From: an uncultured Flavobacteriaceae bacterium
Lineage (GTDB): Bacteria; Bacteroidota; Bacteroidia; Flavobacteriales; Flavobacteriaceae
Direction: 5' to 3'
NCBI GenBank assembly: GCA_963973455.1
Contig: CAXAZF010000009.1
Span: 36,984-100,983, forward strand
DNA length: 64,000 nt
Shown here: positions 1 through 64,000 of the stretch, in pieces
How the letters are laid out: every line of letters begins with the position of its first letter
Position numbering within the stretch: the stretch's first letter is position 1
Translations under genes and position numbers: made by a program
The notes under the pieces: model-generated
Databases searched by the model: none
The model's input: only the letters and a program-made list of their open reading frames with translations
What the model was told of the DNA's origin: nothing

Positions 1-1
1 C

Positions 2-655
2 CATAAACTAAAAAGCAAAGAAGATCTGCTCAAAGCTTTTAGAATAGTGGTACAACAATGGAATAACGCTACGCACCCACATTTTGAAGCCTTAACACGT
101 GCCGAGGTGTACAACCAAGAAGCACCACGTAGTGAAGCGGTTAACTTCTTAGATATGGTTGATCTGTTTTGGATTGAAAACCCGAAGCAAGTTACCTACA
201 ACCGTGGCGGCTTAACAATGACCGTTGCAAAACAACAGCACGAATACGAAGTGTACGATGCCGATAACCGTATCGATACCAACTTCCGTGTAAAATACAC
301 CGGTGCAAAGTTCACGGTTAAGTATGATCCCGAAGATATGGGCATCATTCGCCTGTACCGCAAACGTACAGATGGAAAACTTGAATATGTGGCCAATGCT
401 GAAACAAAACGCGGTCATGAAAGCATCCCGGCATTAATGCGCGAAGGTGCAAAAACGGCTTGGCAAGATGATTATGGTGTTCGTGCCAAAGAAATTAAAG
501 ATGTAGAGACCCAACTGGAAGAGCTGCGCAATAAAACGGGTATCACTCCAGAAAGCGTGATACAAGAGCAAGACCTTCTTATAAAAATGGGCGGTCGCCT
601 TCCAAAAGAAGAGCGTAGCCAAGTAGAAGCCAACGATATTTTAAACCGAATGTAA
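2..655 (+). CDS. Mu-like DDE transposase, C-terminal part (5'-truncated by window edge)
   Basis: Frame is open from base 2 (HKLKSKEDLLKAFRIVVQQWNN...); 'VKYDPEDMGIIRLY' resembles the Mu transposase C-terminal domain; directly upstream of a MuB-like ATPase. Confidence 0.8.
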   Translation, partial: HKLKSKEDLLKAFRIVVQQWNNATHPHFEALTRAEVYNQEAPRSEAVNFLDMVDLFWIENPKQVTYNRGGLTMTVAKQQHEYEVYDADNRIDTNFRVKYTGAKFTVKYDPEDMGIIRLYRKRTDGKLEYVANAETKRGHESIPALMREGAKTAWQDDYGVRAKEIKDVETQLEELRNKTGITPESVIQEQDLLIKMGGRLPKEERSQVEANDILNRM

Positions 656-668
656 ACACCCTTATACC

Positions 669-1745
669 ATGAGTTTAATACAACACGAAAAGGACTTAAT
701 TACAATTGAAGTAGCACGAAAAGTTGCAAGGTCGAGCCAAAACAAAGTAGCTCGAAATGCAAAAGTAAGCGGTGCCACCATTAACAAGATTGTCAATAGA
801 AAATGGCATAACATATCCGAAGAGATGTGGCGCCGCGTTCGGGTGAACCTCCGTATCAATACCAAATGGAAAACCGCCGAAACCGTAAACTTCAAATTGG
901 TGAACAATGCGTGCCGTATTGCAAAGTCTGAAGGCATCACCTTAATGATTGCCGACAATGCCGGAAAAGGTAAAAGCGAAAGTTACAAGTACTTTGAACG
1001 CAACCATGACGAGGTCATTTACATCGAGTGCATGAACGTATGGACGCGCAAAGAATACATAAAAAACCTTTGCCAAGCTGCAGGTGTAGATCGCCACGGA
1101 ACGCTACACCAAATTGTAGACCGCTTTATAAAGCATATTAAGGGATTGCGAAAGCCATTATTGATCATCGATCAGTTTGACAAGCTCAAAGACTCCCAAT
1201 TAGACCTTTTTATGGATTTCTACAATGAAATGGACGGCAACTGCGGTTTTATTTTAAGTGGTGTTTTAGCACTCGAAAAACGCATTTTAAGAGGTGTTAA
1301 CCGCGCCAAGATAGGATATGAAGAGTTATACTCACGTGGTGGCCGAAAATTTATAAGGCTCGACCCTATTAGCGAAAACGATGTGAAATTGGTATGCAAT
1401 ACCAATGGCCTACACGATGAGCAACGCATCAATACCATTTACCACACCTGCGAGCAAGACTACCGCCGCGTAAAGCGCGAAGTAGAACGCTACCATTTAA
1501 GAACATTACAGCAAAAGGAAGTCATTTTTGAAGAAGTGAAAGCCGAAATGCCAAAAGGTGTTCGCGCTGAGATGCATTATATGCACGATGACGAAATAAG
1601 CAAAGCCCTCACAGCTTCAAACAATGATGTGCCTTCAGCAATAAGCAAGCTTAAAGAAGTGTACCGATACACCGCTTTAAAGGACAGTGAGATTAAACAT
1701 TTAATAAACGTATTTCAAAAGAAACAAGAACCCGTAACAGCATAA
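669..1745 (+). CDS. MuB-like AAA+ transposition ATPase with N-terminal HTH
   Basis: HTH-like QNKVARNAKVSGATINKIV; Walker A ADNAGKGKS; Walker B LLIIDQFD; follows transposase. Confidence 0.85.
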   Translation: MSLIQHEKDLITIEVARKVARSSQNKVARNAKVSGATINKIVNRKWHNISEEMWRRVRVNLRINTKWKTAETVNFKLVNNACRIAKSEGITLMIADNAGKGKSESYKYFERNHDEVIYIECMNVWTRKEYIKNLCQAAGVDRHGTLHQIVDRFIKHIKGLRKPLLIIDQFDKLKDSQLDLFMDFYNEMDGNCGFILSGVLALEKRILRGVNRAKIGYEELYSRGGRKFIRLDPISENDVKLVCNTNGLHDEQRINTIYHTCEQDYRRVKREVERYHLRTLQQKEVIFEEVKAEMPKGVRAEMHYMHDDEISKALTASNNDVPSAISKLKEVYRYTALKDSEIKHLINVFQKKQEPVTA

Positions 1746-1754
1746 AAAATCTGT

Positions 1755-2393
1755 ATGGCTAAAAGACGCGCTGTATCAGTAGATCAGCTAATAAAGAAAA
1801 AGTTCATTGACATACCCCTAACGGGAAGATTTAAAAAATTGCTTGGCAATCCAGAGCGTTCCGGTTCTTGGTTTGTGTACGGCGAAAGTGCAAACGGTAA
1901 AACCACCTTTTTAATGCAATTGGCCAGAGAGTTGGCAATGTTGCCAAAAACCAAAGTAGTGTACAACACACTGGAAGAAGGCGCACGCAAAAGTATGCAA
2001 GCTGCAGTAATCGATAACAATATGGATCAATGCCCAAAAGGCTCGTTTATGATCTTAGATCGTGAACCCATATCAGAATTACGCAACCGGTTATCCAAGC
2101 ATAAAAGCCCAAACGTGATCTTTATAGACTCGGTACAATATGCCGATCTCGATAAAGCGAGCTACAAGGCTTTAATTTCAGACTTCCCTAAAAAACTATT
2201 CATATTCAATAGTCATGCGCAAGGTAAACGTCCGGTGGGTGCTATTGGCCGCGATATTCTATTTGATGCAGATATCAAGATACGTGTGGAAGGCTTTAAA
2301 GCCTTTTCAAAGAGTAGAATGAGCAGGGGTAAGTTGACAGACGATTATATAATATGGCACCAAGGCGCAGCCGATTATTGGGGCGATTTATAA
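1755..2393 (+). CDS. P-loop ATPase (RecA/Sms-like fold) typical of Bacteroidetes Mu-like prophages
   Basis: Walker A GESANGKTT, Walker B VIFIDSVQY, 'FDADIKIRVEGFKA' tail. Confidence 0.75.
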   Translation: MAKRRAVSVDQLIKKKFIDIPLTGRFKKLLGNPERSGSWFVYGESANGKTTFLMQLARELAMLPKTKVVYNTLEEGARKSMQAAVIDNNMDQCPKGSFMILDREPISELRNRLSKHKSPNVIFIDSVQYADLDKASYKALISDFPKKLFIFNSHAQGKRPVGAIGRDILFDADIKIRVEGFKAFSKSRMSRGKLTDDYIIWHQGAADYWGDL

Positions 2394-2401
2394 ATAACAT
2401 T

Positions 2402-2770
2402 ATGGAAGACGCAATAAAATACCTTCGAATTTCAACAGACAGCTACGAAAAGCTTGTCTTTAAACATTGGTTTCATTGGTGCGAACAATACGCTGCCAAA
2501 AAACTGGATGTTCCCACCCAACAATTAGAAACCGATACCGATAACTTTCAGCAGCTATTGGCAAACACAGCATTGTTTAACTACTGGTTAAAAATGTACC
2601 GTGAATATGAAGTTGAATTTTGTATGTGTGCCTCTCAGCTTAAAGAATATCCGGGAGCTGAAGATATGAAAAAGCTCTACGAGAAGTACGTATGGAACGT
2701 AAAGCAATACTACAGCAAAAAGCTGATAGAAAACGCCACAAAATTAACCTTAAACCCACAATTAAATTGA
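2402..2770 (+). CDS. hypothetical phage early protein
   Basis: ATG at 2402 after A-rich spacer; stop overlaps next start (TGATG). Confidence 0.6.
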   Translation: MEDAIKYLRISTDSYEKLVFKHWFHWCEQYAAKKLDVPTQQLETDTDNFQQLLANTALFNYWLKMYREYEVEFCMCASQLKEYPGAEDMKKLYEKYVWNVKQYYSKKLIENATKLTLNPQLN

Positions 2771-3024
2771 TGGAAATATCAGCCCAAGAACGATTTGATC
2801 AATTAACCGATGTGCTTGAATATGCCAACCGCCAAAACCGTGAGAAGTTTACTGCCGGCGAAAAGATAATGATGCACCAAGAGCGCGCCGAATGCCTCAC
2901 GGTATTAAACCAATTACGTACTGGCGAAAAAGTGAAGCCAAGAGAACGAATAGTATCAACAAAAATAGAAGTCAAAATACGCCAAGTAGTACAATGGCTC
3001 AATATTAAACCCTTAAACAACTAA
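2770..3024 (+). CDS. hypothetical phage early protein
   Basis: ATG overlapping previous TGA, translational coupling. Confidence 0.6.
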   Translation: MEISAQERFDQLTDVLEYANRQNREKFTAGEKIMMHQERAECLTVLNQLRTGEKVKPRERIVSTKIEVKIRQVVQWLNIKPLNN

Positions 3025-3029
3025 TAACT

Positions 3030-3239
3030 ATGAATGCAGCACCTCCTATGAATGAAGATATCATCGCTTTAGAAATAGTAAAAGAATTACAACAAGCGAT
3101 TAAAAACCACAACCGTGTACGCATACAGAATCTGTATGACCAAGCGCAAGACTTAGATTGGGATAGCATACCAGATACCACCTTTCAAGAATATAACGCC
3201 CTGGTAGATCAAGCAAACGATATTTTATTAACTACATAA
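3030..3239 (+). CDS. hypothetical phage early protein
   Basis: 69-aa ORF tightly packed in operon. Confidence 0.6.
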   Translation: MNAAPPMNEDIIALEIVKELQQAIKNHNRVRIQNLYDQAQDLDWDSIPDTTFQEYNALVDQANDILLTT

Positions 3240-3250
3240 ACCCTATTGAA

Positions 3251-3493
3251 ATGGAAACACAAACATCAAAAATGCAAGAATTAAGAGCCAAACTAAATAA
3301 AATCTTCACTGAAGATTTTAATGATAAGACATCTTGGACTGATACTCAGTTGAAAAAATTGAAGATAAATACAAACGAAACTTTAAGCAGTGGACAGTTA
3401 TCAGAATTAGAGAAGATTGCTGATGAAAAAGAAATGGAATACTACATATCCCGTTCCGGTTCCGGACTTAAAATTGAGTTTGACCTAAAATAA
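3251..3493 (+). CDS. hypothetical phage early protein
   Basis: 80-aa ORF in operon. Confidence 0.6.
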   Translation: METQTSKMQELRAKLNKIFTEDFNDKTSWTDTQLKKLKINTNETLSSGQLSELEKIADEKEMEYYISRSGSGLKIEFDLK

Positions 3494-3501
3494 AAAATAC
3501 G

Positions 3502-4161
3502 ATGGAAACCGCAACAAAAGAAAAAATGGACATCAGCAAACTATCTGCTGAAGAGTTACAAGCCGAGCTAAAACGCCGCGAAGAGACCGAAAAAAAGCAA
3601 CGCCTTAAAGCCCGAAACGATTTTAATAAGGACAAAGAGGATTTTACGCTGCATGCAGCTTCAAAATTTAAGAGCCTACAAAAAGAGTTGGCCGAGCTAA
3701 AAGAATACACCATTCGTGAAGCGAATAAGCTGTACGAACGTATGTATTTAATCAATGACAAAGAGCCAAAAGAAACCAAGAGCTTCAGCTTAAAAAATGA
3801 AGCTGACAATATAAAAGTGACCGTAGATCGTCAAGAGAAATTCGAGTTTACCGAAGAGGCAACGGTACATATTGGTGCTATAAAAGACATCTTTAAAGAG
3901 AAGTTTGAAGACCGCAACAAAGGGATGTACAAGATTATGGACAACCTTTTGGTAAAAGGCTCAAAAAAGGAATACGACCCCAAACTATTGGCAAAAGCAC
4001 GCCAAGCCGTTCGCGAGTTGGGCGATGATAAACTAATGGCCGAGTTTGACAAACTCGAAGATTGCCAACGCGTAGTGGGTACTTCATTATACTGCCGTCT
4101 CTACGTTCGCGATGACAAACAAAAATGGCAGGATGTTTCACTTCAATTTTCAAGCTTATGA
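3502..4161 (+). CDS. DUF3164 family protein (Mu-like prophage early protein)
   Basis: Charged N-terminal coil, 'KSFSLKN..IKVTV', 'YDPKLL', C-terminal 'WQDVSLQFSSL' typical of this family. Confidence 0.7.
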   Translation: METATKEKMDISKLSAEELQAELKRREETEKKQRLKARNDFNKDKEDFTLHAASKFKSLQKELAELKEYTIREANKLYERMYLINDKEPKETKSFSLKNEADNIKVTVDRQEKFEFTEEATVHIGAIKDIFKEKFEDRNKGMYKIMDNLLVKGSKKEYDPKLLAKARQAVRELGDDKLMAEFDKLEDCQRVVGTSLYCRLYVRDDKQKWQDVSLQFSSL

Positions 4162-4385
4162 GCCATAGAGAAAACCAAATAGCTGCAGATCAAGCAGCAT
4201 CCGTAAAATATCACAGTGTAGCAACGCCCAGTGTAACCATCTCGCAACCGCAAGATGATCAATATTTGGTAAACGGCAAGCTGTTGTATTTAGACAGCAA
4301 CAATAAATGGATCACAACCGATGAGCTTACGTATAAAGAACGGCAAGCCTTCCGGAAAGAATTGCACAATGCAAAAGATGGGTAG
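4158..4385 (+). CDS. hypothetical phage protein (YLVNGK...NNKWIT motif)
   Basis: ATGA overlap with DUF3164 stop; 75 aa. Confidence 0.65.
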   Translation: MSHRENQIAADQAASVKYHSVATPSVTISQPQDDQYLVNGKLLYLDSNNKWITTDELTYKERQAFRKELHNAKDG

Positions 4386-4610
4386 CATCTCATTACCTGC
4401 GCCTGGCAAAAAAACAGTTTAGACTGTAGGGAGCAGTAACACGCTGTAATGTGGTTACTACCGTTCCGCCCACCTTAATTAATGGGATAATTTAACGGTA
4501 GTTTCAAAAAAGATGGAGTGATGCTTAAAGGAAACAACTCTTAATTACAGAAACGCCGTTGGCCACTACGATAGTGTGGCAGAAACTTCCGGGCAATCCC
4601 GGAAAGTCTC

Positions 4611-4717
4611 GACCGGGTGGCGAAATTGGTAAACGCGATATGCACTCCTGGCTATTGAAACTGGTAGAACAGGAAAACGTACGAGGTTTCTTGCAGGTTC
4701 GAGTCCTGCCCCGGTCA
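4611..4717 (+). ncRNA. tRNA-like element lacking a canonical anticodon arm
   Basis: Acceptor stem GACCGGG/CCCGGTC + discriminator A; D arm GCG-AAATTGGTAAA-CGC; T arm GCAGG-TTCGAGT-CCTGC; 55-nt central segment not forming a standard 5-bp/7-nt anticodon arm. Confidence 0.7.
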
Positions 4718-4761
4718 CTAAATATGCATAAATGGTATTTATACCTATTAAATAGCATAAA

Positions 4762-4796
4762 ATCTAATGGTTAACATCTAATGTCTAACGTCTAAT
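4762..4796 (+). repeat. five degenerate tandem heptamers (ATCTAAT GGTTAAC ATCTAAT GTCTAAC GTCTAAT)
   Basis: Read directly; ends 1 nt before ATG 4798. Confidence 0.6.
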
Positions 4797-4797
4797 T

Positions 4798-5220
4798 ATG
4801 AAAGCAACCAAGTACCAAAAAAAACTGATCCACATGAACGCGCCCAATCGCGATACAAAAGAAGAGTACGTGCAATGGGCAACTGGCGATGTGAGCAAAA
4901 TAAGCTGCAACGATCTCAACTTTGAGCAAGCAAACGCAATAATCGAAAAACTTGGCAAACGTCCGGTAAAAGCCTTTAAAGAAGACACGCCCATGTATTG
5001 GGCATATTTTGACCGCTTTAACGGCCAACACAAATACATACAAAGCCTGTTGCATCAAGTAGGTTGGACAATGCCAAACACCAAATACGGACGTGTACCC
5101 GATCTACCACGCTTTGGCAATTGGTTGCAAAGCGATAAAAGCCCTGTAAACAAACCATTAAAAAAAATGAACCCAACCGAGTGCAGTAAAATAGTCGCTG
5201 CACTGGAAGGAATGTTATAA
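4798..5220 (+). CDS. phage regulatory protein, possibly GemA/Mu gp16-like
   Basis: C-terminal 'LKKMNPTECSKIVAALEGM' resembles GemA/DUF1018 tail; early operon position. Confidence 0.45.
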   Translation: MKATKYQKKLIHMNAPNRDTKEEYVQWATGDVSKISCNDLNFEQANAIIEKLGKRPVKAFKEDTPMYWAYFDRFNGQHKYIQSLLHQVGWTMPNTKYGRVPDLPRFGNWLQSDKSPVNKPLKKMNPTECSKIVAALEGML

Positions 5221-5232
5221 AACCGTCATAAT

Positions 5233-5424
5233 ATGGATATAAAAACATTTAATAAGGCAAAAGATATACTTGAAAAAATTAATCAACTTGAAATTGATCA
5301 GCAAAAAATACAAAGCATCCAAAAACGCAGACATGATGTTGATTTAAATTTTTTACGTGTTACAGCATATAATGCTTTAGAATTTCAAATAGGTGTTTAT
5401 AAATCAGATTTTAAAAATTTATGA
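5233..5424 (+). CDS. hypothetical phage protein (AT-rich)
   Basis: 63-aa ORF; stop overlaps next ATG. Confidence 0.5.
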   Translation: MDIKTFNKAKDILEKINQLEIDQQKIQSIQKRRHDVDLNFLRVTAYNALEFQIGVYKSDFKNL

Positions 5425-5561
5425 AACCCTGCCCACATTGTATGGAATATGTAGCTCCCCGCTTACGGGTAATTGAAGGGGCGGTTAATTGTGAGGTTAC
5501 CGCCCTCTTTTGCCCAACATGTGAAACCCGATTAAGTGAACCAAAAACTGAATGCAGATGA
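5421..5561 (+). CDS. small zinc-ribbon protein, 46 aa (not in ORF track)
   Basis: MKPCPHC...FCPTCETRLSEPKTECR; ATGA overlaps at both ends. Confidence 0.7.
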   Translation: MKPCPHCMEYVAPRLRVIEGAVNCEVTALFCPTCETRLSEPKTECR

Positions 5562-5764
5562 AATCAATTGAAATCACAACACACGTAGACACTGGCAATC
5601 CATTAAAGCCAATTTCAAAAACACAAACCGTCAAATTTACCAAAGATAAATACGGTGTTTCTATGGAATTAAAATCTGAAGACTATTTCGATACAGGTGA
5701 TTCTAAAATTTGCTTAGATAAAAAGGATCTGATTAACGCTTTAATTTTTTTGACTGAACAATGA
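5558..5764 (+). CDS. hypothetical phage protein
   Basis: ATG 5558 coupled to previous stop; stop coupled to next start. Confidence 0.55.
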   Translation: MKSIEITTHVDTGNPLKPISKTQTVKFTKDKYGVSMELKSEDYFDTGDSKICLDKKDLINALIFLTEQ

Positions 5765-6102
5765 CCTTTAAAGAAAAATACCAAGAAAACGAAGGCCACA
5801 TTGAGCGGTACACAGACTTTTTGTTAAAAGACACCTATCGGCATAAACAAAGCAACTTGGTGCCGCACAATTTGCCCCGTAAAAGCGAACACAAACTCAT
5901 AGATGAAATTGCACGCCTGCGCAACGAAAATGTAAACATCCGCCTACGTGCTGTGTTGAACCCTAAAATATTAAACGATGAATACTATCAACCAACAATC
6001 AACTGTCCATCTCAACTTAATAGCACCGCTTACTTTAAGCCTTACAGTGCCAAAGATAAAGGCCTTGAGCTCATTGAGCGACAAGGAAATCTATTGTTTT
6101 GA
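5761..6102 (+). CDS. hypothetical phage protein
   Basis: 113-aa ORF; 3' 125 nt overlap next gene, so true extent uncertain. Confidence 0.45.
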   Translation: MTFKEKYQENEGHIERYTDFLLKDTYRHKQSNLVPHNLPRKSEHKLIDEIARLRNENVNIRLRAVLNPKILNDEYYQPTINCPSQLNSTAYFKPYSAKDKGLELIERQGNLLF

Positions 6103-6343
6103 ATGCGGCGTGTGCCACCGAGCAATGTACAGCATTCTCCTGCAGGTATTTGAAAAAATACGAAAAAAGGAAATTGAAAAAACACTCAACCCCGGCAAGA
6201 AAAAGGAATTTGCCCATACCCTAAAGCCCTACGAAGCTATGTATCTGGAAAACCACATTCGTAACCATATGGATGAATACCAAACCAAAGAACGCACCCA
6301 TCTGCTCGAAGTGGCCAATTACATAAACCAAAAATTAGCGTAA
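5978..6343 (+). CDS. hypothetical phage protein
   Basis: ATG preceded by AACCCTAAAATATTAAACG, an A-rich leader similar to other starts in this operon; stop coupled to next ATG. Confidence 0.55.
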   Translation: MNTINQQSTVHLNLIAPLTLSLTVPKIKALSSLSDKEIYCFECGVCHRAMYSILLQVFEKIRKKEIEKTLNPGKKKEFAHTLKPYEAMYLENHIRNHMDEYQTKERTHLLEVANYINQKLA

Positions 6344-6489
6344 TGAAAATCACTTTTGAAGAAACCGTACAACGTGTAAAAGCAATAAACGAAACACTTA
6401 TCCAAGATTGTGGCTTAACCTATGAGCAACTGGATGAGTTTTGGGCCGAAGTCTTTAAAAAAGTAGAAAAACAACAAAACAAGAAGTAA
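6343..6489 (+). CDS. small hypothetical protein, 48 aa (not in ORF track)
   Basis: MKITFEETVQRVKAINETLIQDCGLTYEQLDEFWAEVFKKVEKQQNKK; TAATG coupling at both ends. Confidence 0.7.
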   Translation: MKITFEETVQRVKAINETLIQDCGLTYEQLDEFWAEVFKKVEKQQNKK

Positions 6490-6938
6490 TGGAAACCACG
6501 TACACTGTAAAAAGCATTCAAGACGGCTTTATATGGACGTTTAAATACGATTTAAACGGCAATTTAACAGCCTTTATAATTGATGAAGGCATATTGAGTG
6601 GTAAGCAAATGAAATGGCTTTTCAGCTCTGGTAAATTCCCGGCACTTGAAACCATTATGAAAAACGTCTGGATGGTAAACCTCAAGAAAAACTTTGAAAT
6701 CACCATTGGCGAACCCGATCTAAGCTTTGAAGCTTTCTGGAAGCTCTACAACCACAAAGTAAAAAAAGTGGCCAGTGAAAAAGCGTGGAAACGCCTCAGT
6801 AAAAAAGATAAAATGGAAGCCATCAAAGGCATAAAATCATACAATGGCATGTTGAGCCGAAAACATCAACACAAAGCCCACGCATCAACCTATATTAATC
6901 AACGGTATTGGGAAGATGATCATAACTCAGTGCATTAA
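6489..6938 (+). CDS. phage protein with replisome-organiser-like C-terminal helical domain
   Basis: 'FEAFWKLY..K..K...EKAWKRL....HASTYINQRYWED' motif. Confidence 0.55.
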   Translation: METTYTVKSIQDGFIWTFKYDLNGNLTAFIIDEGILSGKQMKWLFSSGKFPALETIMKNVWMVNLKKNFEITIGEPDLSFEAFWKLYNHKVKKVASEKAWKRLSKKDKMEAIKGIKSYNGMLSRKHQHKAHASTYINQRYWEDDHNSVH

Positions 6939-6955
6939 CCCTAAAACCCAAACCA

Positions 6956-7063
6956 ATGAGAATATTTATAATAATAATGATGATCATCGCCCTCTACATT
7001 GTCCTTATGGGCGATTGGGACGACTACGATGCCAACGATGACGACTTTATGAATTTAACGTAA
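6956..7063 (+). CDS. 35-aa membrane peptide with acidic tail (not in ORF track)
   Basis: MRIFIIIMMIIALYIVLMGDWDDYDANDDDFMNLT; A-rich leader AACCCTAAAACCCAAACCA. Confidence 0.55.
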   Translation: MRIFIIIMMIIALYIVLMGDWDDYDANDDDFMNLT

Positions 7064-7091
7064 AATATAACCCTTAAAACCCGATACAAAA

Positions 7092-7529
7092 ATGAAACCC
7101 GTATTAGTAGAAAAAAAGAAAAACACCCGATACTCAACCTTTGCAAAAGTGAGTGTATCAAAAACAAACGTCATGTATATCAATCAAAAAGCAGTAGAAC
7201 TGTTAGGCGATATTGAAAAGAACAATCTCTTTGTTTTTAAAGACGAAGGTGATAAGCCAAAATGGTACTTGCAACTGTCTCCAAAAGGTTACATCTCGAT
7301 TAACAAAAAGAATAACAAGTACGGTTCTTGTCAAGTATCCCTCGGTGATATTGGCCAACAAATAAAAGACAGCTACGGTCACGAAGGCAAAAAAGCACTT
7401 GCCTTTAAAGTACTGGAAGCTGTTGAATATGAAGGTGAAAAATACTTCCCGTTGGATTTGATCAACGACACCCTTGAATTTCAAATGCCAAAAGAAAAAC
7501 CGTACGAATTTGGAAAGAAAACCGGTTGA
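7092..7529 (+). CDS. hypothetical phage protein
   Basis: 145-aa ORF with A-rich leader. Confidence 0.65.
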   Translation: MKPVLVEKKKNTRYSTFAKVSVSKTNVMYINQKAVELLGDIEKNNLFVFKDEGDKPKWYLQLSPKGYISINKKNNKYGSCQVSLGDIGQQIKDSYGHEGKKALAFKVLEAVEYEGEKYFPLDLINDTLEFQMPKEKPYEFGKKTG

Positions 7530-7715
7530 TCACTCAACCACATCAAAGGAACGGTTAAGGTATGTGGCCTCCAGTGGGTCGGCACCAAGCTCACGCTCGA
7601 GCTTGTCAAAACACTCCTCAAGCGAATCTGCCACCACCGCCGCATACCGATGACCGCCTCCTTCTGTGTACCGAAACCAATAAGCCGTTTTTACCATAAC
7701 ACAAAATTACGCACT

Positions 7716-7970
7716 ATGCCACAATTACAAAAAGTTTACACCCTCGATATCACACCAGAGCAATTTTTAAACGCCTGCAGTCCGGAAGAGCTGCAAGAGG
7801 TCGATTTGCTTTTGAGTAAACCTTCCTATCAGCACCACATGAATAGTAGCAATCAACTTAAAAAAAATGATTTTCATTGTATGGAAAGTGGTTTTGGTGG
7901 TTCTAAATGCGCAATACAATGTTCCGGTTGTAAGGATAGTGAAAAAGAAAGAAATCAACTTAAAAGTTAA
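7716..7970 (+). CDS. hypothetical phage protein with C-terminal Cys cluster
   Basis: Likely start ATG 7716 (MPQLQKVYTLDITPEQFLNACS..EL.E..LLL); tail C..ESGFGGSKCAIQCSGC. Confidence 0.6.
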   Translation: MPQLQKVYTLDITPEQFLNACSPEELQEVDLLLSKPSYQHHMNSSNQLKKNDFHCMESGFGGSKCAIQCSGCKDSEKERNQLKS

Positions 7971-7972
7971 GT

Positions 7973-8146
7973 ATGGACACATTAGAAAATCGAATAAAAG
8001 AAGTATCCCGAATTATAGAGGATCTGAAATATGCTAAAGAGCGTGCACGATCCCCAAAAAGCAAGCGCAACCTTAAAAACACGCTTCAACTTTTTAGTGC
8101 GATACTGGACGACTTAAAGGAATTGCAAAAACTAAAAACTCAATAA
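7973..8146 (+). CDS. small basic/coiled-coil protein, 57 aa (not in ORF track)
   Basis: MDTLENRIKEVSRIIEDLKYAKERARSPKSKRNLKNTLQLFSAILDDLKELQKLKTQ; TAA abuts next ATG. Confidence 0.6.
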   Translation: MDTLENRIKEVSRIIEDLKYAKERARSPKSKRNLKNTLQLFSAILDDLKELQKLKTQ

Positions 8147-8362
8147 ATGCAAACCAAAAAAAACAGTTTAATCGAAGCCGTAACAAATACAGCTGTCGGG
8201 TTTGGAATCTCGTTGGTTTCCATCTTTATCATATTGCCATTATTAGGCATTGAAAGCACGCCAACAAAAAATGTAACCATAACCGTGTATTTTACTGTAA
8301 TAAGCATTGTACGCAGCTATGTGTTGCGCAGGATATTTAATAAGAAAACAAACAATAGTTAA
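8147..8362 (+). CDS. small 2-TM phage membrane protein (DUF7220-like)
   Basis: 'QTKKNSLIEAVTNTAVGFGIS...YFTVISIVRSYVLRRIFN' pattern. Confidence 0.7.
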   Translation: MQTKKNSLIEAVTNTAVGFGISLVSIFIILPLLGIESTPTKNVTITVYFTVISIVRSYVLRRIFNKKTNNS

Positions 8363-8421
8363 TAACCAGAGGGCACTACCGCCACCAAGCAAGTATGTGC
8401 CCTCCTAAATCACGAATGATT

Positions 8422-8961
8422 ATGAAAACAAATGTAACAATTTTAAAAATCGCAGTAACCTTGGTGTTGCTGTTGAACGTAGCAAGCCTTTTCGCACAAG
8501 ATCGAATCACGCTTAACATTGCTCAAGACGCCAAATTTTTATTTATAGGCGATGACCGTGGCAACGATGCCGGAACCTTAGACTTACTCTTTAGAAGCGA
8601 ATGGCAAGGCAAACAAACATCCGTTGGTTATATGCTAGTAGCACCCGAGTTTGAATACAGCAACCTTCAAGGCGGTGATTATAGACGGTATTCATTAAAC
8701 CTTGGCTACACCTTAACCTTTGCAGCACCATTTGAGTTTACAGCCACCGCCGGGTATGGTGTAATAGACCGCAAACACGTGGGGGCCGATTTTAGTGCCG
8801 GCGCACAACTGGAAGCTGCATTTGCCATAAGCCCCAATTTTAAACTGTACACCGCCTATCAATTTACAGAGCGTAGTGATCTATACGAATACGGAACCCC
8901 AACCAGAGGCAGTGGCTTTATTGGGATTAAAATAGGATTGTTTAAAACCCGTGGAAGATGA
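8422..8961 (+). CDS. secreted outer-membrane beta-barrel protein (moron candidate)
   Basis: Signal peptide ending SLFA/Q; alternating amphipathic strands (YSLNLGYTL, FEFTATAGYGV, FKLYTAYQF, FIGIKIGLF). Confidence 0.7.
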   Translation: MKTNVTILKIAVTLVLLLNVASLFAQDRITLNIAQDAKFLFIGDDRGNDAGTLDLLFRSEWQGKQTSVGYMLVAPEFEYSNLQGGDYRRYSLNLGYTLTFAAPFEFTATAGYGVIDRKHVGADFSAGAQLEAAFAISPNFKLYTAYQFTERSDLYEYGTPTRGSGFIGIKIGLFKTRGR

Positions 8962-9257
8962 AAATACCAATACTAATAACAGTAGTCGCGCTTTTAACTG
9001 CAGGCTTAGGCGCGTTTATCGGTTGGATGCTTGCCAAGTATGGCCGACCATCCAAAACCAATTTAAAAGAACAATGCACCCATATCAATCACCAGTTGTT
9101 TGATATGGGTTTAAAAGAAGACCAGATCATCACCTTTTGGCAAGACACCATCGCTGAAGCTGAAATACGCCACCATTTGCCGAAATGCACCAATTGCGAT
9201 GTTAACCAATGCGATGTATGGTGCCGTAGTAAAGCGCGGTTTAGTATGGACTCTTAA
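8958..9257 (+). CDS. single-TM protein with C-terminal Cys cluster
   Basis: N-terminal hydrophobic helix; CTNCDVNQCDVWC. Confidence 0.55.
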   Translation: MKIPILITVVALLTAGLGAFIGWMLAKYGRPSKTNLKEQCTHINHQLFDMGLKEDQIITFWQDTIAEAEIRHHLPKCTNCDVNQCDVWCRSKARFSMDS

Positions 9258-9263
9258 ATGACT

Positions 9264-9312
9264 AATAACGCAAAGCTAAAACCCGTTTCAATGGGTTTTA
9301 GCGACCGTTATT
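9264..9312. repeat. imperfect inverted repeat AATAACG..GCTAAAACCC-loop-GGGTTTTAGC..CGTTATT
   Basis: 10-bp perfect inner stem plus 7-bp outer arms read directly. Confidence 0.7.
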
Positions 9313-9333
9313 CGGCGTTTTTCAAAAAAATGG

Positions 9334-9341
9334 TATATTTG
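9334..9341 (+). promoter_or_regulatory. Bacteroidetes sigma70 -7 element (TATATTTG)
   Basis: Exact TAnnTTTG match 36 nt upstream of ATG 9377; no clear -33 element seen. Confidence 0.5.
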
Positions 9342-9376
9342 TTGTACTCCCCAATATTTTAAAACCGTCAACTATT

Positions 9377-9550
9377 ATGGAAAAATTAGAACCCGGCGAT
9401 GTAGTTCGTTTCAAACACCAAGAAAACAAAAGTGGATCATTCACTTATGGAGGCACTGACTCTTATGGTAAAGCGATAATTTATTGGTTTTATCAAGGGG
9501 AGGTAAAAAAAACAACGGTAGAAAAAGAAGTATTAAAAAAAGTAGAATGA
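9377..9550 (+). CDS. 57-aa DUF2158/YodC-like protein (not in ORF track)
   Basis: MEKLEPGDVVRFK...IIYWFYQGEVKK...EVLKKVE; ATGA overlap with next gene. Confidence 0.55.
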   Translation: MEKLEPGDVVRFKHQENKSGSFTYGGTDSYGKAIIYWFYQGEVKKTTVEKEVLKKVE

Positions 9551-10014
9551 AAAAACTACTCCTATTATTCGTATTGATCACAGCGCCGTTGTTTGCGCAA
9601 ACTGGTAGTACTGCATATAACCAACTTACCGGTAGTGATCTTAATGAGGTGACCTATAAAATAGACAGCTTTACCAGCAAAAGTATGCGCCTTACCAAAA
9701 AAGGCGATCAAAAATTTAAGCATACCGATACCGGGGTGATCGTGACGCAGCACTTTCAAAAATTCAATGCGCCCGAAAAAACAATGGCCATTACTTACAG
9801 CACCACGCCCAAAGGCAATCGCTTATACGTAAACGATATCACCGTAACCGGAAACCAAGAGCTGCTCATTGACTTTTACGTGAAGTTTTGGGATACCACC
9901 ATCCAACTGGATACCACCAAAAGCGATCTCTTAGCCAATAGCCGCTACTTAAATGATCAAGTAAAGCTGTACGCCGGGAATACCCAAAAAATAACGGTAA
10001 CGGGCTCCAAATGA
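9547..10014 (+). CDS. secreted/periplasmic hypothetical protein
   Basis: Start ATG 9547; classic signal peptide MKKLLLLFVLITAPLFA/Q. Confidence 0.7.
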   Translation: MKKLLLLFVLITAPLFAQTGSTAYNQLTGSDLNEVTYKIDSFTSKSMRLTKKGDQKFKHTDTGVIVTQHFQKFNAPEKTMAITYSTTPKGNRLYVNDITVTGNQELLIDFYVKFWDTTIQLDTTKSDLLANSRYLNDQVKLYAGNTQKITVTGSK

Positions 10015-10193
10015 AAATAAGATACGATTTGCACTCAGCTTATGAAGCTGGCCATACCGAACATCCTCAAAAGGAAATGAAAAAATTAGGATTTGAAGTA
10101 TTGTCTTTTGAAGGTGTGCCAATTGCAGATTGCGCAATAATGGAAATAATGCCAACTTCTAATGATTTACCTTCTTTTTTAGAAGTAATTTAA
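10011..10193 (+). CDS. hypothetical protein, 60 aa
   Basis: ATGA overlap with upstream gene. Confidence 0.55.
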   Translation: MKIRYDLHSAYEAGHTEHPQKEMKKLGFEVLSFEGVPIADCAIMEIMPTSNDLPSFLEVI

Positions 10194-10231
10194 CTGTTAA
10201 CAACCCGTTAACTTCGACCATATGCAAAGGG

Positions 10232-10262
10232 TTGCGTGGTATATAATTTGCTGTTATATTTG
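10232..10262 (+). promoter_or_regulatory. Bacteroidetes sigma70 promoter (TTG-N20-TATATTTG)
   Basis: TTG at 10232-10234, TATATTTG at 10255-10262, upstream of ATG 10278. Confidence 0.6.
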
Positions 10263-10277
10263 TTAAAACCGCACCCT

Positions 10278-10475
10278 ATGCCCGTAGTTTCCAACCCAAA
10301 CACCGCCCGAAAACACAAAGATGCCATCCGTGAGTACAACCGATTATCTGCCATTACCGAAAAAATAGGAAATGCAGTAGTCAAAAAATTCACAAACGAA
10401 TATTGCTTGGCCAAAGCGGCACATAAGCATTATTTAAGTGCCGCCACCCTTGAAGATGTTATGTACCGGAGGTAG
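10278..10475 (+). CDS. Mor/C-like transcription activator candidate
   Basis: 65 aa ending 'KKFTNEYCLAKAAHKHYLSAATLEDVMYRR' (HTH-like); last gene before late region, as for Mu mor/C. Confidence 0.5.
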   Translation: MPVVSNPNTARKHKDAIREYNRLSAITEKIGNAVVKKFTNEYCLAKAAHKHYLSAATLEDVMYRR

Positions 10476-11025
10476 GTAGTTTATAGCTTTCGTCATTAGG
10501 TTCTACAATGGGTACCGTTCCTTTAATCACATCTACATCGCCCGGCGTGAAGGTATTAAACTCATCCATCGCGCTAAGATCACGTAATTGACACACAAAG
10601 CTTTGCCGATATAAGTTTCCGGCATCGCCAGTATCAACCGGTGTAAATGCAATACGGCGCATACCGCTGTAACTTTCGCCATTGGTGCTGTGAAATAGTT
10701 GGTATACCTTTTTACAATTCTGAAGAAAAGCGAGCGCGCTCTCTTGGTTGTAACTACCAACATAGGTATCTGCAAAGGTTTCAAAATAGTGGTACATATC
10801 CACTTGCACATTACAATCTTGCGCTTTTTCTGAAAGGTCATCCACATCTATAATACGAATGGCATAAAACAATGCCGGCGTAGGGAATGGATGCTCGTCT
10901 TGCAAAAAATTAACTTGATTGTGCCAAAGGTCTTGCCACGCTATTTCTTCAATATTGGCCGTTACTTTTTCGCAAAGCTCTTTGTACAGCTCGGTAAAAT
11001 CTTGAATATAGTTTTCTGCTACCAT
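10459..11025 (-). CDS. tail terminator/completion protein (Mu gp37-like)
   Basis: 'IAWQDLWHNQV...FPTPALF' pattern; last gene of head-completion block. Confidence 0.55.
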   Translation of the reverse strand: MVAENYIQDFTELYKELCEKVTANIEEIAWQDLWHNQVNFLQDEHPFPTPALFYAIRIIDVDDLSEKAQDCNVQVDMYHYFETFADTYVGSYNQESALAFLQNCKKVYQLFHSTNGESYSGMRRIAFTPVDTGDAGNLYRQSFVCQLRDLSAMDEFNTFTPGDVDVIKGTVPIVEPNDESYKLPTSGT

Positions 11026-11026
11026 T

Positions 11027-11545
11027 TTAAAGGGTTTTAAATCGTTTTATAATAGTGTTTAAAAGCCATTCGTCCAGATCATCCATCAAGGTTTCACTAT
11101 GGCCTATAAATTGTCGTTGTGGTATCACTACCGTAAATTGGTTTTTTTTGGTCAATGCCATGCCTTTCCATTTTCCTTGGCCGGTGGCTTTGTACATATA
11201 CCAAAAGTACTTGCGGCTTTTTTCAGTAATACGAATGTTGAGCGTACCGCCGTTGTTATGGATATCGGCATACTCAGCATCGCTAAAAAAGGTTATTTTG
11301 CTCTTACCGTCATCTTCCACATCCAAGCTGTTGAGCAAATGCGAGCTTTTAACCAGTATTTTACGTCCGGGGTCAATATCACCTTTTCGGTTTTCCCACT
11401 TTTCAAACCCTTTATCGGTAAACCCTTGATTGTAAAAACTATCTTGAAAAAAGTTTAACCCGGTCACACGCGCATAGCGAATGGCATCCTTTTTAAGGGT
11501 GCGTGCCATTTGTAAAAAATCGGGGTTCTTTTCAATTTTACTCAT
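11027..11545 (-). CDS. phage virion morphogenesis protein (Mu gpG-like)
   Basis: 'RKILVKSSHLLNS','YADIHNNGG','IPQRQFIG' motifs. Confidence 0.8.
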   Translation of the reverse strand: MSKIEKNPDFLQMARTLKKDAIRYARVTGLNFFQDSFYNQGFTDKGFEKWENRKGDIDPGRKILVKSSHLLNSLDVEDDGKSKITFFSDAEYADIHNNGGTLNIRITEKSRKYFWYMYKATGQGKWKGMALTKKNQFTVVIPQRQFIGHSETLMDDLDEWLLNTIIKRFKTL

Positions 11546-12275
11546 CGTCCGGGCGTTTCAGTTTTTTTAGTTTATCCAGTTCCTTTTTTGGAATGGCGAA
11601 ATACGGATGATCTTCTTCATTAAACACCTTGCCGGTTTTGCCTACGTGGTTATCAAAGCCTTTATCAATTTTAACTTTTGGCGTTCCCTTGGTTGCCTTT
11701 TTAGAAGTCTGCTGCACCGAGCAACGGCACCGGAACCCATTAGGTGGGTAATGCGTATCCCAAAATTTGTCGTTTAGCGGTTTAATGATACCGTCCAGTT
11801 TGTCATGTTCATCGCGCACACGCTCATCGCCTACGGTTCTATACATAAGGTTGGGAAATAAATCGCTGTCTTTTTCAAACTTTTGCCATTGCTTGGCCGC
11901 TTGCGAGCTTCGTCTGGCGGTTTGATATTCTGCCTGAAGATAGTTTTGATTGTACGTTTTATGAACCGCTAACACCTTTCTACGGAAGTCTGTCCACTTG
12001 CGTATTTTACCATCATCGTCAACCAACAGCTCGTTAAACTCCACCAATTGCTGATAGCTTTTAGCGGCACTAAACAAGTATAAGTTATTTTGAATTTCAG
12101 TAACGAGAAGGTCACCGTCTTTATTCAGTTTATCCCATTCTTTGCCATAGCCTTTTTTCGCCCCTTTTTGAAGCTCTTCATAGGTTTTTAATAGCAACTC
12201 TTTGTCAAGGTCTTTTGGCTTGAGCTTTTTATCGAACAATGCCCTGGCAATTCGGGTGATCAATTTATCCCACAC
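11538..12275 (-). CDS. head morphogenesis protein (Mu gpF/SPP1 gp7 family); frame open upstream to 12371
   Basis: 'YRTVGDERVRDEH..LDGII.P..D.FWDTHYPPNGFRCRCSV' hallmark. Confidence 0.85.
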   Translation of the reverse strand: MWDKLITRIARALFDKKLKPKDLDKELLLKTYEELQKGAKKGYGKEWDKLNKDGDLLVTEIQNNLYLFSAAKSYQQLVEFNELLVDDDGKIRKWTDFRRKVLAVHKTYNQNYLQAEYQTARRSSQAAKQWQKFEKDSDLFPNLMYRTVGDERVRDEHDKLDGIIKPLNDKFWDTHYPPNGFRCRCSVQQTSKKATKGTPKVKIDKGFDNHVGKTGKVFNEEDHPYFAIPKKELDKLKKLKRPDDE

Positions 12276-12340
12276 CGAGAGATCAATCGCCTGCGGTGGT
12301 TCGTGTTCGTGGCCACAGCCTTCGTGGTTGTAAAATGCGG

Positions 12341-13684
12341 CTATTTTAAGGGCGTTGTTGGGCTTTTTTTTTTACTGTTGCCTTTGTCGTCCTCTTCCGT
12401 AGGATTGTTTGAAAATGGGCGGTTATATCCGGTAATGGTAATACCACTACGTTGGCTCAGCTCGTCCACGTCCAATTCAAAACCTGCAGTAGCTAATTTA
12501 ACTGCGCTTTCCACGTACTCTTTTTGATCAAGTTCGTCACTCTCATCCCAATCAAACTGAAGGTTTGCCAACGGCGTGTAAAAACTTGAAATTTTAGGAA
12601 GCCTTGGCAATAGCTCTTTATTGATAATGTACTTTACAAAAAGCTTATCGCTTTCGTGGCGATCGTCTGCCACTTCGGCCATAACTTTTAAGCTGCCATA
12701 CGTACCGGCATTTTCTTTATTTTGAGTGGTACCATCTTGCCCCAGTACACGTTTGGATATTTCAGAATTTAGTAAATCCAGAAACTCCTTAAATACCCGG
12801 AAGGCATCCGTTTGCGGAACCGCACCCAAAGTAAACTCTTCATTGCCTTGCAGCACCATGACGTGGTTGCTATGCATTGCCAATCCCATTTCGAGTAACT
12901 CCTCTTGGCGGCCGGTCGTCATATTATCGGTATTGATAATAATAGGCGGTACACCAAACTTATGCAAGTGATCGAGCCAAGCACCCATTGCTTGCTTTTT
13001 GGCAAGGATATAGGTTGCTATTTGGCTTAAAATACCAAGGTCGCCATTGTTGCCAATCTCAATGTAATAGTTGGCAAGGTTACCAGATACATACGAGGTT
13101 CCTTTTTCGCCACCGGCTTCTTCAGCAATCTCTTGGCGGTGTGGTAAAATATGCGCCATTGGCATTGGCGTGCATTCCATTAATTCGCCATTCTCATCGG
13201 TATCAAAAAGCTCCAGTACTTTAATGCCGGTAAACTTGCTCATTACCGTTTGGTATAAAAAGGTTTCAAACCACGGTTGCTCGAGTAAGTTTTTTACATC
13301 GGGATTGGTATCGCCGCTTTCGGTCACTAAATCCCATTTACTGCGTACTACACGTAAAATACGGCTTTCCATCACACTCATAAAGTGCGCATCGAGCATT
13401 AAGTTTTCGTACAATTCTGATAAAAATAGTAAGCTTGGCCGTTCGGGGTCGGTCGCTAACGAAACGGCATCGTTCCAATCTTTGATCTCTTTGGGTACAA
13501 AGAAAGTATTCGACTTTTTAACCTTTCCGGAAAGTGATTTTTTACCACCTCTGGATGAGTCGCGTGAAACCATTTCCACCCGAAGCCTATCCTCCGGTAT
13601 GCCTTTCAGCACTCGATTTGAAATAGAGCTGTTTGCAATGGCAATTGCAGCTGTTTGTTTTCGTATCCAATTTCCTAATCCCAT
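12341..13684 (-). CDS. portal protein (DUF935/Mu gp29)
   Basis: Size, position after gp36-like gene, 'HKFGVPP','EISKRVLGQ','GTYGSLKV'. Confidence 0.85.
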   Translation of the reverse strand: MGLGNWIRKQTAAIAIANSSISNRVLKGIPEDRLRVEMVSRDSSRGGKKSLSGKVKKSNTFFVPKEIKDWNDAVSLATDPERPSLLFLSELYENLMLDAHFMSVMESRILRVVRSKWDLVTESGDTNPDVKNLLEQPWFETFLYQTVMSKFTGIKVLELFDTDENGELMECTPMPMAHILPHRQEIAEEAGGEKGTSYVSGNLANYYIEIGNNGDLGILSQIATYILAKKQAMGAWLDHLHKFGVPPIIINTDNMTTGRQEELLEMGLAMHSNHVMVLQGNEEFTLGAVPQTDAFRVFKEFLDLLNSEISKRVLGQDGTTQNKENAGTYGSLKVMAEVADDRHESDKLFVKYIINKELLPRLPKISSFYTPLANLQFDWDESDELDQKEYVESAVKLATAGFELDVDELSQRSGITITGYNRPFSNNPTEEDDKGNSKKKSPTTPLK

Positions 13685-13685
13685 G

Positions 13686-14114
13686 TTATAAATAGTTATT
13701 TGGGTTTTTATTATTTCCGTAAATCACTCTTGGCTTTACTTCGCCCTCTTCATCTTTTCGAGATGGCAACCCGGCATAGGCGTTTCCGCTTTCAAGTTTA
13801 TCCAGTTCTTTAAGTGCCCACTCATAATCGGTGCGGATATCATCGGTTATTTTTCGAGCTGCATTACGCCGTAAAAATTTGTATAAAACTAAGTTCATTA
13901 ATATTTGAAGGATCACTCCATTACGATCGTCATCCTCTTCAGCAAAAACCGTTTCCATATCATACCTTCCGGAAAGCTTTGATGTGATATAATCAATTTG
14001 CCGCTTTTCAATTTTTTCAAGTGTATATGAAGCTCCTGCTGTTGAGTTTGCCTCGAGCAAGCGGCTTTGGATATCCGCTTCAAAATCTTCTTCAGTAAGA
14101 AATATATAGGCCAT
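13686..14114 (-). CDS. head-tail connector (DUF1320/Mu gp36-like)
   Basis: 'SKLSGRYDMETVF','RTDYEWALKELDKLESG' motifs. Confidence 0.75.
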   Translation of the reverse strand: MAYIFLTEEDFEADIQSRLLEANSTAGASYTLEKIEKRQIDYITSKLSGRYDMETVFAEEDDDRNGVILQILMNLVLYKFLRRNAARKITDDIRTDYEWALKELDKLESGNAYAGLPSRKDEEGEVKPRVIYGNNKNPNNYL

Positions 14115-15625
14115 TAGAAATGTGCTTTACGTTTAATTTTTGCTGTTAATGTATTTTTAGGGTTGGATGTATAAATCCAACTGCTTAACCATCGTATGGC
14201 TTGCTCATCGGCATCTGGCGCATCATCGTGCGTTTTATAACCGGGTTCAATACCCAAAAGCTGACTAATACCTTCCTGTGTGCTGTGGTGGCTTCGTTTG
14301 GCTTCGTTGTAATAGATACGCTCGTTTTGATAATACGGCTGCAGGGATAAAATACGATCGTACTTTTTGGTGCGTGGAGTATCCACTTTTACCAAATTGA
14401 GGTGAATGCGATACGCATCTTGCACATCGCGAATGGTGCGTTCCACTTCATCATTCCAAAATTGTGCTTCAAACTTCCAATGGATGATTACCGTTTCCGG
14501 TAACGAAAGTTGAAACTCGGCCATCCAGTTTAAGGCTTCACGCATTTTGCTTTGGCGCACAAAGCTATCGATGTAATAAAACTCTTTACCATGCAATCCC
14601 CACACCCGTACCGCATTAAAATCGGCTGTGGACGTTCCTGCATAGGCAACATCCCAAAAACCAGTGATTGCTTTAAAGTGATTGAGCGGCGGTAGTTTTT
14701 TCCATTGGATATCCTCATTTTTGAAAATAACACCCTCTGTATGAGGTTCGTTATTATATTCTGCTTTTGCCGCTAAAATTCCAATATCATCAACTACTTC
14801 TTTATAATAATCATTAGAATACTTTTCAATCCAAGTAGGTTTATAATCTACCGGATTAAATGCCTTTACTTCGTGAACCTTCCAGTTTGGATGAGATTTC
14901 TGAAGCATCGTCATAATCATGTCGGGTTCAAAACGATTGTTAGCATATACAAACCTTCTTGGATATCCATCCATTGTAGGAATCAAATCACGTTCAATCC
15001 ATTTTGCATATTTTCTTTGTCGCTTTGGATTAGCACTAACTTCTTTAGTCTCTAAATCATCAACCACAATATAGTCTGGTCTTTGATTTTGTTTCCTTAA
15101 ACCTCTAACTGATTGCCCAACCCCTTGAGCTTTTCCAATAAAACCACTTTTGGTTTTCCAATCACCAGACTCCCAATTACCGGGATTCATTTGTTCACCA
15201 AAATCGTTAATGATGCGTTGGTTCGCTTCAAATTCGGCACGAAGATCTTCTAAAAGTTCTGAAGCACGGTCTTTACTTGTAGTGCAAATAACAAAATAAT
15301 TTGCATCATCATTAATCGAAAGCCAAAACGGGATAATGATATCTGCCCAAACGGATTTCGCCAATCCACGACCCCATTGAAAAAAGACTCTTGCAAGTTG
15401 ATCATTCTTAATCAAATTTGCGCCTTTAATATGAAAATCATTTGCTGGACTCGTGCAATAATGAGGGAAGTAATACTCCGCACAAAAGCGTGGGTCATTC
15501 TTAGCTTTGGTAATACGTTGCTTTTTATCCGCTTCGGTTTCATAGGTATTTACACCTCCACCGGAACGGGCAAACTGCAGCCGTTTTTTATATGCCTCTA
15601 AGGCTTTTTTGTCTGCAGCTTTCAT
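14114..15625 (-). CDS. terminase large subunit
   Basis: 'WGRGLAKS' Walker A variant, 'RPDYIVVDDLE' Walker B, 'FWDVAYAG','HDDAPDA' nuclease motifs. Confidence 0.9.
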   Translation of the reverse strand: MKAADKKALEAYKKRLQFARSGGGVNTYETEADKKQRITKAKNDPRFCAEYYFPHYCTSPANDFHIKGANLIKNDQLARVFFQWGRGLAKSVWADIIIPFWLSINDDANYFVICTTSKDRASELLEDLRAEFEANQRIINDFGEQMNPGNWESGDWKTKSGFIGKAQGVGQSVRGLRKQNQRPDYIVVDDLETKEVSANPKRQRKYAKWIERDLIPTMDGYPRRFVYANNRFEPDMIMTMLQKSHPNWKVHEVKAFNPVDYKPTWIEKYSNDYYKEVVDDIGILAAKAEYNNEPHTEGVIFKNEDIQWKKLPPLNHFKAITGFWDVAYAGTSTADFNAVRVWGLHGKEFYYIDSFVRQSKMREALNWMAEFQLSLPETVIIHWKFEAQFWNDEVERTIRDVQDAYRIHLNLVKVDTPRTKKYDRILSLQPYYQNERIYYNEAKRSHHSTQEGISQLLGIEPGYKTHDDAPDADEQAIRWLSSWIYTSNPKNTLTAKIKRKAHF

Positions 15626-15945
15626 TTACGTACGGTGTGAGGTTTATCGGTATAGCTTACCGTTATTTTATTAAGGCCGAAATTGAAAAAGATATTCTTG
15701 ATGTATGATGTGCGTACCTTACCACCTCGCAAGGGTATTTTTTGCGGATCACCAATTTTAACACCGGCACCGGCTTTTAAAAATTGAGATCCTAAATTCA
15801 AAAAGGTTTGTCTTGTTGAAATACCGGTTATAAGGCTGTACCAACAATGAAATAACACGCTAATAGGTGTTATAATCAATAGTGATAATACGTGCCGTAT
15901 AAAGATGTAAATGGTGTTAACCCAAAATTTGAATTTTTTACTCAT
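15622..15945 (-). CDS. hypothetical protein with one hydrophobic segment between terminase subunits
   Basis: Start abuts small-terminase stop; stop overlaps large-terminase ATG. Confidence 0.5.
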   Translation of the reverse strand: MSKKFKFWVNTIYIFIRHVLSLLIITPISVLFHCWYSLITGISTRQTFLNLGSQFLKAGAGVKIGDPQKIPLRGGKVRTSYIKNIFFNFGLNKITVSYTDKPHTVRK

Positions 15946-15946
15946 A

Positions 15947-16438
15947 CTAATATTTCTTACTTACTTTGGTTAAGTGATTTTCTTGAAAATCGATGGTTTT
16001 GGTATAAAGCTTTGGATGCGCGCGTTGCAAGTCGTGGAAGATCTCGTCCATTACTTCAATATAAACCACCAATGGTATTTTGTTTTCGCGGTCAAGTTGC
16101 TCCAGCGTTTTGTTGTAATGTGCGACCTCATTAGCCATTCCGTTGGCTTTTTTACGAAGGTCACCTTCGAGCTCGAGGTCGTTGCTTTGTTTTGCTCGTT
16201 CAATTTCATTTTGAAGCTCGAGCCGTTCACTGGTAAGCGTACCGAGTAGCTTGCGCAAGTTCTCCACTTGGCTTTTGTGGCTTGAGAGTTTTGCCTCCCT
16301 TTGTTGTTTCCACCCGTATTTTGATGACCAGTTAGAAATGGTCTTTTCCTGCACCCCAACTATTTCGGCAATACGTTTATTCGTTTCGCCTTTCATAAAT
16401 AGCTGCTTAGCGGTAGCGCGTTCTTTATCTTTTGCCAT
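15947..16438 (-). CDS. terminase small subunit (N-terminal HTH, DUF1804-like)
   Basis: ATG 16438; 'AKQLFMKGETNKRIAEIVGVQEKTISNWSSKYGW'. Confidence 0.75.
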   Translation of the reverse strand: MAKDKERATAKQLFMKGETNKRIAEIVGVQEKTISNWSSKYGWKQQREAKLSSHKSQVENLRKLLGTLTSERLELQNEIERAKQSNDLELEGDLRKKANGMANEVAHYNKTLEQLDRENKIPLVVYIEVMDEIFHDLQRAHPKLYTKTIDFQENHLTKVSKKY

Positions 16439-16602
16439 ACACTGCAAAGATGGCGCACCCCTTTAGGCTGTGAAAAAGTACTATAAAGTTCACGGTGGTT
16501 TTAACTGGTATTTAGTCAGATTTTTCACTGTTAGTATTCAAGCAACTTTTTAAAACTGGGCCACCGCATCGCAAATTTGTAACCTCAAGACACACGAACG
16601 CG
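16439..16602. promoter_or_regulatory. divergent late promoter region
   Basis: Non-coding gap between head-to-head late operons; near -7 elements CATCTTTG (minus strand) and CAAATTTG (plus strand). Confidence 0.5.
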
Positions 16603-17781
16603 ATGGTTAAAACCTTATTAGAATTACAAGCTACCAGAGACTACGGCTCTTTACTCATTACAGCTGAAGTAAAGAACAAAGTGGCTTATTTATCTATTGA
16701 AGGATATATACACCCGTGGGCGGACGCTTCATCCAAAAACTTAAAAAATGAAATAAAAAAACTTAAAAGCGAAGGTGCTACAGAAGCTGAATTGTATTTA
16801 AACACTGAAGGCGGTGTTTGTTTTCAAGCCAATGAAATGGTTAACATTTTAAAGGAAAACTTCGGAAACAATATCCCATTAAAAATAGGTGCTTTAGCAG
16901 CCAGTTCCGGAAGCTTTATCGTTGCTGTTTTTAACAAGACAGCTTCAGCGTATAAAAATTCCAAGTTTATGGTACATAAACCGCAAGGTGGTTTTAGAGG
17001 TACCGCAGCTCAAGTAAAAAAGTCGCTTAAATCCCTTCAAGATTTAGAAGATGATTATAAAAGAGAATATGCTCGAGCTTTCAATAAAACTGAAGATGAG
17101 ATTGAAGAAATGTGGAAAGATGGTGATCACTGGATGACCGCAGATGAAGCTTTAGAGGAAGGACTTATCTCTTCCATTATTGAAGAAGAAGCCGAAATAA
17201 CTCCTGCAGCACATTTACAATTAGTAGCTGCCGGCGCACCCGGAGTAACTAAAGAACCGGAACCAACCCCGGAACCAAAAAAGAAAAATCAAAACTCAAA
17301 TACAACCACTATGGACAAAAAAGTGTTGGCAGTAAAATTAGGACTGCCGGAAGATGCTACTGAAGCGCAAATTAATGCCGCTTTAGACAAGCAAAGAGAG
17401 CAGGCAAATACTGCCGCCACGCTCCAAGCCAAATTAGATGGCCAATCAAAAGAAGCCAAAGAAGCAAAAATTAAGGCTCTACTTGATAAAGGAGAAAAAG
17501 AGAAGAAATTCACTGGTGATATGCGCGCGCACTATCAAGCATTTGCAGAGGCAAATTACGAAGGTGCTGAAAAAGCCATTGAAGCTTTAGAGCCGGTGGC
17601 TAAAATCGACACCAAAAAAGACCCAAAGAATCCGGGCGGTGAAAGCACAAAGGATGCTCTTGAAAGCTACCAAGCTTATTTGGATGCTGAAAATGGTGAT
17701 GCACTTTGGGCAACTCTTGAAGAAGAGAATCCAGAATTAGCTGAAAAACTAATCACGGCACATTACAACAAAGAAAATTAA
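16603..17781 (+). CDS. ClpP-like (S14) prohead protease with C-terminal scaffold domain
   Basis: 'LYLNTEGG','ALAASSGS','FMVHKP','WMTADEALEEGL'; Pro-rich linker then MDKKVLAVKLGL scaffold. Confidence 0.85.
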   Translation: MVKTLLELQATRDYGSLLITAEVKNKVAYLSIEGYIHPWADASSKNLKNEIKKLKSEGATEAELYLNTEGGVCFQANEMVNILKENFGNNIPLKIGALAASSGSFIVAVFNKTASAYKNSKFMVHKPQGGFRGTAAQVKKSLKSLQDLEDDYKREYARAFNKTEDEIEEMWKDGDHWMTADEALEEGLISSIIEEEAEITPAAHLQLVAAGAPGVTKEPEPTPEPKKKNQNSNTTTMDKKVLAVKLGLPEDATEAQINAALDKQREQANTAATLQAKLDGQSKEAKEAKIKALLDKGEKEKKFTGDMRAHYQAFAEANYEGAEKAIEALEPVAKIDTKKDPKNPGGESTKDALESYQAYLDAENGDALWATLEEENPELAEKLITAHYNKEN

Positions 17782-17817
17782 ACCACGCTAAAACGCGATT
17801 ATAATACCATTTAAACG

Positions 17818-18819
17818 ATGAAAAATACAATTAGAAAAATAGTAGGATTGGCGGTTATAATGCTTGCCTTTTTGACTTTCAATGCGGTAAGCGGTCACCC
17901 GGTAGAAAGTTTGACAGATCAAATACCGCAAATGGCCTTTGCAGCTGTAGCAAAAAATGAGCTTGCTGTAAAAGAGCTTAATAAGCATTTTCGCCATTTA
18001 GATAGGCCTTGGATGGGTAGAATCCCTTCTAAAAATAATTGGGTTAACAACGATGTGATTAAGCTCAATGAAATTGGAGCTGATCCAGAAGTGTTGATCA
18101 ATAATAACACCTATCCAATTGCGGTTGCAGCTCGGCCAGATGAAAGCACGGTAATTTCATTATTTAAGTACGATACTACCAATACGGTTGTTACTGATGA
18201 TGAAATCTATGCGTTGCCTTATGATAAAATAGGCAGTGTGCAAATGCAGCACCGTGAAACATTAGAAGAGCAAACTGCAGATCACGGATTGCACTCATTG
18301 GCACCATATGAAAATACAGCAACAAGCCCAATAATTGAAACCACTGGCGAAACGGTTGATGGTAGAAAACGAATGGTCTATGCTGATTTGGATAACCTTA
18401 AAAAGAAGTTGAATAAACTGAAAGTGCCATTAAAAGGCCGTGTGTTAGTGTTATCAACAGATCACGCATCCGATTTATGTATTGAGGATAAAGACTTGAG
18501 AAATCAGTTGGCAAACCATAAAGAAGGAACCCCACCTCCAAGAATGGCCGGCTTTGATTTGTATGAAGATGTATATGCACCAAAGTATGATGGAAGCACT
18601 CAGAAAATCGCTTTCAATAGCGTGACTGAAGGGAAAGAAGCATCGGTTTATTTCTATGCGCCACGTACTGCAAAAGCGAAAGGATCAGTAAAAAGATACG
18701 CACGCTTAGCTGAGAACGACCCAGAGAATAGAGAAACCACTATGGGCTTTAGACTTTACAATATTGTAATTCCAACCCATAACACGTCAAACGGAGCAAT
18801 CATATCCGCAGACGCGTAA
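17818..18819 (+). CDS. major capsid protein
   Basis: Follows protease; 'GADPEVLINNNTYPI','VPLKGRVLVL','MAGFDLYE' typical of Bacteroidetes Mu-like capsids. Confidence 0.75.
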   Translation: MKNTIRKIVGLAVIMLAFLTFNAVSGHPVESLTDQIPQMAFAAVAKNELAVKELNKHFRHLDRPWMGRIPSKNNWVNNDVIKLNEIGADPEVLINNNTYPIAVAARPDESTVISLFKYDTTNTVVTDDEIYALPYDKIGSVQMQHRETLEEQTADHGLHSLAPYENTATSPIIETTGETVDGRKRMVYADLDNLKKKLNKLKVPLKGRVLVLSTDHASDLCIEDKDLRNQLANHKEGTPPPRMAGFDLYEDVYAPKYDGSTQKIAFNSVTEGKEASVYFYAPRTAKAKGSVKRYARLAENDPENRETTMGFRLYNIVIPTHNTSNGAIISADA

Positions 18820-18836
18820 TCTAAAAACAAACGATC

Positions 18837-19163
18837 ATGGAAAAATTTAAAATAGGAAGTGCTGTAGTTTTTGCTCTTGCATCTGCTGCAGCTATTGAGC
18901 TCGAAACTTCAGAGAGTAAGTCTGTTGTAACAATTGACTTGGAAGAGGATGCAACATTAGCATTATCAAGTGATGCTTTGCCAAGCCCCGGTGATGAGTT
19001 GATCTTAAAAGTTTCAAGTGATGCCACGGCTCGCGATTTAACATTAGGTACCGGAATTACCGCTCCAGTAATTGCCGGAGTGATCAACAAAACAAAGGTG
19101 CAAAGCTTTGTTTATGATGGTGGCAATTTTATCGCCACTGGCGCACCCGTGCAAATAGACTAA
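18837..19163 (+). CDS. beta-rich virion structural protein (head decoration candidate)
   Basis: Follows capsid; 'RDLTLGTGI...KTKVQSFVYDGGNFI'. Confidence 0.5.
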   Translation: MEKFKIGSAVVFALASAAAIELETSESKSVVTIDLEEDATLALSSDALPSPGDELILKVSSDATARDLTLGTGITAPVIAGVINKTKVQSFVYDGGNFIATGAPVQID

Positions 19164-19227
19164 AAGTAAAAAAGGCTGGCCAACTTATTGCAAGTGGCCG
19201 GCAACCCTTTGGGGTAAATAAAGAACA

Positions 19228-19659
19228 ATGGTTACAAGCAAAAATTGCATAGACAAATGGGGAAGCCCTTCAAACTTTAACGAAGGGCTTTTTATGAAAC
19301 TATGGGATATACCAGATGAAATTAATCAAAGTATTCCAGAGCTTCCAAATCGATTGTATTGCAATGAAAAAATTGTAAAACCATTAGAAAAAGCTTTTCA
19401 GAATATAATAGACCGCTGCTTAACTGACGAAGTAAAAACGTGGGATGGATGTTTTAACATCCGAAAAAAACGTGGTTTAAATAGTTGGTCACTTCATAGC
19501 TGGGGAATTGCAATAGATATCAATGCAGCTTGGAATGGATTAGGCAAAACACCTCAAATGAGCAAAGAACTTGTAAAGTGTTTTACAGATGAAGGTTTTG
19601 AGTGGGGTGGCAATTGGTCAAGAAAAGATGGAATGCATTTTCAATTAAAAAATATATAA
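19228..19659 (+). CDS. endolysin, peptidase M15 family
   Basis: 'R....SWSLHSWGIAIDIN','FEWGGNWSRKDGMHFQ' Zn-peptidase motifs. Confidence 0.88.
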   Translation: MVTSKNCIDKWGSPSNFNEGLFMKLWDIPDEINQSIPELPNRLYCNEKIVKPLEKAFQNIIDRCLTDEVKTWDGCFNIRKKRGLNSWSLHSWGIAIDINAAWNGLGKTPQMSKELVKCFTDEGFEWGGNWSRKDGMHFQLKNI

Positions 19660-20138
19660 TGAAAATAGGGAGTGTTACATTTTTGTTAGTGTTAGTACTG
19701 TTAACCTTGGTTGGCTGTAGGACGGTTAAGCCGACCAAGGAAACGGTGCGCACTGTTAAAGATAGTACCATTACCGAGGTAACGTACCAAAAACGAGATA
19801 CCACTATTATCATTCCTGGAGACACCTTAAAGGTTCGCGTTCCGTTTACTGAAATCACAAAAGAACCCTTTATTAAAAAGTCTGGAAGATCTACTGCAAT
19901 AATTACTCGTAAAGGTGATAGTATCGATGTAGAATGTATTACTGAAGAGTTATTACAAAGATTTGAGATTGTAGATAAAATGATAAAGGAACTACGGTTA
20001 ATACAAGAATCTGAAAAACAAAGAATAGAAATACCCGTGCGGTATATCCCTTGGTGGATTGAAATCCTTGCGTGGATTGGCGGTGCGGCATTAATAGGCT
20101 TAGGAATTGTCTTAGCCTTAAAACTTAAATTCATTTAG
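19659..20138 (+). CDS. unimolecular spanin candidate (lipoprotein with C-terminal TM)
   Basis: ATG 19659; lipobox LVGC; beta-rich middle; C-terminal TM WWIEILAWIGGAALIGLGIVLAL. Confidence 0.7.
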   Translation: MKIGSVTFLLVLVLLTLVGCRTVKPTKETVRTVKDSTITEVTYQKRDTTIIIPGDTLKVRVPFTEITKEPFIKKSGRSTAIITRKGDSIDVECITEELLQRFEIVDKMIKELRLIQESEKQRIEIPVRYIPWWIEILAWIGGAALIGLGIVLALKLKFI

Positions 20139-20140
20139 CG

Positions 20141-20602
20141 ATGCAAAAAAAAGAGATACAGGCGTTAGCCGAAAAATTCTTAAAAGACAATCCAACTGAA
20201 GGTGTGGTATTTGCCACAACGGACGGGCAATTGTTTACCAATGTGAACGCTGCCAAGCTTCACGCAACGACCAACCCAAAAAAGAAAAAACTAACAGTTT
20301 TGACTTTTGAGGCAAATGGAGCTGATACCGATTCTGGTAAAAAAGCTTCTACAGAAAACGATCGCCCAACTGCAAAAGAATTGATTGCTCAAGTGGCAAC
20401 ACTTAAAGACAAGGAAAAGCTTGATGCGTTGGAAAAAGCCGAAAACGATCACGATGAACCTGCTCGTAAAACGGTTATTGCGGCTATTGGAAAGCGTAGA
20501 GCTGAGCTTGCAGATGACGGCGGTACCGAAACCGACAAAAATCGTAAAAAAGACGATCCAGAAACGGAAGAAAATAAAGACGAACCAAAAAACGATAAGT
20601 AA
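20141..20602 (+). CDS. hypothetical phage protein preceding sheath
   Basis: Charged, 'RKTVIAAIGKRRAEL' helix; coupled to sheath gene. Confidence 0.6.
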   Translation: MQKKEIQALAEKFLKDNPTEGVVFATTDGQLFTNVNAAKLHATTNPKKKKLTVLTFEANGADTDSGKKASTENDRPTAKELIAQVATLKDKEKLDALEKAENDHDEPARKTVIAAIGKRRAELADDGGTETDKNRKKDDPETEENKDEPKNDK

Positions 20603-21819
20603 TGCCAGAGTTTGACGGAGTAATTGTAAACCAATTAGATGGCGGCCTTGGCCGTAGAACGCCAAGCGATGACGGCGTTGCCATTTTGGTAGTTGGTTCC
20701 GGGGTGGCCACCGGTAGTTTGGCCGTAAATACAGCAGCGAAATTGTTATCGTATCAAAATGCTGTAGACCTTGGTATTGATGCATCGTATGATGACACCA
20801 ATAGCATACTTGCCAATTATCATATTGACGAGTTTTTCAGAATTAACCCCAACGGAACGCTGTACGTTGTATTAGCAGACGGCACGTTTGACAATGATGC
20901 GTTAAAAGCAATCATTCGTGACAATACCGATATCCGTATGGTGGGTGTGGTACGCAATAGTGCCGATGCTGAAGCCGACTTCTCGGCTTACATCGGTGGC
21001 TACCAAACAATGGTTAACGAGCTGAAAACCGAGTTTATCTATGTAGATGCGGTGATTGTTGAAGGTAATGAGTTTGCTTCTGAAACGGCTATTGCTGCTT
21101 ATGATGACCTACGAGAAGAAGAAGCTGCCAACGTGAGTGTGGTTGCTATTCAAGACCCGGTTATTAGAGCCTTAGATGCTGCCTATGCCAAACACGCTGC
21201 AGTTGGTACTGTATTAGGTGGGCTGACCGTGCGAAAGGTAAATGAAGACCTTGGCTCAGTAAACATTATTGAAAAGCCAAGTTATGCCAAAGGACAAAGT
21301 ACGTTCCCATTAACCGATCGCGGTCGCGGTCGTTGGTTAAGTGCGGTACTGCAAAACGGTGTAGCTGTTAGCACGTTAACCCCTGCTGAAAAAACAGCTT
21401 TAACCGAAACCGGTTACATTTTTGTTGGAAGCTATGCAGGCCTTTCCGGTTTGTATTTCAATGCCGGTGTAAACTGTGCAGCGATTGAGAGCGATTACTC
21501 ACACATTGATAAAAACCGTATCTGGAACAAAGCCGCTCGCGGTATCCGTTTGGCTTTATTGCCACGCGTAAAGGGAAACTTATTAAAGACACCCGAGGGA
21601 AAGATACGCCCTACTGAAGCAGCCGAGCTTCAGCAGTTAGGAAAGCGGCCTTTAACCATTATGGAAACCGCTGAAGAGATTTCCGGCAGCTCGATCTATA
21701 TTGATCCAGACCAAACGGTGAACGATCAAAACCCTTTACAAGTAAAGGCACAGCTTCAAGTAAATGGTATCATTTACGAGATACAAGTAGACTTAGGATT
21801 AACAAATTCAATTGCATAA
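20602..21819 (+). CDS. contractile tail sheath protein (DUF2586)
   Basis: Size/position; 'GYIFVGSYAGLSGLYFN','HIDKNRIWNKAAR'. Confidence 0.85.
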   Translation: MPEFDGVIVNQLDGGLGRRTPSDDGVAILVVGSGVATGSLAVNTAAKLLSYQNAVDLGIDASYDDTNSILANYHIDEFFRINPNGTLYVVLADGTFDNDALKAIIRDNTDIRMVGVVRNSADAEADFSAYIGGYQTMVNELKTEFIYVDAVIVEGNEFASETAIAAYDDLREEEAANVSVVAIQDPVIRALDAAYAKHAAVGTVLGGLTVRKVNEDLGSVNIIEKPSYAKGQSTFPLTDRGRGRWLSAVLQNGVAVSTLTPAEKTALTETGYIFVGSYAGLSGLYFNAGVNCAAIESDYSHIDKNRIWNKAARGIRLALLPRVKGNLLKTPEGKIRPTEAAELQQLGKRPLTIMETAEEISGSSIYIDPDQTVNDQNPLQVKAQLQVNGIIYEIQVDLGLTNSIA

Positions 21820-21820
21820 T

Positions 21821-22252
21821 ATGGCAACAGTAGTAAACAGTTTAGGAAAACTTACCGGATGGAACGCCATCACATTACGCCTTTTAGGTCGTGATGTGGT
21901 TGGTATTACCAAAGTGCAGTACAACGATGAGAAAACGGTAGAAAAGCATATGGGTGCCGGTAACTATCCAGTAGGGAAAAGCTCTACCAATTACACCGCT
22001 TCCGCTTCTATTGATTTATATGAAGAAGAAGTGCGCGAGTTGGTAAAAGCATTACCAAGCGGCAACCGCCTGCAGGATATAGACGATTTTGATATCGTAG
22101 TATCGTATGCGTTACCGACCGGTGGTACCCAAAAAGATATTTTGCATAACTGCAGCTTCAGTACCAATGGTAAGGAAGTAAACCAAGGTGATGGACGTAT
22201 TATTAGATCGTTTGATCTTAACCCAACACACATCACAGAAAACGCAGCATAA
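21821..22252 (+). CDS. tail tube protein
   Basis: Follows sheath; 'GRDVVGITKVQYND','GAGNYPVG'. Confidence 0.8.
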   Translation: MATVVNSLGKLTGWNAITLRLLGRDVVGITKVQYNDEKTVEKHMGAGNYPVGKSSTNYTASASIDLYEEEVRELVKALPSGNRLQDIDDFDIVVSYALPTGGTQKDILHNCSFSTNGKEVNQGDGRIIRSFDLNPTHITENAA

Positions 22253-22581
22253 TGGACAAGAAGGTTAAAGAGTTTGGAAAAGCAACGGCGGCTCAAATTA
22301 AAGAATGGAAGGATGCGCATGGCGATGTTCGCTTAATGCAACAAATGGATGAAGATGGCAACGTGCATAACACCTACTTCCGCATCCCGAAAATTGACGA
22401 TAAGAGCTACGCAGCTAAAGCAGGCGGTGATGACGGTCTAAAAATAGCAACTGCACTTTACAATCAATGCCGTTTAGGTGGCAGTGATGAAGTTTCAGAA
22501 AATGATCAACTGAAGCAGGGTGTGATGCAAAAGATCGTTCAATTGGCCAAGCCAATAGACGGAGACGTAAAAAAGCTTTAA
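22252..22581 (+). CDS. tail assembly chaperone (G)
   Basis: Between tube and tape measure; ends on slippery A AAA AAG. Confidence 0.75.
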   Translation: MDKKVKEFGKATAAQIKEWKDAHGDVRLMQQMDEDGNVHNTYFRIPKIDDKSYAAKAGGDDGLKIATALYNQCRLGGSDEVSENDQLKQGVMQKIVQLAKPIDGDVKKL

Positions 22582-22802
22582 ACGGAGTTTGTGACGATGC
22601 GGCAGCCTTCGTAAGAGAAATAAAAACAGGAAACGCACTCATACGAAGTGCGTTTTTTGTTAACCCTAAAACCTTAGATGATGATCAATGGCTCGAGATG
22701 GTTTTAGAAGCATCGATCTTAGAGCAACACAGAGCAAAATTAGTTGGTGAAGCTGTGGCTAAAAGCATAGCACAAATAGCACTTAAAAACCCAAATGGCT
22801 AA
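22569..22802 (+). CDS. -1 frame extension of tail chaperone (T part of GT)
   Basis: 77 open codons from the heptamer: KKALNGVCDDAAAF...TLDDDQWLEMV...KNPNG*. Confidence 0.7.
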   Translation, partial: KKALNGVCDDAAAFVREIKTGNALIRSAFFVNPKTLDDDQWLEMVLEASILEQHRAKLVGEAVAKSIAQIALKNPNG

Positions 22803-24762
22803 GAAAAGTACACAATGGATATTAGAGCTTGTAGATGAGCTGAGCGCACCGTTAAAATCAATTAACCGTGATGCCAAGCTTGCTACATCCATTGGTGAGG
22901 ATTTAGGGGATGCCTACGATGATGTTTCCGATGATTTTAAAAAGTCTGGTAAATCTTCAAAAAAAGCCAGTAAAGAAATAGGTGATTCATTTGATGACGT
23001 TTCGAATGAGCTTAAAAACCTGAGTAAAGATTCAAAGAAAACCAGTGCCATTTTAGGTGATACTTTTGATGGTGTTTCTAAAGACATTAAAGATACGGGC
23101 GATGCTTCAAAAGTAACCGGTGCCGATTTTTCGGGAATGGTTGACGATATGATGGCCGGTGATTTCGGGTTTATACAAGACGGTTTAAAAGGCGTTGAAG
23201 GTGGCATTTATGGCATTAAAAAAGCTACCATGGCATTTCTTACTTCGCCAATTGGTGCTGCACTGGCTATTGTTGGAACCGTTGGGTTAATCACTAAAGA
23301 ATTTGTTGAATACAACGAGCAAGCCAAAGAGGCAAATATGCTCACCCAACAAATAACACGTACTACCGGTGATGCTGTTGACGATGCGCGCATACGAGCT
23401 TCAGCTTTTGTAAAAACCTTTGATGCCGATTTAAAAGATACACTTCAAGTTGCTAAAAACAATGTTGAAGCTTTTGATATTTCGTGGGAAGAAGCTTTCC
23501 GTACTATGGAAAACGGAATGATCCGTGGTGGAAAAGCCAACGATGATTATATGCAATCGCTTCGTGAATACCCAAAACTGTTTGCTAAAAACGGCTTTGC
23601 TTTTAAAGATTTTCAGCGCATTGTGAACGAAGGGATCGATCGTGGTATTTATGATGATAAGCTGCCGGATGCAATTAAAGAATTTACACTAAGTGTTACC
23701 GAGCAAACCGATACTACCAGAGAAGCACTTAACCGCGCATTTGGTAAGCAATTTACCGATGAGCTTTTTGCAAATATTACCAACGGCTCAATTACTATTA
23801 AGGAAGCGTTACTTCAAGTTTCTGAAGAAACAAAACGCGTAGGGGTTAACAGTACGAACGCTCAAATACTAACAGCTGATTTATTCCGTGGTGCCGGTGA
23901 GGATGCCGGTGGCTTTTTAGAAGTTATTGGTGCTGTTAACGATGCCCTTATTGAAGAAGAAGCTGCTTTAACTCCTTTAGAGCAAAAACTACAACAAACC
24001 GCCGATGCCAACCTACGATTAAAGCAAGCGCAAGATGAAGCTCTTAATAGTGAAAGCTATGCCGAGTTTTCAAACACCGTGAGCTTAACGTGGAAGGAAG
24101 TACAAATTGCCTGGTATAAAGGCGTTGATTATGTGGTAAAATTATTCAATTGGTGGAATGAAGAGATCATTACCAAAGCCGCGCAAGTTGCAGGTGTAAT
24201 TAAAATGGCCCCGGCTATCTTTCAAAATGCATTTGCCGACATTAAGCAAGAGCTGTTTGATCTCATTGGTACGTTTGGCGATTTTGGTGGCATAGCCAAA
24301 GATGTTTTTACTATGAATTTCACCGGTGCTTTAGAAGGCATCAAAAATTTTAAAGCCAACTTTAAAAATGAGTGGGCAGATGTTACCAATGTAGGAAAAG
24401 AAACCGCCAAGCAACTACAGGATGTTTACGAGACCACTGGTAAAAAAGTACGGGATGGATTTGAAACCAACCGAAAAGGCGCAGCGGCCGAAATGGCTCA
24501 AGCTACTAAAAGTAACTTATTGCCTTCGGGTGGTTCGGGTGGTTTTGATGCCGAAGGGAATACTGAAGGAAGTACTGCAGCTAAAAATGGTACCATTGGA
24601 AGCGGTTCCGGTTCTGGTGGTGGTAAGAACATACAAATGACTTTGAATTTTACACAAAACTTTTATGAAACGGCTAAAGAAGATGTGGAAGCTGTGGCCA
24701 CTTCAGTAATACGAATTATTAACGACCGCTTACGTGATGCGGTGATAACAGTAGGTAATTAA
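22795..24762 (+). CDS. tail tape measure protein
   Basis: 655 aa, Ala/Gly-rich helical, 'GIYDDKLPDAIKEF','ADLFRGAGEDAG' minor-tail domain. Confidence 0.9.
   Translation: MAKKSTQWILELVDELSAPLKSINRDAKLATSIGEDLGDAYDDVSDDFKKSGKSSKKASKEIGDSFDDVSNELKNLSKDSKKTSAILGDTFDGVSKDIKDTGDASKVTGADFSGMVDDMMAGDFGFIQDGLKGVEGGIYGIKKATMAFLTSPIGAALAIVGTVGLITKEFVEYNEQAKEANMLTQQITRTTGDAVDDARIRASAFVKTFDADLKDTLQVAKNNVEAFDISWEEAFRTMENGMIRGGKANDDYMQSLREYPKLFAKNGFAFKDFQRIVNEGIDRGIYDDKLPDAIKEFTLSVTEQTDTTREALNRAFGKQFTDELFANITNGSITIKEALLQVSEETKRVGVNSTNAQILTADLFRGAGEDAGGFLEVIGAVNDALIEEEAALTPLEQKLQQTADANLRLKQAQDEALNSESYAEFSNTVSLTWKEVQIAWYKGVDYVVKLFNWWNEEIITKAAQVAGVIKMAPAIFQNAFADIKQELFDLIGTFGDFGGIAKDVFTMNFTGALEGIKNFKANFKNEWADVTNVGKETAKQLQDVYETTGKKVRDGFETNRKGAAAEMAQATKSNLLPSGGSGGFDAEGNTEGSTAAKNGTIGSGSGSGGGKNIQMTLNFTQNFYETAKEDVEAVATSVIRIINDRLRDAVITVGN
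22903..23127 (+). repeat. three degenerate 75-bp (25-aa) tandem repeats in tape measure
   Basis: LGDAYDDVSDDFKKSGKSSKKASKE / IGDSFDDVSNELKNLSKDSKKTSAI / LGDTFDGVSKDIKDTGDASKVTGAD. Confidence 0.8.
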
Positions 24763-25361
24763 TGGGCTTTAACCCTAACATAAAAAACCTTTTAAACGAA
24801 GCTTTTGGACTTGACACTATTTTGGATGGTACCGGAAACTTTAAAGGTGTAACGGTGGTAGATAACGATATCGATATCCACCGGGTTACGTATTTGGGTA
24901 CGCCTATTATATTCCCGGTTATTCTTAAAGGTCAAAACTACCGTATTTATAAAGACAATGGCGAAGTGGGAACCATTTCGGTACGTGATTTTGAGTTGCC
25001 GGCGGTTACACTTTCCACCTTCAGCAGAAAGAAAAATTTAAGCAAAACCGAATTAACAGCCGGATATGGGTCTGTAACCGAAATGTATGGGTTTAGTGAT
25101 TGGCGTATTGAAATACGTGGCCTTTGTATAAAGGAAAAAAGCCATCCCCACGCTAAAACGGTGGAAGCTCAATTAAAACGATTGTACCAATTTGAAAAAA
25201 TAGCACAGCAAATACCCGTAGTAAGCTCGCTGTATAACAATGCCGGCATACAAGCCATTGAAATAGAGGAATTATACATCAACCAACTGGAAGGTAGGCC
25301 GGATGTAATTCCTTTTAGAATGAATTGCAAGAGTGCAGCACCTAAAGAATTGATTTTATAA
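24762..25361 (+). CDS. DUF6046-like tail/baseplate protein
   Basis: Follows tape measure; 'GYGSVTEMYGFSDWRIEIRG'. Confidence 0.65.
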   Translation: MGFNPNIKNLLNEAFGLDTILDGTGNFKGVTVVDNDIDIHRVTYLGTPIIFPVILKGQNYRIYKDNGEVGTISVRDFELPAVTLSTFSRKKNLSKTELTAGYGSVTEMYGFSDWRIEIRGLCIKEKSHPHAKTVEAQLKRLYQFEKIAQQIPVVSSLYNNAGIQAIEIEELYINQLEGRPDVIPFRMNCKSAAPKELIL

Positions 25362-26332
25362 TGTTAGTACTAAACGCACATATCGTTTTTGCACAATCGC
25401 GAGGCCGGAAGGAATTAAACCTTCGGAAGCCTGCGAATGTTCGTATTGAAAAGTCGTGGAAAGTACTAACCGATACTGCTATTATCACCTTACCACGTAA
25501 TGTGGCCGACTTTGATAAACAAAAAGTAAGTGATGTATTTCGCCCTGGTGATCCGGTAACGATCAACCTTGGTTATAACGGTCAATTTACGCAGGAGTTT
25601 ATCGGTTTTGTGAGTCGTGTATCGGCAGATATTCCTATTCAGATACATTGTGAAGATGCGATGTGGAAGTTAAAGCAAATACCAGTACACACATCGTTTC
25701 CAAAAGCAACGTTGCAGGAGTTGCTTTTTACCATTGTAGAAGATTATGCTGTGGACGCCCTCGAGGTGGACTTAGGAAAAGTGCGCTATGCCAACACAAC
25801 GGTTGCAAAGGTTCTGGACGATTTAAAGCGCACCTATGGCCTTTATAGTTATATGAGCGATGATACATTGGTATGTGGCAAGATATACGGAGACGATACA
25901 AATATTGCGCCCGTAACGCTTCATTTAGAAAAGAACGTCCATAAAAATGGCAACCGTCTGGAGTATAAAAATGCCGATGATCTAAACATAAAAGTAAAAG
26001 CGGTTAGCACGATGCCAGACGGTAAAAAAATAAGCGTGGAAGTTGGTGATGAAACTGGCGAAACAAGACAGTTAACCTATTACAATATTACCAATGAAGC
26101 CGATCTTAAAAAATTAGCTGAAGAAGATCTTCGCAAGTTTAAAGTAGATGGATATCGGGGTACGTTGACCACGTTTGGTTTACCGGTAGTTGAACACGGT
26201 TATAAAGTACAATTGGAAAGTGACTTGTATCCCGATCGTGCCGGGTTGTATTATGTAGAAAGTGTGAGTGTTCGCTTTGGTGAAGGCTATCAATATAGTA
26301 GAACGATAACCCTTGGAGATCGCGCACAATGA
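25361..26332 (+). CDS. baseplate hub protein (Mu gpP / late control D-like)
   Basis: 'LTDTAIITLPR','LGYNG....EFIGFV','CEDAMWKLK','GTLTTFGLPVVEHG'. Confidence 0.8.
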   Translation: MLVLNAHIVFAQSRGRKELNLRKPANVRIEKSWKVLTDTAIITLPRNVADFDKQKVSDVFRPGDPVTINLGYNGQFTQEFIGFVSRVSADIPIQIHCEDAMWKLKQIPVHTSFPKATLQELLFTIVEDYAVDALEVDLGKVRYANTTVAKVLDDLKRTYGLYSYMSDDTLVCGKIYGDDTNIAPVTLHLEKNVHKNGNRLEYKNADDLNIKVKAVSTMPDGKKISVEVGDETGETRQLTYYNITNEADLKKLAEEDLRKFKVDGYRGTLTTFGLPVVEHGYKVQLESDLYPDRAGLYYVESVSVRFGEGYQYSRTITLGDRAQ

Positions 26333-26859
26333 GTTTGAATGATGAAATAGCAGAGTTTGAAAAGCTGCAGCGTGAAAAGCAACAGGAAATGATGACGCCC
26401 GGTTGCGTTTGGGCCACGGTTAAAGAGGTAGATTGGGATGGCAAAACAATGACCGCCATAGGCGTTGAGGACGATCTTGAATATTATGATGTGCAGTTAG
26501 GGCTTGGAGCCTATTACCGAAAGCCGGTAGTAGATAGCAAAGTGATGTTGGGCGTGCCAGAGCTGCAGAAAAATGAAACATTTTTAATTGAATGTGAAGC
26601 ATTCGAGGAGGCGATTTACGTAAGTGGCGATACCACTTTTGTTATTAAAAAAGAAGGGTTCATTATTAACCAAGGGAATGAAAATTTAAAGGATGTATGG
26701 AATGATTACTTCGCGCAATTTGGGAAGCTCTGTGATGAGTTAAACAAGGTTGTGGTAAGTGTAGGTGTTACGCCAAATGTACCGGCCATAACCGCGATAA
26801 AAACCGAAGTAACGACAAACTTAAAACAACGTTTAAACACCATTTTAAAAGACTTATAA
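26329..26859 (+). CDS. baseplate spike/gpV-like protein
   Basis: N-terminal OB-fold-like 'ATVKEVD','KPVVDSKVMLG'; follows hub. Confidence 0.65.
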   Translation: MSLNDEIAEFEKLQREKQQEMMTPGCVWATVKEVDWDGKTMTAIGVEDDLEYYDVQLGLGAYYRKPVVDSKVMLGVPELQKNETFLIECEAFEEAIYVSGDTTFVIKKEGFIINQGNENLKDVWNDYFAQFGKLCDELNKVVVSVGVTPNVPAITAIKTEVTTNLKQRLNTILKDL

Positions 26860-27050
26860 TGCCGATAAATTGGAATAACATACGAACAAAGTGGAAGCAG
26901 GCAATGAAAGACCCGAAGACCGCCAACAATGTAGATGAAGTAGTTGATGAGATGGTCGATGTTTTACAAACTGAAATGGGTAATGCGCAAGTTTCTGGAA
27001 GCACCAGTGATGGAGCAACCATTGTAGCACCCACAACACAAATAACGTAA
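26859..27050 (+). CDS. small hypothetical baseplate-region protein
   Basis: Coupled at both ends. Confidence 0.55.
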   Translation: MPINWNNIRTKWKQAMKDPKTANNVDEVVDEMVDVLQTEMGNAQVSGSTSDGATIVAPTTQIT

Positions 27051-27352
27051 TGGCCATAGATATTTTACTTGACGGAAACGATGATGTGCTGTTTGATGAT
27101 AACGGCGAATTGATATTAGGTGAAACCACCTTACAAGAAGTAGGCATTATTGCGCGGCTCAATAAAGGCGATTTAAAAAGTGATCCGCTATTAGGGCCAA
27201 ACCTAATTGAGTTGATCAACAGCAACGCGCCCAAGAGCGAAATACGCCAGCGATTGCGGTTGCATTTAGAACGTGACGGCAAGAGCTTGGATGATTTGGA
27301 AGATTTAATAGAGCTAATAACTAAAAACGATCAAGGCGATGCCATTAATTGA
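27050..27352 (+). CDS. baseplate wedge gp25/Mu gp46-like protein
   Basis: 'DILLD..DD','GDLKSDPLLGPNL'. Confidence 0.6.
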   Translation: MAIDILLDGNDDVLFDDNGELILGETTLQEVGIIARLNKGDLKSDPLLGPNLIELINSNAPKSEIRQRLRLHLERDGKSLDDLEDLIELITKNDQGDAIN

Positions 27353-27653
27353 AGGTAACAGACCGGCAACATTTAAAGCAATGCCCAACCAAAACTGGTT
27401 GGACTTAGCCATTGAAACTACCGGAAGTGTGGAAGGTGTGTTTTTGGCCTGTCTTGAAAATGGCACCCAAATAGATGGTGCTGCCGCCTTGCAAACTGAA
27501 TTTAAAACCCCATTACCAATCGTTAACCGTGAGGTATTGGACTTTTATATAGAACGTGGCGTAGTACCGGCCACCAACTTTGAAAATATTGATTTAACTG
27601 AAAAATGCATGTACTCCGTATGCGATTATGCTGAGGAGGGTTATTGGGAATAA
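27339..27653 (+). CDS. LysM/tail-X-like baseplate protein
   Basis: 'PNQNWLDLAIETTGSVEGVFLACLENG'. Confidence 0.6.
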   Translation: MPLIEGNRPATFKAMPNQNWLDLAIETTGSVEGVFLACLENGTQIDGAAALQTEFKTPLPIVNREVLDFYIERGVVPATNFENIDLTEKCMYSVCDYAEEGYWE

Positions 27654-27655
27654 TT

Positions 27656-30163
27656 ATGGCAAAACTGGATTTACACAAAAGATTAGAGCAAAGCTCACCA
27701 TTAGAAACGGCAAAACTGGATGCTAACTGGACAGCTATTGAAGACAAGATTGAGGAGCTTGAAAATGCTCAACAAACCGCTACCATCGAAAATCAATACG
27801 ATGATATTGCAGCTATGTTGGCCGATCAAAACAACCAAACCACAATGGCATTGCAATACGTGGATGATGCTACCGATGATCCTACGGTTGAGTATGATGA
27901 AGAAGACGAAACCGATGTAAAATATCGCTATTATGAAAAGCTCCCTACAAGTACCGGGATATTAGATAATTACCGAAAGCTTACCAATGAAGAGCAGCAG
28001 GATATTCAATTTGGTGTACAAAAAGTAGAAGATCAAAATGGGAATGAATTTAAGTCGGCTTTAAAGGTAGTCTATGGTGATGGTTTTACGGTTTCCAAAT
28101 TACCGGATGGAGGGTATCGAGTGGATTTTGAGGGGGGTGGATCTCAGGGAGTTTCATTACCAGATATTTATTTAGCATCAGATTATGACATTAAAGGTGA
28201 TGGAATAGATTTTACAACCGGAAGTATATCCAGTGGTTCGGCAAACTTAACTGTTACCGGTGCATCATTTACAAGCGCGGATATAGGTAAGGTAGTTGTT
28301 ATTAGAGGTGCAGGCACTTCTGATGACTATTTTAAGTCTTATATATTAAGTGTTACTAATTCAACTCAAGTAGTTTTAGAAGATAACGCTGTTACTACGG
28401 TAAGTGATGCCATAGGCTTCTATGGAACAGACGACACAGAAGCAATACAGACGTTAATAAATTTAGTTACAGCCAATGGCGGTGGCAAAATTATTTTCCA
28501 TCAGGGAATATTTGTTATCGATGGAGATTTAAAAAATGATGTAGGTGATAATAATATAGATTACAATTCACAAATATATATTCCATATCAAAGTTTTGCG
28601 GATATAAACAGGACAACAATTTCGTTTGAATCAAATATAATAACAAATGGACAGCACTCTGGAATTGTAACTGGTAGAAGGACTACAAATAATGGTTCTG
28701 TTATTCGAACAACCATAATAGGAAGTGGCACAAATCCTTCAATAATAGCTTCAAGAGGACTTATGACAGGTGTTCTTGCAGAGATTTATAATGCTGTTAC
28801 GGTTCATTTTAAAGGTTTAAATTTTCAATATACCCCATTTGGAAATGTGGCTCAAATAGGAGGTTTAAATTGGGCTTATGGTTATAATATTGTTGCTGAT
28901 GATATATCTGTAAACCCATACTACGACCAATTCAGTGATTTAGATGAACACAATGTAATAGATGTTTCTGGAATAATATTGCCTAAAAGGGCTTCAGGTG
29001 CTTTTAATCGCTTGAAGGGATGTTGGGTAAGTGCATTTACAAACGGAATAGTAATTGGCGACCACGCATATTTGTACCACAACCATACAGCAGGGTGTGT
29101 AAATGGTTTGAGATTTGATGAAATGTATCATCACGCTTATGTATATGGTCATTTAAGCCAATGGAATAAAATTCAAGTTCTAATAAATGAGGAGTGCTAT
29201 TTCCATATTCACGACTTAGATATAGAATGGAGCAATTATGGAGATTGGTTTGACTATCAATATTTATTATCTGATGTTAGTAACTTAGGTCACGGAATAA
29301 TAAATTACCACATATCTAGGTCGGGATTAGGATATAACAATAACGCTGAATTTGAAAGACTAGGGGGCACGAAAATTTTATGCAAGCCAGTAACTTTTGA
29401 AAATTCAAGCAGTTTGACAGTAACAGGCTCGACTGATACTGAAAAGTTAAACAGCCTTTTAACTACATTAAAAAATCTTGGTCATATATTTTATGAACCC
29501 ACAAGTTCTTTAATTTCTTATTATAGATTTAATAATGATTTAGTTGACCAAGTGTCTTCATTAAATGGTGCAGGTACAAGTATTTCTTATGCAACAGGAA
29601 AAGGTGGGGATGCCCTTGATTTAGCAGGTGGCACAAACTATGTAACTGTACCAGACGATGATAGTTTAAGTTTCCCATCACAAGCATTTAGTATTTCATT
29701 CCTTATTAATATAGACACAGCAACAGGCACCCAAACAATTATAAATAAAAGGGATGCTTCAAGTAATTTGGAGTGGGAGTTTCAATTAAATTCGGGCGTG
29801 CTAAGAATGTTTATGTTTTCTTCGACAGGAAATTATCTACAAATAAACAGTACCAGTATGCTTTCAACATCCACTTGGTATCACATAGTGTTTACTGATG
29901 GCGGAAGCAATATTTTAGCTGATAAAGAGATTTATATAAACAAAGTTTCCGAAACACTTACAAGTACTGGTAGTCTTGGTACGTACACAGGAACAACTAA
30001 TACTGTTTCCCCTTTATATATTGGAACAAAGGGAAGTTCTTTAGGTTCAAATTCACTTAACGGTAGGGTTCAGAGATTAGGTATATGGCAAGGTGATTTA
30101 AGCCAATCTGAGATTGATACTAATTATACCACAGAGTTTACAAATGAAAACGATTTAGTTTAA
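27656..30163 (+). CDS. tail fibre/spike with pectin-lyase-like beta-helix and C-terminal LamG domain
   Basis: 'GTDDTEAIQTLIN...GGGKIIFHQGIFVI' beta-helix start; 'SYYRFNNDLVD','FSISFLI','WYHIVFT','LYIG' LamG motifs. Confidence 0.8.
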   Translation: MAKLDLHKRLEQSSPLETAKLDANWTAIEDKIEELENAQQTATIENQYDDIAAMLADQNNQTTMALQYVDDATDDPTVEYDEEDETDVKYRYYEKLPTSTGILDNYRKLTNEEQQDIQFGVQKVEDQNGNEFKSALKVVYGDGFTVSKLPDGGYRVDFEGGGSQGVSLPDIYLASDYDIKGDGIDFTTGSISSGSANLTVTGASFTSADIGKVVVIRGAGTSDDYFKSYILSVTNSTQVVLEDNAVTTVSDAIGFYGTDDTEAIQTLINLVTANGGGKIIFHQGIFVIDGDLKNDVGDNNIDYNSQIYIPYQSFADINRTTISFESNIITNGQHSGIVTGRRTTNNGSVIRTTIIGSGTNPSIIASRGLMTGVLAEIYNAVTVHFKGLNFQYTPFGNVAQIGGLNWAYGYNIVADDISVNPYYDQFSDLDEHNVIDVSGIILPKRASGAFNRLKGCWVSAFTNGIVIGDHAYLYHNHTAGCVNGLRFDEMYHHAYVYGHLSQWNKIQVLINEECYFHIHDLDIEWSNYGDWFDYQYLLSDVSNLGHGIINYHISRSGLGYNNNAEFERLGGTKILCKPVTFENSSSLTVTGSTDTEKLNSLLTTLKNLGHIFYEPTSSLISYYRFNNDLVDQVSSLNGAGTSISYATGKGGDALDLAGGTNYVTVPDDDSLSFPSQAFSISFLINIDTATGTQTIINKRDASSNLEWEFQLNSGVLRMFMFSSTGNYLQINSTSMLSTSTWYHIVFTDGGSNILADKEIYINKVSETLTSTGSLGTYTGTTNTVSPLYIGTKGSSLGSNSLNGRVQRLGIWQGDLSQSEIDTNYTTEFTNENDLV

Positions 30164-30173
30164 ACATAAATTA

Positions 30174-31088
30174 ATGACAACAATAAACGACATACAAGAC
30201 GAAATTTGGACTGAAGTAGACAACAGTGCCGACCTACAGGCAACGGCTATTTTAACCCAAAAAGAGAAAGCATCTTTAACCGATGTTACCAGCACCAGTA
30301 GGGTGTCCTTTTTTAGGTTGTGGGTGTTTGTTGTGGCTACGGTTATTTGGGCGCGGCAACAGCTATGGGAAACCCTAAAGCAAGACATTGAAGACAGAAC
30401 GAGCGTTACACGCCCTTTTACAAAAGGGTGGTTTATACAGCAGACCCTTAACTATCAACACGGGCAAACCCTGCCGGAAAGTGGTATTTATGACAATGCC
30501 GGTTTGACAATTAAAGAGGTAGAAGAAAAGAAGATCGTGGCGCGCTCTGCAGTAGAAGAAAAAATTATAAGCGGTATAGGAACCTTACGTATTAAAGCAG
30601 CCCGTTTGGTAGATGATGAGTTAGAACGGTTAACTGGATCACAGCTTTCGGGTTTGCAAGCCTATTGGGATAAAATGACCGCTGCCGGCATTAGCGTAGT
30701 ATGTTCCAGTGATGATGCTGATTTGTTAAAGGTAAAGGTGGACATCTATTTTAAACCCGATCTATTGAGTGCTACCGGTAAACGCTTGGACGGTGCCGAT
30801 GACACCCCCGTTATAACGGCATTAAATAGCTATTTAAAAGCTAAAAACGTGAACGATTTTGATGGTGAAATATCCCTTAATGATCTTGAGAATGTTATGG
30901 AAGCTGTGGAAGGTGTGCATAGTGCGTTTATCACGTTGGCCAACTCAAAATACGGAATAGGATCGGTTTATGACACGGTTAATGCTGATAGGTACAGTGG
31001 AACCATCACGGATTTTAGGAAGCCAAATAGCGGTTATTTTAAACTGGATATTCCAGAATGTGAATTTAACTATACAGCCAAAGTATAA
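30174..31088 (+). CDS. baseplate J-like protein
   Basis: 'STSRVSFFRLWVFVVA','LRIKAA','PVITALNSYL','LENVMEAVEGV'. Confidence 0.7.
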   Translation: MTTINDIQDEIWTEVDNSADLQATAILTQKEKASLTDVTSTSRVSFFRLWVFVVATVIWARQQLWETLKQDIEDRTSVTRPFTKGWFIQQTLNYQHGQTLPESGIYDNAGLTIKEVEEKKIVARSAVEEKIISGIGTLRIKAARLVDDELERLTGSQLSGLQAYWDKMTAAGISVVCSSDDADLLKVKVDIYFKPDLLSATGKRLDGADDTPVITALNSYLKAKNVNDFDGEISLNDLENVMEAVEGVHSAFITLANSKYGIGSVYDTVNADRYSGTITDFRKPNSGYFKLDIPECEFNYTAKV

Positions 31089-31606
31089 TGATACCCAACG
31101 CAATATATACGGTAGATTTCAACAAGTTTGTGAAGCAGCTGTTGATCACTTTTTTACGCAAGGCTAAAACCTTGGCGTTGGTTCGTGCCGTGATAAAACC
31201 ATTGATTACCGGTTATACCGTTTTTGAAACTTTTAAGACCCGGCAAATATACATCACTGGTCACAACGCTCAAATAACATTGTTTCAGCAAGCTTTAAAC
31301 GATGGTTTTGATGCTACACAGCGGCGTATCTATATAGCCAATGCCGTTATTGAAGATACGGAGCATTACTATGATCCTGAGTACGGTGAACCCTTGTTTT
31401 TTTATGATGATGGCGATGGTGACCCACAATATTTTTTAGACCGTTCAACTTTTAACCAAACCGGTGGCAATTTTTCGGTTAACGTGCCAGTGGCGATGGA
31501 AGAAGCCGACCCAACTGATAAACTATTGTTTGAAACCGCTTTAAAGGCCGAAATAGAGCGTTATAAAATTTTTGGTACAACTTATACAATTAAATATTAT
31601 GCATAG
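31088..31606 (+). CDS. baseplate wedge/tail protein I-like
   Basis: 'QITLFQQALNDGFD...RRIYI','ERYKIFGTTYTI'. Confidence 0.6.
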   Translation: MIPNAIYTVDFNKFVKQLLITFLRKAKTLALVRAVIKPLITGYTVFETFKTRQIYITGHNAQITLFQQALNDGFDATQRRIYIANAVIEDTEHYYDPEYGEPLFFYDDGDGDPQYFLDRSTFNQTGGNFSVNVPVAMEEADPTDKLLFETALKAEIERYKIFGTTYTIKYYA

Positions 31607-32297
31607 ATTTATTATAGAAGAGAGTGGATTTCCAAAGAACCGGGAAACGCTAAAGGAATTTCAAGAGCAATTTACCAAGCCTATTGACGAGCTGTTAAAA
31701 TTGCTTCCCGGCAACCGCATATTGTGGGGCTGTGAAAAAGAAGATAACGGTGCCGGCAACGTGCTTATAAGTGCCGGACAAATAGTATATAATGGTGTAA
31801 TCTATGATATAGAAGCCTATGACGGTGCAGACACGAATTTAATATCGCTGTTTGAAACGATTGAGCAGGCTTCGTTTAACACAGGAACGGCACAAAGCCC
31901 GGTTTTGGATAACCGTGATTTTAAAACAGTGTGGAGTGGTCAATGGGGCGATGTAGCCAATAATGATCACTTGGTAAACATTACCACTTTAAGTCGAGGC
32001 CGTAAGGTTATGGAATACCTGGCATCGGGTACTACTTATTTAGGTTACCCTACCGGTGCCATTGGGGATTCCATATATGAAATACCCGTTAATACCACCA
32101 CGCGCGAATATTTTGTTTTAGGTACAGTACGACCTATAACGGGCGAAACGCTTCCGGGGGAAGTTCCTTTTTTAACACGTAATTATAGCACTACTCAATT
32201 TGAGTTGGTGATTAACAATGAAATAGAAAGCCAGCGACTTTTGTTTGACTGGATATTGGTCGCTAAAAATGACCCCACGTTTACCGAAGTAGAATAA
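31599..32297 (+). CDS. tail fibre/baseplate-associated protein
   Basis: ATG 31599; 'GFP...ETL...Q','ILWGC','GQIVYNGVIY'. Confidence 0.55.
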   Translation: MHRFIIEESGFPKNRETLKEFQEQFTKPIDELLKLLPGNRILWGCEKEDNGAGNVLISAGQIVYNGVIYDIEAYDGADTNLISLFETIEQASFNTGTAQSPVLDNRDFKTVWSGQWGDVANNDHLVNITTLSRGRKVMEYLASGTTYLGYPTGAIGDSIYEIPVNTTTREYFVLGTVRPITGETLPGEVPFLTRNYSTTQFELVINNEIESQRLLFDWILVAKNDPTFTEVE

Positions 32298-32312
32298 TAA
32301 ATAAGCAATGAT

Positions 32313-32837
32313 ATGAATTATTACGAAGCATACGCCCAAACCGCACTACCAAAAGTATTGTTTAAGTTGATCGCCACTAACGATGAAGAGCTGGCGGCCT
32401 ACCAAACCGAAATGGGCGGCAATTATAAACCCAACCTTGTGGTTGCAGAAACTCGCTTGATTGATGACCAAGACCCCGACTACATTGACTATGAGTATGG
32501 TATTTGTCATTTCAGAATAAACGAGGTAGATAATTTAGTGGAACGCTCTGCAGGCGAAATAAGCACTCAGCAGTCACAATTGGCAAGAGAAACTGAAATA
32601 AACAAAACGAATGATCTGGAGGTTACTTTTGCCGGTGAAACTTTTGATTATGACAGCCACGAATTTCCATTAACGGTTGCTGCACGTGAAGTATATAGAA
32701 TTGTAATTGAGGACGGTGCCACCACCAACATTCAATCTACCACCGGAAGCTACCCACTTCAAGACAGTGATATTGCTGATTTTAAAACCGCATATCATGC
32801 AAAGGTGAAAGCACTTTTAAATACTGCTATAAGCTAA
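32313..32837 (+). CDS. hypothetical tail-fibre-assembly-like protein
   Basis: Position after fibre gene; C-terminal helical domain. Confidence 0.45.
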   Translation: MNYYEAYAQTALPKVLFKLIATNDEELAAYQTEMGGNYKPNLVVAETRLIDDQDPDYIDYEYGICHFRINEVDNLVERSAGEISTQQSQLARETEINKTNDLEVTFAGETFDYDSHEFPLTVAAREVYRIVIEDGATTNIQSTTGSYPLQDSDIADFKTAYHAKVKALLNTAIS

Positions 32838-32838
32838 T

Positions 32839-33456
32839 ATGGATAATTGGTTGGAGATTTTACTTTCAATACTCGGCGGTGGTTCGCTTGTAGGTATATT
32901 GTCTTGGGTTATTTCTTTACGTAAAGACAAACGTGAAGGGATGAGTGCTGTTATCGAGTTATTTAAAGAAGATAATACCCGGTTACGCGATGAATTTAAA
33001 GAGTTGAAAACCGATTTTGATATGCACCGTGAAAATTCAAAAAAACGTGAGCAAGTTAATACTAAGACAATACAAAGCCTTCAGATAAAGCTTAATATTT
33101 TGGAAAGTGCACATCTTGATCTTCCAGTACCGCAATGGCTAAAGGATAAAAATGGGTATATGTTGAGTATTAATTCGGCCTATGAGGAAATTTTCGGGAT
33201 CACAGCTGATGAGTATGTTGGAAAGAAAGACCATGATGTTTGGAAAAAAGGAATAGCTGATGCTTTTTGCAAGCATGATAACATTGTAAAACGAACCCGA
33301 AAGCATATACAGACCCAAGAGAATGTGGAAAATGAATATCATTCCGGCTGTTGGGAAGTGTTGAAATATCCAAGGTATGAAGGTTCTACATTTATAGGAA
33401 TAGGCGGCATAGCTTTTAAATTAATAGAAGGGGGTTGCACCTCTGCAATGACATAA
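32839..33456 (+). CDS. holin-like TM + coiled coil + PAS-domain protein
   Basis: TM WLEILLSILGGGSLVGILSWVISL; heptad coil; PAS 'LPVPQWLKDKNGYMLSINSAYEEIFG....EYVGKKDHDVW....ADAF...D..V...WEVLKYP....IGIGGIA'. Confidence 0.75.
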   Translation: MDNWLEILLSILGGGSLVGILSWVISLRKDKREGMSAVIELFKEDNTRLRDEFKELKTDFDMHRENSKKREQVNTKTIQSLQIKLNILESAHLDLPVPQWLKDKNGYMLSINSAYEEIFGITADEYVGKKDHDVWKKGIADAFCKHDNIVKRTRKHIQTQENVENEYHSGCWEVLKYPRYEGSTFIGIGGIAFKLIEGGCTSAMT

Positions 33457-33458
33457 TT

Positions 33459-33656
33459 ATGAAAACAATAAGCAATTTCTGGCTATTTATAATAGCATCA
33501 ATCGTATTCGTGGCCACAGCGTTACTATTGCAAGATCATGAGCATTGTGGTACTGTATTGATTTTTGAGGGTGTATTGAGCGGCGCAAGAGGCGCAGGCG
33601 AGATATTGAAGACCTATCAAGTAGGGAAAACCAACCCCGAAAGGTTGCGTGTATAA
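33459..33656 (+). CDS. small membrane protein (holin/antiholin candidate), 65 aa
   Basis: TM FWLFIIASIVFVATALLL, second weaker hydrophobic segment, basic tail. Confidence 0.5.
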   Translation: MKTISNFWLFIIASIVFVATALLLQDHEHCGTVLIFEGVLSGARGAGEILKTYQVGKTNPERLRV

Positions 33657-33658
33657 AA

Positions 33659-33763
33659 CCCTCGGCTTACTTACAGTTTCTCACACTAATAAATAACAAA
33701 TCCATCACTGGAACCGAGGGCAATGCCTTTGAAGCCAAAGATGGATTTAATTAGTGTGAGAAA
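33659..33763. promoter_or_regulatory. structured element (long hairpin + pseudoknot) upstream of methylase
   Basis: 14-bp TTTCTCACACTAAT/ATTAGTGTGAGAAA, 9-bp AAATCCATC/GATGGATTT, 7-bp CCCTCGG/CCGAGGG. Confidence 0.7.
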
Positions 33764-33772
33764 TACAAATAT

Positions 33773-34591
33773 ATGAAAACGCCAATAAGTTACTACGGTG
33801 GTAAGCAAAATCTTATAACCACCATTTTACCCTTAATACCCAACCATACCACTTATACCGAAACCTTTGTTGGTGGCGGTGCTATTTTTTGGGCTAAGCC
33901 AAAAAGCGAAGTAGAGATTATTAACGATTACAACCGCGAGCTGATCAACTTTTACGAATGCGTGCAAAATGAGTTTGTAGAGCTTGAGAAGATGATACGT
34001 ATTAGCTTGCACAGCCGTTCGCTACACAGCGATGCAACGGTAATATATAATAACCCTCACATGTTTAGTAGATTGAAGCGTGCTTGGGCTGTATGGGTTT
34101 TAGCCGCTCAAAGCTTCAGCTCGATGCTTGATGGTACGTTTGGTTATGATAAAATACGAGGCACTACAAGCCAAAAGATAACCAATAAGCGCGATGCCTT
34201 TACTATTGACCTATCCATCCGGATGCAGAATGTTCAAGTAGAGAATACCGATGCATTGCGAGTTATCAATTCAAGAGATCACTCAGATGCCTTTCATTAT
34301 TGCGACCCACCTTATTTTAACAGCGATTGTGGCCATTATGATGGATATACTAAAGAAGACTTTGAAAACCTTTTAAAAACGCTTAAAATTGCAAAAGGAA
34401 AGTTTTTGTTAAGTAGCTATCCAAGTGATATACTTAACGATTACATAGAAGACTGTAATTGGAATGTAAAGCAATTGGAGCAGAGTGTGAGTGTAGCTAA
34501 TGGAACCGGTAAGCCTGCCAAGAAGAAAATAGAGGTATTAACTGCAAACTACGACCTTAGTAACCCAAAGGATGATTTAAAGCTGTTTTAA
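33773..34591 (+). CDS. Dam-like (D12 class) DNA adenine methyltransferase
   Basis: 'ISYYGGKQ','ETFVGGGAIFW','EIINDYN','YCDPPY'. Confidence 0.92.
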   Translation: MKTPISYYGGKQNLITTILPLIPNHTTYTETFVGGGAIFWAKPKSEVEIINDYNRELINFYECVQNEFVELEKMIRISLHSRSLHSDATVIYNNPHMFSRLKRAWAVWVLAAQSFSSMLDGTFGYDKIRGTTSQKITNKRDAFTIDLSIRMQNVQVENTDALRVINSRDHSDAFHYCDPPYFNSDCGHYDGYTKEDFENLLKTLKIAKGKFLLSSYPSDILNDYIEDCNWNVKQLEQSVSVANGTGKPAKKKIEVLTANYDLSNPKDDLKLF

Positions 34592-34611
34592 AGGGGCTTT
34601 AAAATTATTTT

Positions 34612-34660
34612 TGTGTACTATTTGTTTTGAAAGTGTGTACGATTTGATTTGCTGATTATA
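34612..34660. repeat. putative right end of transposable prophage: two 18-bp direct repeats
   Basis: TGTGTACTATTTGTTTTG (34612-34629) and TGTGTACGATTTGATTTG (34634-34651), then CTGATTATA. Confidence 0.6.
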
Positions 34661-34744
34661 CTTTTTTAAAAAAATGCTAAAGCCTTACTTTACTACCAGC
34701 CTTGTTAATATTTGCTTATTTTTGATATAAATGAAAAAAGCACT

Positions 34745-35749
34745 ATGACAGAGAAACCAAAATTTGCCGTTTTTGGCGGCGGAAGCTGGGCAACCGCCAT
34801 TGTAAAAATGCTGTGCGAAAACCTAGATGAAGTGGGGTGGTATATGCGAAATTCCTATGCTTTAGAGCATATTAAAAAAGAAGATCATAACCCAAATTAT
34901 TTAAGCTCTGTAGAGTTCAAAGTCTCGCAACTTAAATTGAGCAACGACATCAATGAAATGGTGGAATATGCAGATTATCTAATATTTGTTATTCCTTCTG
35001 CTTTTGTTGAAACAGAGCTTAAAAAAGTAACTGTTTCGCTTGAGAACAAGGTTGTTTTTTCAGCCATTAAAGGTATTGTCCCTGAAACCAGTTTGATTGT
35101 TGGAGATCATTTTAACACCCATTATAATGTGGCTTTTAATAATATCGGTGTTATTTCCGGTCCTTGTCATGCAGAGGAAGTAGCTTTGGAACGTTTGTCT
35201 TATTTAACCATTGCCTGCGCCGATGAAGATAAAGCCAAATTAGTAGCAGATATATTATCCAGCGATTATATAAAATGCACCACCAGTGATGATGTCATGG
35301 GTACTGAATACGCTGCGATGCTAAAAAACATATATGCCATTGCAGCGGGAATTGCACACGGCCTAGGATATGGAGATAACTTTCAAAGTGTGTTGATGAG
35401 CAATGCCATACGAGAGATGAAAAAGTATGTGAAAAAGGTTCATAAAATGAAACGTAACATAAATGACTCTGCCTACTTAGGTGATTTATTGGTTACCGGG
35501 TATTCCGTTTTTAGCCGAAATAGGATGTTTGGCAATATGATAGGGAAAGGTTATACCGTTAAAAGTGCTCAAATGGAAATGAGTATGATTGCTGAAGGTT
35601 ATTATGCTACAAAAAGTGCCTACAACCTTAACCAAGCAAAAGGCAAGAAAAAGGCCAAAACTCCAATTATAAATGCGGTTTACAGCATTTTATATGAAGG
35701 GAAAGATCCCAAAAAAGTGTTTATTAAGCTGACGGATAAGTTGGATTAA
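34745..35749 (+). CDS. gpsA: NAD(P)H-dependent glycerol-3-phosphate dehydrogenase
   Basis: 'GGGSWATA','SGPCHAEEV','LKNIYAIAAG','GDLLVTGYS.FSRNR'. Confidence 0.95.
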   Translation: MTEKPKFAVFGGGSWATAIVKMLCENLDEVGWYMRNSYALEHIKKEDHNPNYLSSVEFKVSQLKLSNDINEMVEYADYLIFVIPSAFVETELKKVTVSLENKVVFSAIKGIVPETSLIVGDHFNTHYNVAFNNIGVISGPCHAEEVALERLSYLTIACADEDKAKLVADILSSDYIKCTTSDDVMGTEYAAMLKNIYAIAAGIAHGLGYGDNFQSVLMSNAIREMKKYVKKVHKMKRNINDSAYLGDLLVTGYSVFSRNRMFGNMIGKGYTVKSAQMEMSMIAEGYYATKSAYNLNQAKGKKKAKTPIINAVYSILYEGKDPKKVFIKLTDKLD

Positions 35750-36145
35750 TTACCGAGCCAAAACTCCATCCTTTTTCATCACAGGAAGTGAAACCGCATT
35801 ATCATCAATAGCGGCGTTGGCGGGAAGTTCGAAACGTTTGTCGTAGAGCTTGTCGCCAATAAAATAAGTAATGGTAAAAAAGTTGTTCACCTTCAAGACG
35901 TTTTCTTCCAAAAATTCAATTTTAGCGTAACCTTTTGCAGGTAATAACTGAATTGTTTTCCGCATTGGTGCGGTCATTTTTTCACTGTCGTAACCTTGTG
36001 ATACAATGATAACGGTCTCCAAGGGTTTATCGTTATCATTGATGATGTAAGCGTTCCAATCGTGTGTTTTAAACTCATCGTTAAACTCGTTTACGGCAGC
36101 AACGTAAACGTTTTTAACTTCCGGGATTTTTATATCTTTTCGCAT
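35750..36145 (-). CDS. conserved hypothetical protein
   Basis: 131-aa ORF with normal composition. Confidence 0.7.
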   Translation of the reverse strand: MRKDIKIPEVKNVYVAAVNEFNDEFKTHDWNAYIINDNDKPLETVIIVSQGYDSEKMTAPMRKTIQLLPAKGYAKIEFLEENVLKVNNFFTITYFIGDKLYDKRFELPANAAIDDNAVSLPVMKKDGVLAR

Positions 36146-36151
36146 AGTGTT

Positions 36152-36319
36152 TTAATCTTTCTTTGTTTTCCAAGAAATCCACATTCCCAATAACGCTAAA
36201 GCAAATATCCCTAGGAAAATACTACCAACAACAATTTTTATGGCAGCTATTACAAAAGTTAGAAAAGCAACCACTAAAAGTGCGGCTATTAAAAGACCAA
36301 CTATTAGCTGCTTCTTCAT
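36152..36319 (-). CDS. small 2-TM membrane protein, 55 aa (not in ORF track)
   Basis: MKKQLIVGLLIAALLVVAFLTFVIAAIKIVVGSIFLGIFALALLGMWISWKTKKD; ATG overlaps pheS stop. Confidence 0.65.
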   Translation of the reverse strand: MKKQLIVGLLIAALLVVAFLTFVIAAIKIVVGSIFLGIFALALLGMWISWKTKKD

Positions 36320-37341
36320 AAAACGCTTTTAAACTGTTGTAAAAAGCGAATATCATTTTCACTTAACATACGAATGTCCGGAATTTGATGCAGTAATAAA
36401 GCAATACGATCGATCCCCATTCCAAATGCAAAACCTGAATACTCTTCAGAATCTATTCCGCAGTTTTCAAGGACGTTAGGATCTACCATACCACAACCCA
36501 TAATTTCTAACCAGCCAGTACCTTTGGTCATTTTATAATCGGTTTCGGTTTCTAATCCCCAATACACATCTACTTCGGCGCTTGGCTCGGTAAATGGAAA
36601 GTATGAAGGACGTAACCGTATTTTAGATTTTCCGAACAATTCCGTAGTGAAATATTGAAGGGTTTGTTTTAAGTCTGCAAAGCTTACGCCTTTATCCACA
36701 TACAAACCTTCCACTTGATGGAAAAAGCAATGAGAACGTGCTGAAATAGCTTCATTTCTATATACACGCCCTGGTGAGATAGTACGAATAGGCGGCTTAT
36801 TATTTTCCATGTACCGTACTTGAACGGTAGATGTATGCGTACGCAACATAATGTCCGGGTCGGTCTGTACAAAAAAGGTGTCTTGCATATCCCGAGCTGG
36901 GTGGTATTCGGGTAAATTTAAAGCTGTAAAGTTGTGCCAATCGTCTTCAATCTCGGGTCCTTCGGAAACATTAAACCCAATGCGTGAAAATATCTCCGTA
37001 ATTTTATTTTTTACAATTGAAATGGGGTGGCGCGAACCTAGTTCAATCGGTTCACCTGGACGAGAAAGATCACCATACACGCCTTTAACCTCTTCTTTCG
37101 CTTCTAAAGTTGCCTTTATAGCATCTACTTTTTCTTGAGCCGCATTTTTAAGTGTATTAATCGTCTGCCCAAATTCCTTTTTTTGTTCGTTAGGAACGTT
37201 TTTGAATTCAGCAAAAAAGTCGTTCAACAACCCTTTCTTTCCAAGGTATTTTATTCGAAATTTCTCTACTTCGTCTTTTGAAGTTGTTGTAAATGCTTCA
37301 ACTTCGGCAATGTGTTCTTTAATTTTATCTAGCATACCCAT
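36316..37341 (-). CDS. pheS: phenylalanyl-tRNA synthetase alpha subunit
   Basis: 'HPARDMQDTF','LRTHTS','FHQVEGL','FPFTEPS','GFAFGMGIDR'. Confidence 0.97.
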   Translation of the reverse strand: MGMLDKIKEHIAEVEAFTTTSKDEVEKFRIKYLGKKGLLNDFFAEFKNVPNEQKKEFGQTINTLKNAAQEKVDAIKATLEAKEEVKGVYGDLSRPGEPIELGSRHPISIVKNKITEIFSRIGFNVSEGPEIEDDWHNFTALNLPEYHPARDMQDTFFVQTDPDIMLRTHTSTVQVRYMENNKPPIRTISPGRVYRNEAISARSHCFFHQVEGLYVDKGVSFADLKQTLQYFTTELFGKSKIRLRPSYFPFTEPSAEVDVYWGLETETDYKMTKGTGWLEIMGCGMVDPNVLENCGIDSEEYSGFAFGMGIDRIALLLHQIPDIRMLSENDIRFLQQFKSVL

Positions 37342-37376
37342 TTTCTTGTGGATGGCAAAATTACATAAATTATTGG

Positions 37377-37733
37377 CTATTCAATGACTTCCTTTTCAAG
37401 GAAATACTGCACAATGGCTTCTTTCATTAATACACTTTGTTCACCTGCCTTTAACGGTGGTAATTGTTCTAATGTTTTATAATGCGGCCAACCTTGGTCG
37501 TCAAAATATTCAAATTCATAATAACCAAAAGGTTCTAACAACCTGCATATAGCAATATGCATCAGGTTAATTTTATCATCTTTTTTAAACCGCCTATGCA
37601 ATTGTCCTAATTCTTGTACACCAATTAAATAAATAATCGCATCTAAATCTAGTTGCTCGCCATCGGCAAAACGGTCGCTCAATAACTTAACCACCGCTTC
37701 CCATTGTTGTTTTAATTGTTCGTCTCTTGCCAT
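37377..37733 (-). CDS. conserved hypothetical protein
   Basis: 'LDAIIYLIGVQELG','DQGWPHY'. Confidence 0.75.
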   Translation of the reverse strand: MARDEQLKQQWEAVVKLLSDRFADGEQLDLDAIIYLIGVQELGQLHRRFKKDDKINLMHIAICRLLEPFGYYEFEYFDDQGWPHYKTLEQLPPLKAGEQSVLMKEAIVQYFLEKEVIE

Positions 37734-37852
37734 AAATTATAGGTACAAAGATACGTCTTTAAAATACCAAAAGGCAAACTGAAAAAGCGTAAAAACACAG
37801 TTTGCATTATCCGATATTTTTAGAAATAGTATATTTACTTCAAACTTATAAT

Positions 37853-38419
37853 ATGGTCACAATCGATATTATCCTTGGTGTTATTCTGCTCATTGCATTT
37901 TACTTAGGCTTTAAAAAAGGGCTGTTTGTCACGCTGGCTTCCTTAATTGGACTTGTTGCCGGGGTTTATGGGGCGATTTACTTTTCGCATTATGCGGCCG
38001 ATTTTCTCACAGAGCGTTTTGATTGGGGTACACAAACCACCAATTTAGCAGCTTTTGCTGTTACATTTTTAATCATTGTTTTTGTTATTTCGCTTGCCGG
38101 GAAGCTATTGACCAAAGTGGCCGATTTTGCTGCTTTAGGAGTTGTAAACAAACTTTTGGGAGCTGTTTTTAGTGTGTTGAAATATGCTTTTATAGTGAGT
38201 GTAATCTTTATGTTTATAAATGCTTCGGAAAGCTATACCATTGTTTCAGAAGAACAACGCAGTGAATCTATTTTATATCCGCCTGTAGCATCCTTAGCAC
38301 CTTTAGTACTTCCTCATATTTTAAGAGAAGTGGACGATTTCAGAAATGAAGAAGAACGTATTGACCCAGAACCTGAAATAAAAGAAAAAGAATCTGATAC
38401 GCTTATACAGCAATCATAA
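37853..38419 (+). CDS. cvpA: CvpA family membrane protein
   Basis: 'IDIILG...GFKKGLF','NKLLGAVFSVLK'. Confidence 0.85.
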   Translation: MVTIDIILGVILLIAFYLGFKKGLFVTLASLIGLVAGVYGAIYFSHYAADFLTERFDWGTQTTNLAAFAVTFLIIVFVISLAGKLLTKVADFAALGVVNKLLGAVFSVLKYAFIVSVIFMFINASESYTIVSEEQRSESILYPPVASLAPLVLPHILREVDDFRNEEERIDPEPEIKEKESDTLIQQS

Positions 38420-38445
38420 AAAAGCCCCGCTTTCGCGAGGCTTTT
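38420..38445. terminator. bidirectional intrinsic terminator
   Basis: AAAAGCCCCGC-TTTC-GCGAGGCTTTT between convergent genes. Confidence 0.75.
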
Positions 38446-38450
38446 GAAAA

Positions 38451-40301
38451 TTAAACTTCATCTTCTACATTGTCTTTAATGTAAACTATCGTTTCTTTAA
38501 AGTTATCGAAAATTCGATCTTTAGGTACTAAATCTGGAATTATATCGATATTCTCCATCATAATTCGCGGTTGCATTTGCAACTGCTCGAAAATGATTTT
38601 GATTTTCTTTCTACGTAGTTCCAGTAATACCTCTTCCATAGCATATAAACCAGATTGATCCATATATGGCACTTTCCCCATACGGATTACAACATGTTTA
38701 GCTGTATTTGGAATTTGCTCTGATAAAAGTTGGAAGTCTGACGTATAACCAAAAAACAATGGTCCTTCCAGTCTTTTGATAAATACCTCTTCACGAAATT
38801 TATTTGGAAATTCTATCTCATCTTTCCAAGGTAAAGCTAACTCGTCTGCATTGTCCAACGGTACTACTTTAGATTGATCTGCCGTAAGGTCTCCCATTTT
38901 CTTCATAAAGATAATAGAAGCCAAAATAAGGCCAATACCTACTGCATATACTAAATTCCAGAATACAGATAGTATTAAAACTACCATCATCACAGCAATT
39001 TCACTTTTCTGCATCTTAGGGATTGCTTTCAATCCTTTATAATCCATTACACCTATACCAACGGTAATTAATATACCCGCCAATACAGCTGCCGGAATTT
39101 GTGATGCAACCGGCCCTAATGCTAATAATATCACTAAAAGCAATATTGCAGCAATCATACCTGAAAGTCGTGTTGTACCCCCAGACTTAATATTTACAAC
39201 GGTACGAATGGTCGCTCCTGCACCTGGAATACCACCAAAAATAGCAGCAACACTATTACCAATACCTTGTCCTACCAATTCTTTATTGGGTTTGTGCTTA
39301 GTCTTGGTCATGTTATCAGCCACAACAGAGGTTAATAGCGAGTCGATTGCCCCTAAAAACGCCAATGTTATGGCACTGAACACATAGGGGGAAATTTTTC
39401 CTATACTGAAACTTGCGAACATATCAAGGTTAGGTATTGGGAAACCACCTGGTATCTGTTCAATAGGACGATATTCAAGATTTAAAAAATAAGCTCCTGC
39501 CGAAACAACCAACAGTGCCACCAAAGTACTGGGCACGACCGTTGTTATACGCTTAAATCCATAAATAATAAAAATGGTCAATGCAGCCAAAGCAAATTCC
39601 AGCCAACTTATACTACTAATTGCCCTAGGAAGTGACTTTATAGCTCCTAAAACTCCTGAACTCTCTGATTTAGCAAGTGTGGTCGCTTCTTTGGTAATTT
39701 CAGATTCAGTTATTTCTTCGGCTCTGTTTATTGTTTCTTTGAAGTCTTCTAAAACTAAAATGCCTTCTCCAGCTTCATCTTTTAAGATTTTATCCAATAA
39801 GACTTCCTCAGCTTGAGGCTTAAATTCAGTTATAAATTCAGTATCGTCTTCAGTATAATACCCTAACATGGGTAATATTTGCGTAATTAATATAATAACC
39901 CCAATAGCGGTCATAAAACCAGAAACAACGGGATACGGTATATAGCGAATATATTTACCAATACCTACGACCCCCATCACAACCTGGATCAATCCAGCCA
40001 ATAAGAAGACTAATAAAATATAAGGAAGAGCTTGTTCTACACTTCCATTATTTGCAGTTACAATACCTGCAATAACAACCATGGAAACAGCTGTCATAGG
40101 CGCAGTTGGTCCCGAAATCTGCGTGTTAGTACCTCCAAAAAGGGAAGCAAAAAAACAGATCATAATGGCACCGTACAATCCGGCGTCAGGACCTAAACCT
40201 GACTGAACACCAAAGGCAAGTGCCAGAGGTAACGCCACAATCCCTGCGGTTATACCACCAAAGAGATTGCCTTTAAAATTTGTAAATATTCCTTTAAACA
40301 T
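38451..40301 (-). CDS. SulP family anion (bicarbonate) transporter with STAS domain
   Basis: 'GITAGIVALPLALAFG','SGPTAPM','GAIDSLLT','EGPLFFG'. Confidence 0.92.
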   Translation of the reverse strand: MFKGIFTNFKGNLFGGITAGIVALPLALAFGVQSGLGPDAGLYGAIMICFFASLFGGTNTQISGPTAPMTAVSMVVIAGIVTANNGSVEQALPYILLVFLLAGLIQVVMGVVGIGKYIRYIPYPVVSGFMTAIGVIILITQILPMLGYYTEDDTEFITEFKPQAEEVLLDKILKDEAGEGILVLEDFKETINRAEEITESEITKEATTLAKSESSGVLGAIKSLPRAISSISWLEFALAALTIFIIYGFKRITTVVPSTLVALLVVSAGAYFLNLEYRPIEQIPGGFPIPNLDMFASFSIGKISPYVFSAITLAFLGAIDSLLTSVVADNMTKTKHKPNKELVGQGIGNSVAAIFGGIPGAGATIRTVVNIKSGGTTRLSGMIAAILLLVILLALGPVASQIPAAVLAGILITVGIGVMDYKGLKAIPKMQKSEIAVMMVVLILSVFWNLVYAVGIGLILASIIFMKKMGDLTADQSKVVPLDNADELALPWKDEIEFPNKFREEVFIKRLEGPLFFGYTSDFQLLSEQIPNTAKHVVIRMGKVPYMDQSGLYAMEEVLLELRRKKIKIIFEQLQMQPRIMMENIDIIPDLVPKDRIFDNFKETIVYIKDNVEDEV

Positions 40302-40312
40302 AGTTTATTTTT

Positions 40313-40942
40313 TTAGTTGTAAAATGATACTTCACCTGTACTTACATTATACATAGCACCAACAATTTTTATCTCTCCATTTTTTTCCATTTCAGTTAAA
40401 AGTGGGCTTTGTTTACGCATGTTATCCAGTGTATGGTGAACATTTGTTTTAGACACTTCATTTACGAAATCTGTATTGCTTGAGGTTCTTTGTGAAGCAT
40501 CTTTTGGCTCTTCTACAGCTGCAACAGCTGGTTTTATTTTAGAAACCAAACTAGTTATGTTTCCTAATTCAACGTTATCACACGCCCCTTTAACAGCTCC
40601 ACAAGCCGTATGGCCCAATACTACAACTAATTTTGATCCAGCTACTTTACAACCGTACTCAATACTTCCTAAAATATCTTCATCAACAATGTTTCCTGCC
40701 ACACGTGCGCTAAATACATCGCCAATTCCTTGGTCGAATACTATTTCAGCTGGAACACGAGAGTCTATACAACTTAAAATTACTGCATAAGGATATTGAC
40801 CCCCTTGAGTATCTTTAACTTGTTCTAATAGATCTCTGTCGGCTTTAGAATTGTTAATAAAACGCTTATTTCCTTCTTTTAAAAGTTCTAATGATTTGTC
40901 AGGAGTTAAATTTGCTTGTGTTTCTTTTGTATGTGCTTTCAT
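40313..40942 (-). CDS. beta-class carbonic anhydrase
   Basis: 'LSCIDSRVP','RVAGN','LGHTACGAV'. Confidence 0.93.
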   Translation of the reverse strand: MKAHTKETQANLTPDKSLELLKEGNKRFINNSKADRDLLEQVKDTQGGQYPYAVILSCIDSRVPAEIVFDQGIGDVFSARVAGNIVDEDILGSIEYGCKVAGSKLVVVLGHTACGAVKGACDNVELGNITSLVSKIKPAVAAVEEPKDASQRTSSNTDFVNEVSKTNVHHTLDNMRKQSPLLTEMEKNGEIKIVGAMYNVSTGEVSFYN

Positions 40943-41053
40943 TTTTTTGAAATTTTAGATAATTATAATAGTGTATAAAGCTACAACCTGTAGCATTATA
41001 CTGTATCTATCAAAAATAGATAGAAAAGTGTTTTTAAAAATTAATTTGATTTG

Positions 41054-41353
41054 TTAGGACAAAACCCGTTCAGGAGGTGGCAAAAGGGTTTCATGGTAAA
41101 CTGGTTTCCATGTTTCTAAATATGGAAACAAGATTCTTTGTTTCAACTCAGTTAATAATGAAAAATCTAGAATCAAGTTTTTTTCTGGAGCGTTGTTTTG
41201 CTTTGGGCCAACTTTAAAGCCGTCGGTATTTTCTTCTTCGTTCATCGAAAAATAGGAGGTCATATCCACGTCAATATCTACTATAGACACCACCACTGGC
41301 ATTAATAGAAAAGACGAAAAGATTAATAAAAAGAAAATACTCTTTAACCTCAA
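41054..41353 (-). CDS. hypothetical exported protein
   Basis: Hydrophobic N-terminus; 'LLPPPE' C-terminus. Confidence 0.6.
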   Translation of the reverse strand: MRLKSIFFLLIFSSFLLMPVVVSIVDIDVDMTSYFSMNEEENTDGFKVGPKQNNAPEKNLILDFSLLTELKQRILFPYLETWKPVYHETLLPPPERVLS

Positions 41354-41423
41354 TACGCGTTATTTTTCAAGAAATACAAAAATAGTATTTTAGAGATAAA
41401 TTCCTGTTAACTATTTATTAAAT

Positions 41424-42176
41424 CTAAAGCTGTTTTAAGTCATTAACAGGCATCCAACCGTCTTTTCCGTCAGCTAGTTCAATACGAACCCAATCTTGAT
41501 CACGCCCAATAATCTGTACTTTAGTACCTTCATGAAGCTCAAAAGCAGATTCGCTACCCATATTGGGCTCACTTTTAACTTCGGTATTTTCTGCAAAAAT
41601 TATCGCAGGTTGGTTTTTATTGAAATCTGAATACGTTTTAAAAGCCATTACCAAAGCTAGCAAGCACACTACTGCCGAAAGTATAGAGATAGTAAAACAA
41701 ATCCGTTTTTTTGTTTCGGAAATAGAGAACCAATACAACAAAAAGAGCAAGACAAATAAAACAACGCCTATAACCGAAACAATTGCCCAGCCGTTATATG
41801 TAAAAACGCCTGAAAAATTTTTATACCATCTTGAAAACACGGTTTTTGGAAGAGGCTCGATTACGTCAATTCGGGCGTTTTGAGCAAAAGCAAGGTTTGT
41901 TTTTATATCATCATCATTAGGATCTAATTGAAGCGCTTTTTCGTAATAATAAATACTAGGTCCAATGTTGTTTAGTTTATAATTGGCATTGCCAAGATTA
42001 AAGTACAACTCGGCCGATTGCTGGCCGTTATCCAGTATTTTTTTCCAATTGGTAACAGCTTCGCTAAATTTAGCGTTTTTATAATTTTCTTTCCCTTGCT
42101 CAAACAGGGCTTCATTTTGGGCAACACCCAAAACCGAAACCAACAGCATACCAAGTATCAATAGCTTTTTCATCAT
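41424..42176 (-). CDS. batE: BatE: TPR + SH3 protein
   Basis: TPR N-terminus, TMs, 'FELHEGTKVQI...WVRIELADGKDGW'. Confidence 0.88.
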   Translation of the reverse strand: MMKKLLILGMLLVSVLGVAQNEALFEQGKENYKNAKFSEAVTNWKKILDNGQQSAELYFNLGNANYKLNNIGPSIYYYEKALQLDPNDDDIKTNLAFAQNARIDVIEPLPKTVFSRWYKNFSGVFTYNGWAIVSVIGVVLFVLLFLLYWFSISETKKRICFTISILSAVVCLLALVMAFKTYSDFNKNQPAIIFAENTEVKSEPNMGSESAFELHEGTKVQIIGRDQDWVRIELADGKDGWMPVNDLKQL

Positions 42177-43951
42177 TCGGGGTATTGAATTTGTTTGTCA
42201 ATATTCGCAATAACCGAAACAGCTTTGTTGTAATCTTCTTTAATAGTTACGGTCGAGGTTGGTGTGTAACGTGCAAACTCACAACTTTTAAGCAAGGTTA
42301 TAAACTCAGTAACAGTTTGTGGCTCAACACTTCTTTCAGAAAGAAGCGTCGCAATGCGTTCTTTACTGAAGTCTGACGTTTCGATGTTCAATTTTGCTCT
42401 TAAGTAATTGTGTAAAGCTCTTTCTAAAGATTCATAGAAAACCGCTTTATTGCTCATCTGCTTTTTAGCTTCGCTCAAGTATTTTTTAGCAAGTTTATTT
42501 GCCCTGCGTAAGCGATTTCCTTGCACATCGGCCAATCGTTGTTGTCGTTTTCTTCCTGCTAAAATAAATATTGGGATTAACAACAACGGACCGCCAAGCA
42601 ATGACCAAAATAGCTTAGATTTAAAGAAATTCTCACTAGCGATAGGTTGTAAATCGGTATCCAGCTTGATATATTTAAATTGGTCTTTATCTAATACCAC
42701 TTGTTGTTTTTCTGAAGTTTCATCGTTTGTAGAAGCTGTAACCGGACCGCTTTCTACATTAATTACTATTTCATCTGAAGAAAGGGTTTTATAGGTTTCA
42801 GTCTTCGGGTCAAAATATGAAAACGTAAGTGGCCTAATTGGGTAATTCCCTTTAAATTGAGGAACAACCGTATATTTTTCGGTTACTGAACCATTCATTC
42901 CGCTTCGGGTAGTGCGCACCTTTTCTGAACGTTCTGGTTCGTACACTTCTAATGAACTTGGTAAAGTTACACTAGGTAATTCGAACAACTTTAGGTTTCC
43001 GTTTCCTGAAATAGTTGTCGTTAACTCTAATGATTCGTTTGCATCTAAAGTGTTTTTATTTACTGAAACATCAAAATCAAAGTTCCCTACTGCTCCTGCA
43101 AAATCATCAGGTTTTCCTTGTACAGGTAGTGGTTTTACGTTGATATTTCTTTTTCCTGCTGAAATGGTTTTATTAACTCGCGTGGTAACTCTCCTTCCGA
43201 AGAAATCACGACGGTTGGTAGGCACATCGATAGGAACATCTAAGGTTAGTGGCTCTATCTCTAACTCTCCGGTTTTTTGAGGGTATAATACAGTAGTCCT
43301 TAATACTACATAACGATAATCTTCACCTTGATATTTGCCTTCATAAACTTTAAAATTTCCTTGGTTGTCAATATTCTGACTCCAGAAATCAGCAAATTTC
43401 GGCGTATCAATTTCACGCCAGCTACTGGTAATACTAACATCATGCGAAACGTAAAGCTTGTACACAACGCTAATCGCTTCGTTTAAATAGGGGCTGTTAT
43501 TGGAAACCTCAGCCACCAAATGAACTTTTTCGCTGGCTACATAATCGGCATTGTTACCATCTTGCGGTTGTGAAACAGCAGCTGTAACTTGAACTTGAAT
43601 AGGCAAACTTTTATAAATTTCACCTTCAATTTCTATGGTTGCTTGTCCAATAGTGAACTTTCCTTGTGATTGTGGTGACAGAAAATAGGAATACGTTTTA
43701 CTGTAACTACGTTTTCCATTTATATAAGAATTGCTAATCGCTTGATTTGGTCCACCCACCACACGGAAGCCATTAAAATCTGGCGGATTGAAATTGTCGC
43801 CGTCTTGGTTCATTTCAAAATCTACACGTAATCGCTCGTTTATACCAAGCCGCTTTTTGCTGACTTTGGCATCGAAAGTAACCTGCGCATACGTTGCATT
43901 ACTGCACAGCGTAAAAAGTAGTATGTAAAGAATGTATTTCAGTTTCATCAT
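42173..43951 (-). CDS. batD: BatD oxygen-tolerance protein
   Basis: Position in bat operon; 'FAGAVGNF','GNGNLKL'. Confidence 0.88.
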   Translation of the reverse strand: MMKLKYILYILLFTLCSNATYAQVTFDAKVSKKRLGINERLRVDFEMNQDGDNFNPPDFNGFRVVGGPNQAISNSYINGKRSYSKTYSYFLSPQSQGKFTIGQATIEIEGEIYKSLPIQVQVTAAVSQPQDGNNADYVASEKVHLVAEVSNNSPYLNEAISVVYKLYVSHDVSITSSWREIDTPKFADFWSQNIDNQGNFKVYEGKYQGEDYRYVVLRTTVLYPQKTGELEIEPLTLDVPIDVPTNRRDFFGRRVTTRVNKTISAGKRNINVKPLPVQGKPDDFAGAVGNFDFDVSVNKNTLDANESLELTTTISGNGNLKLFELPSVTLPSSLEVYEPERSEKVRTTRSGMNGSVTEKYTVVPQFKGNYPIRPLTFSYFDPKTETYKTLSSDEIVINVESGPVTASTNDETSEKQQVVLDKDQFKYIKLDTDLQPIASENFFKSKLFWSLLGGPLLLIPIFILAGRKRQQRLADVQGNRLRRANKLAKKYLSEAKKQMSNKAVFYESLERALHNYLRAKLNIETSDFSKERIATLLSERSVEPQTVTEFITLLKSCEFARYTPTSTVTIKEDYNKAVSVIANIDKQIQYPE

Positions 43952-44857
43952 CTACCAATCTTTATCCGACTTTATTTTAGCGCCTTTTTGTTTTTCGGCA
44001 TTCATTTTATCCTGAACTTTCTTTTCTTCATTGTTCATCGCCTCTAACAAGCTTTTTACTTGTTGTGGTGACAATTGACCAGGAACAGGCTGTTTTTGTT
44101 CTTGTTGGGGTTTATCACCCTTTCCTTGATCTTTGTCTTTAGGTTCGTCAGGTTTTCCTTTATCTTCTTTATCATCTCCTTCTTTTTTATCATCCTGCTT
44201 GTCACCTTCATCTTTTTCTTCTTTTTCGTCCCCTTTATCGCCTTCTTCGCTTTTATCGTCTTGGTTTTGTTGATCCTTATTATCTTTTTGATCTTTATTG
44301 TCTTCGTTTTTGTCGTTTTTATCATCATCGCCTCCATCACCTTGTGGTGGATTTTTCTCTAACATTTCTTTTGCCAAAGCTAAATTATAACGGGTTTCAT
44401 CGTCTGTTGGATTATTTCGAAGTGCATTTTTATATGCCTCAACAGCGTCTTGATATTTTTTTTGGTTCATAAATACATTCCCCAAATTATGAAATGCTTT
44501 ATGTTTTTCGGCTTTTGAAGTGGCTACCGAAGCCGCTTGCTTATACCGCAACATAGCTTCGCTACTTTTACTTTTATTGTAATACGCATTACCTAAATTA
44601 TACTTAGGGATTTCGCTTCCTGGGTTTAATGAAATGGCTTTTCGATAATCGGCTTCGGCAATTGGAAAGTTTTCGTCTTGCAATTCTAAACTTGCATTGC
44701 TCATCAACTCCTTAGATTGTCGTATTTCCTTTTTCTGAAGTTTTGATTGTTCGTTATTTGAAGTTTGAGAAATCGCTTCAGAAGAAACACCAATAATTAG
44801 AACCACTAAAAATAGTAGCTTAGTATATGCTTTTATTTCAGAAATATTCGTTTTCAT
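43952..44857 (-). CDS. batC: BatC: TPR protein with acidic low-complexity linker
   Basis: TPRs, 'ALRNNPTDDETRYNLA', D/K/Q-rich stretch. Confidence 0.85.
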   Translation of the reverse strand: MKTNISEIKAYTKLLFLVVLIIGVSSEAISQTSNNEQSKLQKKEIRQSKELMSNASLELQDENFPIAEADYRKAISLNPGSEIPKYNLGNAYYNKSKSSEAMLRYKQAASVATSKAEKHKAFHNLGNVFMNQKKYQDAVEAYKNALRNNPTDDETRYNLALAKEMLEKNPPQGDGGDDDKNDKNEDNKDQKDNKDQQNQDDKSEEGDKGDEKEEKDEGDKQDDKKEGDDKEDKGKPDEPKDKDQGKGDKPQQEQKQPVPGQLSPQQVKSLLEAMNNEEKKVQDKMNAEKQKGAKIKSDKDW

Positions 44858-44858
44858 A

Positions 44859-45905
44859 TTATTTGTCTCCTTCATTAAATAAGTTGAGTCTTTTTACCCA
44901 AGCTGTTTTTCGATCTAATAATAACACATCTAATACCAACAAAAATAATGCCCCACCTAAAAACCATTGAAATTGATCTTTAAAATCGGTGAATTGTTTG
45001 GCTTCAAACTCCTTTTTGTCCATTCCATTCAAGATAGCTGTCACAGTGTCAACTACTTCTTTGGTATTGCTGCCGTCAATATATTCGCCATTTGCCTCTT
45101 CTGCTATTTGTTTTAAGGTTTCTTCACCTAAACGGGTAATTACTTGCTCATTGTTTTGGTCACGCTTGTAATACTGAAGAATACCATTTCGTTTTATCGG
45201 GATAGGACCACCTTGTACAGTACCCACACCTATAGTATAAATTTTTATGCCTTCGTTGGCGGCTTCTTCAGCAATTGCCGCTACATTCCCTTCATGGTCT
45301 TCCCCATCTGAAATAATAAACAACACTCTGTTGGTTTGTTCCTCATCATTGTAATAAGTTTTCGCCATTTGGATAGCTTCGTTAATTGCTGTTCCTTGAG
45401 ATGAAACCATATCGGTACTCATTCCGTTTAAAAACAACTTAGCGGAAGAAAAGTCAGTGGTTATAGGTACTTGCGGAAAAGCACTACCCGCATAACCAAT
45501 AATACCAATGCGATCGCCGGCTAAGCTGTTAATAATCTGTGCAACCAATTGTTTTGATTTCTCCAATCGGTTAGGGGCTATATCTTCGGCCAGCATACTT
45601 TTTGAAACATCTAATGCAAACACCACATCTACGCCTTCACGCTTTACCGTTTCTAGCTTCGTACCTATTTTTGGATTCACCATGGCAATACTTATACATG
45701 CAATTGCTAAACAAATGACCAATACTTTTAAAGTTGATTTAAAAACCGATTGATTGGGACTCAATTTCTTCAATAGTTGTTTGTCTGCAAATTTCTTTTG
45801 GGTATGTTTTTTCCAAGCCAATACCAATAGAAATAGTACGACCACTGCTGGAATAGCAAACAATACGTAAAAATATATGGGTTGTTCTAATTGGTACATA
45901 TTCAT
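44859..45905 (-). CDS. batB: BatB VWA-domain protein
   Basis: 'ALDVSKSM','ISDGEDH'. Confidence 0.9.
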   Translation of the reverse strand: MNMYQLEQPIYFYVLFAIPAVVVLFLLVLAWKKHTQKKFADKQLLKKLSPNQSVFKSTLKVLVICLAIACISIAMVNPKIGTKLETVKREGVDVVFALDVSKSMLAEDIAPNRLEKSKQLVAQIINSLAGDRIGIIGYAGSAFPQVPITTDFSSAKLFLNGMSTDMVSSQGTAINEAIQMAKTYYNDEEQTNRVLFIISDGEDHEGNVAAIAEEAANEGIKIYTIGVGTVQGGPIPIKRNGILQYYKRDQNNEQVITRLGEETLKQIAEEANGEYIDGSNTKEVVDTVTAILNGMDKKEFEAKQFTDFKDQFQWFLGGALFLLVLDVLLLDRKTAWVKRLNLFNEGDK

Positions 45906-45933
45906 ATCCTACGCAGGTAGGAATTTTTAATTT

Positions 45934-46938
45934 TTAAATAAAACTTCTAAACACTGTATAACGAAGCAATAGTTCTATCAATAATAACCCTAATGCTAGA
46001 AATACTAAAGGACGAAACATTTCTTCGTAATTGGTGTATTTAAATTCTTCTATATCTGTTTTTTCGAGTTTATTTATTTCATCATAAATTTCATTCAACT
46101 TCGTGGTACTCGTGGCTCTAAAATATTGTCCTCCGGTGGTTTGGGCTATTTCTTTCAATAATTCTTCATCAATTTCAACCTGTATGCTTCCGTATTGGAA
46201 ACTACCATCTGGACGTAAACCAATGGGCGACATAGCCAGTCCATTACTTCCCAGACCTATAGTATATACTTTAATACCAAACTCCGCCGCTAATTCACTC
46301 GCTATTTTTGGATCTATAAAACCGCTGTTGTTTACACCATCAGTCAATAAAATAATTACCTTACTTTTTGCACGGCTATCTTTTAACCGGTTAACAGCTG
46401 TACCCAACCCCATCCCTATTGCGGTTCCACCTTCAATCACCGTGTTGTATTTCATATCCTTTAAAGATGATAATACAACTGTTTTATCACTGGTTAAAGG
46501 TGTTTTTGTAAAACTTTCACCAGCATATTCTACCAAACCAATACGATCGTTAGGTCGCGCTTGTATAAAACGAGCCGCCACAGACTTTAAGGCTTCTAGT
46601 CGATTCGGTTTTAAATCGCGTGCTAACATACTTGCTGAAACATCCATTGCCATAACAATATCTATTCCTTTTGTTTTTTTAACACGGGTAGATTCGTCCA
46701 CGGTTCTAGGACGTGCTAAGGCAACAATTATAGCTGCCAAGGCCAATAAGCGTAAGGCAAACAATAAAGGTTTCAGTCTTGCTAACCAGTTTTTCCCAGT
46801 TTTAAATCCTTTTACACTTGAAATTTTTAAGGTAGCATTTTGTTTATTTCGTTTCCATAGATACCATAGCAACAGCACTGGAAGTACTAGTAACAACCAG
46901 AAAAAAATAGGGTTTACAAATTCAAAATTTTCAAACAT
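45934..46938 (-). CDS. batA: BatA VWA-domain protein
   Basis: 'AMDVSASM','LLTDGVNN'. Confidence 0.9.
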   Translation of the reverse strand: MFENFEFVNPIFFWLLLVLPVLLLWYLWKRNKQNATLKISSVKGFKTGKNWLARLKPLLFALRLLALAAIIVALARPRTVDESTRVKKTKGIDIVMAMDVSASMLARDLKPNRLEALKSVAARFIQARPNDRIGLVEYAGESFTKTPLTSDKTVVLSSLKDMKYNTVIEGGTAIGMGLGTAVNRLKDSRAKSKVIILLTDGVNNSGFIDPKIASELAAEFGIKVYTIGLGSNGLAMSPIGLRPDGSFQYGSIQVEIDEELLKEIAQTTGGQYFRATSTTKLNEIYDEINKLEKTDIEEFKYTNYEEMFRPLVFLALGLLLIELLLRYTVFRSFI

Positions 46939-48617
46939 TATTTTTCTGAAATTTCAAGTTCTACGGAATTTATAATTCTGTCTTTTACATCTTCAGCAAA
47001 ACGACCATCGTCTTCTTGATACACCACTAAAACTTGCTGTACTCCGCCTTTTTGAGCAAATAATAATAACTCGTAGTTACTAGCTTTTTTCAATACTTTA
47101 TCATCTGATACCTGCACGTTAAATTTACCATAAGCTTTTAAACCAGTGATGCCTTTTTGGGTTTCAAAGCTTTCACGCTTTACCAACATATTTTTAGCAC
47201 CTCTTTTTTCAAGGTTTGTTAAGGCTTCGTTCATTAATCCTTCTAAATCTGCTTCGGCTTGTCCTTTTTGTTGCCCTTGTGTGGATTGTTTGAGCATCGT
47301 TGTATTTAACCAAACGTATAGTGGATCGGTTATTTCGCCTTCCGTAAATACGCTTGCATTGGCCACGCGCATATTTTGTGATTCGGGTACTTCTATATCG
47401 GTCCGAACTAAAACTTCTGGGGTTTCTATGATGATAGCTGGATCTCCATATTCACTCTTTATCCAACGGTTTTCGGACAACTCACGTATTTCGTTACCAA
47501 TTACAAAGTCTTTAAGGTTGTCAAATCCTTTTACACCTCCATAAACAGCACCGGCAATAAGAGCAACCACCAATAGACCCAAAGCGCCATATGCCCATTT
47601 TTTACGGACACGTTTTTTCCGTTGTGCTTCTTGGTATTCGGCATTTTCTTGAAGTTCTTCTTCGGTTGGTTCTGGGATTACCTCTTTGGTTTCGTTTATA
47701 ATTTCCTCAATGGTTTTCCGGTCAGACGATGCTTGTCCTTCGGCTTGGTACATTTTGGCAAATTTTACCAAATCGGCTCGTTTTAAAATAGCATCGAGTC
47801 TCCGGATGGTTTCATTACTGAATTCAAAATTACCTGAATCTTTATGCAACTGTAATCGAGTAATTAATTCATCTGACGTACTTTCTAAAGCGGTTTCATC
47901 TACTTCGCGGTCTAAATAGCGTTTTACTATTTCGGTTAAATGCGAGTAATATTCCTTTGGTTTATTTTCCTTTAAATAGGTAGAGCTATCCAGCGTGTGC
48001 AAGGCTGTAATTGCTTCTTCATAAGGCGGCAACTGTTCTTCTCTGGCATCCTTTAATTTTTTTCTTCGGAATAAAATATATCCTATAATCGCTAAAATGA
48101 TAACGATCGGAATAAGCCACAATAACAATGTTTTAAGATCTAAAGGCGGCTCATCTACCTCGATAGCAGGTTTTATATCAAACATCTTCTGTTTTGTCGT
48201 ATCGACGGCAACATCACGAACTTCGACTGAAACAGAATCGGTTCCAAATCGCTTATCGTTAATAACCACTTGTTGTTGCGGGATGGTATAACGACCCGAA
48301 TCGAATTGTGTAAGACCGTATTTTTTAATCAATCGATATTTAGCCTGTTCAAAAGTGGTATCGATTTTATAGGATTCGATTACCTCTAAAGGTGTGAAGG
48401 TCTGACCTTCGGGAAAAACCACCAAATCGGTTGAATCTGCTTCCACTTGAATACTATAGACAATCTCTTCCCCAATTTTAATGGAAGTAGAATCTACCGA
48501 AGACGTCACTTGAGCTTCGGCAAAAAAAGTAACTAGAAAAAAGAAGAAAGAAGCGAAAAAATATCGCTGCTTAGTTTTCAAAAACAAGTATGTAATATGT
48601 TTTTTATTCTCTTTCAT
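46938..48617 (-). CDS. bat-operon membrane protein (BatD-like N-terminus, DUF4381-like)
   Basis: Signal, Ig-like region, TM, 'PPYEEAITAL'. Confidence 0.7.
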   Translation of the reverse strand: MKENKKHITYLFLKTKQRYFFASFFFFLVTFFAEAQVTSSVDSTSIKIGEEIVYSIQVEADSTDLVVFPEGQTFTPLEVIESYKIDTTFEQAKYRLIKKYGLTQFDSGRYTIPQQQVVINDKRFGTDSVSVEVRDVAVDTTKQKMFDIKPAIEVDEPPLDLKTLLLWLIPIVIILAIIGYILFRRKKLKDAREEQLPPYEEAITALHTLDSSTYLKENKPKEYYSHLTEIVKRYLDREVDETALESTSDELITRLQLHKDSGNFEFSNETIRRLDAILKRADLVKFAKMYQAEGQASSDRKTIEEIINETKEVIPEPTEEELQENAEYQEAQRKKRVRKKWAYGALGLLVVALIAGAVYGGVKGFDNLKDFVIGNEIRELSENRWIKSEYGDPAIIIETPEVLVRTDIEVPESQNMRVANASVFTEGEITDPLYVWLNTTMLKQSTQGQQKGQAEADLEGLMNEALTNLEKRGAKNMLVKRESFETQKGITGLKAYGKFNVQVSDDKVLKKASNYELLLFAQKGGVQQVLVVYQEDDGRFAEDVKDRIINSVELEISEK

Positions 48618-48623
48618 TATAAT

Positions 48624-49490
48624 TTATGCTCTGTGTTTAAAATAACCCAGTAATTTTTTTACGTAGCTTTCATCCACGCGGCAGCTTAATGCGCCGGCAC
48701 CACTTTTAGTAAATGATTCTTGAAAATAATCCACACGTTCTCTGTAGTACTTGTTATAATTTGTTCTAACAGACTTTGAATTGGTGTTTACTAACATGAG
48801 CTCGCCTGTTTCAGAATCTTGCATTTGCACCATTCCTAAATTCGGGATTTCCTCTTCGCGTTTATCATACACTCGAATTCCTGTTACGTCATGTTTTCTG
48901 GCTACAATCCGTAGCGTGTCTTTATAATTATCTGTAATAAAGTCGGAAAGCACAAAAACGATGGCTTTCTTTTTCATTACGTTGGTTAAATATTTTAAAG
49001 CTTGCGACAAATCGGTTTTTTCACTTTTTGGTTGGAATTCAAGCAATTCCCGAATCAAACGCAATACGTGTGATTTTCCTTTTTTCGGTGGAATAAAAAG
49101 CTCTATTTCATCTGAAAAAAGAATCAATCCTATTTTATCATTATTCTGAAGTGCCGAAAAAGCTAGCGTTGCAGCAATTTCAGTAATTATTTCGTTTTTA
49201 AATTGTGAATCTGTTCCGAAGAATTCAGACCCACTAATATCTGCAACAAGCATTAAAGTAAGCTCGCGTTCTTCTTCAAAAACTTTTACAAATGGTTCGT
49301 TATAGCGGGCGGTTACATTCCAATCGATACTTCGAACATCATCGCCAAATTGATATTGACGCACTTCGCTGAAGGTCATCCCTCGACCTTTAAACGTACT
49401 ATGATATTCGCCACCAAATACGTGATCACTTAACCGACGCGTTTTGATTTCGATTTTCCGTACTTTTTTAAGAAGTTCTTTTGTATCCAT
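48624..49490 (-). CDS. DUF58 protein
   Basis: 'FKGRGMTFSEVRQYQFGDDVRSIDWNVTAR'. Confidence 0.9.
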   Translation of the reverse strand: MDTKELLKKVRKIEIKTRRLSDHVFGGEYHSTFKGRGMTFSEVRQYQFGDDVRSIDWNVTARYNEPFVKVFEEERELTLMLVADISGSEFFGTDSQFKNEIITEIAATLAFSALQNNDKIGLILFSDEIELFIPPKKGKSHVLRLIRELLEFQPKSEKTDLSQALKYLTNVMKKKAIVFVLSDFITDNYKDTLRIVARKHDVTGIRVYDKREEEIPNLGMVQMQDSETGELMLVNTNSKSVRTNYNKYYRERVDYFQESFTKSGAGALSCRVDESYVKKLLGYFKHRA

Positions 49491-49587
49491 TATTCCAGTA
49501 GTCAATATTCAATAAGTAGTGGGGCAGTAAAAAACAGTAGTCAGACAACAAAACTGCATACTGACCACTGCTTACTGCGTACTGTTT

Positions 49588-50592
49588 TTATGGTACCTCA
49601 ATTACATTTACAATTTTATTAATGATATCTTCTGAAGTTATATTTTCTGCTTCGGCTTCGTAGGTAATCCCAATACGATGACGCAACACATCGTGAACCA
49701 CGGCGCGAACATCTTCTGGAATTACGTAACCTCTCTGCTTGATAAATGCATAGCATTTTGAAGCGATCGCCAAGTTGATACTTCCACGCGGGGAAGCACC
49801 GAAGCCAATAAGATGTTTTAAATCGTCCAGCTTATAATTTTCAGGATTACGGGTAGCAAAGATGATATCTAGAATATATTGTTCTATTTTTTCGTCCATA
49901 TAAACTTCACGAACGGCTTTCTGTGCACGTAAAATTTGTTCGATAGAAACAACCGGGTTTACTTTCTCAAAAGCGCCTTTTAAGTTTTGACGGATAATGA
50001 GTTGCTCTTCAGCAATCTTAGGGTAATTTATAACTGTTTTCAGCATAAAACGGTCAACCTGAGCTTCTGGTAATGGGTATGTTCCCTCTTGTTCAATCGG
50101 GTTTTGAGTTGCCATTACCAAAAATGGCTTATCTAAGATAAACGTTTCTTCACCAATGGTCACTTGCTTTTCCTGCATCGCCTCTAAAAGAGCAGATTGT
50201 ACTTTAGCCGGTGCCCTGTTAATTTCATCTGCCAATACAAAGTTGGCAAAAATTGGACCTTTTTTAATGCTGAAATCATTCACTTTCATGTTGTAGATCA
50301 TCGTACCAACAACATCGGCAGGAAGTAAATCTGGTGTAAATTGTATTCGGCTAAAGGTACCGTGTACCGCTTTTGAAAGCGTATTAATGGCCAGTGTTTT
50401 TGCCAAACCCGGTACACCTTCAAGAAGAATGTGTCCTTGGCCTAAAAGGCCGATAAGCAATCGCTCGACCATATGTTTTTGGCCTACAATTACTTTGTTC
50501 ATTTCCATGGAAAGGATGTTTACAAATGCACTTTCCTTTTCAATTTTTTCATTTAGCGCGCCAATATCCAAGGCAGTATCTGTTTGATCCAT
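49588..50592 (-). CDS. moxR: MoxR family AAA+ ATPase
   Basis: 'EGVPGLAKT','LADEINRAPAK','ATQNPIEQEGTYPLPEAQVDRF'. Confidence 0.95.
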   Translation of the reverse strand: MDQTDTALDIGALNEKIEKESAFVNILSMEMNKVIVGQKHMVERLLIGLLGQGHILLEGVPGLAKTLAINTLSKAVHGTFSRIQFTPDLLPADVVGTMIYNMKVNDFSIKKGPIFANFVLADEINRAPAKVQSALLEAMQEKQVTIGEETFILDKPFLVMATQNPIEQEGTYPLPEAQVDRFMLKTVINYPKIAEEQLIIRQNLKGAFEKVNPVVSIEQILRAQKAVREVYMDEKIEQYILDIIFATRNPENYKLDDLKHLIGFGASPRGSINLAIASKCYAFIKQRGYVIPEDVRAVVHDVLRHRIGITYEAEAENITSEDIINKIVNVIEVP

Positions 50593-50768
50593 ACTTTAAA
50601 ATTTCAAATAGTAAACGTTTCTATATACAGTCTCGCAAATTGTATATTTATTGCTAAAAAGGCTGTTAACAAAGGGTTAAAAAATTTATCTTAATAGACG
50701 ACATGAAAAAAGCACTGTTTCTTAAAATAAAGTTACAGTGCTGTTAAATTTTTATTTTGTAGCTATGA

Positions 50769-51185
50769 TTAATTGGAAGCAACTGTGACAGTGCCTAAAG
50801 CAGTTACTTCACCAATTTTTACCTCAACATTTTCAAAAGTTTGTTCGGGTGTTTCAGCTTCATCTGTTTTAATTTTTACTGTATATGTTCCTTCTGAGAA
50901 ACCGGTTATGAAAAATTCACCAACGTCGTTTGTGGTTCCTGTAATTTTTTCTTCAGAATTTGTCGCTACAATTGATACTTCAGAATTGGGCGCGATAACG
51001 CTTCCCATAATGGCACCATCTGTTTTTGTGGTTTCGGTTTCTTCGTTGTTTGTAACTTCAGTTTTATTGGCAGAACCTTCATTTGAAGTAATATTATTTC
51101 CGCCAAATATATTGTTGTTACTACTACAGCTAATAAATAAGGCTGTAACTGAAATTAAAAGACTTGTTTTTATGTAAGATTTCAT
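50769..51185 (-). CDS. lipoprotein with carboxypeptidase-regulatory-like domain
   Basis: Lipobox FISC; 'GEFFITGFSEGTYTV'. Confidence 0.75.
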   Translation of the reverse strand: MKSYIKTSLLISVTALFISCSSNNNIFGGNNITSNEGSANKTEVTNNEETETTKTDGAIMGSVIAPNSEVSIVATNSEEKITGTTNDVGEFFITGFSEGTYTVKIKTDEAETPEQTFENVEVKIGEVTALGTVTVASN

Positions 51186-51244
51186 AGTTAATTGGTTTTT
51201 GCGTACTACTAATATAGCTAGTTATAACAGCTCTTTCGGAAGAA

Positions 51245-51282
51245 TTAACATTGATTAACGGGCGCTTTAACGTGTGGTTAAC
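51245..51282. promoter_or_regulatory. four TTAAC repeats at 10-12 bp spacing
   Basis: TTAACATTGATTAAC..TTAAC..TTAAC upstream of lipoprotein gene. Confidence 0.55.
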
Positions 51283-51286
51283 GAAA

Positions 51287-51313
51287 AAAAGGAGGTTAAA
51301 AAAACCTCCTTTT
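51287..51313 (-). terminator. intrinsic terminator after DUF4382 gene
   Basis: AAAAGGAGGTT-AAAA-AACCTCCTTTT. Confidence 0.75.
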
Positions 51314-51332
51314 CCTTTCTATTAAAATTAGA

Positions 51333-52130
51333 TTATAATTCTAAATTTATTTCTCCCACAGTTGTAATTTCACCTACTTCAACAATGACATTATCAATTA
51401 TAACAGGGGGAAAGTTTAAATCAGGATCTGCTTCAAACTTCAAGCTATAATTACCTTCTGGAACACCTTGAAGCACAAATTTACCTTGGGCATCTGTATA
51501 AGCCGAAATTTCTTCACCATCATCGGTTGTTGTTGTAACTAAAACAGGGGTATCGGTAACTGGAATTACAGAACCAGAAATTGCTCCTGTTTCGGCTACC
51601 GTTGTGGCTCTAATAACTGGTTTTAGTAAATAATCTCCGTTACCCTGTTCTACAATAGACTCTTCAACATTAAAGTCTAACATAAATTCATAAAAAATGC
51701 CTCCTTCAAGGGTCTCATTCACCTGAATTTTTAACCCAGATTGTTGAGCACTTGGTGTTTGAAGCGGAAACGTTTCGCCATCAACTACTACTGTATTATC
51801 ATCACCAAGGACTAATCGAATTTGACTAATAGAACCTGTCGGTAATTCATCATCTACTAATACAACTGAAACACCACCAGTAAGTTCCAATAAATTGTAA
51901 ACCCCTGCATCTACATCATCAATAAATACTTCGTCTTCTTCGCCATTATACTTTACCACTACATCTTCAACATCTATAAATACTGCTTCATAATCTCCGG
52001 GAGCATCTGTCAATTCTATAGAGACTCTCGCTGTTTCATCAGAGTTAGTTCCTGATGAGTCATCATCACTACAGGATACAAATCCTACAGTAATAATGGC
52101 TATGCATAAAAATTTTAATAAAGTTTTCAT
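51333..52130 (-). CDS. DUF4382 lipoprotein with C-terminal carboxypeptidase-regulatory-like domain
   Basis: Lipobox FVSC; 'LTDAPGDY','TPSAQQSGLKI','LKPVIR'. Confidence 0.85.
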   Translation of the reverse strand: MKTLLKFLCIAIITVGFVSCSDDDSSGTNSDETARVSIELTDAPGDYEAVFIDVEDVVVKYNGEEDEVFIDDVDAGVYNLLELTGGVSVVLVDDELPTGSISQIRLVLGDDNTVVVDGETFPLQTPSAQQSGLKIQVNETLEGGIFYEFMLDFNVEESIVEQGNGDYLLKPVIRATTVAETGAISGSVIPVTDTPVLVTTTTDDGEEISAYTDAQGKFVLQGVPEGNYSLKFEADPDLNFPPVIIDNVIVEVGEITTVGEINLEL

Positions 52131-52194
52131 GTTATTTTAAATTTTAGGTTTGTGGAAGACAATATATTTATGATTTAAAAAAACTAAAATGTAC

Positions 52195-52231
52195 TTAACA
52201 TTGATTAACTTTCCCTTTAACTCTATTTAAC
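52195..52231. promoter_or_regulatory. four TTAAC repeats at 10-12 bp spacing
   Basis: Same 15-mer TTAACATTGATTAAC as at 51245. Confidence 0.55.
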
Positions 52232-52276
52232 GGTAAAAACGGTAATACCTACTATCTTTAGAAAACTTTATAATTT

Positions 52277-53029
52277 ATGAATAAAACTGCTTTAATAACC
52301 GGTGCCACTTCAGGAATTGGCCGCGCTATCGCTAAAAATTTTGCTAACAATGGATTGCATATAATTCTCTGCGGAAGAAGGCAAGAACGGCTCGATGCAC
52401 TTCAAAAAGAGCTTTCAGAAATCACAAAAATGCACACGCTGAACTTTGACGTTCGAGATAAAAAAACGGTTTTTGAACAACTTCAAAACCTGCCGGAAGC
52501 TTTTTCAAAAATCGATATTTTAATAAACAATGCCGGAAATGCACACGGAAAAGACCCAATTTATGAAGGGAACACAGACGATTGGGATGCGATGATTGAT
52601 ATTAACGTAAAAGGATTGTTATATGTTACCAAAGCCATTCTTCCGCAGATGATTGAGCGAAAATCTGGACATATTATCAATATTGGTTCTACCGCTGGGA
52701 AAGAGGTCTATCCAACTGGGAATGTCTACTGCGCCAGTAAACATGCGGTCGATGCTATTAATGAAGGTATGCGATTAGACCTAAACGGAAAAGGCATAAA
52801 AATTGGTGCTATTAATCCGGGGTTGGTCGAAACCGAGTTTAGCGAAGTGCGTTATAAAGGTGACACTGAAAAAGCCGATAAAGTTTATCAAGGTTACACG
52901 CCTTTACAACCGGAAGATATTGCAGACATAATTTGGTTTGCTATAACCCGACCGCCACATGTAAATATAGCCGATTTGACCGTGATGTGCTTAGACCAAT
53001 CGTCGAGTACCGTTATCAATAAAAAATAA
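52277..53029 (+). CDS. SDR family oxidoreductase (YdfG-like)
   Basis: 'TGATSGIG','NNAG','YCASK'. Confidence 0.9.
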   Translation: MNKTALITGATSGIGRAIAKNFANNGLHIILCGRRQERLDALQKELSEITKMHTLNFDVRDKKTVFEQLQNLPEAFSKIDILINNAGNAHGKDPIYEGNTDDWDAMIDINVKGLLYVTKAILPQMIERKSGHIINIGSTAGKEVYPTGNVYCASKHAVDAINEGMRLDLNGKGIKIGAINPGLVETEFSEVRYKGDTEKADKVYQGYTPLQPEDIADIIWFAITRPPHVNIADLTVMCLDQSSSTVINKK

Positions 53030-53055
53030 ACCCTTCGCTACTGCGGAAAATTGAA

Positions 53056-54192
53056 ATGATTAACAAACGACTTCTTATCAAAAACTTGCTCGCCCATAAC
53101 GACGAGAGCAGTTTCTATGATAAAAAGCGAAAGATTGATCTGGGCAGTAAAGAAGGAAAAGCCAAGTTTTTAAAACACATTTGCGCGCTGAGCAACAGCA
53201 ACCCAAAAAACAACTCGTTTATCGTAGTGGGTGTGGAAGATGAAGCAAACGAAATACGAGGCGTTGATTTTTTTGACGATAGCAAGCTTCAAAATTTAGT
53301 AAACGCCTATTTGACCAATGCGCCGTTAATCAGTTATGAAAATGTGATGTTTCCACATTTGCCGCCGGATAAAGTAGTGGGGTTAGTAACCATTCGCCCA
53401 ACAGGGGAAATCACTTCGCTTCGTAAGAACATTTGGAAATATTGGGGCGGCAGCATTTTTCTTCGAGACGGAAGTATTTCGATGCCAAAGGATTTTGATA
53501 TTGTAATAAAAGATGTGAATTCTGAAATTGTAAAATCTATTGAAAACAAGGCAAAAAATAACATTGAGCACACTTTAGATGGTGTAATCGATTTTATGAA
53601 CAACCGCCACGACGAGCTCGAATCACACTACAAAGTTTTTAAAGAGCAATTTGTGGTTTGCTGGGCCGGAAATACCAAACAAGTTAAAAAAGACACCTAT
53701 TATTCCCGGGTAGATATTGAATTAATTAACGAGCAAGTACGTTTGTTTTATTCTGCTTTAGACGAGGTTACCATCGAAGTAACGGATCATTATTTTAAAA
53801 CAATTGAATATGTAAGTTTAGGGCTGAACAACCGCCAAGAACATTACCCGCTAGAAGAAGTGGTGATTACTTTTCAAGAAAATGGATCGTACAAAATCGA
53901 CTCTAAAATGATTTTTGAACCGCCACGTTTCAACAAAAAAACGTTGCATCATATTTACAATGCCAATAATGCATTGGTAAAAAAGCTGAAAAAGAATGCC
54001 CGCCTTACCCCTTCCGAAGAAAAAGACCTACAAAACCTACCAGAAACATATTTAATCTGTTATTTAAACGATTTTTCGGAAGCTAAAGAAAAGCTGTTGG
54101 AAGCTAAACCATATTTAAAAGAAACCAACGGAAAGGTTTATGAAGCGTATAAAGAAACGATTCGGATATTGAGGAAGGTGCGATATAATTAA
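53056..54192 (+). CDS. AlbA_2 (Schlafen-like) domain protein
   Basis: 'ESSFYDKK','KHICALSNS...FIVVGVED...IRGV'. Confidence 0.75.
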   Translation: MINKRLLIKNLLAHNDESSFYDKKRKIDLGSKEGKAKFLKHICALSNSNPKNNSFIVVGVEDEANEIRGVDFFDDSKLQNLVNAYLTNAPLISYENVMFPHLPPDKVVGLVTIRPTGEITSLRKNIWKYWGGSIFLRDGSISMPKDFDIVIKDVNSEIVKSIENKAKNNIEHTLDGVIDFMNNRHDELESHYKVFKEQFVVCWAGNTKQVKKDTYYSRVDIELINEQVRLFYSALDEVTIEVTDHYFKTIEYVSLGLNNRQEHYPLEEVVITFQENGSYKIDSKMIFEPPRFNKKTLHHIYNANNALVKKLKKNARLTPSEEKDLQNLPETYLICYLNDFSEAKEKLLEAKPYLKETNGKVYEAYKETIRILRKVRYN

Positions 54193-54249
54193 CGTTGCAT
54201 TAAACTAAATTTTATATCTTTAATGTTCAATCATTAAAACCAAATAAAA

Positions 54250-55389
54250 ATGGGCATATTCGACAAAATCAAGGAAAAACTGAGCCACGAATTTATAGAT
54301 ATAATTGAATGGCTAGACTATACAGATGACACCATCTGTCATCGTTTTGAACGCTACCAAAACGAAATAAAGAATAATGCCAAGCTCATTGTACGTGAAG
54401 GGCAAACGGCTGTTTTTATAAACGAAGGACAACTGGCCGATGTTTTTGAACCCGGAACCTACACGCTAAACACCAAAAACCTGCCCATTCTAACTACTCT
54501 AAAAGGATGGAAGTATGGTTTTGACAGCCCCTTTAAAGCCGAAGTGTATTTTGTAAACACACACTTATTTACTGATGAAAAATGGGGCACCAAAAACCCA
54601 ATTACATTAAATGATGACCGATTTGGTTTGGTTGAAATTCGTGCTTTTGGAACGTATGCTTTTAGAATCAATGATCCCGGGAAATTTATAGTTGATATAG
54701 TTGGCACCGATAATAACTTCACCAATTTTGAAATAAACGAACACCTTAAAAGCCTAATCGCCACTCGTTTTACTGATACTGTAGGTGAGGCCAATTTGCC
54801 AATCGAATTATACGCTGCCAACACCACCGAACTTTCTGAAACTTGTAAAGAAGTAATGGAACCTGAATTTGATAGCGTGGGGATTGGTCTGGAAAAATTC
54901 TTTATCGAAAACGTGTCCATGCCAGAAGACTTGAAAAAAGAGATTTTCGAGTACAGCCGTATTGATAAATTGGATTTAGATAAATTAACCAAATTCAAAA
55001 CTGCTAAAGCCATTGAAGCAGCCGCTGCCAACGAAGGCGGCACAGCCGGTGCCGGTATGGGAATGGGTATGGGCTTTGTACTCGCACAACAAATGGGCGG
55101 TATGATGGCCCCACAGATGGGCGGACAACAACAAATGCAACAACCGCAACAACAAGCAGGGAGTATGCCACCGCCTATGCCACAAGCGGTTCAGTATTTC
55201 TACGCTAGTAATGGACAACAAAATGGTCCTGTAGGTTTTGAGCAGTTACGCGCACTATTTGCCAATCGCACTGTTAATAAAGACACCCTCGTCTGGAAAC
55301 AAGGCATGCAAAATTGGGTTGCACTTCAAGAGGTGGAAGAATTAAAAGCCTTTTTAGGCGGAAATACACCTCCACCAATTCCGGAATAA
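54250..55389 (+). CDS. SPFH (YdjI-like) protein with C-terminal GYF_2 domain
   Basis: 'LIVREGQTAVF','WGTKNPI','RAFGTY'; 'GQQNGPV...LVWKQGMQNW'. Confidence 0.85.
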   Translation: MGIFDKIKEKLSHEFIDIIEWLDYTDDTICHRFERYQNEIKNNAKLIVREGQTAVFINEGQLADVFEPGTYTLNTKNLPILTTLKGWKYGFDSPFKAEVYFVNTHLFTDEKWGTKNPITLNDDRFGLVEIRAFGTYAFRINDPGKFIVDIVGTDNNFTNFEINEHLKSLIATRFTDTVGEANLPIELYAANTTELSETCKEVMEPEFDSVGIGLEKFFIENVSMPEDLKKEIFEYSRIDKLDLDKLTKFKTAKAIEAAAANEGGTAGAGMGMGMGFVLAQQMGGMMAPQMGGQQQMQQPQQQAGSMPPPMPQAVQYFYASNGQQNGPVGFEQLRALFANRTVNKDTLVWKQGMQNWVALQEVEELKAFLGGNTPPPIPE

Positions 55390-55425
55390 TTATTTTTCGG
55401 GGTTTCGGCCCTTTCAGAATAGAAA

Positions 55426-56517
55426 ATGCAACAACCCAAGCAACAAAAATCCGAACTCAAAAAATCCTGTGTCAATTGTGGGGCAGAACTTCGGTATGCG
55501 CCAGGCACGACAAGTTTAAAGTGTGACTATTGTGGTTATGTACAAGAAATAGAACCAGCCGAAACCACTTTTGAAGAACTTGAACTAAAACCATATTTAG
55601 AAAAGTTGGGTAGTCAATCGCATAGCGAGGAAATTACCATGTTGCAATGTAAAAGTTGCGGAGCTGAACAACATATTGAAGAAAACTATAAGTCATTACA
55701 TTGTGTCTATTGTGGCTCGCCACTCATTATTGAAGATGCCAAAAAAGAATCCTGGATTTTACCAGGAGCAGTACTTCCCTTTCAGATAAACCAAGGGAAA
55801 GCACATCAAATCTTCAAAAAATGGGTGAAAGGACTGTGGTTTGCCCCTAACGATTTAAAAAAAGCGGCCATCGACCCGCAATTTACCAAAGGGCTTTATG
55901 CGCCCTATTGGACGTTTGATGCTCAATTGTATGCTGATTATTCAGGGCAACGAGGGGAATATTATTACGTGACCAGAACCACAGGCAGTGGAAAAAATAA
56001 ACGTACTGTACGAGAAAGGCGTACCCGTTGGTATCCGGCTTCTGGAAATGTTTCAGGGTTTGTAGATGATACGCTAATTAAAGCTTCAAAACAACGCTCT
56101 GGAGTTATTCCTTCTAAGGTTGCTCATTGGAATTTAAAAGACCTACAGCCTTTTGACAGTAGTTTTTTAGCAGGTTTTGTAACCGAAAAATATACGATTC
56201 CGTTGCAAGACGGTCATTTAGGAGCCACTAAAGAAGCCCGAAATATAGCCGATAGTTGGGCAAGACGGGACATTGGTGGCGATACACAACGGGTACATAG
56301 CATCGATATGAAGTTAACCGATGAAACCTTTAAGCATATTCTGCTTCCAGTTTATGTAAGTGCTTATAAGTTTAAGGGAAAACGATATAATTTTTTCATT
56401 AATGGACAAACTGGTTCTTTATCTGGAAAACGACCGTACTCATTTTGGAAAATTTTCTTTTTCGTCCTTGGTATCCTTTTGATAATCGCTGCAATTGTAT
56501 ATATTTCTAACTTATGA
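55426..56517 (+). CDS. double zinc-ribbon membrane-anchored protein
   Basis: CVNC..CDYC, CKSC..CVYC, 'LLPVY','INGQTG', C-terminal TM. Confidence 0.75.
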   Translation: MQQPKQQKSELKKSCVNCGAELRYAPGTTSLKCDYCGYVQEIEPAETTFEELELKPYLEKLGSQSHSEEITMLQCKSCGAEQHIEENYKSLHCVYCGSPLIIEDAKKESWILPGAVLPFQINQGKAHQIFKKWVKGLWFAPNDLKKAAIDPQFTKGLYAPYWTFDAQLYADYSGQRGEYYYVTRTTGSGKNKRTVRERRTRWYPASGNVSGFVDDTLIKASKQRSGVIPSKVAHWNLKDLQPFDSSFLAGFVTEKYTIPLQDGHLGATKEARNIADSWARRDIGGDTQRVHSIDMKLTDETFKHILLPVYVSAYKFKGKRYNFFINGQTGSLSGKRPYSFWKIFFFVLGILLIIAAIVYISNL

Positions 56518-57239
56518 GGACATTAGTTATAGGCGATATACACGGCGGATTTAAAGGATTAAAACAGGTATTTGATGGTATGGAACTTAAGCCTGACGAC
56601 CGTTTTATTTTTGTAGGTGATTATGTAGACGGCTGGAGTGAAAGCGCGGAAACTATTTCATATCTAATCAATTTTTCTGAAGAACATGAATGTATTTTCA
56701 TCCGTGGTAATCACGATGCGTTGCTCTATAATTTTCTGAAAAAAGGCGACAACAACCCTACTTGGCTGCAACACGGTGGTGAGTCCAGTAAGAAAAGCTA
56801 TGAGAACCTTTCCGAAGGTGAAATTGAAGCCCATATTAACTTCCTCGAAAACTTACGAAACTATTTTGTTGACGAAGAAAACCGACTTTATCTACACGCC
56901 GGATTTACCAATCTTCACGGCCCAGAATACGAATATTATCCCAATATGGTGTATTGGGATAGAACATTATGGGAGATGGTTTGTGCGCTCGATAATTCTA
57001 TTTCAGAAGAAGATGATAACTACCCAAAACGCTTAAAATTATTCAAAGAAATCTACATTGGCCACACACCAGTTACTCGCGTCGGCTTTTCAAAACCCGC
57101 TAACTTTGCCAATGTATGGAACGTGGATACTGGCGCGGCCTTTAAAGGCACAGTTTCAGTGATAGATGCCGAGACTAAAGAAGTGTGGCAAAGCGATCCT
57201 GTATGGCAACTCTACCCAAATGAAAGCGGCAGAAATTAA
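56514..57239 (+). CDS. metallophosphoesterase (PPP-like)
   Basis: 'GDIHG','GDYVDG','RGNHD','GHTP','DTGA'. Confidence 0.9.
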   Translation: MRTLVIGDIHGGFKGLKQVFDGMELKPDDRFIFVGDYVDGWSESAETISYLINFSEEHECIFIRGNHDALLYNFLKKGDNNPTWLQHGGESSKKSYENLSEGEIEAHINFLENLRNYFVDEENRLYLHAGFTNLHGPEYEYYPNMVYWDRTLWEMVCALDNSISEEDDNYPKRLKLFKEIYIGHTPVTRVGFSKPANFANVWNVDTGAAFKGTVSVIDAETKEVWQSDPVWQLYPNESGRN

Positions 57240-57341
57240 GACTGTTTTGGGATAGTTTTATTTGTTGCTTTGTATCTTTACAAGTAGAGTAAAGTGAAGT
57301 TTTCTTCAGAAAAAACACCACATCTAAAAATTACAAAACGA

Positions 57342-58331
57342 ATGATTCTTAAAAATAAACGTCTTGAAGTCATGAAAACGGTTGAAAAATCGGTGGATGA
57401 CTACGTAAAAAATTATTTAATTCCGGTTGAAGAAATTTGGCAGCCAACCGATTTATTGCCTAATCTTCAAAGTGAAAATTACATGGAAGAGCTTACCCAA
57501 ATGCGGGAAGAAGCTAAAGAATTACCGTACGATTTTTGGGTAGTTTTAGTAGGCGATATGGTTACGGAAGAGGCTTTGCCGACCTATGAATCCTGGCTAA
57601 TGGATATGGAAGGCGTTGACCAACACGGAAGAGACGGTTGGTCTAAATGGATTAGACAATGGACAGGGGAAGAAAACCGACACGGAGATACGCTAAACAA
57701 GTATTTATACCTCTGCGGAAGAGTAAACATGCGTGAAATTGAAATCACTACCCACCACCTTATCAATGATGGTTTCGACATTGGTACCGGTCGCGATCCA
57801 TACCGTAATTTTGTTTACACTAGTTTTCAAGAATTGGCAACCAATATTTCGCACAAACGCGTGGGACAATTAGCCAGAAAAAAAGACAACAGGATGCTTG
57901 CTAAAATGTGTAAGCTTATTTCGGGAGATGAAATGCGCCACCATTTAGCCTACCGCGAGTTTGTAAAAACCATTTTGGAATACGATGCCAGTGAAATGAT
58001 TCTTGCTTATGAAGATATGATGAAAAAGAAAATTGTGATGCCCGCACAGTTTTTGCGGGAATCTGGCGAAGGACTTGCTTCAGCCTTTGAAAATTTCTCA
58101 AATGCTGCACAGCGATTAGGTGTTTACACCACCTTCGATTATATTGACATTATGGAAAAACTAAATAGTTATTGGGAAATCGACAAGCTGAACTCTTTGA
58201 CGGATGAAGCTGCAAAAGCCCGAGATTATTTAATGAAGCTTCCAGATAGAATGAAACGTATTGCCAACCGAATTTCCATACCGCAAGATCAAACACAGTT
58301 TAAGTGGGTGGAGAAGAATGGAATTGTTTAA
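57342..58331 (+). CDS. acyl-ACP desaturase
   Basis: Di-iron motifs 'TEEALPTY','EENRHG','QELAT','DEMRH'. Confidence 0.92.
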   Translation: MILKNKRLEVMKTVEKSVDDYVKNYLIPVEEIWQPTDLLPNLQSENYMEELTQMREEAKELPYDFWVVLVGDMVTEEALPTYESWLMDMEGVDQHGRDGWSKWIRQWTGEENRHGDTLNKYLYLCGRVNMREIEITTHHLINDGFDIGTGRDPYRNFVYTSFQELATNISHKRVGQLARKKDNRMLAKMCKLISGDEMRHHLAYREFVKTILEYDASEMILAYEDMMKKKIVMPAQFLRESGEGLASAFENFSNAAQRLGVYTTFDYIDIMEKLNSYWEIDKLNSLTDEAAKARDYLMKLPDRMKRIANRISIPQDQTQFKWVEKNGIV

Positions 58332-58392
58332 AAAAAAGAAAGGCTGCTTCGCTGAAAGGGCATAGAATATAGATTTTCTTAGTATCAAAATT

Positions 58393-58425
58393 AAAAAACC
58401 CGTTGCAAATTGCAGCGGGTTTTTT
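58393..58425. terminator. bidirectional intrinsic terminator
   Basis: AAAAAACCCGTTGC-AAATT-GCAGCGGGTTTTTT. Confidence 0.8.
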
Positions 58426-58492
58426 AGTCTATACTCTATGTTCTAACAGTTTTGCTGCTGGTCAAGCAGCTAAACGGTCTAACTTCTAACTA

Positions 58493-60046
58493 CTATAAAT
58501 CAAACTTGATTCCTTGCGCTAGTGGCAATTCAGTTGTGTAGTTGATTGTGTTAGTTTGTCTTCTCATATACACTTTCCATGCATCACTACCACTTTCACG
58601 GCCACCTCCGGTTTCTTTTTCACCACCAAAAGCACCACCAATTTCTGCACCGGAAGTCCCGATATTTACGTTGGCAATTCCACAATCTGATCCTTCTACT
58701 GATAGAAAACGTTCTGCTTCGCGAAGATTATTGGTCATAATTGCTGATGAAAGTCCTTGGCGAACTCCGTTTTGCAATTCCAATGCGTTTGATACATCAC
58801 CTTTATACTTCATAATATAAAGTACGGGTGCAAATGTTTCGTGTTGTACAATCTCAAAGTGGTTTTCCGCTTCAGCAATGGCTGGTTTTACGTAGCATCC
58901 GCTTTCGTAACCTTCACCTTCTAAAACGCCACCTTCAACAAGGATGTTTCCGCCTTCTTCAACTACTTTATCTAGTGCGTGTTGATAGTTTTTCACAGCA
59001 TCTGTATCAATCAGAGGTCCTATGTGATTATTTTCGTCTAATGGGTTTCCTATCTTAATTTGTTTGTAAGCATCTACCACAGCATTTTTTACCTTATCAT
59101 ATACATCTTCGTGCACAATTAAACGACGGGTTGAAGTACAACGTTGTCCACATGTTCCTACAGCACCAAACACGGCACCAATTACTGTATTTTTAATATT
59201 TGCATCTGGCGTTACAATGATTGCATTGTTTCCACCAAGCTCTAATAAAGTTTTTCCTAAACGGCCAGCAACTTCTTTAGCTACAATTTTTCCCATTCGA
59301 GTAGAACCGGTAGCAGAAATTAAAGGAACTCTTTCGTCTTTTGTCATCATTTCACCTACCGTATAATCTCCTGTGATTAAACAAGAAATCCCTTCAGGTA
59401 CGCCGTTTTCAGAAAATACGCGCGCAGCAATATTTTGACAAGCAACAGATGTTAATGGGGTTTTTTCTGAACCTTTCCAAATACAAGCATCTCCACAAAC
59501 CCAAGCTAAAGCTGTATTCCAGCTCCAAACGGCTACGGGAAAGTTGAAAGCTGAAATAATACCAACTACTCCAAGAGGATGGTATTGCTCATACATTCTG
59601 TGTCCTGGACGCTCACTGTGCATGGTTAAACCGTGTAACTGGCGAGACAATCCAACTGCAAAATCACAGATATCAATCATTTCTTGTACTTCACCTAAAC
59701 CTTCTTGGTAGCTTTTTCCCATTTCATAAGAAACTAGCTTTCCTAATGGTTCTTTTAAGCGACGAAGTTCGTCATTAAATTTTCTTACAATTTCTCCACG
59801 TTGAGGCGCAGGAAGGGTTCTCCACTCTTTAAAACCTTCAGTTGCTGTAGAAATTACTTTTTCGTAATCTTCTTTTGTGGTAGCAGAAACTTTTCCGATC
59901 AGTTTTCCATCTACTGGGGAATAAGAAGCTATTTCTTCTCCGCCGGAAAACCAGTTTGCACCGGTTGAGGTTCCGTTATTTGTTTCGTTTAACCCTAATT
60001 CTTTCAATGCTTCTTCTATCCCGAAGCTTGTGGCTACTGTTGACAT
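58493..60046 (-). CDS. aldehyde dehydrogenase family 7 (piperideine-6-carboxylate dehydrogenase-like)
   Basis: 'LELGGNNA','GTCGQRCT','HETFAPVL','GGEKETGGGRESGSD'. Confidence 0.9.
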   Translation of the reverse strand: MSTVATSFGIEEALKELGLNETNNGTSTGANWFSGGEEIASYSPVDGKLIGKVSATTKEDYEKVISTATEGFKEWRTLPAPQRGEIVRKFNDELRRLKEPLGKLVSYEMGKSYQEGLGEVQEMIDICDFAVGLSRQLHGLTMHSERPGHRMYEQYHPLGVVGIISAFNFPVAVWSWNTALAWVCGDACIWKGSEKTPLTSVACQNIAARVFSENGVPEGISCLITGDYTVGEMMTKDERVPLISATGSTRMGKIVAKEVAGRLGKTLLELGGNNAIIVTPDANIKNTVIGAVFGAVGTCGQRCTSTRRLIVHEDVYDKVKNAVVDAYKQIKIGNPLDENNHIGPLIDTDAVKNYQHALDKVVEEGGNILVEGGVLEGEGYESGCYVKPAIAEAENHFEIVQHETFAPVLYIMKYKGDVSNALELQNGVRQGLSSAIMTNNLREAERFLSVEGSDCGIANVNIGTSGAEIGGAFGGEKETGGGRESGSDAWKVYMRRQTNTINYTTELPLAQGIKFDL

Positions 60047-60141
60047 ATTTAAATAAGATTTTGTTCGCTAAATAATTGAACGCGAAGGTACACAATCGTA
60101 GTTAGAATCTGAAATTATGAGGGTCTCTTTAAAAAAAGCTA

Positions 60142-60678
60142 TTAATCTGCTGTAAACCGTTCGTCTGCTTCCATCACAGTCCCACAGTTATTACAGGTGC
60201 GAAGTTCTTTTGAGTTATAAAAATGCTTGAAGTGTTTCAGAAAATCTTTTTCAATATCATCTAATTCAAAATAGACCTCATACAATTTATTGTTGCAATT
60301 ATCGCAAAACCAAAGCAGTCCATCTTTTCCTTCAAGGTCTTTACGTTTTCGCTCTACAACTAAGCCAATAGAGTTTTCGTGCCTTACTGGAGAATGTGGC
60401 ACTTTTGCAGGATGTAAATACATATCACCAGGACCCAATTTCATGGTTTTCTTTTTCCCTTCTTCTTGAACGTGCACTTCTATTTCGCCTTCTAATTGGT
60501 AAAAAAGCTCTTCGGTTTCGTTATAATGATAATCTTTACGGGCATTGGGACCGGCTACAATCATGACAATATAATCGCCAGCATCTTTATAAAGGTTTTT
60601 ATTTCCAACAGGTGGTTTAAGTTGTTCCCTGTTTTCTTCTACCCATTTAGTAAGATTGAAAGGTTTTTTAATAGCCAT
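60142..60678 (-). CDS. nbaC: 3-hydroxyanthranilate 3,4-dioxygenase
   Basis: 'LKPPVGNK','GPNARKDYH','HSP','WFCDNC','CNNC'. Confidence 0.92.
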   Translation of the reverse strand: MAIKKPFNLTKWVEENREQLKPPVGNKNLYKDAGDYIVMIVAGPNARKDYHYNETEELFYQLEGEIEVHVQEEGKKKTMKLGPGDMYLHPAKVPHSPVRHENSIGLVVERKRKDLEGKDGLLWFCDNCNNKLYEVYFELDDIEKDFLKHFKHFYNSKELRTCNNCGTVMEADERFTAD

Positions 60679-60738
60679 AGCCGTATTTTTAGTGTTTTCA
60701 TAAAAATACGGCAAAAGCTGTAAAGAAAAAAGTGGGAA

Positions 60739-61248
60739 CTATTTTTTATAAAAAAGTTGTGTAAAATAATATCTTCCGTCAGGTGCTTGTATTACACCAA
60801 ACCCAGAGTGCGTATAATTACCTTCAATGTTGGCACGGTGACCAGGGCTGTTTAGCCAAGCGTTAACAACTTCCTCGGCTGTAGGATATCCAAAAGCTAC
60901 ATTTTCACCAACAATTTTGGCGCCTCTGTCTTTTAATCCTTTTTTTCTAACATCAAAATGATCGTGGTTGATTTCCTCAAGGTCGATCATATAAAAAGTA
61001 TGGTCTACCGCATAAGCAGAAGCATATTGTTGATCGCGCTTAAGTGTGGAAAGTCCTTGGGAAGTCCTGTGCTGGTTTACAAGATCTAAAATCTCATTTG
61101 CCATTTGCCAATCAGTTTCGTTGGCAAGGTTCACATCAATTGAATAATCTGCAGTTTCCTCTTCAATAACTGCTGTGTCGTCTTTGCTACAAGAACTCAC
61201 AGTACAAAATAGTACCATGGCCAGTAGGCTAGTTTTTAGTAGATTCAT
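60739..61248 (-). CDS. CAP-domain lipoprotein
   Basis: Lipobox VSSC; 'GENVAFGY','WLNSPGHRANI'. Confidence 0.88.
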   Translation of the reverse strand: MNLLKTSLLAMVLFCTVSSCSKDDTAVIEEETADYSIDVNLANETDWQMANEILDLVNQHRTSQGLSTLKRDQQYASAYAVDHTFYMIDLEEINHDHFDVRKKGLKDRGAKIVGENVAFGYPTAEEVVNAWLNSPGHRANIEGNYTHSGFGVIQAPDGRYYFTQLFYKK

Positions 61249-61454
61249 AAGTCGGGGGGCATCAAATTTGGGGCATGATGCTGAGTCAAATATAGAAAAA
61301 AACTTACAAAAAAATACACTTAATCGATTTTAATGTGCAGTTAATCGATTATTAACATTATTTTTATGATTCTGAAACTTCGTTAAAAAAGCTGTCAGCT
61401 TCTATAAACATTAGAATTTCCATTATATTCGTATATCCTAAAACTGAATGCCTT

Positions 61455-62525
61455 ATGAAAAAAATTTTAACACTTTTAATCATATTTTTTGTGCTTTTCA
61501 GCTGTAAAAATGAAAAAATAAAGTCAGAAAATTCTGATAAATTGACCAAAAATGAACAAAACGAAACACCCACTTTCGGAATTGTAATACATGGAGGAGC
61601 CGGAACCATCCTCAAGAAAAACATGAGCGATTCGCTTGAAAACGCATATAAAGAAAAATTAGAAGAAGCTATTACAGTAGGACATACAGTTTTAAAAAAT
61701 GGTGGCTCTGCTATGGAAGCCGTTACCAAAACCATCAATGTTATGGAAAACTCTCCTTTATTCAATGCTGGAAAAGGAGCTGTATTTACCCACGAAGAAA
61801 CAAATGAACTAGATGCTTCGGTAATGGATGGTGCTACCTTGAATGCTGGAGCCGTTGCAGGGGTAACCCATATTAAAAACCCAATAGATTTAGCGTTAGC
61901 AGTTATGAATAATTCACCACACGTAATGCTTAGCGGAAAAGGAGCCGAACGCTTTGCCGAAGAACAAGGATTTGAGCTTGTAGACCCCGCATATTTCTAC
62001 ACCGAAAAAAGGTTTCAATCGTTACAGCGAATCAAGGACAAAGAAAAAGCTGAATTAGATCACGACTCTAAAGTTTCATTTGCCGAAGATCCTTTCATTA
62101 AAGATTCAAAATTTGGAACTGTGGGTTGTGCAGCCCTTGACAAAAACGGAGACTTGGCTGCTGGAACTTCAACTGGTGGAATGACCAACAAACGCTGGAA
62201 TCGTATTGGCGATGCTCCAATCATTGGTGCCGGAACCTATGCCAACAATGCTACGTGCGCGGTTTCTTCTACCGGTTGGGGTGAATATTTTATTCGCGGA
62301 ATGGTTGCTCATGATATTTCAGCGATGATGGAATACAAAGAAATTACATTACAGGAAGCTGCGGAAGAGGTTATTCAAAAAAAGTTGCCCGATTTAGGAG
62401 GAGATGGTGGTATTATTGCCATTGACAAAAATGGAAATGTCTCTATGGAATTCAATACCGCTGGTATGTATCGTGCTCATATGAATGCAGAAGGCGATTT
62501 AAAAATAGGTATTTACAATGAGTAA
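61455..62525 (+). CDS. iaaA: isoaspartyl peptidase/L-asparaginase (Ntn hydrolase) with lipoprotein signal
   Basis: 'IVIHGGAG','FNAGKG','GTVGC','TSTGG','RIGD'. Confidence 0.92.
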   Translation: MKKILTLLIIFFVLFSCKNEKIKSENSDKLTKNEQNETPTFGIVIHGGAGTILKKNMSDSLENAYKEKLEEAITVGHTVLKNGGSAMEAVTKTINVMENSPLFNAGKGAVFTHEETNELDASVMDGATLNAGAVAGVTHIKNPIDLALAVMNNSPHVMLSGKGAERFAEEQGFELVDPAYFYTEKRFQSLQRIKDKEKAELDHDSKVSFAEDPFIKDSKFGTVGCAALDKNGDLAAGTSTGGMTNKRWNRIGDAPIIGAGTYANNATCAVSSTGWGEYFIRGMVAHDISAMMEYKEITLQEAAEEVIQKKLPDLGGDGGIIAIDKNGNVSMEFNTAGMYRAHMNAEGDLKIGIYNE

Positions 62526-62829
62526 TAAAGGTTCATCGTACTACGCAGTTATCTTTACCAGTCAGCAAACTGAAACAATAGAAGGATATGATGATATGGC
62601 TCAAACCATGGAAAACCTTGCAAAACAACAACCAGGGTATTTAGGCATTGAAAGTGCTCGATCTGAAATAGGGATAACCGTAAGTTATTGGAAAAACCTT
62701 GAAGCCATTAAAAATTGGAAAGCAAACCTAGATCACCAAATGGCTCAAAAAATAGGTAGAAAACAGTGGTATGCTTGGTACAAAGTACGAATTTGTAAAG
62801 TAGAGCGGGAATATGAATTTAATATGTAG
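62518..62829 (+). CDS. antibiotic biosynthesis monooxygenase family protein
   Basis: 'YYAVIFTS','QPGYLGIES','ITVSYW'. Confidence 0.85.
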   Translation: MSNKGSSYYAVIFTSQQTETIEGYDDMAQTMENLAKQQPGYLGIESARSEIGITVSYWKNLEAIKNWKANLDHQMAQKIGRKQWYAWYKVRICKVEREYEFNM

Positions 62830-63083
62830 CCTTTAGATAAAATTATAATCCGCTACCCCCTTATCTCGTGTTCTAAGCAAAGTATTGTTAAACTCTTGCT
62901 AAATGTTAAAATTAAAAATACGAAGCTAAAACGTTTCCCCGTTTCATTAAAAGCTCCCTTCCAACATTTTATCAAAAAATGAAATCCCCTGAAAACAAGG
63001 GTTTTTATGCCTTTAAAATAGCAACATTTGTTTGTTGTTAGCTCGCATTCTTTTTAATTTTAAGAACACTAAAACCATCAATT

Positions 63084-64000
63084 ATGAAAAAGCTGCATTG
63101 TTTGTTCGCTCTATTCGCTATCATATTTCTTCTTGCTTGCGGGGATAAAGAGCATTCAGAAACCGATAATCTTTTTAAGTTTAAAGATTATATTTCATAC
63201 AATACCTACGGGAATAAAAGCATTGCAGAGCCCATTCGTATCGAACTCCAACAACCGCTGGAGCAATTTGAACTCACACAAGAAACTGATACAGATTACC
63301 TAAAAATTTCGCCTTCAACCAAAGGAAAACTCGTGATTGAAAACGGAAGAACGTTGGTTTTTACACCTACCGAATACCTAAAACCAGATACCGAATATAC
63401 AGTCACCGTAAAGCTGAACAAACTCTATGACGAAGTAGAAAAAGATTTTAAAGAGTACACTTTCAGTTTTAAAACCATTACGCCCAATTTTAAAGTCGAT
63501 TTAGGAAACCTGCAATCGTACAGCAAAAAATGGCAATATGTAAATGGAAGCATAGAAACATCAGATGTTATTACGTTGGAAAAAGCTAAAAAGCTGGTTT
63601 CGGTACAACAAGGCAATAAAAACTTGAAGCTTCAATGGCCTTCGGAAGGGGAGTATGCAAAATATTTCAGCTTTACTATTGATAGTATTCAACGGAAGAT
63701 AGACGATTCAGAAATTGAAATAAGCTGGAATGGCGATGCGATAGATTCTAAAACAAAAGGTGAAAACACCTTCAAAATTCCTGGTCAGAACAATTTTACA
63801 GTCGTTGATGTAGAAAGCACCCTTTCACCACAAACCTCGCTTTCTATTAATTTTTCTGATCCGTTGAAAGAAAATCAGGATTTTGCAGGGTTGGTAACTA
63901 TTGATAGCATTCAAAGCCTTCGTTTTGAAGTAAACGGTAACGTCCTGAATATCTATCCAAACACACGAATTACCGGTGATGCCAGGGTAACCATTTTCAA
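63084..64000 (+). CDS. alpha-2-macroglobulin family lipoprotein, 5' part (runs off window; not in ORF track)
   Basis: MKKLHCLFALFAIIFLLACGDK lipobox; 'ISPSTKGKL...TLVFTPTEYLKPDTEYTV'; 'INFSDPL'. Confidence 0.8.
   Translation, partial: MKKLHCLFALFAIIFLLACGDKEHSETDNLFKFKDYISYNTYGNKSIAEPIRIELQQPLEQFELTQETDTDYLKISPSTKGKLVIENGRTLVFTPTEYLKPDTEYTVTVKLNKLYDEVEKDFKEYTFSFKTITPNFKVDLGNLQSYSKKWQYVNGSIETSDVITLEKAKKLVSVQQGNKNLKLQWPSEGEYAKYFSFTIDSIQRKIDDSEIEISWNGDAIDSKTKGENTFKIPGQNNFTVVDVESTLSPQTSLSINFSDPLKENQDFAGLVTIDSIQSLRFEVNGNVLNIYPNTRITGDARVTIF

Follow-up and report, generated by a model that had tools for sequence, protein, structure and literature searches.

A conserved tRNA-like element without a canonical anticodon arm in the early region of Mu-like phages of Flavobacteriaceae

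Gene context and structure of the element

The DNA analysed here, a stretch of 64 kb from an uncultured Flavobacteriaceae bacterium (contig C9, 36984-100983; further called the window), includes the early region of a transposable prophage of the Mu type. The genes next to the element described below are all on the + strand. Their order is transposase C-terminus (phrog_310), MuB-like transposition ATPase (phrog_296, AAA_22), an ATPase, a DUF3164 gene (3502-4161), a small ORF of 86 residues (4125..4385), a non-coding stretch of 225 nt, the element itself, a spacer of 80 nt, and a GemA-like gene encoding 140 residues (4798..5220, phrog_286). The presence of transposase, MuB-like, DUF3164 and GemA-like genes agrees with the Mu-like setting that had been proposed in a previous, sequence-only reading of this DNA. 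The product of the small ORF belongs to a family with the pattern YxVNGKxxYxDSNxxW, homologues of which are encoded directly upstream of the element in 10 or more related loci; this ORF is the left neighbour of the slot in which the element resides, and the GemA-like gene is its right border. Using the Pfam model for GemA (PF06252), matches were obtained for five of the nine family members of the GemA-like protein, the best with an E-value of 5e-5, which is below the curated cut-off.

The element (4611..4717, + strand) comprises 107 nt from the acceptor 5' strand to the discriminator A73, and is recognised by the Rfam tRNA model, by our own covariance models R1 and R2, and by a strict structural scan. 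Its acceptor 5' strand GACCGGG (4611..4617) forms seven out of seven pairs with CCCGGTC (4710-4716), the third of these pairs being C3-G70. It is followed by U8-G9 (4618-4619) and by a D arm, GCG / AAATTGGTAAA / CGC (4620..4636), which contains G18G19, is aligned by the Rfam model and is nearest to that of the host tRNA-Leu(CAA). Over the 5' part of the element 22 of 27 bases are identical to this host tRNA, and the D arm is tRNA-Leu-like. The place of the anticodon and variable arms is taken by an insert of 56 nt (4637..4692), for which an irregular hairpin of ~14 bp is predicted. The T arm GCAGG TTCGAGT CCTGC (4693..4709) displays the family-wide motif GGTTCRANYCC, and the acceptor 3' strand CCCGGTC, the discriminator A (4717) and the trailer CTAA complete the element (4710..4721, + strand), the trailer being similar to those of host pre-tRNAs. 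As RNA, the full layout of 4611-4717 reads GACCGGG-UG-GCG-AAAUUGGUAAA-CGC-[56 nt]-GCAGG-UUCGAGU-CCUGC-CCCGGUC-A. The acceptor stem, U8-G9, the class II (Leu/Ser-like) D loop with GG, the T arm and the discriminator A followed by CTA are all found as they had been described before.

Two folds had been offered for the region between the D and T arms. The second of these (TATG/CGTA around TCCTG/CAGGA) is the minimum free energy fold, in which UAUG/CGUA encloses UCCUG/CAGGA, topped by an apical CUAUU/GGUAG stem with a 6-nt loop. Folded alone, the insert has a z-score of -0.87, no better than shuffled sequence, and no homologue of it could be identified among about 100 related loci. Both observations, together with the lack of a clear element in 35 of 58 related loci, would suit a decaying phage tRNA-Leu pseudogene without present function. 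Decay would, however, strike the acceptor, D and T stems equally, and all three are perfect here.

Detection of the element and absence of a canonical anticodon arm

A search with the Rfam tRNA model (RF00005) of positions 4400-4900, using permissive filters, yielded a score of 41.2 bits (E=2e-7) compared to a gathering threshold of 29. The acceptor, D and T arms are aligned at full posterior probability, and the model accommodates the element by skipping the anticodon arm, in place of which it puts a local insert of 44 nt. The strict structural scan, which demands seven of seven acceptor pairs, five of five T-stem pairs, a TTCRA loop and a D arm with GG, had 4611-4717 as its single match on both strands of the 64-kb window. 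Models R1 and R2 score the element at 51.7 bits; it is their only match in the window and their only non-tRNA match in the 2.93-Mb host genome, in which R1 retrieves genuine tRNAs and the window element and nothing else.

At gathering thresholds and with default filters the Rfam search reported nothing, and default ARAGORN found neither a tRNA nor a tmRNA in the whole 64-kb window. The Rfam covariance model finds no normal anticodon arm. No intron families were obtained in the Rfam search of the element. At the level of DNA, none of 50,697 phage records was matched in BLAST searches with the element and with the first 12 kb, an exact-pattern scan of IMG/VR with the 5' half of the element found none, and in 401 family genomes only the T arms of ordinary tRNAs were matched.

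When introns are allowed, ARAGORN can be forced into a poor and not credible 'tRNA-Phe(GAA)', for which it needs an 'intron' of 11 nt at 33/34 and a stem of 3-4 bp. The 7-nt loop UUGAAAC (U33, A37) can then be drawn on a weak GCUA/UGGU stem. Three relatives (L036, L102 and L093, see below) are called 'tRNA-???' with 4-nt anticodons. These calls are in favour of a tRNA that decodes, be it after removal of an intron or, as a frameshift or quadruplet reader, by means of an enlarged anticodon loop, a reading to which we nevertheless accord next to no likelihood. The presumed intron lies at 33/34 and not at 37/38, lacks a bulge-helix-bulge, and has nothing like the length of a group I intron, which needs more than 200 nt where the whole insert has 56 nt; an intron-containing tRNA was rejected on these grounds. 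Moreover, the anticodon would sit at the tip of the predicted arm of ~14 bp, far beyond decoding geometry, the loops of relatives have 10-15 nt and not 8, some members are entirely devoid of an anticodon arm, and the phage ORFs are open in the standard bacterial code.

A family of elements in a single slot

The first relatives came to light with Rfam as tRNA-like matches upstream of the GemA-like gene in F. cerinum, F. suaedae and a Flavobacteriaceae MAG. The anticodon region departs from the norm in all of them, with a 10-nt loop UUCGGGGGGA in one, a 15-nt loop containing C9 in another and no stem whatsoever in the third. Relatives are carried by sequenced Flavobacterium strains such as F. 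cerinum 1E403 (L036, 74 nt), F. suaedae (L034) and F. rivuli DSM 21788 (L035). With the GemA-like protein as bait, 90 related loci were collected from IMG/VR, JGI metagenomes and Flavobacterium genomes. Since MAFFT misaligned the full-length elements of the family, model R1 was constructed by grafting randomised anticodon arms onto eight real top halves. It produced 36 matches (E<=1) in 500 kb, all on the operon strand except for one locus pair.

In total, the same slot is occupied in related Flavobacteriaceae Mu-like phages by no fewer than 25 distinct homologous elements, 46-125 nt in length. The slot follows the DUF3164 gene or that of the small YxVNGK protein and precedes the GemA-like gene, and the elements are on the same strand. 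The window element is therefore not an isolated relic. The 25 distinct aligned members measure 49-107 nt, and a scan with the leader motif described below added L126 (46 nt), L122 (125 nt) and L124, which has a nested double body. The number of copies is exactly one in 14 of the 14 phage records that were searched whole, at 6.9-9.4 kb from one end. The earlier view that it is not a relic of an att site is supported.

Throughout the family the 7-bp acceptor stem, the 5-bp T stem and the motif GGTTCRANYCC are kept, GGTTC.A..CC being invariant or nearly so across the members. The D arm is found in about two thirds of the members and is of several tRNA types. The anticodon region is extremely variable, ranging from a 14-nt linker to inserts of ~90 nt, and some members have neither an anticodon arm nor a D arm (L035 and L072 with 49 nt, L077 with 50 nt and L126 with 46 nt). 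Acceptor-stem sequences differ, and the discriminators of the 25 members are A in twelve, G in eleven and U in two. The nearest relative of the window copy is L077, with acceptor GACCGGA, the same T arm and the common upstream hairpin CCACUNCGAUAGUGUGG; it has merely 16 nt at the place of the D arm plus 56 nt of the window. The 'remodelled anticodon/variable region' noted previously for the window copy is not kept in any relative.

Of the 58 non-redundant loci for which 1 kb or more of sequence is available upstream, 23 have a clear element, from which it follows that the element is not essential; some further loci carry degenerate versions with a 6/7-bp acceptor stem. In the loci without the element, the slot contains no known ribozyme or RNA (Rfam, E<=0.5). 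Presence of the element does not correlate with that of the small upstream protein (16/24 versus 17/35). ARAGORN detected no canonical tRNA in the slot over 436 kb of related loci, its only calls being one questionable Val and cases of 'tRNA-???' whose 'anticodons' have 2 or 4 nt. In Rfam 15 the generic tRNA model is the sole model that covers the family, and in open-access full-text literature no such family is described for phages or Bacteroidota.

Selection on RNA pairing

In a model-fitted alignment (A6), 91.8% of the cells are paired, as compared to 65.5% for shuffles and 34-50% for slid partners, figures to be read with the fitting of A6 to the model in mind, and with some of the variation possibly inherited from different ancestral tRNAs. 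Across 25 members, double-sided changes occur in 19 of the 21 pairs, including all seven acceptor pairs. The T stem has 99% of its cells paired, with compensatory double substitutions at three of its five pairs. The covariation analysis of homologues that had been suggested to expose a decayed pseudogene consequently speaks against one, as compensatory changes were found.

A comparison of L097 and L098 is a cleaner test and leads to the same conclusion. Their top halves are identical at 50 of 52 positions and the middle parts at 27 of 32, compared to an identity of only 80% at third codon positions in the gene next to them. Because the element is better conserved than third codon positions, we regard the pseudogene reading as untenable and its probability as very small; covariation across the family and the lack of an intact tRNA ancestor in the slot, over 436 kb, argue in the same direction. 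Four of the five changes in the middle of L097 and L098 preserve a small hairpin. Similarly, L036 and L102 differ at all five pairs of the stem equivalent to the anticodon arm and have in common the 10-nt loop U-YY-GGGGGG-A. These two patterns indicate that some lineages constrain their own bottom half as well.

The ORFs just downstream of the element are from many unrelated families and the upstream genes are conserved, as might be expected of a module junction at the DNA level. The stretch of ~60 bp made up of T arm, acceptor and trailer would then be a patch of homology for recombination, and the RNA fold a legacy of a captured tRNA gene. Recombination between elements would also give rise to nested or duplicated tRNA-like bodies such as that of L124, and the D arms of different tRNA types among the members fit in with it. 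We nonetheless consider a mere junction decidedly improbable. The compensatory double substitutions in all acceptor pairs and in three of the five T-stem pairs point to selection on RNA pairing and not on DNA identity, and the acceptor sequences are too divergent among members to act as homology patches.

Leader, trailer and upstream RNA

In most loci a distance of 7-22 nt separates the element from the stop of the ORF upstream, which encodes either DUF3164 or the small YxVNGK protein, and in 14 loci the next ORF begins 20-24 nt past the discriminator; 29 of 31 covariance-model matches are on the operon strand. With ORFs packed so closely, most relatives cannot accommodate a promoter or terminator of the element's own. 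In about ten members the motif (TAG)GTTAGTTARTTNGGT, with stops in all three frames, lies ahead of the element. The trailer of 25 out of 25 elements has C74, and reads CAA in 19 and CTA in six of them. After C-A/T-A there is usually a conserved A-rich stretch, CAAAWTTTAAAAC...ATG, which we take to be an A-rich initiation region lacking a Shine-Dalgarno sequence, in keeping with translation in Bacteroidota. Among host tRNA genes, C74 is present in 30 of 33 and A75 in 24 of 33, CAA is the commonest trailer, and CCA is not encoded. The observation of CTA rather than CCA, which had been taken for a peculiarity of the window element, is consequently uninformative, as the same type of trailer is the normal context of CCA-less host pre-tRNAs and is shared by all 25 members.

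The constant distance of 20-24 nt to the next start, the stops at 7-22 nt upstream and the conserved A-rich CAAAWTTTAAAAC...ATG would also be compatible with a structural insulator that acts in cis without being cleaved. Its fold could bring stop and start close together for re-initiation, recruit ribosomes via the elbow, or block exonucleases. We judge this quite unlikely: a generic hairpin would do equally well, which accounts neither for the T loop, invariant as it is, nor for the 7+5 bp stack, and a perfect pre-tRNA mimic would probably not escape RNase P in vivo. Furthermore, a pairing between leader and trailer that would sequester the downstream start was not significant (z between -2.2 and +1.9), and the gap in the window is 80 nt and not 20-24.

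The window copy is indeed atypical of the family in its spacing, with 225 nt upstream, forming a structured non-coding leader, and 80 nt downstream; it lacks both the all-frame stop leader TAGGTTAGTTARTTNGGT and the gap of 20-24 nt to the next start. A GC-rich hairpin, TTCCGGG-CAAT-CCCGGAA (4587..4604, + strand), ends 6 nt before the predicted RNase P site and could protect the 3' end of the upstream RNA; most relatives do not conserve it. In a sub-clade of nine loci (L041, L042, L044, L046, L047, L056, L077, L078 and L080) a conserved structured RNA of 185 nt was identified, the end of which coincides exactly with the start of the tRNA-like element. The 225-nt region of the window bears a likeness to this RNA by eye, and its identification with it was rejected on finding no match to model R3, even with the filters off. 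The RAGATH-36 motif (RF03104) was likewise rejected for 4456-4582, with a score of 17.7 bits (E=0.27) compared to a gathering threshold of 70 bits, and no match in 19 related loci.

Proposed excision of a putative pre-tRNA mimic

RNase P, RNase Z and the CCA-adding enzyme read the 12-bp acceptor/T stack and the T loop, with the elbow formed by the D loop as an optional extra. In the family described here, only the determinants of these three enzymes are conserved, and features that are read by decoding or anticodon-directed enzymes are not. Given also the location of the elements between co-oriented ORFs and their host-like trailers, we favour a role as a processing signal: the element may be a non-decoding mimic of a pre-tRNA that is cut out by the RNase P and RNase Z of the host and punctuates the early transcript, a reading for which belief and doubt are about evenly balanced. 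Excision is proposed on the basis of the conserved enzyme determinants, the lack of room for a promoter of its own in most relatives, and the presence in the host of both an RNase P RNA of type A (178 bits) and an RNase Z (TIGR02651, 305.9 bits, above cut-off). Of what the earlier reading had put forward, the tRNA look-alike that does not decode and is under selection is upheld by the missing anticodon arm and by family conservation with covariation. Its suggestion of a signal that cuts the early transcript is favoured by the comparative data, the cleavage itself being a prediction.

Building on the observed structure, family, synteny and trailer, we propose the following course of transcription, cleavage and regulatory consequence. 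The element would be transcribed within a long early transcript and fold into a coaxial stack of acceptor and T arm, with a Leu-type D arm forming the elbow in the window copy. Host RNase P would cut before G4611, and host RNase Z after A4717, as in the CCA-less tRNA genes of the host. The first product would comprise the transposition and DUF3164 genes, in the window followed by the 225-nt structured leader, and the second the accessory and GemA-like genes with a defined short 5' leader. The all-frame stops of leader TAGGTTAGTTARTTNGGT could keep ribosomes off the fold. The anticodon domain would be dispensable for excision and hence free for deletion, expansion or replacement, the 56-nt hairpin of the window copy presumably being one lineage-specific variant.

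Several observations count against a pure processing signal. Many members retain a full D arm with G18G19, sub-lineages hold equivalents of the anticodon arm by compensatory change, and one site per genome would also be expected of a dedicated RNA gene; in addition, the 225/80-nt spacing of the window is unlike that of most relatives. A serious, though less probable, alternative is that the element acts in trans. The excised, stable, L-shaped RNA would then be a decoy, inhibitor or sponge of a host factor that reads the top half of tRNAs, with acceptor-end-modifying abortive-infection toxins, the CCA-adding enzyme, RNase P, EF-Tu and, for the window copy, LeuRS as candidates, and with the lineage-specific arm tuning its stability or specificity. 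The single copy per phage genome, the persistence of a strict T loop in members without a D arm, the compensatory upkeep of anticodon-arm equivalents within sub-lineages and the recurrent G6/C9 loops would all be in agreement with this. The window copy, moreover, has A73, A14, A15-U48 and G18G19, which we take to be the LeuRS identity elements of E. coli tRNA-Leu.

On the other hand, acceptor stem, discriminator and D-arm type vary to such an extent that neither one synthetase nor one sequence-specific partner would suit all members, so that the synthetase decoy proposed before does not hold as a family feature. A decoy for anticodon nucleases, also proposed, is unlikely since no mimic of an anticodon loop is conserved, and as a role of the whole family it is excluded by a bottom half that varies from a 14-nt linker to an insert of ~90 nt. 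Likewise, the presence of the element is uncorrelated with that of the neighbouring small protein, and no partner gene was identified.

Excision and action in trans might also be combined. The minimal acceptor/T-arm body could be a tRNA scaffold that is excised and stabilised by recruiting RNase P, RNase Z and the CCA enzyme. It would display a fast-evolving, lineage-specific RNA cargo with a function in trans, either regulatory or as a decoy against host defence. In transposable phages of Flavobacteriaceae, and perhaps in Mu-like phages generally, the family would then constitute a diversifying arsenal of small RNAs. We regard this joint claim as rather unlikely. The parts of the elements that would qualify as such cargo are G6 or C9 loops, G-quadruplex-like tracts, long hairpins (among them the 56-nt arm) and a nested second tRNA body.

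Comparison to known tRNA-like elements

The closest parallel to the processing signal that we favour is provided by the t-elements of plant mitochondria, in which GGTTCRANYCC and an acceptor-like stem direct the cleavage of mRNAs by RNase P and RNase Z (PMC1920247). An excised t-element can be a stable RNA with added C or CCA (Forner et al. 2007, PMC1920247). The phage elements share with them a non-canonical cloverleaf, the T-arm motif with the acceptor-like stem, and the embedding in a longer transcript; the borders of t-elements are 5' and 3' ends of mRNAs. In contrast to the phage family with its single syntenic slot, t-elements are organellar and are dispersed relics at several genes, lacking the all-frame stop leader and the conserved initiation trailer. 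Cleavage has been demonstrated for t-elements, whereas for the phage family we infer it.

A second parallel is found in mascRNA/MALAT1 and MEN-beta, where a tRNA-like structure placed right behind a structured non-coding RNA is cut by RNase P and RNase Z to generate the mature 3' end of that upstream RNA. The mascRNA is a small CCA-tailed tRNA-like RNA that is not aminoacylated (RF01684). The abutment of the 185-nt structured RNA and the tRNA-like element in the sub-clade is reminiscent of this arrangement, although mascRNA is eukaryotic and nuclear, and has neither a sequence relation nor an Rfam match (RF01684) to the elements studied here.

Canonical tRNAs (RF00005) have in common with the window element the acceptor, D and T arms, U8, G18G19, the T loop, the CCA-less trailer and a score above the gathering threshold. 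Unlike canonical tRNAs, including phage tRNAs that evade anticodon nucleases, the window element does not possess a 5-bp anticodon stem with a 7-nt loop. The members of the family cannot decode, since the arm is either absent, or has loops of 10-15 nt, or is replaced by inserts of ~90 nt.

The tRNA-like domain of tmRNA also keeps the acceptor and T arm, with a reduced D stem and a long helix instead of the anticodon arm, and the Rfam tmRNA model aligns to the T arm of one relative (L089). The phage elements differ from it in their length of 46-125 nt. A tmRNA identity of the window copy was rejected, as it has C3-G70 instead of G3:U70 and contains neither a tag reading frame nor pseudoknots; ARAGORN in tmRNA mode (-m) reported 0 tmRNA genes in the region, and the Rfam tmRNA model had no match to the window element.

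Finally, the vtRNAs of MHV68 are viral tRNA look-alikes too. They are not aminoacylated, and their main demonstrated role is to recruit host RNase Z and CCA addition for linked RNAs. They differ from the phage elements in stemming from a eukaryotic virus, in serving also as Pol III promoters and in being linked to pre-miRNAs, a role that is impossible in bacteria.

Biological implications

As tRNA-like processing and mimicry are known as such, the main interest lies in a conserved, minimal, single-site tRNA mimic in transposable phages. If the proposed processing is real, it would be a counterpart in bacterial viruses of the tRNA punctuation known from t-elements and mascRNA, in which a phage borrows the tRNA-maturation enzymes of its host to divide one early transcript into portions under separate control. 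The known post-transcriptional controls of transposable phages would then be extended by RNase P and RNase Z, and the 'pseudo/undetermined' tRNA calls in prophage annotation would be accounted for. The family further represents a natural series of minimal substrates (46-125 nt) on which the needs of bacterial RNase P, RNase Z and CCA-adding enzymes can be studied, and could supply compact natural insulators for polycistronic expression in Bacteroidota, for which design rules based on Shine-Dalgarno sequences are lacking. Should the excised RNA work in trans, the elements would constitute a new class of phage tRNA mimic.

Unusual bodies among the related tRNA-like elements

Several tRNA-like elements in related phage loci (L-numbers; coordinates per locus) depart from a simple tRNA body. 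The element at L124:5203-5355 (+) is nested or duplicated: inside a single acceptor stem (TCCCGAT/ATCGGGA), a D arm and the first T arm (GGTTCAAATCC) are followed by another D arm and T arm. It looks like the product of recombination between two tRNA-like bodies. In four other elements the anticodon position is occupied by homopolymeric or G-rich cargo. Those at L036:3913-3986 and L102:1741-1814 both carry G6 within a 10-nt loop, on supporting stems that differ at every pair; the 15-nt loop at L034:3008-3086 contains C9. The cargo at L063:856-926 is GGGAGGGTTGGGGTGGGG, which resembles a G-quadruplex.

A 75-nt class-I 'tRNA-Ser(GCT)' was called by ARAGORN in the host genome (contig C7:145398-145472, plus strand). 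It has a mismatched acceptor stem (TGTCCAAG.../...CTTGAAAA) and lies next to the normal 88-nt tRNA-Ser(GCT). Perhaps this is a tRNA that was disrupted or is borne by a mobile element.

RNAs and repeats around the element

In a sub-clade of the related phages, a conserved structured non-coding RNA of about 185 nt (covariance model R3) directly adjoins the tRNA-like element on the 5' side (L080:2200-2384, L044:1857-2041, L078:2114-2294, L046:2115-2295, L056:2149-2329, L042:2204-2385, L041:168-367, L047:412-597 and L077:2039-2238). This RNA contains long-range helices. Its terminal hairpin carries a GCGAKA loop on a stem that shows compensatory changes. No match to it was found in Rfam, and the R3 model found no match in the upstream region of the window (4386-4610).

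On the other side of the element, heptamer repeats (TCTAATG-GTTAACA-TCTAATG-TCTAACG-TCTAATT) occupy window positions 4763-4797, directly 5' of the start codon of the GemA-like gene (4798), and repeated CTCTAAAGGTTATAA is found at the equivalent place in the relatives L042 and L080. These repeats might either bind a regulator or act as a promoter region.

Other candidate RNAs lie elsewhere in the related phages. A second kind of tRNA-like (L057:4751-4829, minus strand; identical to L103), located 2.3 kb 3' of the GemA-like gene and on the opposite strand, combines a class-II-type variable arm (GAGCC-TTCG-GGCTT) with a short, abnormal anticodon loop. Also 3' of this gene is a near-threshold candidate (L032:6170-6249, plus strand; 39.9 bits against an Rfam gathering score of 41) for c4-2 RNA, a phage antisense-RNA family. 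A near-perfect hairpin of about 100 nt (L038:5594-5693, plus strand) gave only spurious matches to plant miRNA precursors in Rfam.

A leader motif with stops in all frames

Immediately 5' of many tRNA-like elements lies a leader motif, TAGGTTAGTTARTTNGGT, in which all three frames are stopped (L037:1190, L063:839, L064:1803, L067:2107, L111:2181 and others, and L126:1571-1588 on the minus strand). The motif is absent from the window. It is also present in six unrelated IMG/VR contigs, beside hairpins or in tandem copies, and TAGGTTAGTTARTTNGGT may be a general 'stop-all-frames' insulator of Bacteroidota phages.

Follow-up and report, generated by a model that had tools for sequence, protein, structure and literature searches.

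The DNA analysed here is a 64,000-nt window (the whole stretch that was examined), positions 36,984-100,983 of the forward strand of contig CAXAZF010000009.1 in assembly GCA_963973455.1, which comes from an uncultured Flavobacteriaceae bacterium (Bacteroidota; Bacteroidia; Flavobacteriales), and the locus is read as a prophage. On the minus strand, a large terminase (14114-15625) and a head-tail adaptor (13686-14114) lie upstream of a Mu-type portal gene (12341..13684) in the same operon, and the order terminase, adaptor, portal is the same in relatives. The portal ORF encodes 447 aa, ending in the zero frame in ...GNS KKK SPTTPLK*, and matches PF06074 (Portal_Mu, DUF935; 4.9e-59, 200.8 bits, gathering cut-off 23.9) over profile positions 2-336 of 336 and portal residues 90-415, as well as phrog_113 portal. 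On the same strand follow a minor head protein of the MuF (Mu gpF / SPP1 gp7) family, which the ORF caller places at 11538..12275 (GTG start, 245 aa), and a Mu gpG-like neck or tail-completion protein (11027..11545; PF05069, phrog_26), whose ATG overlaps the MuF stop. MuF matches PF04233 (Phage_Mu_F, 1e-16, 62.1 bits against a gathering cut-off of 29.6) and phrog_220 'minor head protein and DNA pilot', and a protein search with it returned 132 homologues.

At the end of the portal gene the minus strand reads AGT AAA AAA AAA AGC CCA ACA ACG CCC TTA AAA TAG, the portal stop TAG occupying 12343..12341. The run of ten A (A10; T10 at 12364-12373 on the plus strand) lies 22 residues beyond residue 415, where the portal Pfam match ends, and is the sole A/T run of at least 9 in the window; within AGT AAA AAA AAA AGC it contains an A_AAA_AAA heptamer in the zero frame. 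Past the run, on the minus strand, the zero frame continues only as the tail of the plain portal (SPTTPLK and the TAG, 12341..12363), and the third (+1) frame is closed by a TAA at 12346..12348, 15 nt after the run. The -1 frame, which is that of MuF, is closed just upstream of the run by a TAA (12374..12372), after which it reads KKKPNNALKIAAFYNHEGCGHEHEPPQAIDLS (12276..12371, minus strand) into the PF04233 ORF; this start-less 5' part comprises a linker and the conserved MuF N-terminus, and the first ATG, GTG or TTG in the frame is the GTG at 12275. The original prediction had pointed to the A10 at the portal end, to a -1 frame that a TAA closes where the run starts and that then stays open for 32 codons into the gpF ORF, and to GTG 12275 as the only candidate start; all of this is present in the letters as described, and no canonical start lies earlier.

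Relatives were gathered through protein searches and IMG/VR, which gave 91 related loci grouped into 57 clusters; these clusters share ancestry, so that the counts and p-values given for them overstate independence. The junction sequence had no match when the phage collection was searched at the DNA level, a scan of genome contigs for the portal pattern gave no relative, and a search of same-genus and near-family genomes gave only one. The prediction hung on conservation of the A-run and of a stop-bounded -1 frame, and both are widely conserved. A run is kept at the junction in 48 of the 57 clusters, as A10 in 46 and as A11 in two, the latter having arisen by substitution and not by indel. MuF lies at -1 in 35 clusters (33 with A10, two with A11), in one frame with the portal in 11 that keep A10, and at +1 with A10 in two. 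The 2.93-Mb host genome contains 10 A/T runs of at least 10 versus about 42 expected by base composition, and since long A/T runs are rarer than expected genome-wide and this one is kept in 48/57 clusters, the A10 at the portal-MuF junction exceeds chance. All three portal codon phases occur at the start of the run (24/17/7) and AAA accounts for 72% of Lys codons elsewhere; thus it is the nucleotide run, and not a KKK peptide, that is conserved.

All but one of the 48 run-bearing clusters (47) have a single frame that leads into MuF, and stops close the remaining two within 0-43 nt; the MuF-bound frame measures 555 nt in the decayed locus L017 and at least 823 nt elsewhere. The exception, L071, has stops in the linker. 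Where MuF lies at -1 (35 clusters), no stop interrupts its frame between the run and MuF in 34 (L071 again being the exception), the zero frame stops 2-43 nt past the run, and the T-AA arrangement at the run start (mufOpenFrom-run=2) is common to many relatives. A maximum-likelihood (ML) tree has the run kept across its breadth and the frame relation switched at least four times; these switches kept the run at 10 and hence arose by indels elsewhere. Where the run was lost, there is either a permanent fusion (L022, L023 and L028, a sister clade of the prophage) or a new ATG at the portal stop (L032 and L065). The arrangement recurs in Peternella_1, a cultured phage of Winogradskyella, whose annotation gives portal and MuF as two genes.

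The start-less stretch aligns with the N-terminal regions of MuF homologues and with 33 other junctions. In its 32 codons upstream of the GTG, dN/dS in the MuF frame is 0.12-0.41 (seven subclades), and differences fall on the three codon positions as 403/349/582. No ATG, GTG or TTG precedes the conserved motif in 27 of the 34 aligned -1 clusters, and an ATG occurs in the stretch in none of the 34 (null 0.34). Judging from these substitution patterns, the 32 codons are real MuF coding sequence under purifying selection, and the stretch is reachable only from the portal frame. A His/Cys-rich linker had been proposed to join portal and gpF; the start-less stretch does include a linker, but the His/Cys motif is part of the MuF N-terminus itself and not of a linker built for the purpose.

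Natural in-frame fusions, which had been suggested as a further check, exist in several lineages, including the sister clade mentioned above, whose linker is homologous to that of the prophage. P0122-P0126 are such fusions, the 853-aa 'portal' of Porphyromonas gingivalis phages is a portal-MuF fusion (PP754929), an isolate of Pseudotenacibaculum haliotis has an 843-aa portal-MuF ORF with an in-frame A10, and phrog_35074 is one profile that covers both portal and MuF. The domain order is the same as at our junction (Portal_Mu, then Phage_Mu_F), but in the natural fusions, some of which lack a run, the fusion is the sole genome-encoded product, whereas this prophage would need a slip to make it.

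Faithful decoding would yield the 447-aa portal with its 7-residue tail. A transcript with one extra A (A11) would pass from ...GNSKKK into KPNNALKIAAFYNHEGCGHEHE... and on through MuF, giving a portal-MuF fusion of about 715 aa with the predicted junction peptide ...GNSKKKKPNNALK..., and one A fewer, or two more, would again give a short-tailed portal, ending in KKK AQQRP*. Since there is no start codon for the conserved MuF N-terminus, MuF would be made solely as a C-terminal extension of some portal chains, and the A10 most likely lets some portal chains read on in this way. The slip would occur mainly in the host RNA polymerase, as reiterative slippage on the T10 template, and a ribosomal -1 shift on A_AAA_AAA may contribute; we infer the occurrence, rate and step of slippage at A10. 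The fusion would place MuF at the portal inside the capsid and might thereby fix MuF stoichiometry on the portal ring, as originally suggested, and a head maturation protease encoded on the plus strand (16603..17781; phrog_2976, 3.4e-37) could conceivably cut it after assembly. The idea of a plain portal made alongside a portal-gpF fusion thus gains support from conservation of the run, the open -1 frame, selection and the natural fusions, and we put at roughly 55% the probability of the whole reading, in which the A10 is a programmed slip site common to a large group of Bacteroidota Mu-like phages and prophages and the slip occurs mainly in the polymerase.

The same products would be obtained if the slip were a ribosomal -1 frameshift of tRNA-Lys on A_AAA_AAA, with no polymerase error, which we consider possible but rather unlikely. 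In its favor, the heptamer stands in the zero frame at this junction, MuF is at -1 in 35 of the 48 run-bearing clusters, and because every A10 holds an in-frame A_AAA_AAA or A_AAA_AAG, a ribosomal shift would give the same fusion in all 35. In L080 the classic A_AAA_AAG is the only heptamer in the portal frame, with MuF at -1, so that a ribosomal shift is indicated there. However, the run length stays near 10 whichever frame holds MuF, although 7 is enough for a ribosomal shift, and the run also persists where portal and MuF share a frame (11 clusters) and in L027, intact and with MuF at +1, a singleton that is the only intact relative needing a 1-nt deletion (a search for its close relatives returned only L027 itself). 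L017, formerly a second example of that kind, was dropped for two internal stops in its MuF. No stimulatory RNA structure was detected downstream, either over the 48 junctions (mean z -0.43, one below -2, no shared fold) or in the window (z +0.99, no Rfam match), and among relatives even the frame of no use to a -1 shift is soon closed (median 9 nt vs 27 nt background).

Since the run is kept in relatives in which portal and MuF are already in one frame, the site would act as a splitter as well as a joiner, and this dual role favors RNA polymerase slippage over a -1 ribosomal shift. The junction has three features looked for in a slippage site, namely a run of at least about 9 in coding sequence, conservation at the nucleotide level, and one long frame beside early-stopping ones. 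Of the elements of a -1 frameshift cassette it has the X_XXY_YYZ heptamer in the zero frame, but neither the stimulatory structure 5-9 nt downstream (usual, not obligatory) nor a consistent -1 ORF (35 clusters at -1, 11 in frame and two at +1). The tau/gamma boundary of the host's own dnaX likewise bears an A10, which is in frame, and the remaining two frames there carry stops. Reporter assays in E. coli showed 40% shifted product for a run of 9 A and 63% for one of 11 A (PMC3711429). Slippage of RNA polymerase is therefore probably the mechanism, as far as comparison of these junctions can indicate.

That there is no recoding at all, MuF initiating at GTG 12275, at a nearby TTG or at a non-canonical ATA or ATT, and the A-run being incidental or an A-rich translation leader, seems very improbable, even though gene callers and GenBank give two genes. 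An ATA does overlap the portal stop (ATAG, a geometry like that of ATGA coupling), with ATA in L003 and ATT in L005 at the matching position, and such a start was considered; it was rejected because the Ile codon is not positionally conserved (L006 has GTA) and because the frame, counted from the run, has no stop and is under selection. Purifying selection upstream of the GTG and the frame being open from the run in 34 of 35 clusters speak against the GTG, as does the first canonical start varying in position from relative to relative and often lying deep in the conserved body, while relatives without the run either have a proper ATG or are fused. Two homologues that 'start' MSALY..., P0014 and P0016, were once taken as having an independent Met but are not evidence of a real start: for P0016 the gene caller picked a GTG that lies within the same start-less linker, after an A10 (L015), and the start of P0014 is assumed to be of the same kind. 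A shorter free MuF could still arise in addition to the fusion, by internal initiation at the GTG at 12275 or at a TTG close by.

Phase variation at the DNA level, where run length changes in replication and individual genomes encode either portal or fusion, can be given just as little credence. A10 tracts are unstable in replication, and one cluster of 20 members comprises 19 loci with an in-frame A10 and a single locus, L048, with an A9. Nevertheless, the consensus is A10 in 46 of the 48 run-bearing clusters, neither A11 arose by indel, the frame switches on the tree left the run at 10, and both products are needed in a single virion. Least credible of all is that the assembly miscounted the homopolymer, a true A11 making this a plain fusion gene, or that the locus is a pseudogene in decay. 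Decay is apparent in L017 and L071, but A10 with MuF at -1 recurs in 33 clusters, whose sources are independent metagenomes, genomes of isolates and a phage in culture, and the MuF ORF of this prophage is intact.

If the A10 is indeed a programmed slip site, hundreds of Bacteroidota phage MuF genes are annotated with arbitrary, truncated starts and their portal-MuF product has been missed, Peternella_1 included. Literature searches turned up no published report of a portal or MuF gene with slippage or frameshifting, and the Peternella and P. gingivalis phage papers make no mention of a portal-MuF slip site. A covalent tether would explain how a few MuF copies arrive at the portal vertex with no binding step of their own, and this would be a widespread case of head-gene recoding beside the tail G/GT paradigm. 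MuF-family proteins of relatives sometimes carry CdiA_C-like toxin domains, and we tentatively suggest that in this Bacteroidota Mu-like clade MuF, toxin-carrying versions included, is never free: a frame-agnostic A10 'splitter' would use host polymerase slippage, as in dnaX tau/gamma, to make plain portal and tethered MuF in a fixed ratio, and the MuF cargo would be positioned on the portal crown, from where it could exit together with the DNA. As the run persists whichever frame holds MuF, these phages also constitute a natural test of polymerase versus ribosomal slippage. Bacteroidota differ from E. coli in RNA polymerase and in how translation is initiated, and with Peternella_1 and its host, Winogradskyella sp. 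HaHa_3_26, both in culture, a testable system exists.

Several known systems invite comparison. The rationale for a tether comes from SPP1, whose gp7, of the MuF family, is reportedly bound to the portal protein gp6 (work attributed to Stiege et al. 2003 and Vinga et al. 2006). There too a MuF-family minor head protein sits at the portal in few copies per capsid, but gp6 and gp7 are separate proteins that bind non-covalently, whereas a covalent fusion is predicted here. The -1 frameshift of the lambda G/GT-type tail assembly chaperones, which Levin et al. 1993 and Xu, Hendrix and Duda 2004 are said to have described, resembles our case in being a conserved recoding site in a morphogenesis operon that extends a fraction of chains into the next ORF and sets the product ratio. 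It differs in relying on the ribosome and a heptamer of the G_GGA_AAG type, in concerning tail and not head genes, and in its frame relation, which is always -1, whereas the portal-MuF run persists in in-frame relatives. In E. coli dnaX, tRNA-Lys slips on A_AAA_AAG, the exact heptamer that L080 has at its portal end, but that shift depends on an SD-like element before the heptamer and a hairpin after it, and no structure was found at portal-MuF junctions.

A further parallel is dnaX of Thermus thermophilus, where tau and gamma reportedly arise by programmed transcriptional slippage on an A9 run (ascribed to Larsen et al. 2000). In both cases an A-run at a domain boundary gives, or in the phage is predicted to give, a long and a short product from one gene, both other frames stop right after the run, and no RNA structure is needed. 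The Thermus gene encodes a clamp-loader subunit, whereas slippage is here predicted for a phage portal and MuF, and in most of the phage relatives the long product would be the slipped one, whereas in T. thermophilus it is the genome-encoded one. The Thermus case is cited as PTR in a passage of PMC3711429. The host's own dnaX has the T. thermophilus design, with an A10 as its run.

The element is a Mu-like prophage in a genome of the Flavobacteriaceae, a family read from homologue names. Its minus strand carries the genes for the small and large terminase, head-tail adaptor, portal, MuF (the Mu gpF-like minor head protein of the SPP1 gp7 family) and a gpG-like neck protein; the protease, major head protein and sheath are on the plus strand. 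The portal gene (13684..12341, minus; 447 aa) matches the full Portal_Mu profile (PF06074, Pfam) at residues 90-415, and its A10 run (12373..12364, minus; T10 on the plus strand) therefore lies 22 residues beyond the match, in a 3' end that reads AGT AAA AAA AAA AGC CCA ACA ACG CCC TTA AAA TAG. By sequence reading, the -1 frame is closed by a TAA at 12374..12372 (minus), followed by KKKPNNALKIAAFYNHEGCGHEHEPPQAIDLS, which continues into the MuF ORF (Phage_Mu_F, PF04233, Pfam; end at 11538, minus). The earliest ATG, GTG or TTG in this frame is the GTG at 12275, which leaves a start-less stretch between the run and that codon. The next gene (gpG-like), in contrast, has an ATG that overlaps the MuF stop (11538-11545, GATGAGTAA), an ordinary case of translational coupling. 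The MuF N-terminus contains a small Cys/His cluster (EGCGHEHE, 12300-12325, minus strand), which may bind metal; its form varies between clades, CGHxH or CGCxxC, and two related loci, L016 and L019, lack it. No other A/T run of 9 or more exists in the window, and the 2.93 Mb genome has 10 runs of 10 or more, compared with about 42 predicted from base composition. Four more A10 runs in this genome lie in frame inside long ORFs (C2:285574, C5:136890, C2:185910 and C5:261961), one of them CapD-like (...LVTGGAGSIGSEI).

Used as a 277-aa query, the MuF frame gave 132 homologues, whose N-terminal regions align with AAFYNHEGCGHEHEPPQAIDLSVW of the prophage frame. The closest relatives, at 69-77% identity, likewise have A10 with MuF at -1 on their syntenic contigs, the MuF frame being open from the run and the called start falling somewhere downstream. 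When 34 junctions of this type were aligned, conservation began directly after KKK, in the pattern x-V-x-A ... I-x-A-[FY]-Y ... C-G-H ... A-[IVL]-D-L-S-x-W. From the run to AIDLS, dN/dS in the MuF frame was 0.12-0.41 in seven subclades (the eighth being too saturated to compute), and differences by codon position numbered 403/349/582. The start-less stretch (median 31 codons) lacked ATG, GTG and TTG in 27 of 34 clusters and ATG in all 34; comparison windows of the same length inside MuF were start-free 34% of the time. Taken together, the conservation, the dN/dS values and the scarcity of starts indicate, at the level of sequence, that the stretch is translated, but from no start of its own.

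IMG/VR, family genomes, assemblies and GenBank together supplied 91 portal-MuF loci, which grouped into 57 clusters (MuF similarity about 93%). The run was A10 with MuF at -1 in 33 clusters, A11 (by substitution) with MuF at -1 in two, A10 with portal and MuF in one frame in 11, and A10 with MuF at +1 in two; four further clusters had an in-frame fusion and five had separate genes, all nine without a run. Relative to the portal frame, the run starts in all three codon phases (24/17/7 clusters), and AAA makes up only 72% of lysine codons in the rest of these genes, so what is conserved is the ten A's and not the KKK peptide. Of the 48 clusters with a run, 47 have a single frame that reads through into MuF (555 nt in L017, where MuF has decayed, and at least 823 nt in the others), while the remaining two frames stop within 0-43 nt; the exception, L071, has stop codons in its linker and appears to be damaged. 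One relative, L080, has no A10; its portal frame reads GGA AAA AAG AAA TAA (640-665), which holds the classic heptamer A_AAA_AAG, ahead of a start-less MuF at -1; the type of signal appears to have been swapped there. Among 20 near-identical, possibly gut-derived contigs (L048 versus L035-L064), 19 have an in-frame A10 and L048 an A9 that splits the portal-MuF gene; this is a length variant in the DNA itself or else an error of assembly.

In a maximum-likelihood tree of portal plus MuF (52 rows), the run is retained over branches of more than one change per site, and the in-frame and -1 states switch at least four times on well-supported branches. Loss of the run has had two outcomes. In L022/23/28, the sister clade of the prophage, the genes are permanently fused, through a linker (...EIAAYY...LSVW) homologous to the start-less stretch, whereas in L032 (run broken to AAAAAACAAAAAAG) and L065/69 MuF has a new ATG at the portal stop. 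Portal-MuF fusions also occur in the homologues P0122-P0126, in a Pseudotenacibaculum haliotis isolate (843-aa ORF, whose in-frame A10 closely follows the portal domain), in P. gingivalis phages (an 853-aa 'portal') and in the profile phrog_35074 (positions 24-312 match portal, 476-670 MuF); in Hankyphage the two genes are separate, with an ATG present and no run. A cultured example of the -1 arrangement is Winogradskyella phage Peternella_1 (MT732475; GAC CCT AAA AAA AAA AGT ..., no MuF start), recorded in GenBank as two CDS with no join. In that record (16841-16940 region) the portal, gp34, is named 'head morphogenesis protein', and gp33 (MuF) is annotated from about 100 nt past the portal stop, leaving the conserved N-terminus unannotated. 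Neither frameshifting nor slippage is mentioned in the Peternella_1 paper, and our literature searches gave no account of recoding where portal meets MuF.

The C-termini of portal proteins point into the capsid, and a few copies of SPP1 gp7 bind to the portal. A tether made by slippage would bring MuF to the portal in a fixed proportion, and the head protease might cut the linker later. Many relatives (e.g. P0017, P0021, P0025 and P0126) carry a CdiA_C-like domain (PF18451) at the MuF C-terminus, which is MuF-toxin cargo; the MuF of the window is the short form without it.

Slippage on A10 by either route would yield the same fusion, ...S KKKK PNNALK..., of about 715 aa. We favour slippage mainly by RNA polymerase over a ribosomal -1 shift, in which tRNA-Lys would slip on an A-rich heptamer. 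The latter seems less likely, although every A10 contains a usable heptamer and L080 has only A_AAA_AAG, since run length is held near 10 when 7 would be enough for tRNA-Lys, and since the run persists no matter which frame encodes the fusion. Its presence in every frame relation fits a process giving both +1 and -1 nt transcripts, yet of the two +1 cases L017 is decayed and L027 a singleton. RNA polymerase slippage is also favoured by the absence of stable or shared structure after the run at 48 junctions (mean z -0.43, one below -2) and in the window (z +0.99), with no Rfam match, and by the early closing of the third frame, unused by a -1 shift (median 9 nt versus an out-of-frame background of 27 nt; mean percentile 0.27), which is only suggestive as the clusters share ancestry. 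In E. coli, reporters with 7, 9 or 11 consecutive A's give 10%, 40% and 63% shifted product, respectively (PMC3711429), which points the same way; at such rates both proteins would arise together from either genomic frame, and this would account for the tolerance of both in-frame and -1 configurations. Finally, polymerase slippage is favoured by the host's own dnaX (DNA polymerase III gamma/tau; NF011531, 727.7 bits), in which an in-frame A10 (C7:55968-55977, outside the window) directly follows domain III (...LASLTASGEKKNHSD...); past the run the -1 frame ends after KKKP and the +1 frame 16 codons on, the same layout as in the transcriptional slippage of Thermus dnaX.

Follow-up and report, generated by a model that had tools for sequence, protein, structure and literature searches.

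A PAS-domain membrane protein of phage lysis cassettes in Bacteroidota: a candidate holin-class protein with a fused sensor domain

Why would a phage encode a sensor domain that is tethered to the membrane by a long helix and joined to no recognizable output domain? The question arises from a window of 64,000 nucleotides (the whole stretch of DNA analyzed here) from an uncultured Flavobacteriaceae bacterium, in which a Mu-like prophage carries a gene for a 205-aa protein composed of a transmembrane (TM) helix, a putative coiled coil, and a PAS domain (Table 1). A first-pass annotation made from the sequence alone had described this ORF together with a 65-aa hydrophobic ORF downstream, and had proposed that the two are a holin and antiholin displaced from the endolysin and spanin genes, with lysis coupled to the metabolic or redox state of the host. 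Both ORFs are present as described, and both are genuine genes, with 15 close and hundreds of distant homologues for the PAS protein and three (52–66% identity) for the 65-aa protein. The PAS gene starts 2 nt past the stop codon of the preceding tail-module ORF and is therefore assigned to the late operon, where it is the penultimate gene, after the tail-fibre genes and beside accessory genes (D12 methylase). The 65-aa ORF begins 2 nt past the stop of the PAS gene and is followed by a strong hairpin; from this hairpin and the spacing to the tail-module ORF, we infer that the PAS gene is expressed late.

Table 1. Coordinates, within the window, of the genes and protein segments discussed in the text.
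Feature	Coordinates	Strand	Basis
Gene for 205-aa TM/coiled-coil/PAS protein	32839..33456	+	ATG ORF; Pfam, homologues, AF2, Foldseek
Single Gly-rich TM helix (LLSILGGGSLVGILSWVISL), residues 5–27	32851..32919	+	hydrophobicity, alignments
Continuous helix, putative dimeric coiled coil, residues 32–93	32932..33117	+	AF2, alignments
PAS domain (PAS_4), residues 96–194, predicted cytoplasmic	33124..33420	+	Pfam, AF2, Foldseek
65-aa membrane protein ORF, ATG start	33459..33656	+	hydrophobicity, homologues, model
143-aa endolysin, Peptidase_M15_4-like	19228..19659	+	orthologue in L004, 66% identity
Gene for 159-aa u-spanin-like protein	19659..20138	+	lipobox LTLVGC, C-terminal TM helix, counterpart in L004
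108-aa ORF between capsid and lysin genes	18837..19163		
DUF7220 protein	8147..8362		

The C-terminal PAS fold that had been read from the translation is borne out by profile and structure comparisons alike. Pfam assigns residues 96–181 to PAS_4 (E = 6.1e-10; 39.7 bits against a gathering score of 23.1), with a weaker match to PAS (PF00989; E = 8e-6) that also lies above threshold; the NCBIfam model TIGR00229 (sensory_box) scores 25.4 against a threshold of 22.9, and a profile search of PDB sequences agrees with the NCBIfam assignment. In an AF2 model built from a 22-sequence alignment (mean pLDDT 80.9), residues 99–194 form a five-stranded PAS fold at pLDDT 91–96. When this model was compared with the PDB using Foldseek, the best 24 of the listed matches were all PAS or LOV domains, with target TM-scores of 0.6–0.78; the top match was BvgS (6zj8; E = 1e-7, 24% identity), and other PAS matches were CPS_1291, phage VqmA-DPO (7dwm), a Brucella LOV domain, FixL, NifL, and Aer. 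NCBIfam further returned a local match to the leucine-zipper and PAS section of ArcB (E = 8e-7). As the first-pass annotation had stated for kinase, HTH, and GGDEF domains, no output domain of any kind was matched in Pfam down to E = 1, and no Pfam holin family was matched at that level either.

Within the PAS domain, the motifs GKxDxDVW, ND, KYPR, and IGIGGIA are conserved whether 22 or 103 members are aligned, and the invariant polar residues K102, D131, D147, E161, K176, and R179 could belong to a pocket or an interface. In the family alignment, the PAS core shows no LOV Cys motif, conserved Cys, conserved haem His, or cofactor signature. ArcB-like redox cysteines were considered and set aside, as Cys144 and Cys171 of the window protein are not conserved in the family. 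The proposed coupling of the protein to redox or metabolic state is pure conjecture.

At the other end of the protein, the single GGG-containing TM helix of the original description corresponds to a hydrophobic stretch at residues ~5–27 that holds this motif and is directly followed by RKDKRE. Because an lGGG motif inside the helix is conserved family-wide (in the alignments of 22 and of 103 members), the helix appears to be more than a passive anchor. What had been described as a coil of ~60 aa is one unbroken helix (residues 32–93) in the AF2 model, the coiled coil itself being putative; a DNxRLR motif is conserved within it in both alignments, and the most conserved block of the family, ESAHxDLPxPxWLKD, lies where the coil meets the PAS domain. 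Topology was judged solely by the positive-inside rule, from the charge flanking the TM helix in 107 family representatives, in which the helix starts at about residue 7. The mean K/R content is 0.36 in its N-terminal flank, where the net charge is −0.8, and 2.7 in the ten residues on its C-terminal side; the C-terminal side is the more basic one in 91% of the representatives. By this rule, the protein is predicted to lie N-out/C-in with the coil and the PAS domain in the cytoplasm, which agrees with the cytoplasmic location of all the closest PAS relatives. With one TMD, holins having at least one, the protein stands, by length, towards the upper limit of the holin size range.

Proteins of this type are numerous. 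A word-seeded search yielded 15 relatives of 190–211 aa, and an HMM search of 1.84 billion cluster representatives returned 366 clusters at E ≤ 1e-30, nearly all of them full-profile matches of 190–240 aa. The remainder are multi-PAS proteins of 550–2,460 aa, which is why the phage PAS domain may derive from sensor proteins of the host. Of 401 genomes sampled across the class, one contains the family; the genome to which the window belongs has a single copy of the gene, and a scan of species-representative genomes gave one further prophage copy only, in Maribacter; this rarity, taken together with the hundreds of metagenomic clusters, identifies a large and uncharacterized family of phage genes. 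The member encoded by Cellulophaga phage phi14:2 has no MS/MS virion annotation, although several of its neighbours have one. Literature searches gave no relevant paper linking PAS domains to lysis cassettes, to holins, or to Cellulophaga phages.

Gene neighbourhoods point to a role in lysis. We compared loci from phage GenBank records, Logan, ENA, and JGI contigs, IMG/VR, GTDB genomes, and JGI metagenomes, retaining 31 (designated by L numbers or phage names) whose PAS proteins are <80% identical to one another. The gene immediately downstream (+1) encodes a peptidoglycan hydrolase in 12 of these 31 loci, which were collected by means of the PAS motif and are phylogenetically interdependent, and a hydrolase lies at most three genes away in 16; about 15 have no recognizable lysin nearby, truncated contigs among them. 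This survey, of a kind that the first-pass annotation had suggested for Flavobacteriaceae prophages, places homologues directly upstream of endolysins from seven families: GH19 in the crAss-like Cellulophaga phage phi14:2 (g078/g077, with a 4-nt overlap), GH24 (Phage_lysozyme) in L025 and L034, one of them the Maribacter prophage, Amidase_2 in L010 and L051, Peptidase_M15_3 in L015, L038, and L050, Peptidase_M15_4 in L004, DUF5675 in L019 and L040, and the phrog_181 endolysin in L003. Elsewhere, an M15_3 lysin precedes the PAS gene (−1, L027), GH108 lies at −2 in the Chryseobacterium jumbo phage MA9V-2, and DUF5675 is found within three genes in L033 and L045. DUF5675, which a 2026 preprint groups structurally with C82 peptidase lysins, also occupies the lysin slot of L072–L074.

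For a genome of 50–100 genes with one lysin, we estimate that a lysin would adjoin the PAS gene on a given side by chance in 1–2% of cases, and 12 of about 30 is far above this. As the lysin family changes between loci, the data argue that the adjacency is selected and not merely inherited, a classical signature of holin-class genes. Genes for spanin-like proteins (lipobox, C-terminal TM helix) follow in L004, L034, L038, L051, MA9V-2, and the window, and the cassettes of L004, L034, L051, phi14:2, and L025 consist of PAS, lysin, and spanin-like genes with no other TM protein adjoining; these compact cassettes suggest that the PAS protein itself fills the holin slot. The lysins that adjoin the family have no SAR or signal sequence, and such cassettes would accordingly need large holes. 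We consider it highly probable that the PAS protein is a lysis-cassette protein. That the 205-aa protein is, more specifically, a holin-type component (hole-forming or co-holin) of the lysis system of the Mu-like prophage, displaced from an ancestral site immediately upstream of the endolysin, is a narrower claim that we favour on balance.

The downstream 65-aa ORF bears on which protein would make the hole. Its product is modelled with a confident TM helix (residues 2–23), a long, weakly hydrophobic or amphipathic helix (residues 30–58), and a basic C-terminus; it has no lipobox. The proposed pairing of the two genes breaks down across loci: L008 has the PAS gene alone, whereas L069 and L070 retain the small ORF at the same site, before ThyA and D12 methylase genes, behind a different upstream gene that encodes no PAS domain. 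These three loci contradict an obligate pairing, and the 65-aa protein looks instead to be small, holin-like, and only optionally associated with the PAS gene. The upstream gene of L070 specifies a 131-aa protein with a TM helix and coiled coil that matches the PAS family in hhalign (probability 89%, E = 2e-6), a match in which coiled-coil bias is possible; in L069, a 133-aa TM-helical protein is followed by a separate 168-aa protein with a coil and a cupin-like domain (Cupin_2, E = 2.5e-5, below the gathering score). Because of these PAS-less proteins, the constant element of the slot would seem to be a one-TMD helical membrane protein, with the PAS domain, and perhaps the cupin, as an optional extra in the cytoplasm.

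The strongest competing explanation is that the TM-coil-PAS protein acts only as an antiholin or regulator of lysis timing: a separate small TM protein (the 65-aa protein here; elsewhere neighbours with 2–3 TMDs, or the product of a distant gene) would make the hole, and the PAS protein would bind it through the Gly-rich helix and delay or license triggering according to the state of its PAS domain. Small, mutually unrelated TM proteins do adjoin the PAS gene in about 10 of the 31 loci, including L015 and L038 (2 TMDs, 80–83 aa), L037, L012, L009, and the window, and one of them could be the real holin. The holin-like features of the 65-aa protein and its retention in L069 and L070 point the same way, a sensor domain would be less surprising on a regulator than on a pore former, and in the LysF1a/LysF1b system, discussed below, both proteins cooperate. 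Against a purely regulatory role, the cassettes of L004, L034, L051, and phi14:2 offer no other TM candidate beside lysin and spanin, and L008 carries the PAS gene with no small ORF. Of a holin and its antiholin, it is usually the antiholin that is dispensable and sporadic; in this family, by contrast, the small proteins are the sporadic ones, an argument weakened by ascertainment through the PAS motif. We regard an exclusively regulatory function as unlikely, and as the rival of the holin-type reading that has most to recommend it.

The position of the gene in the window poses a second difficulty, for here it lies 13 kb downstream of the lysin and is not lysin-adjacent. The loci L004 and L010, both pieces of Mu-like phages (Portal_Mu, Mu_F, gp36), have the gene order protease, capsid, PAS, lysin, u-spanin-like, and tail genes; identity between the window and L004 is 66% for the lysin, 36% for the u-spanin-like protein, and 52% for the PAS protein. 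As the PAS gene of L004 sits between the capsid gene and the orthologous lysin, this synteny suggests that the window gene has been displaced. Of the claim that the two ORFs are a displaced holin/antiholin pair, the displaced lysis component is thus supported by the synteny with L004 and by the seven endolysin families, and an obligate partnership with the 65-aa protein is not. In the window, the ATG of the u-spanin-like gene overlaps the stop codon of the lysin (TAATG), the lysin has no signal or SAR sequence, and the slot between capsid and lysin is taken by a 108-aa ORF, the sole one at the site where L004 has its PAS gene. The 108-aa protein is soluble and probably capsid-associated; it was rejected as a holin, its conserved family always following the capsid gene and its N-terminal hydrophobic stretch not being conserved. 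With this lone upstream ORF encoding a non-membrane protein, the earlier observation that no holin adjoins the endolysin and spanin pair (19228–20138) stands. A DUF7220 protein was likewise discarded as a holin candidate, its homologues occurring in replication modules of unrelated phages (Xylella phage Prado, Croceibacter phage P2559Y). No other convincing holin was found elsewhere in the prophage, and neither the 65-aa nor the 108-aa ORF gave a tblastn match in phage records.

Distance from the lysin also speaks for a non-lysis function, in which the protein would be an accessory (moron-type) membrane sensor, serving for example superinfection exclusion, host signalling, or control of virion assembly, and would merely be encoded at late-operon ends where lysins also sit. 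L008 and L009 share the late-operon placement of the window, and in all three the PAS gene lies far from the lysin, between tail-fibre genes and ThyA or D12 methylase; about half of the loci have no recognizable lysin nearby, and the PAS protein VqmA is a precedent for sensing by a phage, via transcription. Weighing on the other side are the excess of lysin adjacency over the estimated chance level, spread over unrelated lysin families, and the lack of a DNA-binding or enzymatic output domain. A search with PADLOC returned no significant defence family, the best match being LeoA (E = 5e-4, 17 bits), and membership of a defence system was dropped. Overall, we judge an accessory role improbable. 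Least plausible by far is an inner-membrane (Rz-like) spanin subunit, with a periplasmic coiled coil bridging to the outer membrane: its N-terminal TM helix plus coiled coil and its place within lysis cassettes are shared, and residues 11–82 weakly match the Rz-like spanin family phrog_739 (E = 9e-4, a level expected from coiled-coil composition), but we reject it on the opposite predicted topology, the cytoplasmic class of the PAS domain, the absence of an adjoining o-spanin lipoprotein gene, and the complete u-spanin-like genes already present in the window, L004, L034, L038, and L051.

We thus return to the holin-class reading, under which the family comprises lysis proteins with a fused sensor domain that are widespread and can be tested in culturable phages; this is the interpretation we prefer. 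The protein would insert into the inner membrane through its one Gly-rich TM helix, with a short, acidic N-terminal segment on the outside; the PAS domain and a long coiled coil, probably dimeric, would lie in the cytoplasm, and the protein would build up late in infection. With or without a small partner (the 65-aa protein, for example), TM helices could then pack together along the conserved GGG face and permeabilize the membrane, whereupon the signal-less M15 endolysin would gain access to the murein and the u-spanin-like protein would complete the outer-membrane step. The PAS domain, which may be rigidly coupled to the coil through the invariant ESAHxDLPxPxWLKD junction, would set or gate the timing of lysis, in response to a ligand, to a partner protein, or to the dimerization state of the domain itself. 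Hole formation by the protein itself is somewhat favoured by genomic context across the family; the 13-kb separation from the lysin in the window counts against it. To our knowledge, no characterized holin of 200 aa carries a folded sensor domain in the cytoplasm.

More tentatively, the PAS sensor may be fused via a rigid coiled coil to the hole-forming helix of a holin so that lysis is gated by an intracellular signal of the host (a metabolite, redox, or energy state) in many Bacteroidota phages. Holins are viewed as autonomous molecular clocks, and, lysis inhibition in T4 apart, we know of almost no lysis protein that has a domain dedicated to receiving a signal. If gating of this kind is real, the family would be a one-protein sensor-effector whose membrane helix is its sole output, and hence a new class of holin, present in crAss-like, jumbo, and Mu-like temperate phages. 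Whether as a PAS-gated holin or as an antiholin, it would allow Bacteroidota phages to tune the timing of lysis to the physiological state of the host, including crAss-like phages, whose lysis genes are poorly annotated; it would also give hundreds of phage lysis cassettes an annotation that they lack and offer synthetic biology a natural, compact switch from sensor to membrane pore. Cellulophaga phage phi14:2 and Chryseobacterium phages MA9V-1/2 are culturable systems for direct tests.

Several known systems share parts of this architecture. The T4 holin T (class III, with the antiholins RI and RIII) is a ~200-aa protein whose single TMD is joined to a large, soluble, globular domain; the lysis-inhibition signal is received by this domain, so holins can carry a signal-receiving domain. 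The PAS protein resembles it in length, in its one TMD, and in its large soluble domain; T differs in being N-in/C-out, with a periplasmic domain that binds the protein RI and is not a PAS domain, and the Pfam search, with no holin family matched at E ≤ 1, gave no sequence similarity to T. In the active form of the phage 21 pinholin S21-68, one membrane TMD lies N-out/C-in, and glycine-zipper (GxxxG-type) packing drives oligomerization; In its small size and basic cytoplasmic C-terminus, S21-68 resembles the 65-aa protein. Pinholins work with SAR endolysins, in contrast to the lysins that adjoin the PAS family. From the side of signalling, ArcB has a membrane anchor, leucine zipper, and PAS domain in the same order, and VqmA of phage VP882 is a phage PAS protein that reads host signals and acts through transcription. 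ArcB, BvgS, and VqmA pass their signal to a kinase or HTH domain, whereas the protein described here ends with its PAS domain and has the TM helix as its only other functional element.

The closest parallel in architecture is LysF1b of mycobacteriophages (Girr gp35 / NormanBulbieJr gp33), which has one N-terminal TMD in predicted N-out/C-in orientation, followed by basic residues and by a charged, helical tail that extends into the cytoplasm; a 2-TMD protein often accompanies it, LysF1a and LysF1b cooperate, and deletion of lysF1b causes severe lysis defects (PMC13056207). LysF1b-like proteins are 92–150 aa long and have no recognizable domain (PMC13056207). The PAS family likewise has one N-terminal TMD, a predicted N-out/C-in topology, a basic cluster after the TMD, and a helical, charged cytoplasmic part, and it is encoded in lysis cassettes, often with a small TM protein adjoining, so that the shared class is one of architecture and not of homology. 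It differs from LysF1b in the Gram-negative Bacteroidota hosts of its phages, in the added C-terminal PAS domain, and in having no detectable sequence homology to it. The PAS-less 131-aa protein of L070, by comparison, is a close match to the description of LysF1b.

The endolysin slot, held in the window by a Peptidase_M15_4-like enzyme, was repeatedly occupied by DUF5675 in related loci—L019 and L040, which carry a relative of the PAS gene, L072, a related Mu-like prophage locus, and others—with the domain encoded either 3' of the PAS gene or between the capsid and 108-aa genes and the spanin-like genes. This placement lends independent contextual support to the proposed lysin function of DUF5675. 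In one phage lineage (L006, also with a PAS gene relative), a WDGH-domain gene was instead found in the usual lysin position, immediately 3' of the PAS gene.

In the window, the start codon of the u-spanin-like gene overlaps the stop codon of the lysin that it follows (TAATG). The same unimolecular-spanin architecture was found again in a number of cassettes from phages of Bacteroidota (L004, L034, L038, L051, and the Chryseobacterium jumbo phage MA9V-2). In L010, the spanin part of the combined reading frame has its own lipobox (LFIVGCC) and a C-terminal TM homologous to that of the window protein; this frame represents either a lysin–spanin fusion or a nested in-frame start. Upstream of the lysin, the 108-aa ORF has 38 homologues, and its position between capsid and lysin is conserved in related Mu-like prophages. 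Its product matched no known family and appears to be soluble and beta-rich; a role in decorating the capsid, or as an accessory to it, is probable.

Two sister prophages that keep the 65-aa ORF, L069 and L070, differ in what fills the slot of the PAS gene, and their contents suggest that cytoplasmic small-molecule-binding domains are exchanged as modules on a common membrane-helix scaffold.

Features of the prophage and of related loci, with coordinates in the named sequence
Feature	Sequence	Position	Remarks
DUF7220 protein, 71 aa	window	8147-8362	two-TM; Pfam E 3e-29
Signal-peptide protein	window	8395-8961	weak outer-membrane beta-barrel matches (Phenol_MetA_deg, 23.2 bits; OMP_b-brl)
108-aa ORF	window	18837-19163	directly 3' of major capsid gene, before lysin
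u-spanin-like gene	window	19659-20138	lipobox LTLVGC, C-terminal TM helix
Hairpin	window	33676-33765	long, near-perfect; between 65-aa ORF and D12 methylase start (33773)
DUF5675	L019	649-1257	
DUF5675	L040	4130-4546	
DUF5675	L072	5397-5816	
WDGH-domain protein	L006	1535-1930	PF25311, E 3e-29
Amidase_2 endolysin + u-spanin-like protein	L010	7627-8523	one 298-aa frame; single relative
TM + coiled-coil protein, 131 aa	L070	9613-10011	PAS-less; in PAS-gene slot
133-aa TM-helical protein + separate 168-aa coil + cupin-like protein	L069	9093-9993	in PAS-gene slot

Homologues of the DUF7220 protein occur in 125 phage records, spread over Pseudomonas, Xanthomonas, Xylella, Ralstonia, Polaribacter, and Vibrio phages, and the gene lies among replication genes in both records inspected (Xylella phage Prado and Croceibacter phage P2559Y). 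The neighboring signal-peptide protein may be a small outer-membrane barrel encoded by the prophage.

Finally, the hairpin preceding the D12 methylase has a minimum free energy of -41.8 kcal/mol (z = -7.4 relative to shuffled sequences), with equally good folding in none of 200 shuffles. It may terminate the operon or serve as a processing site at its end; alternatively, it may control translation of the methylase, a role that would be comparable with Mu com/mom.
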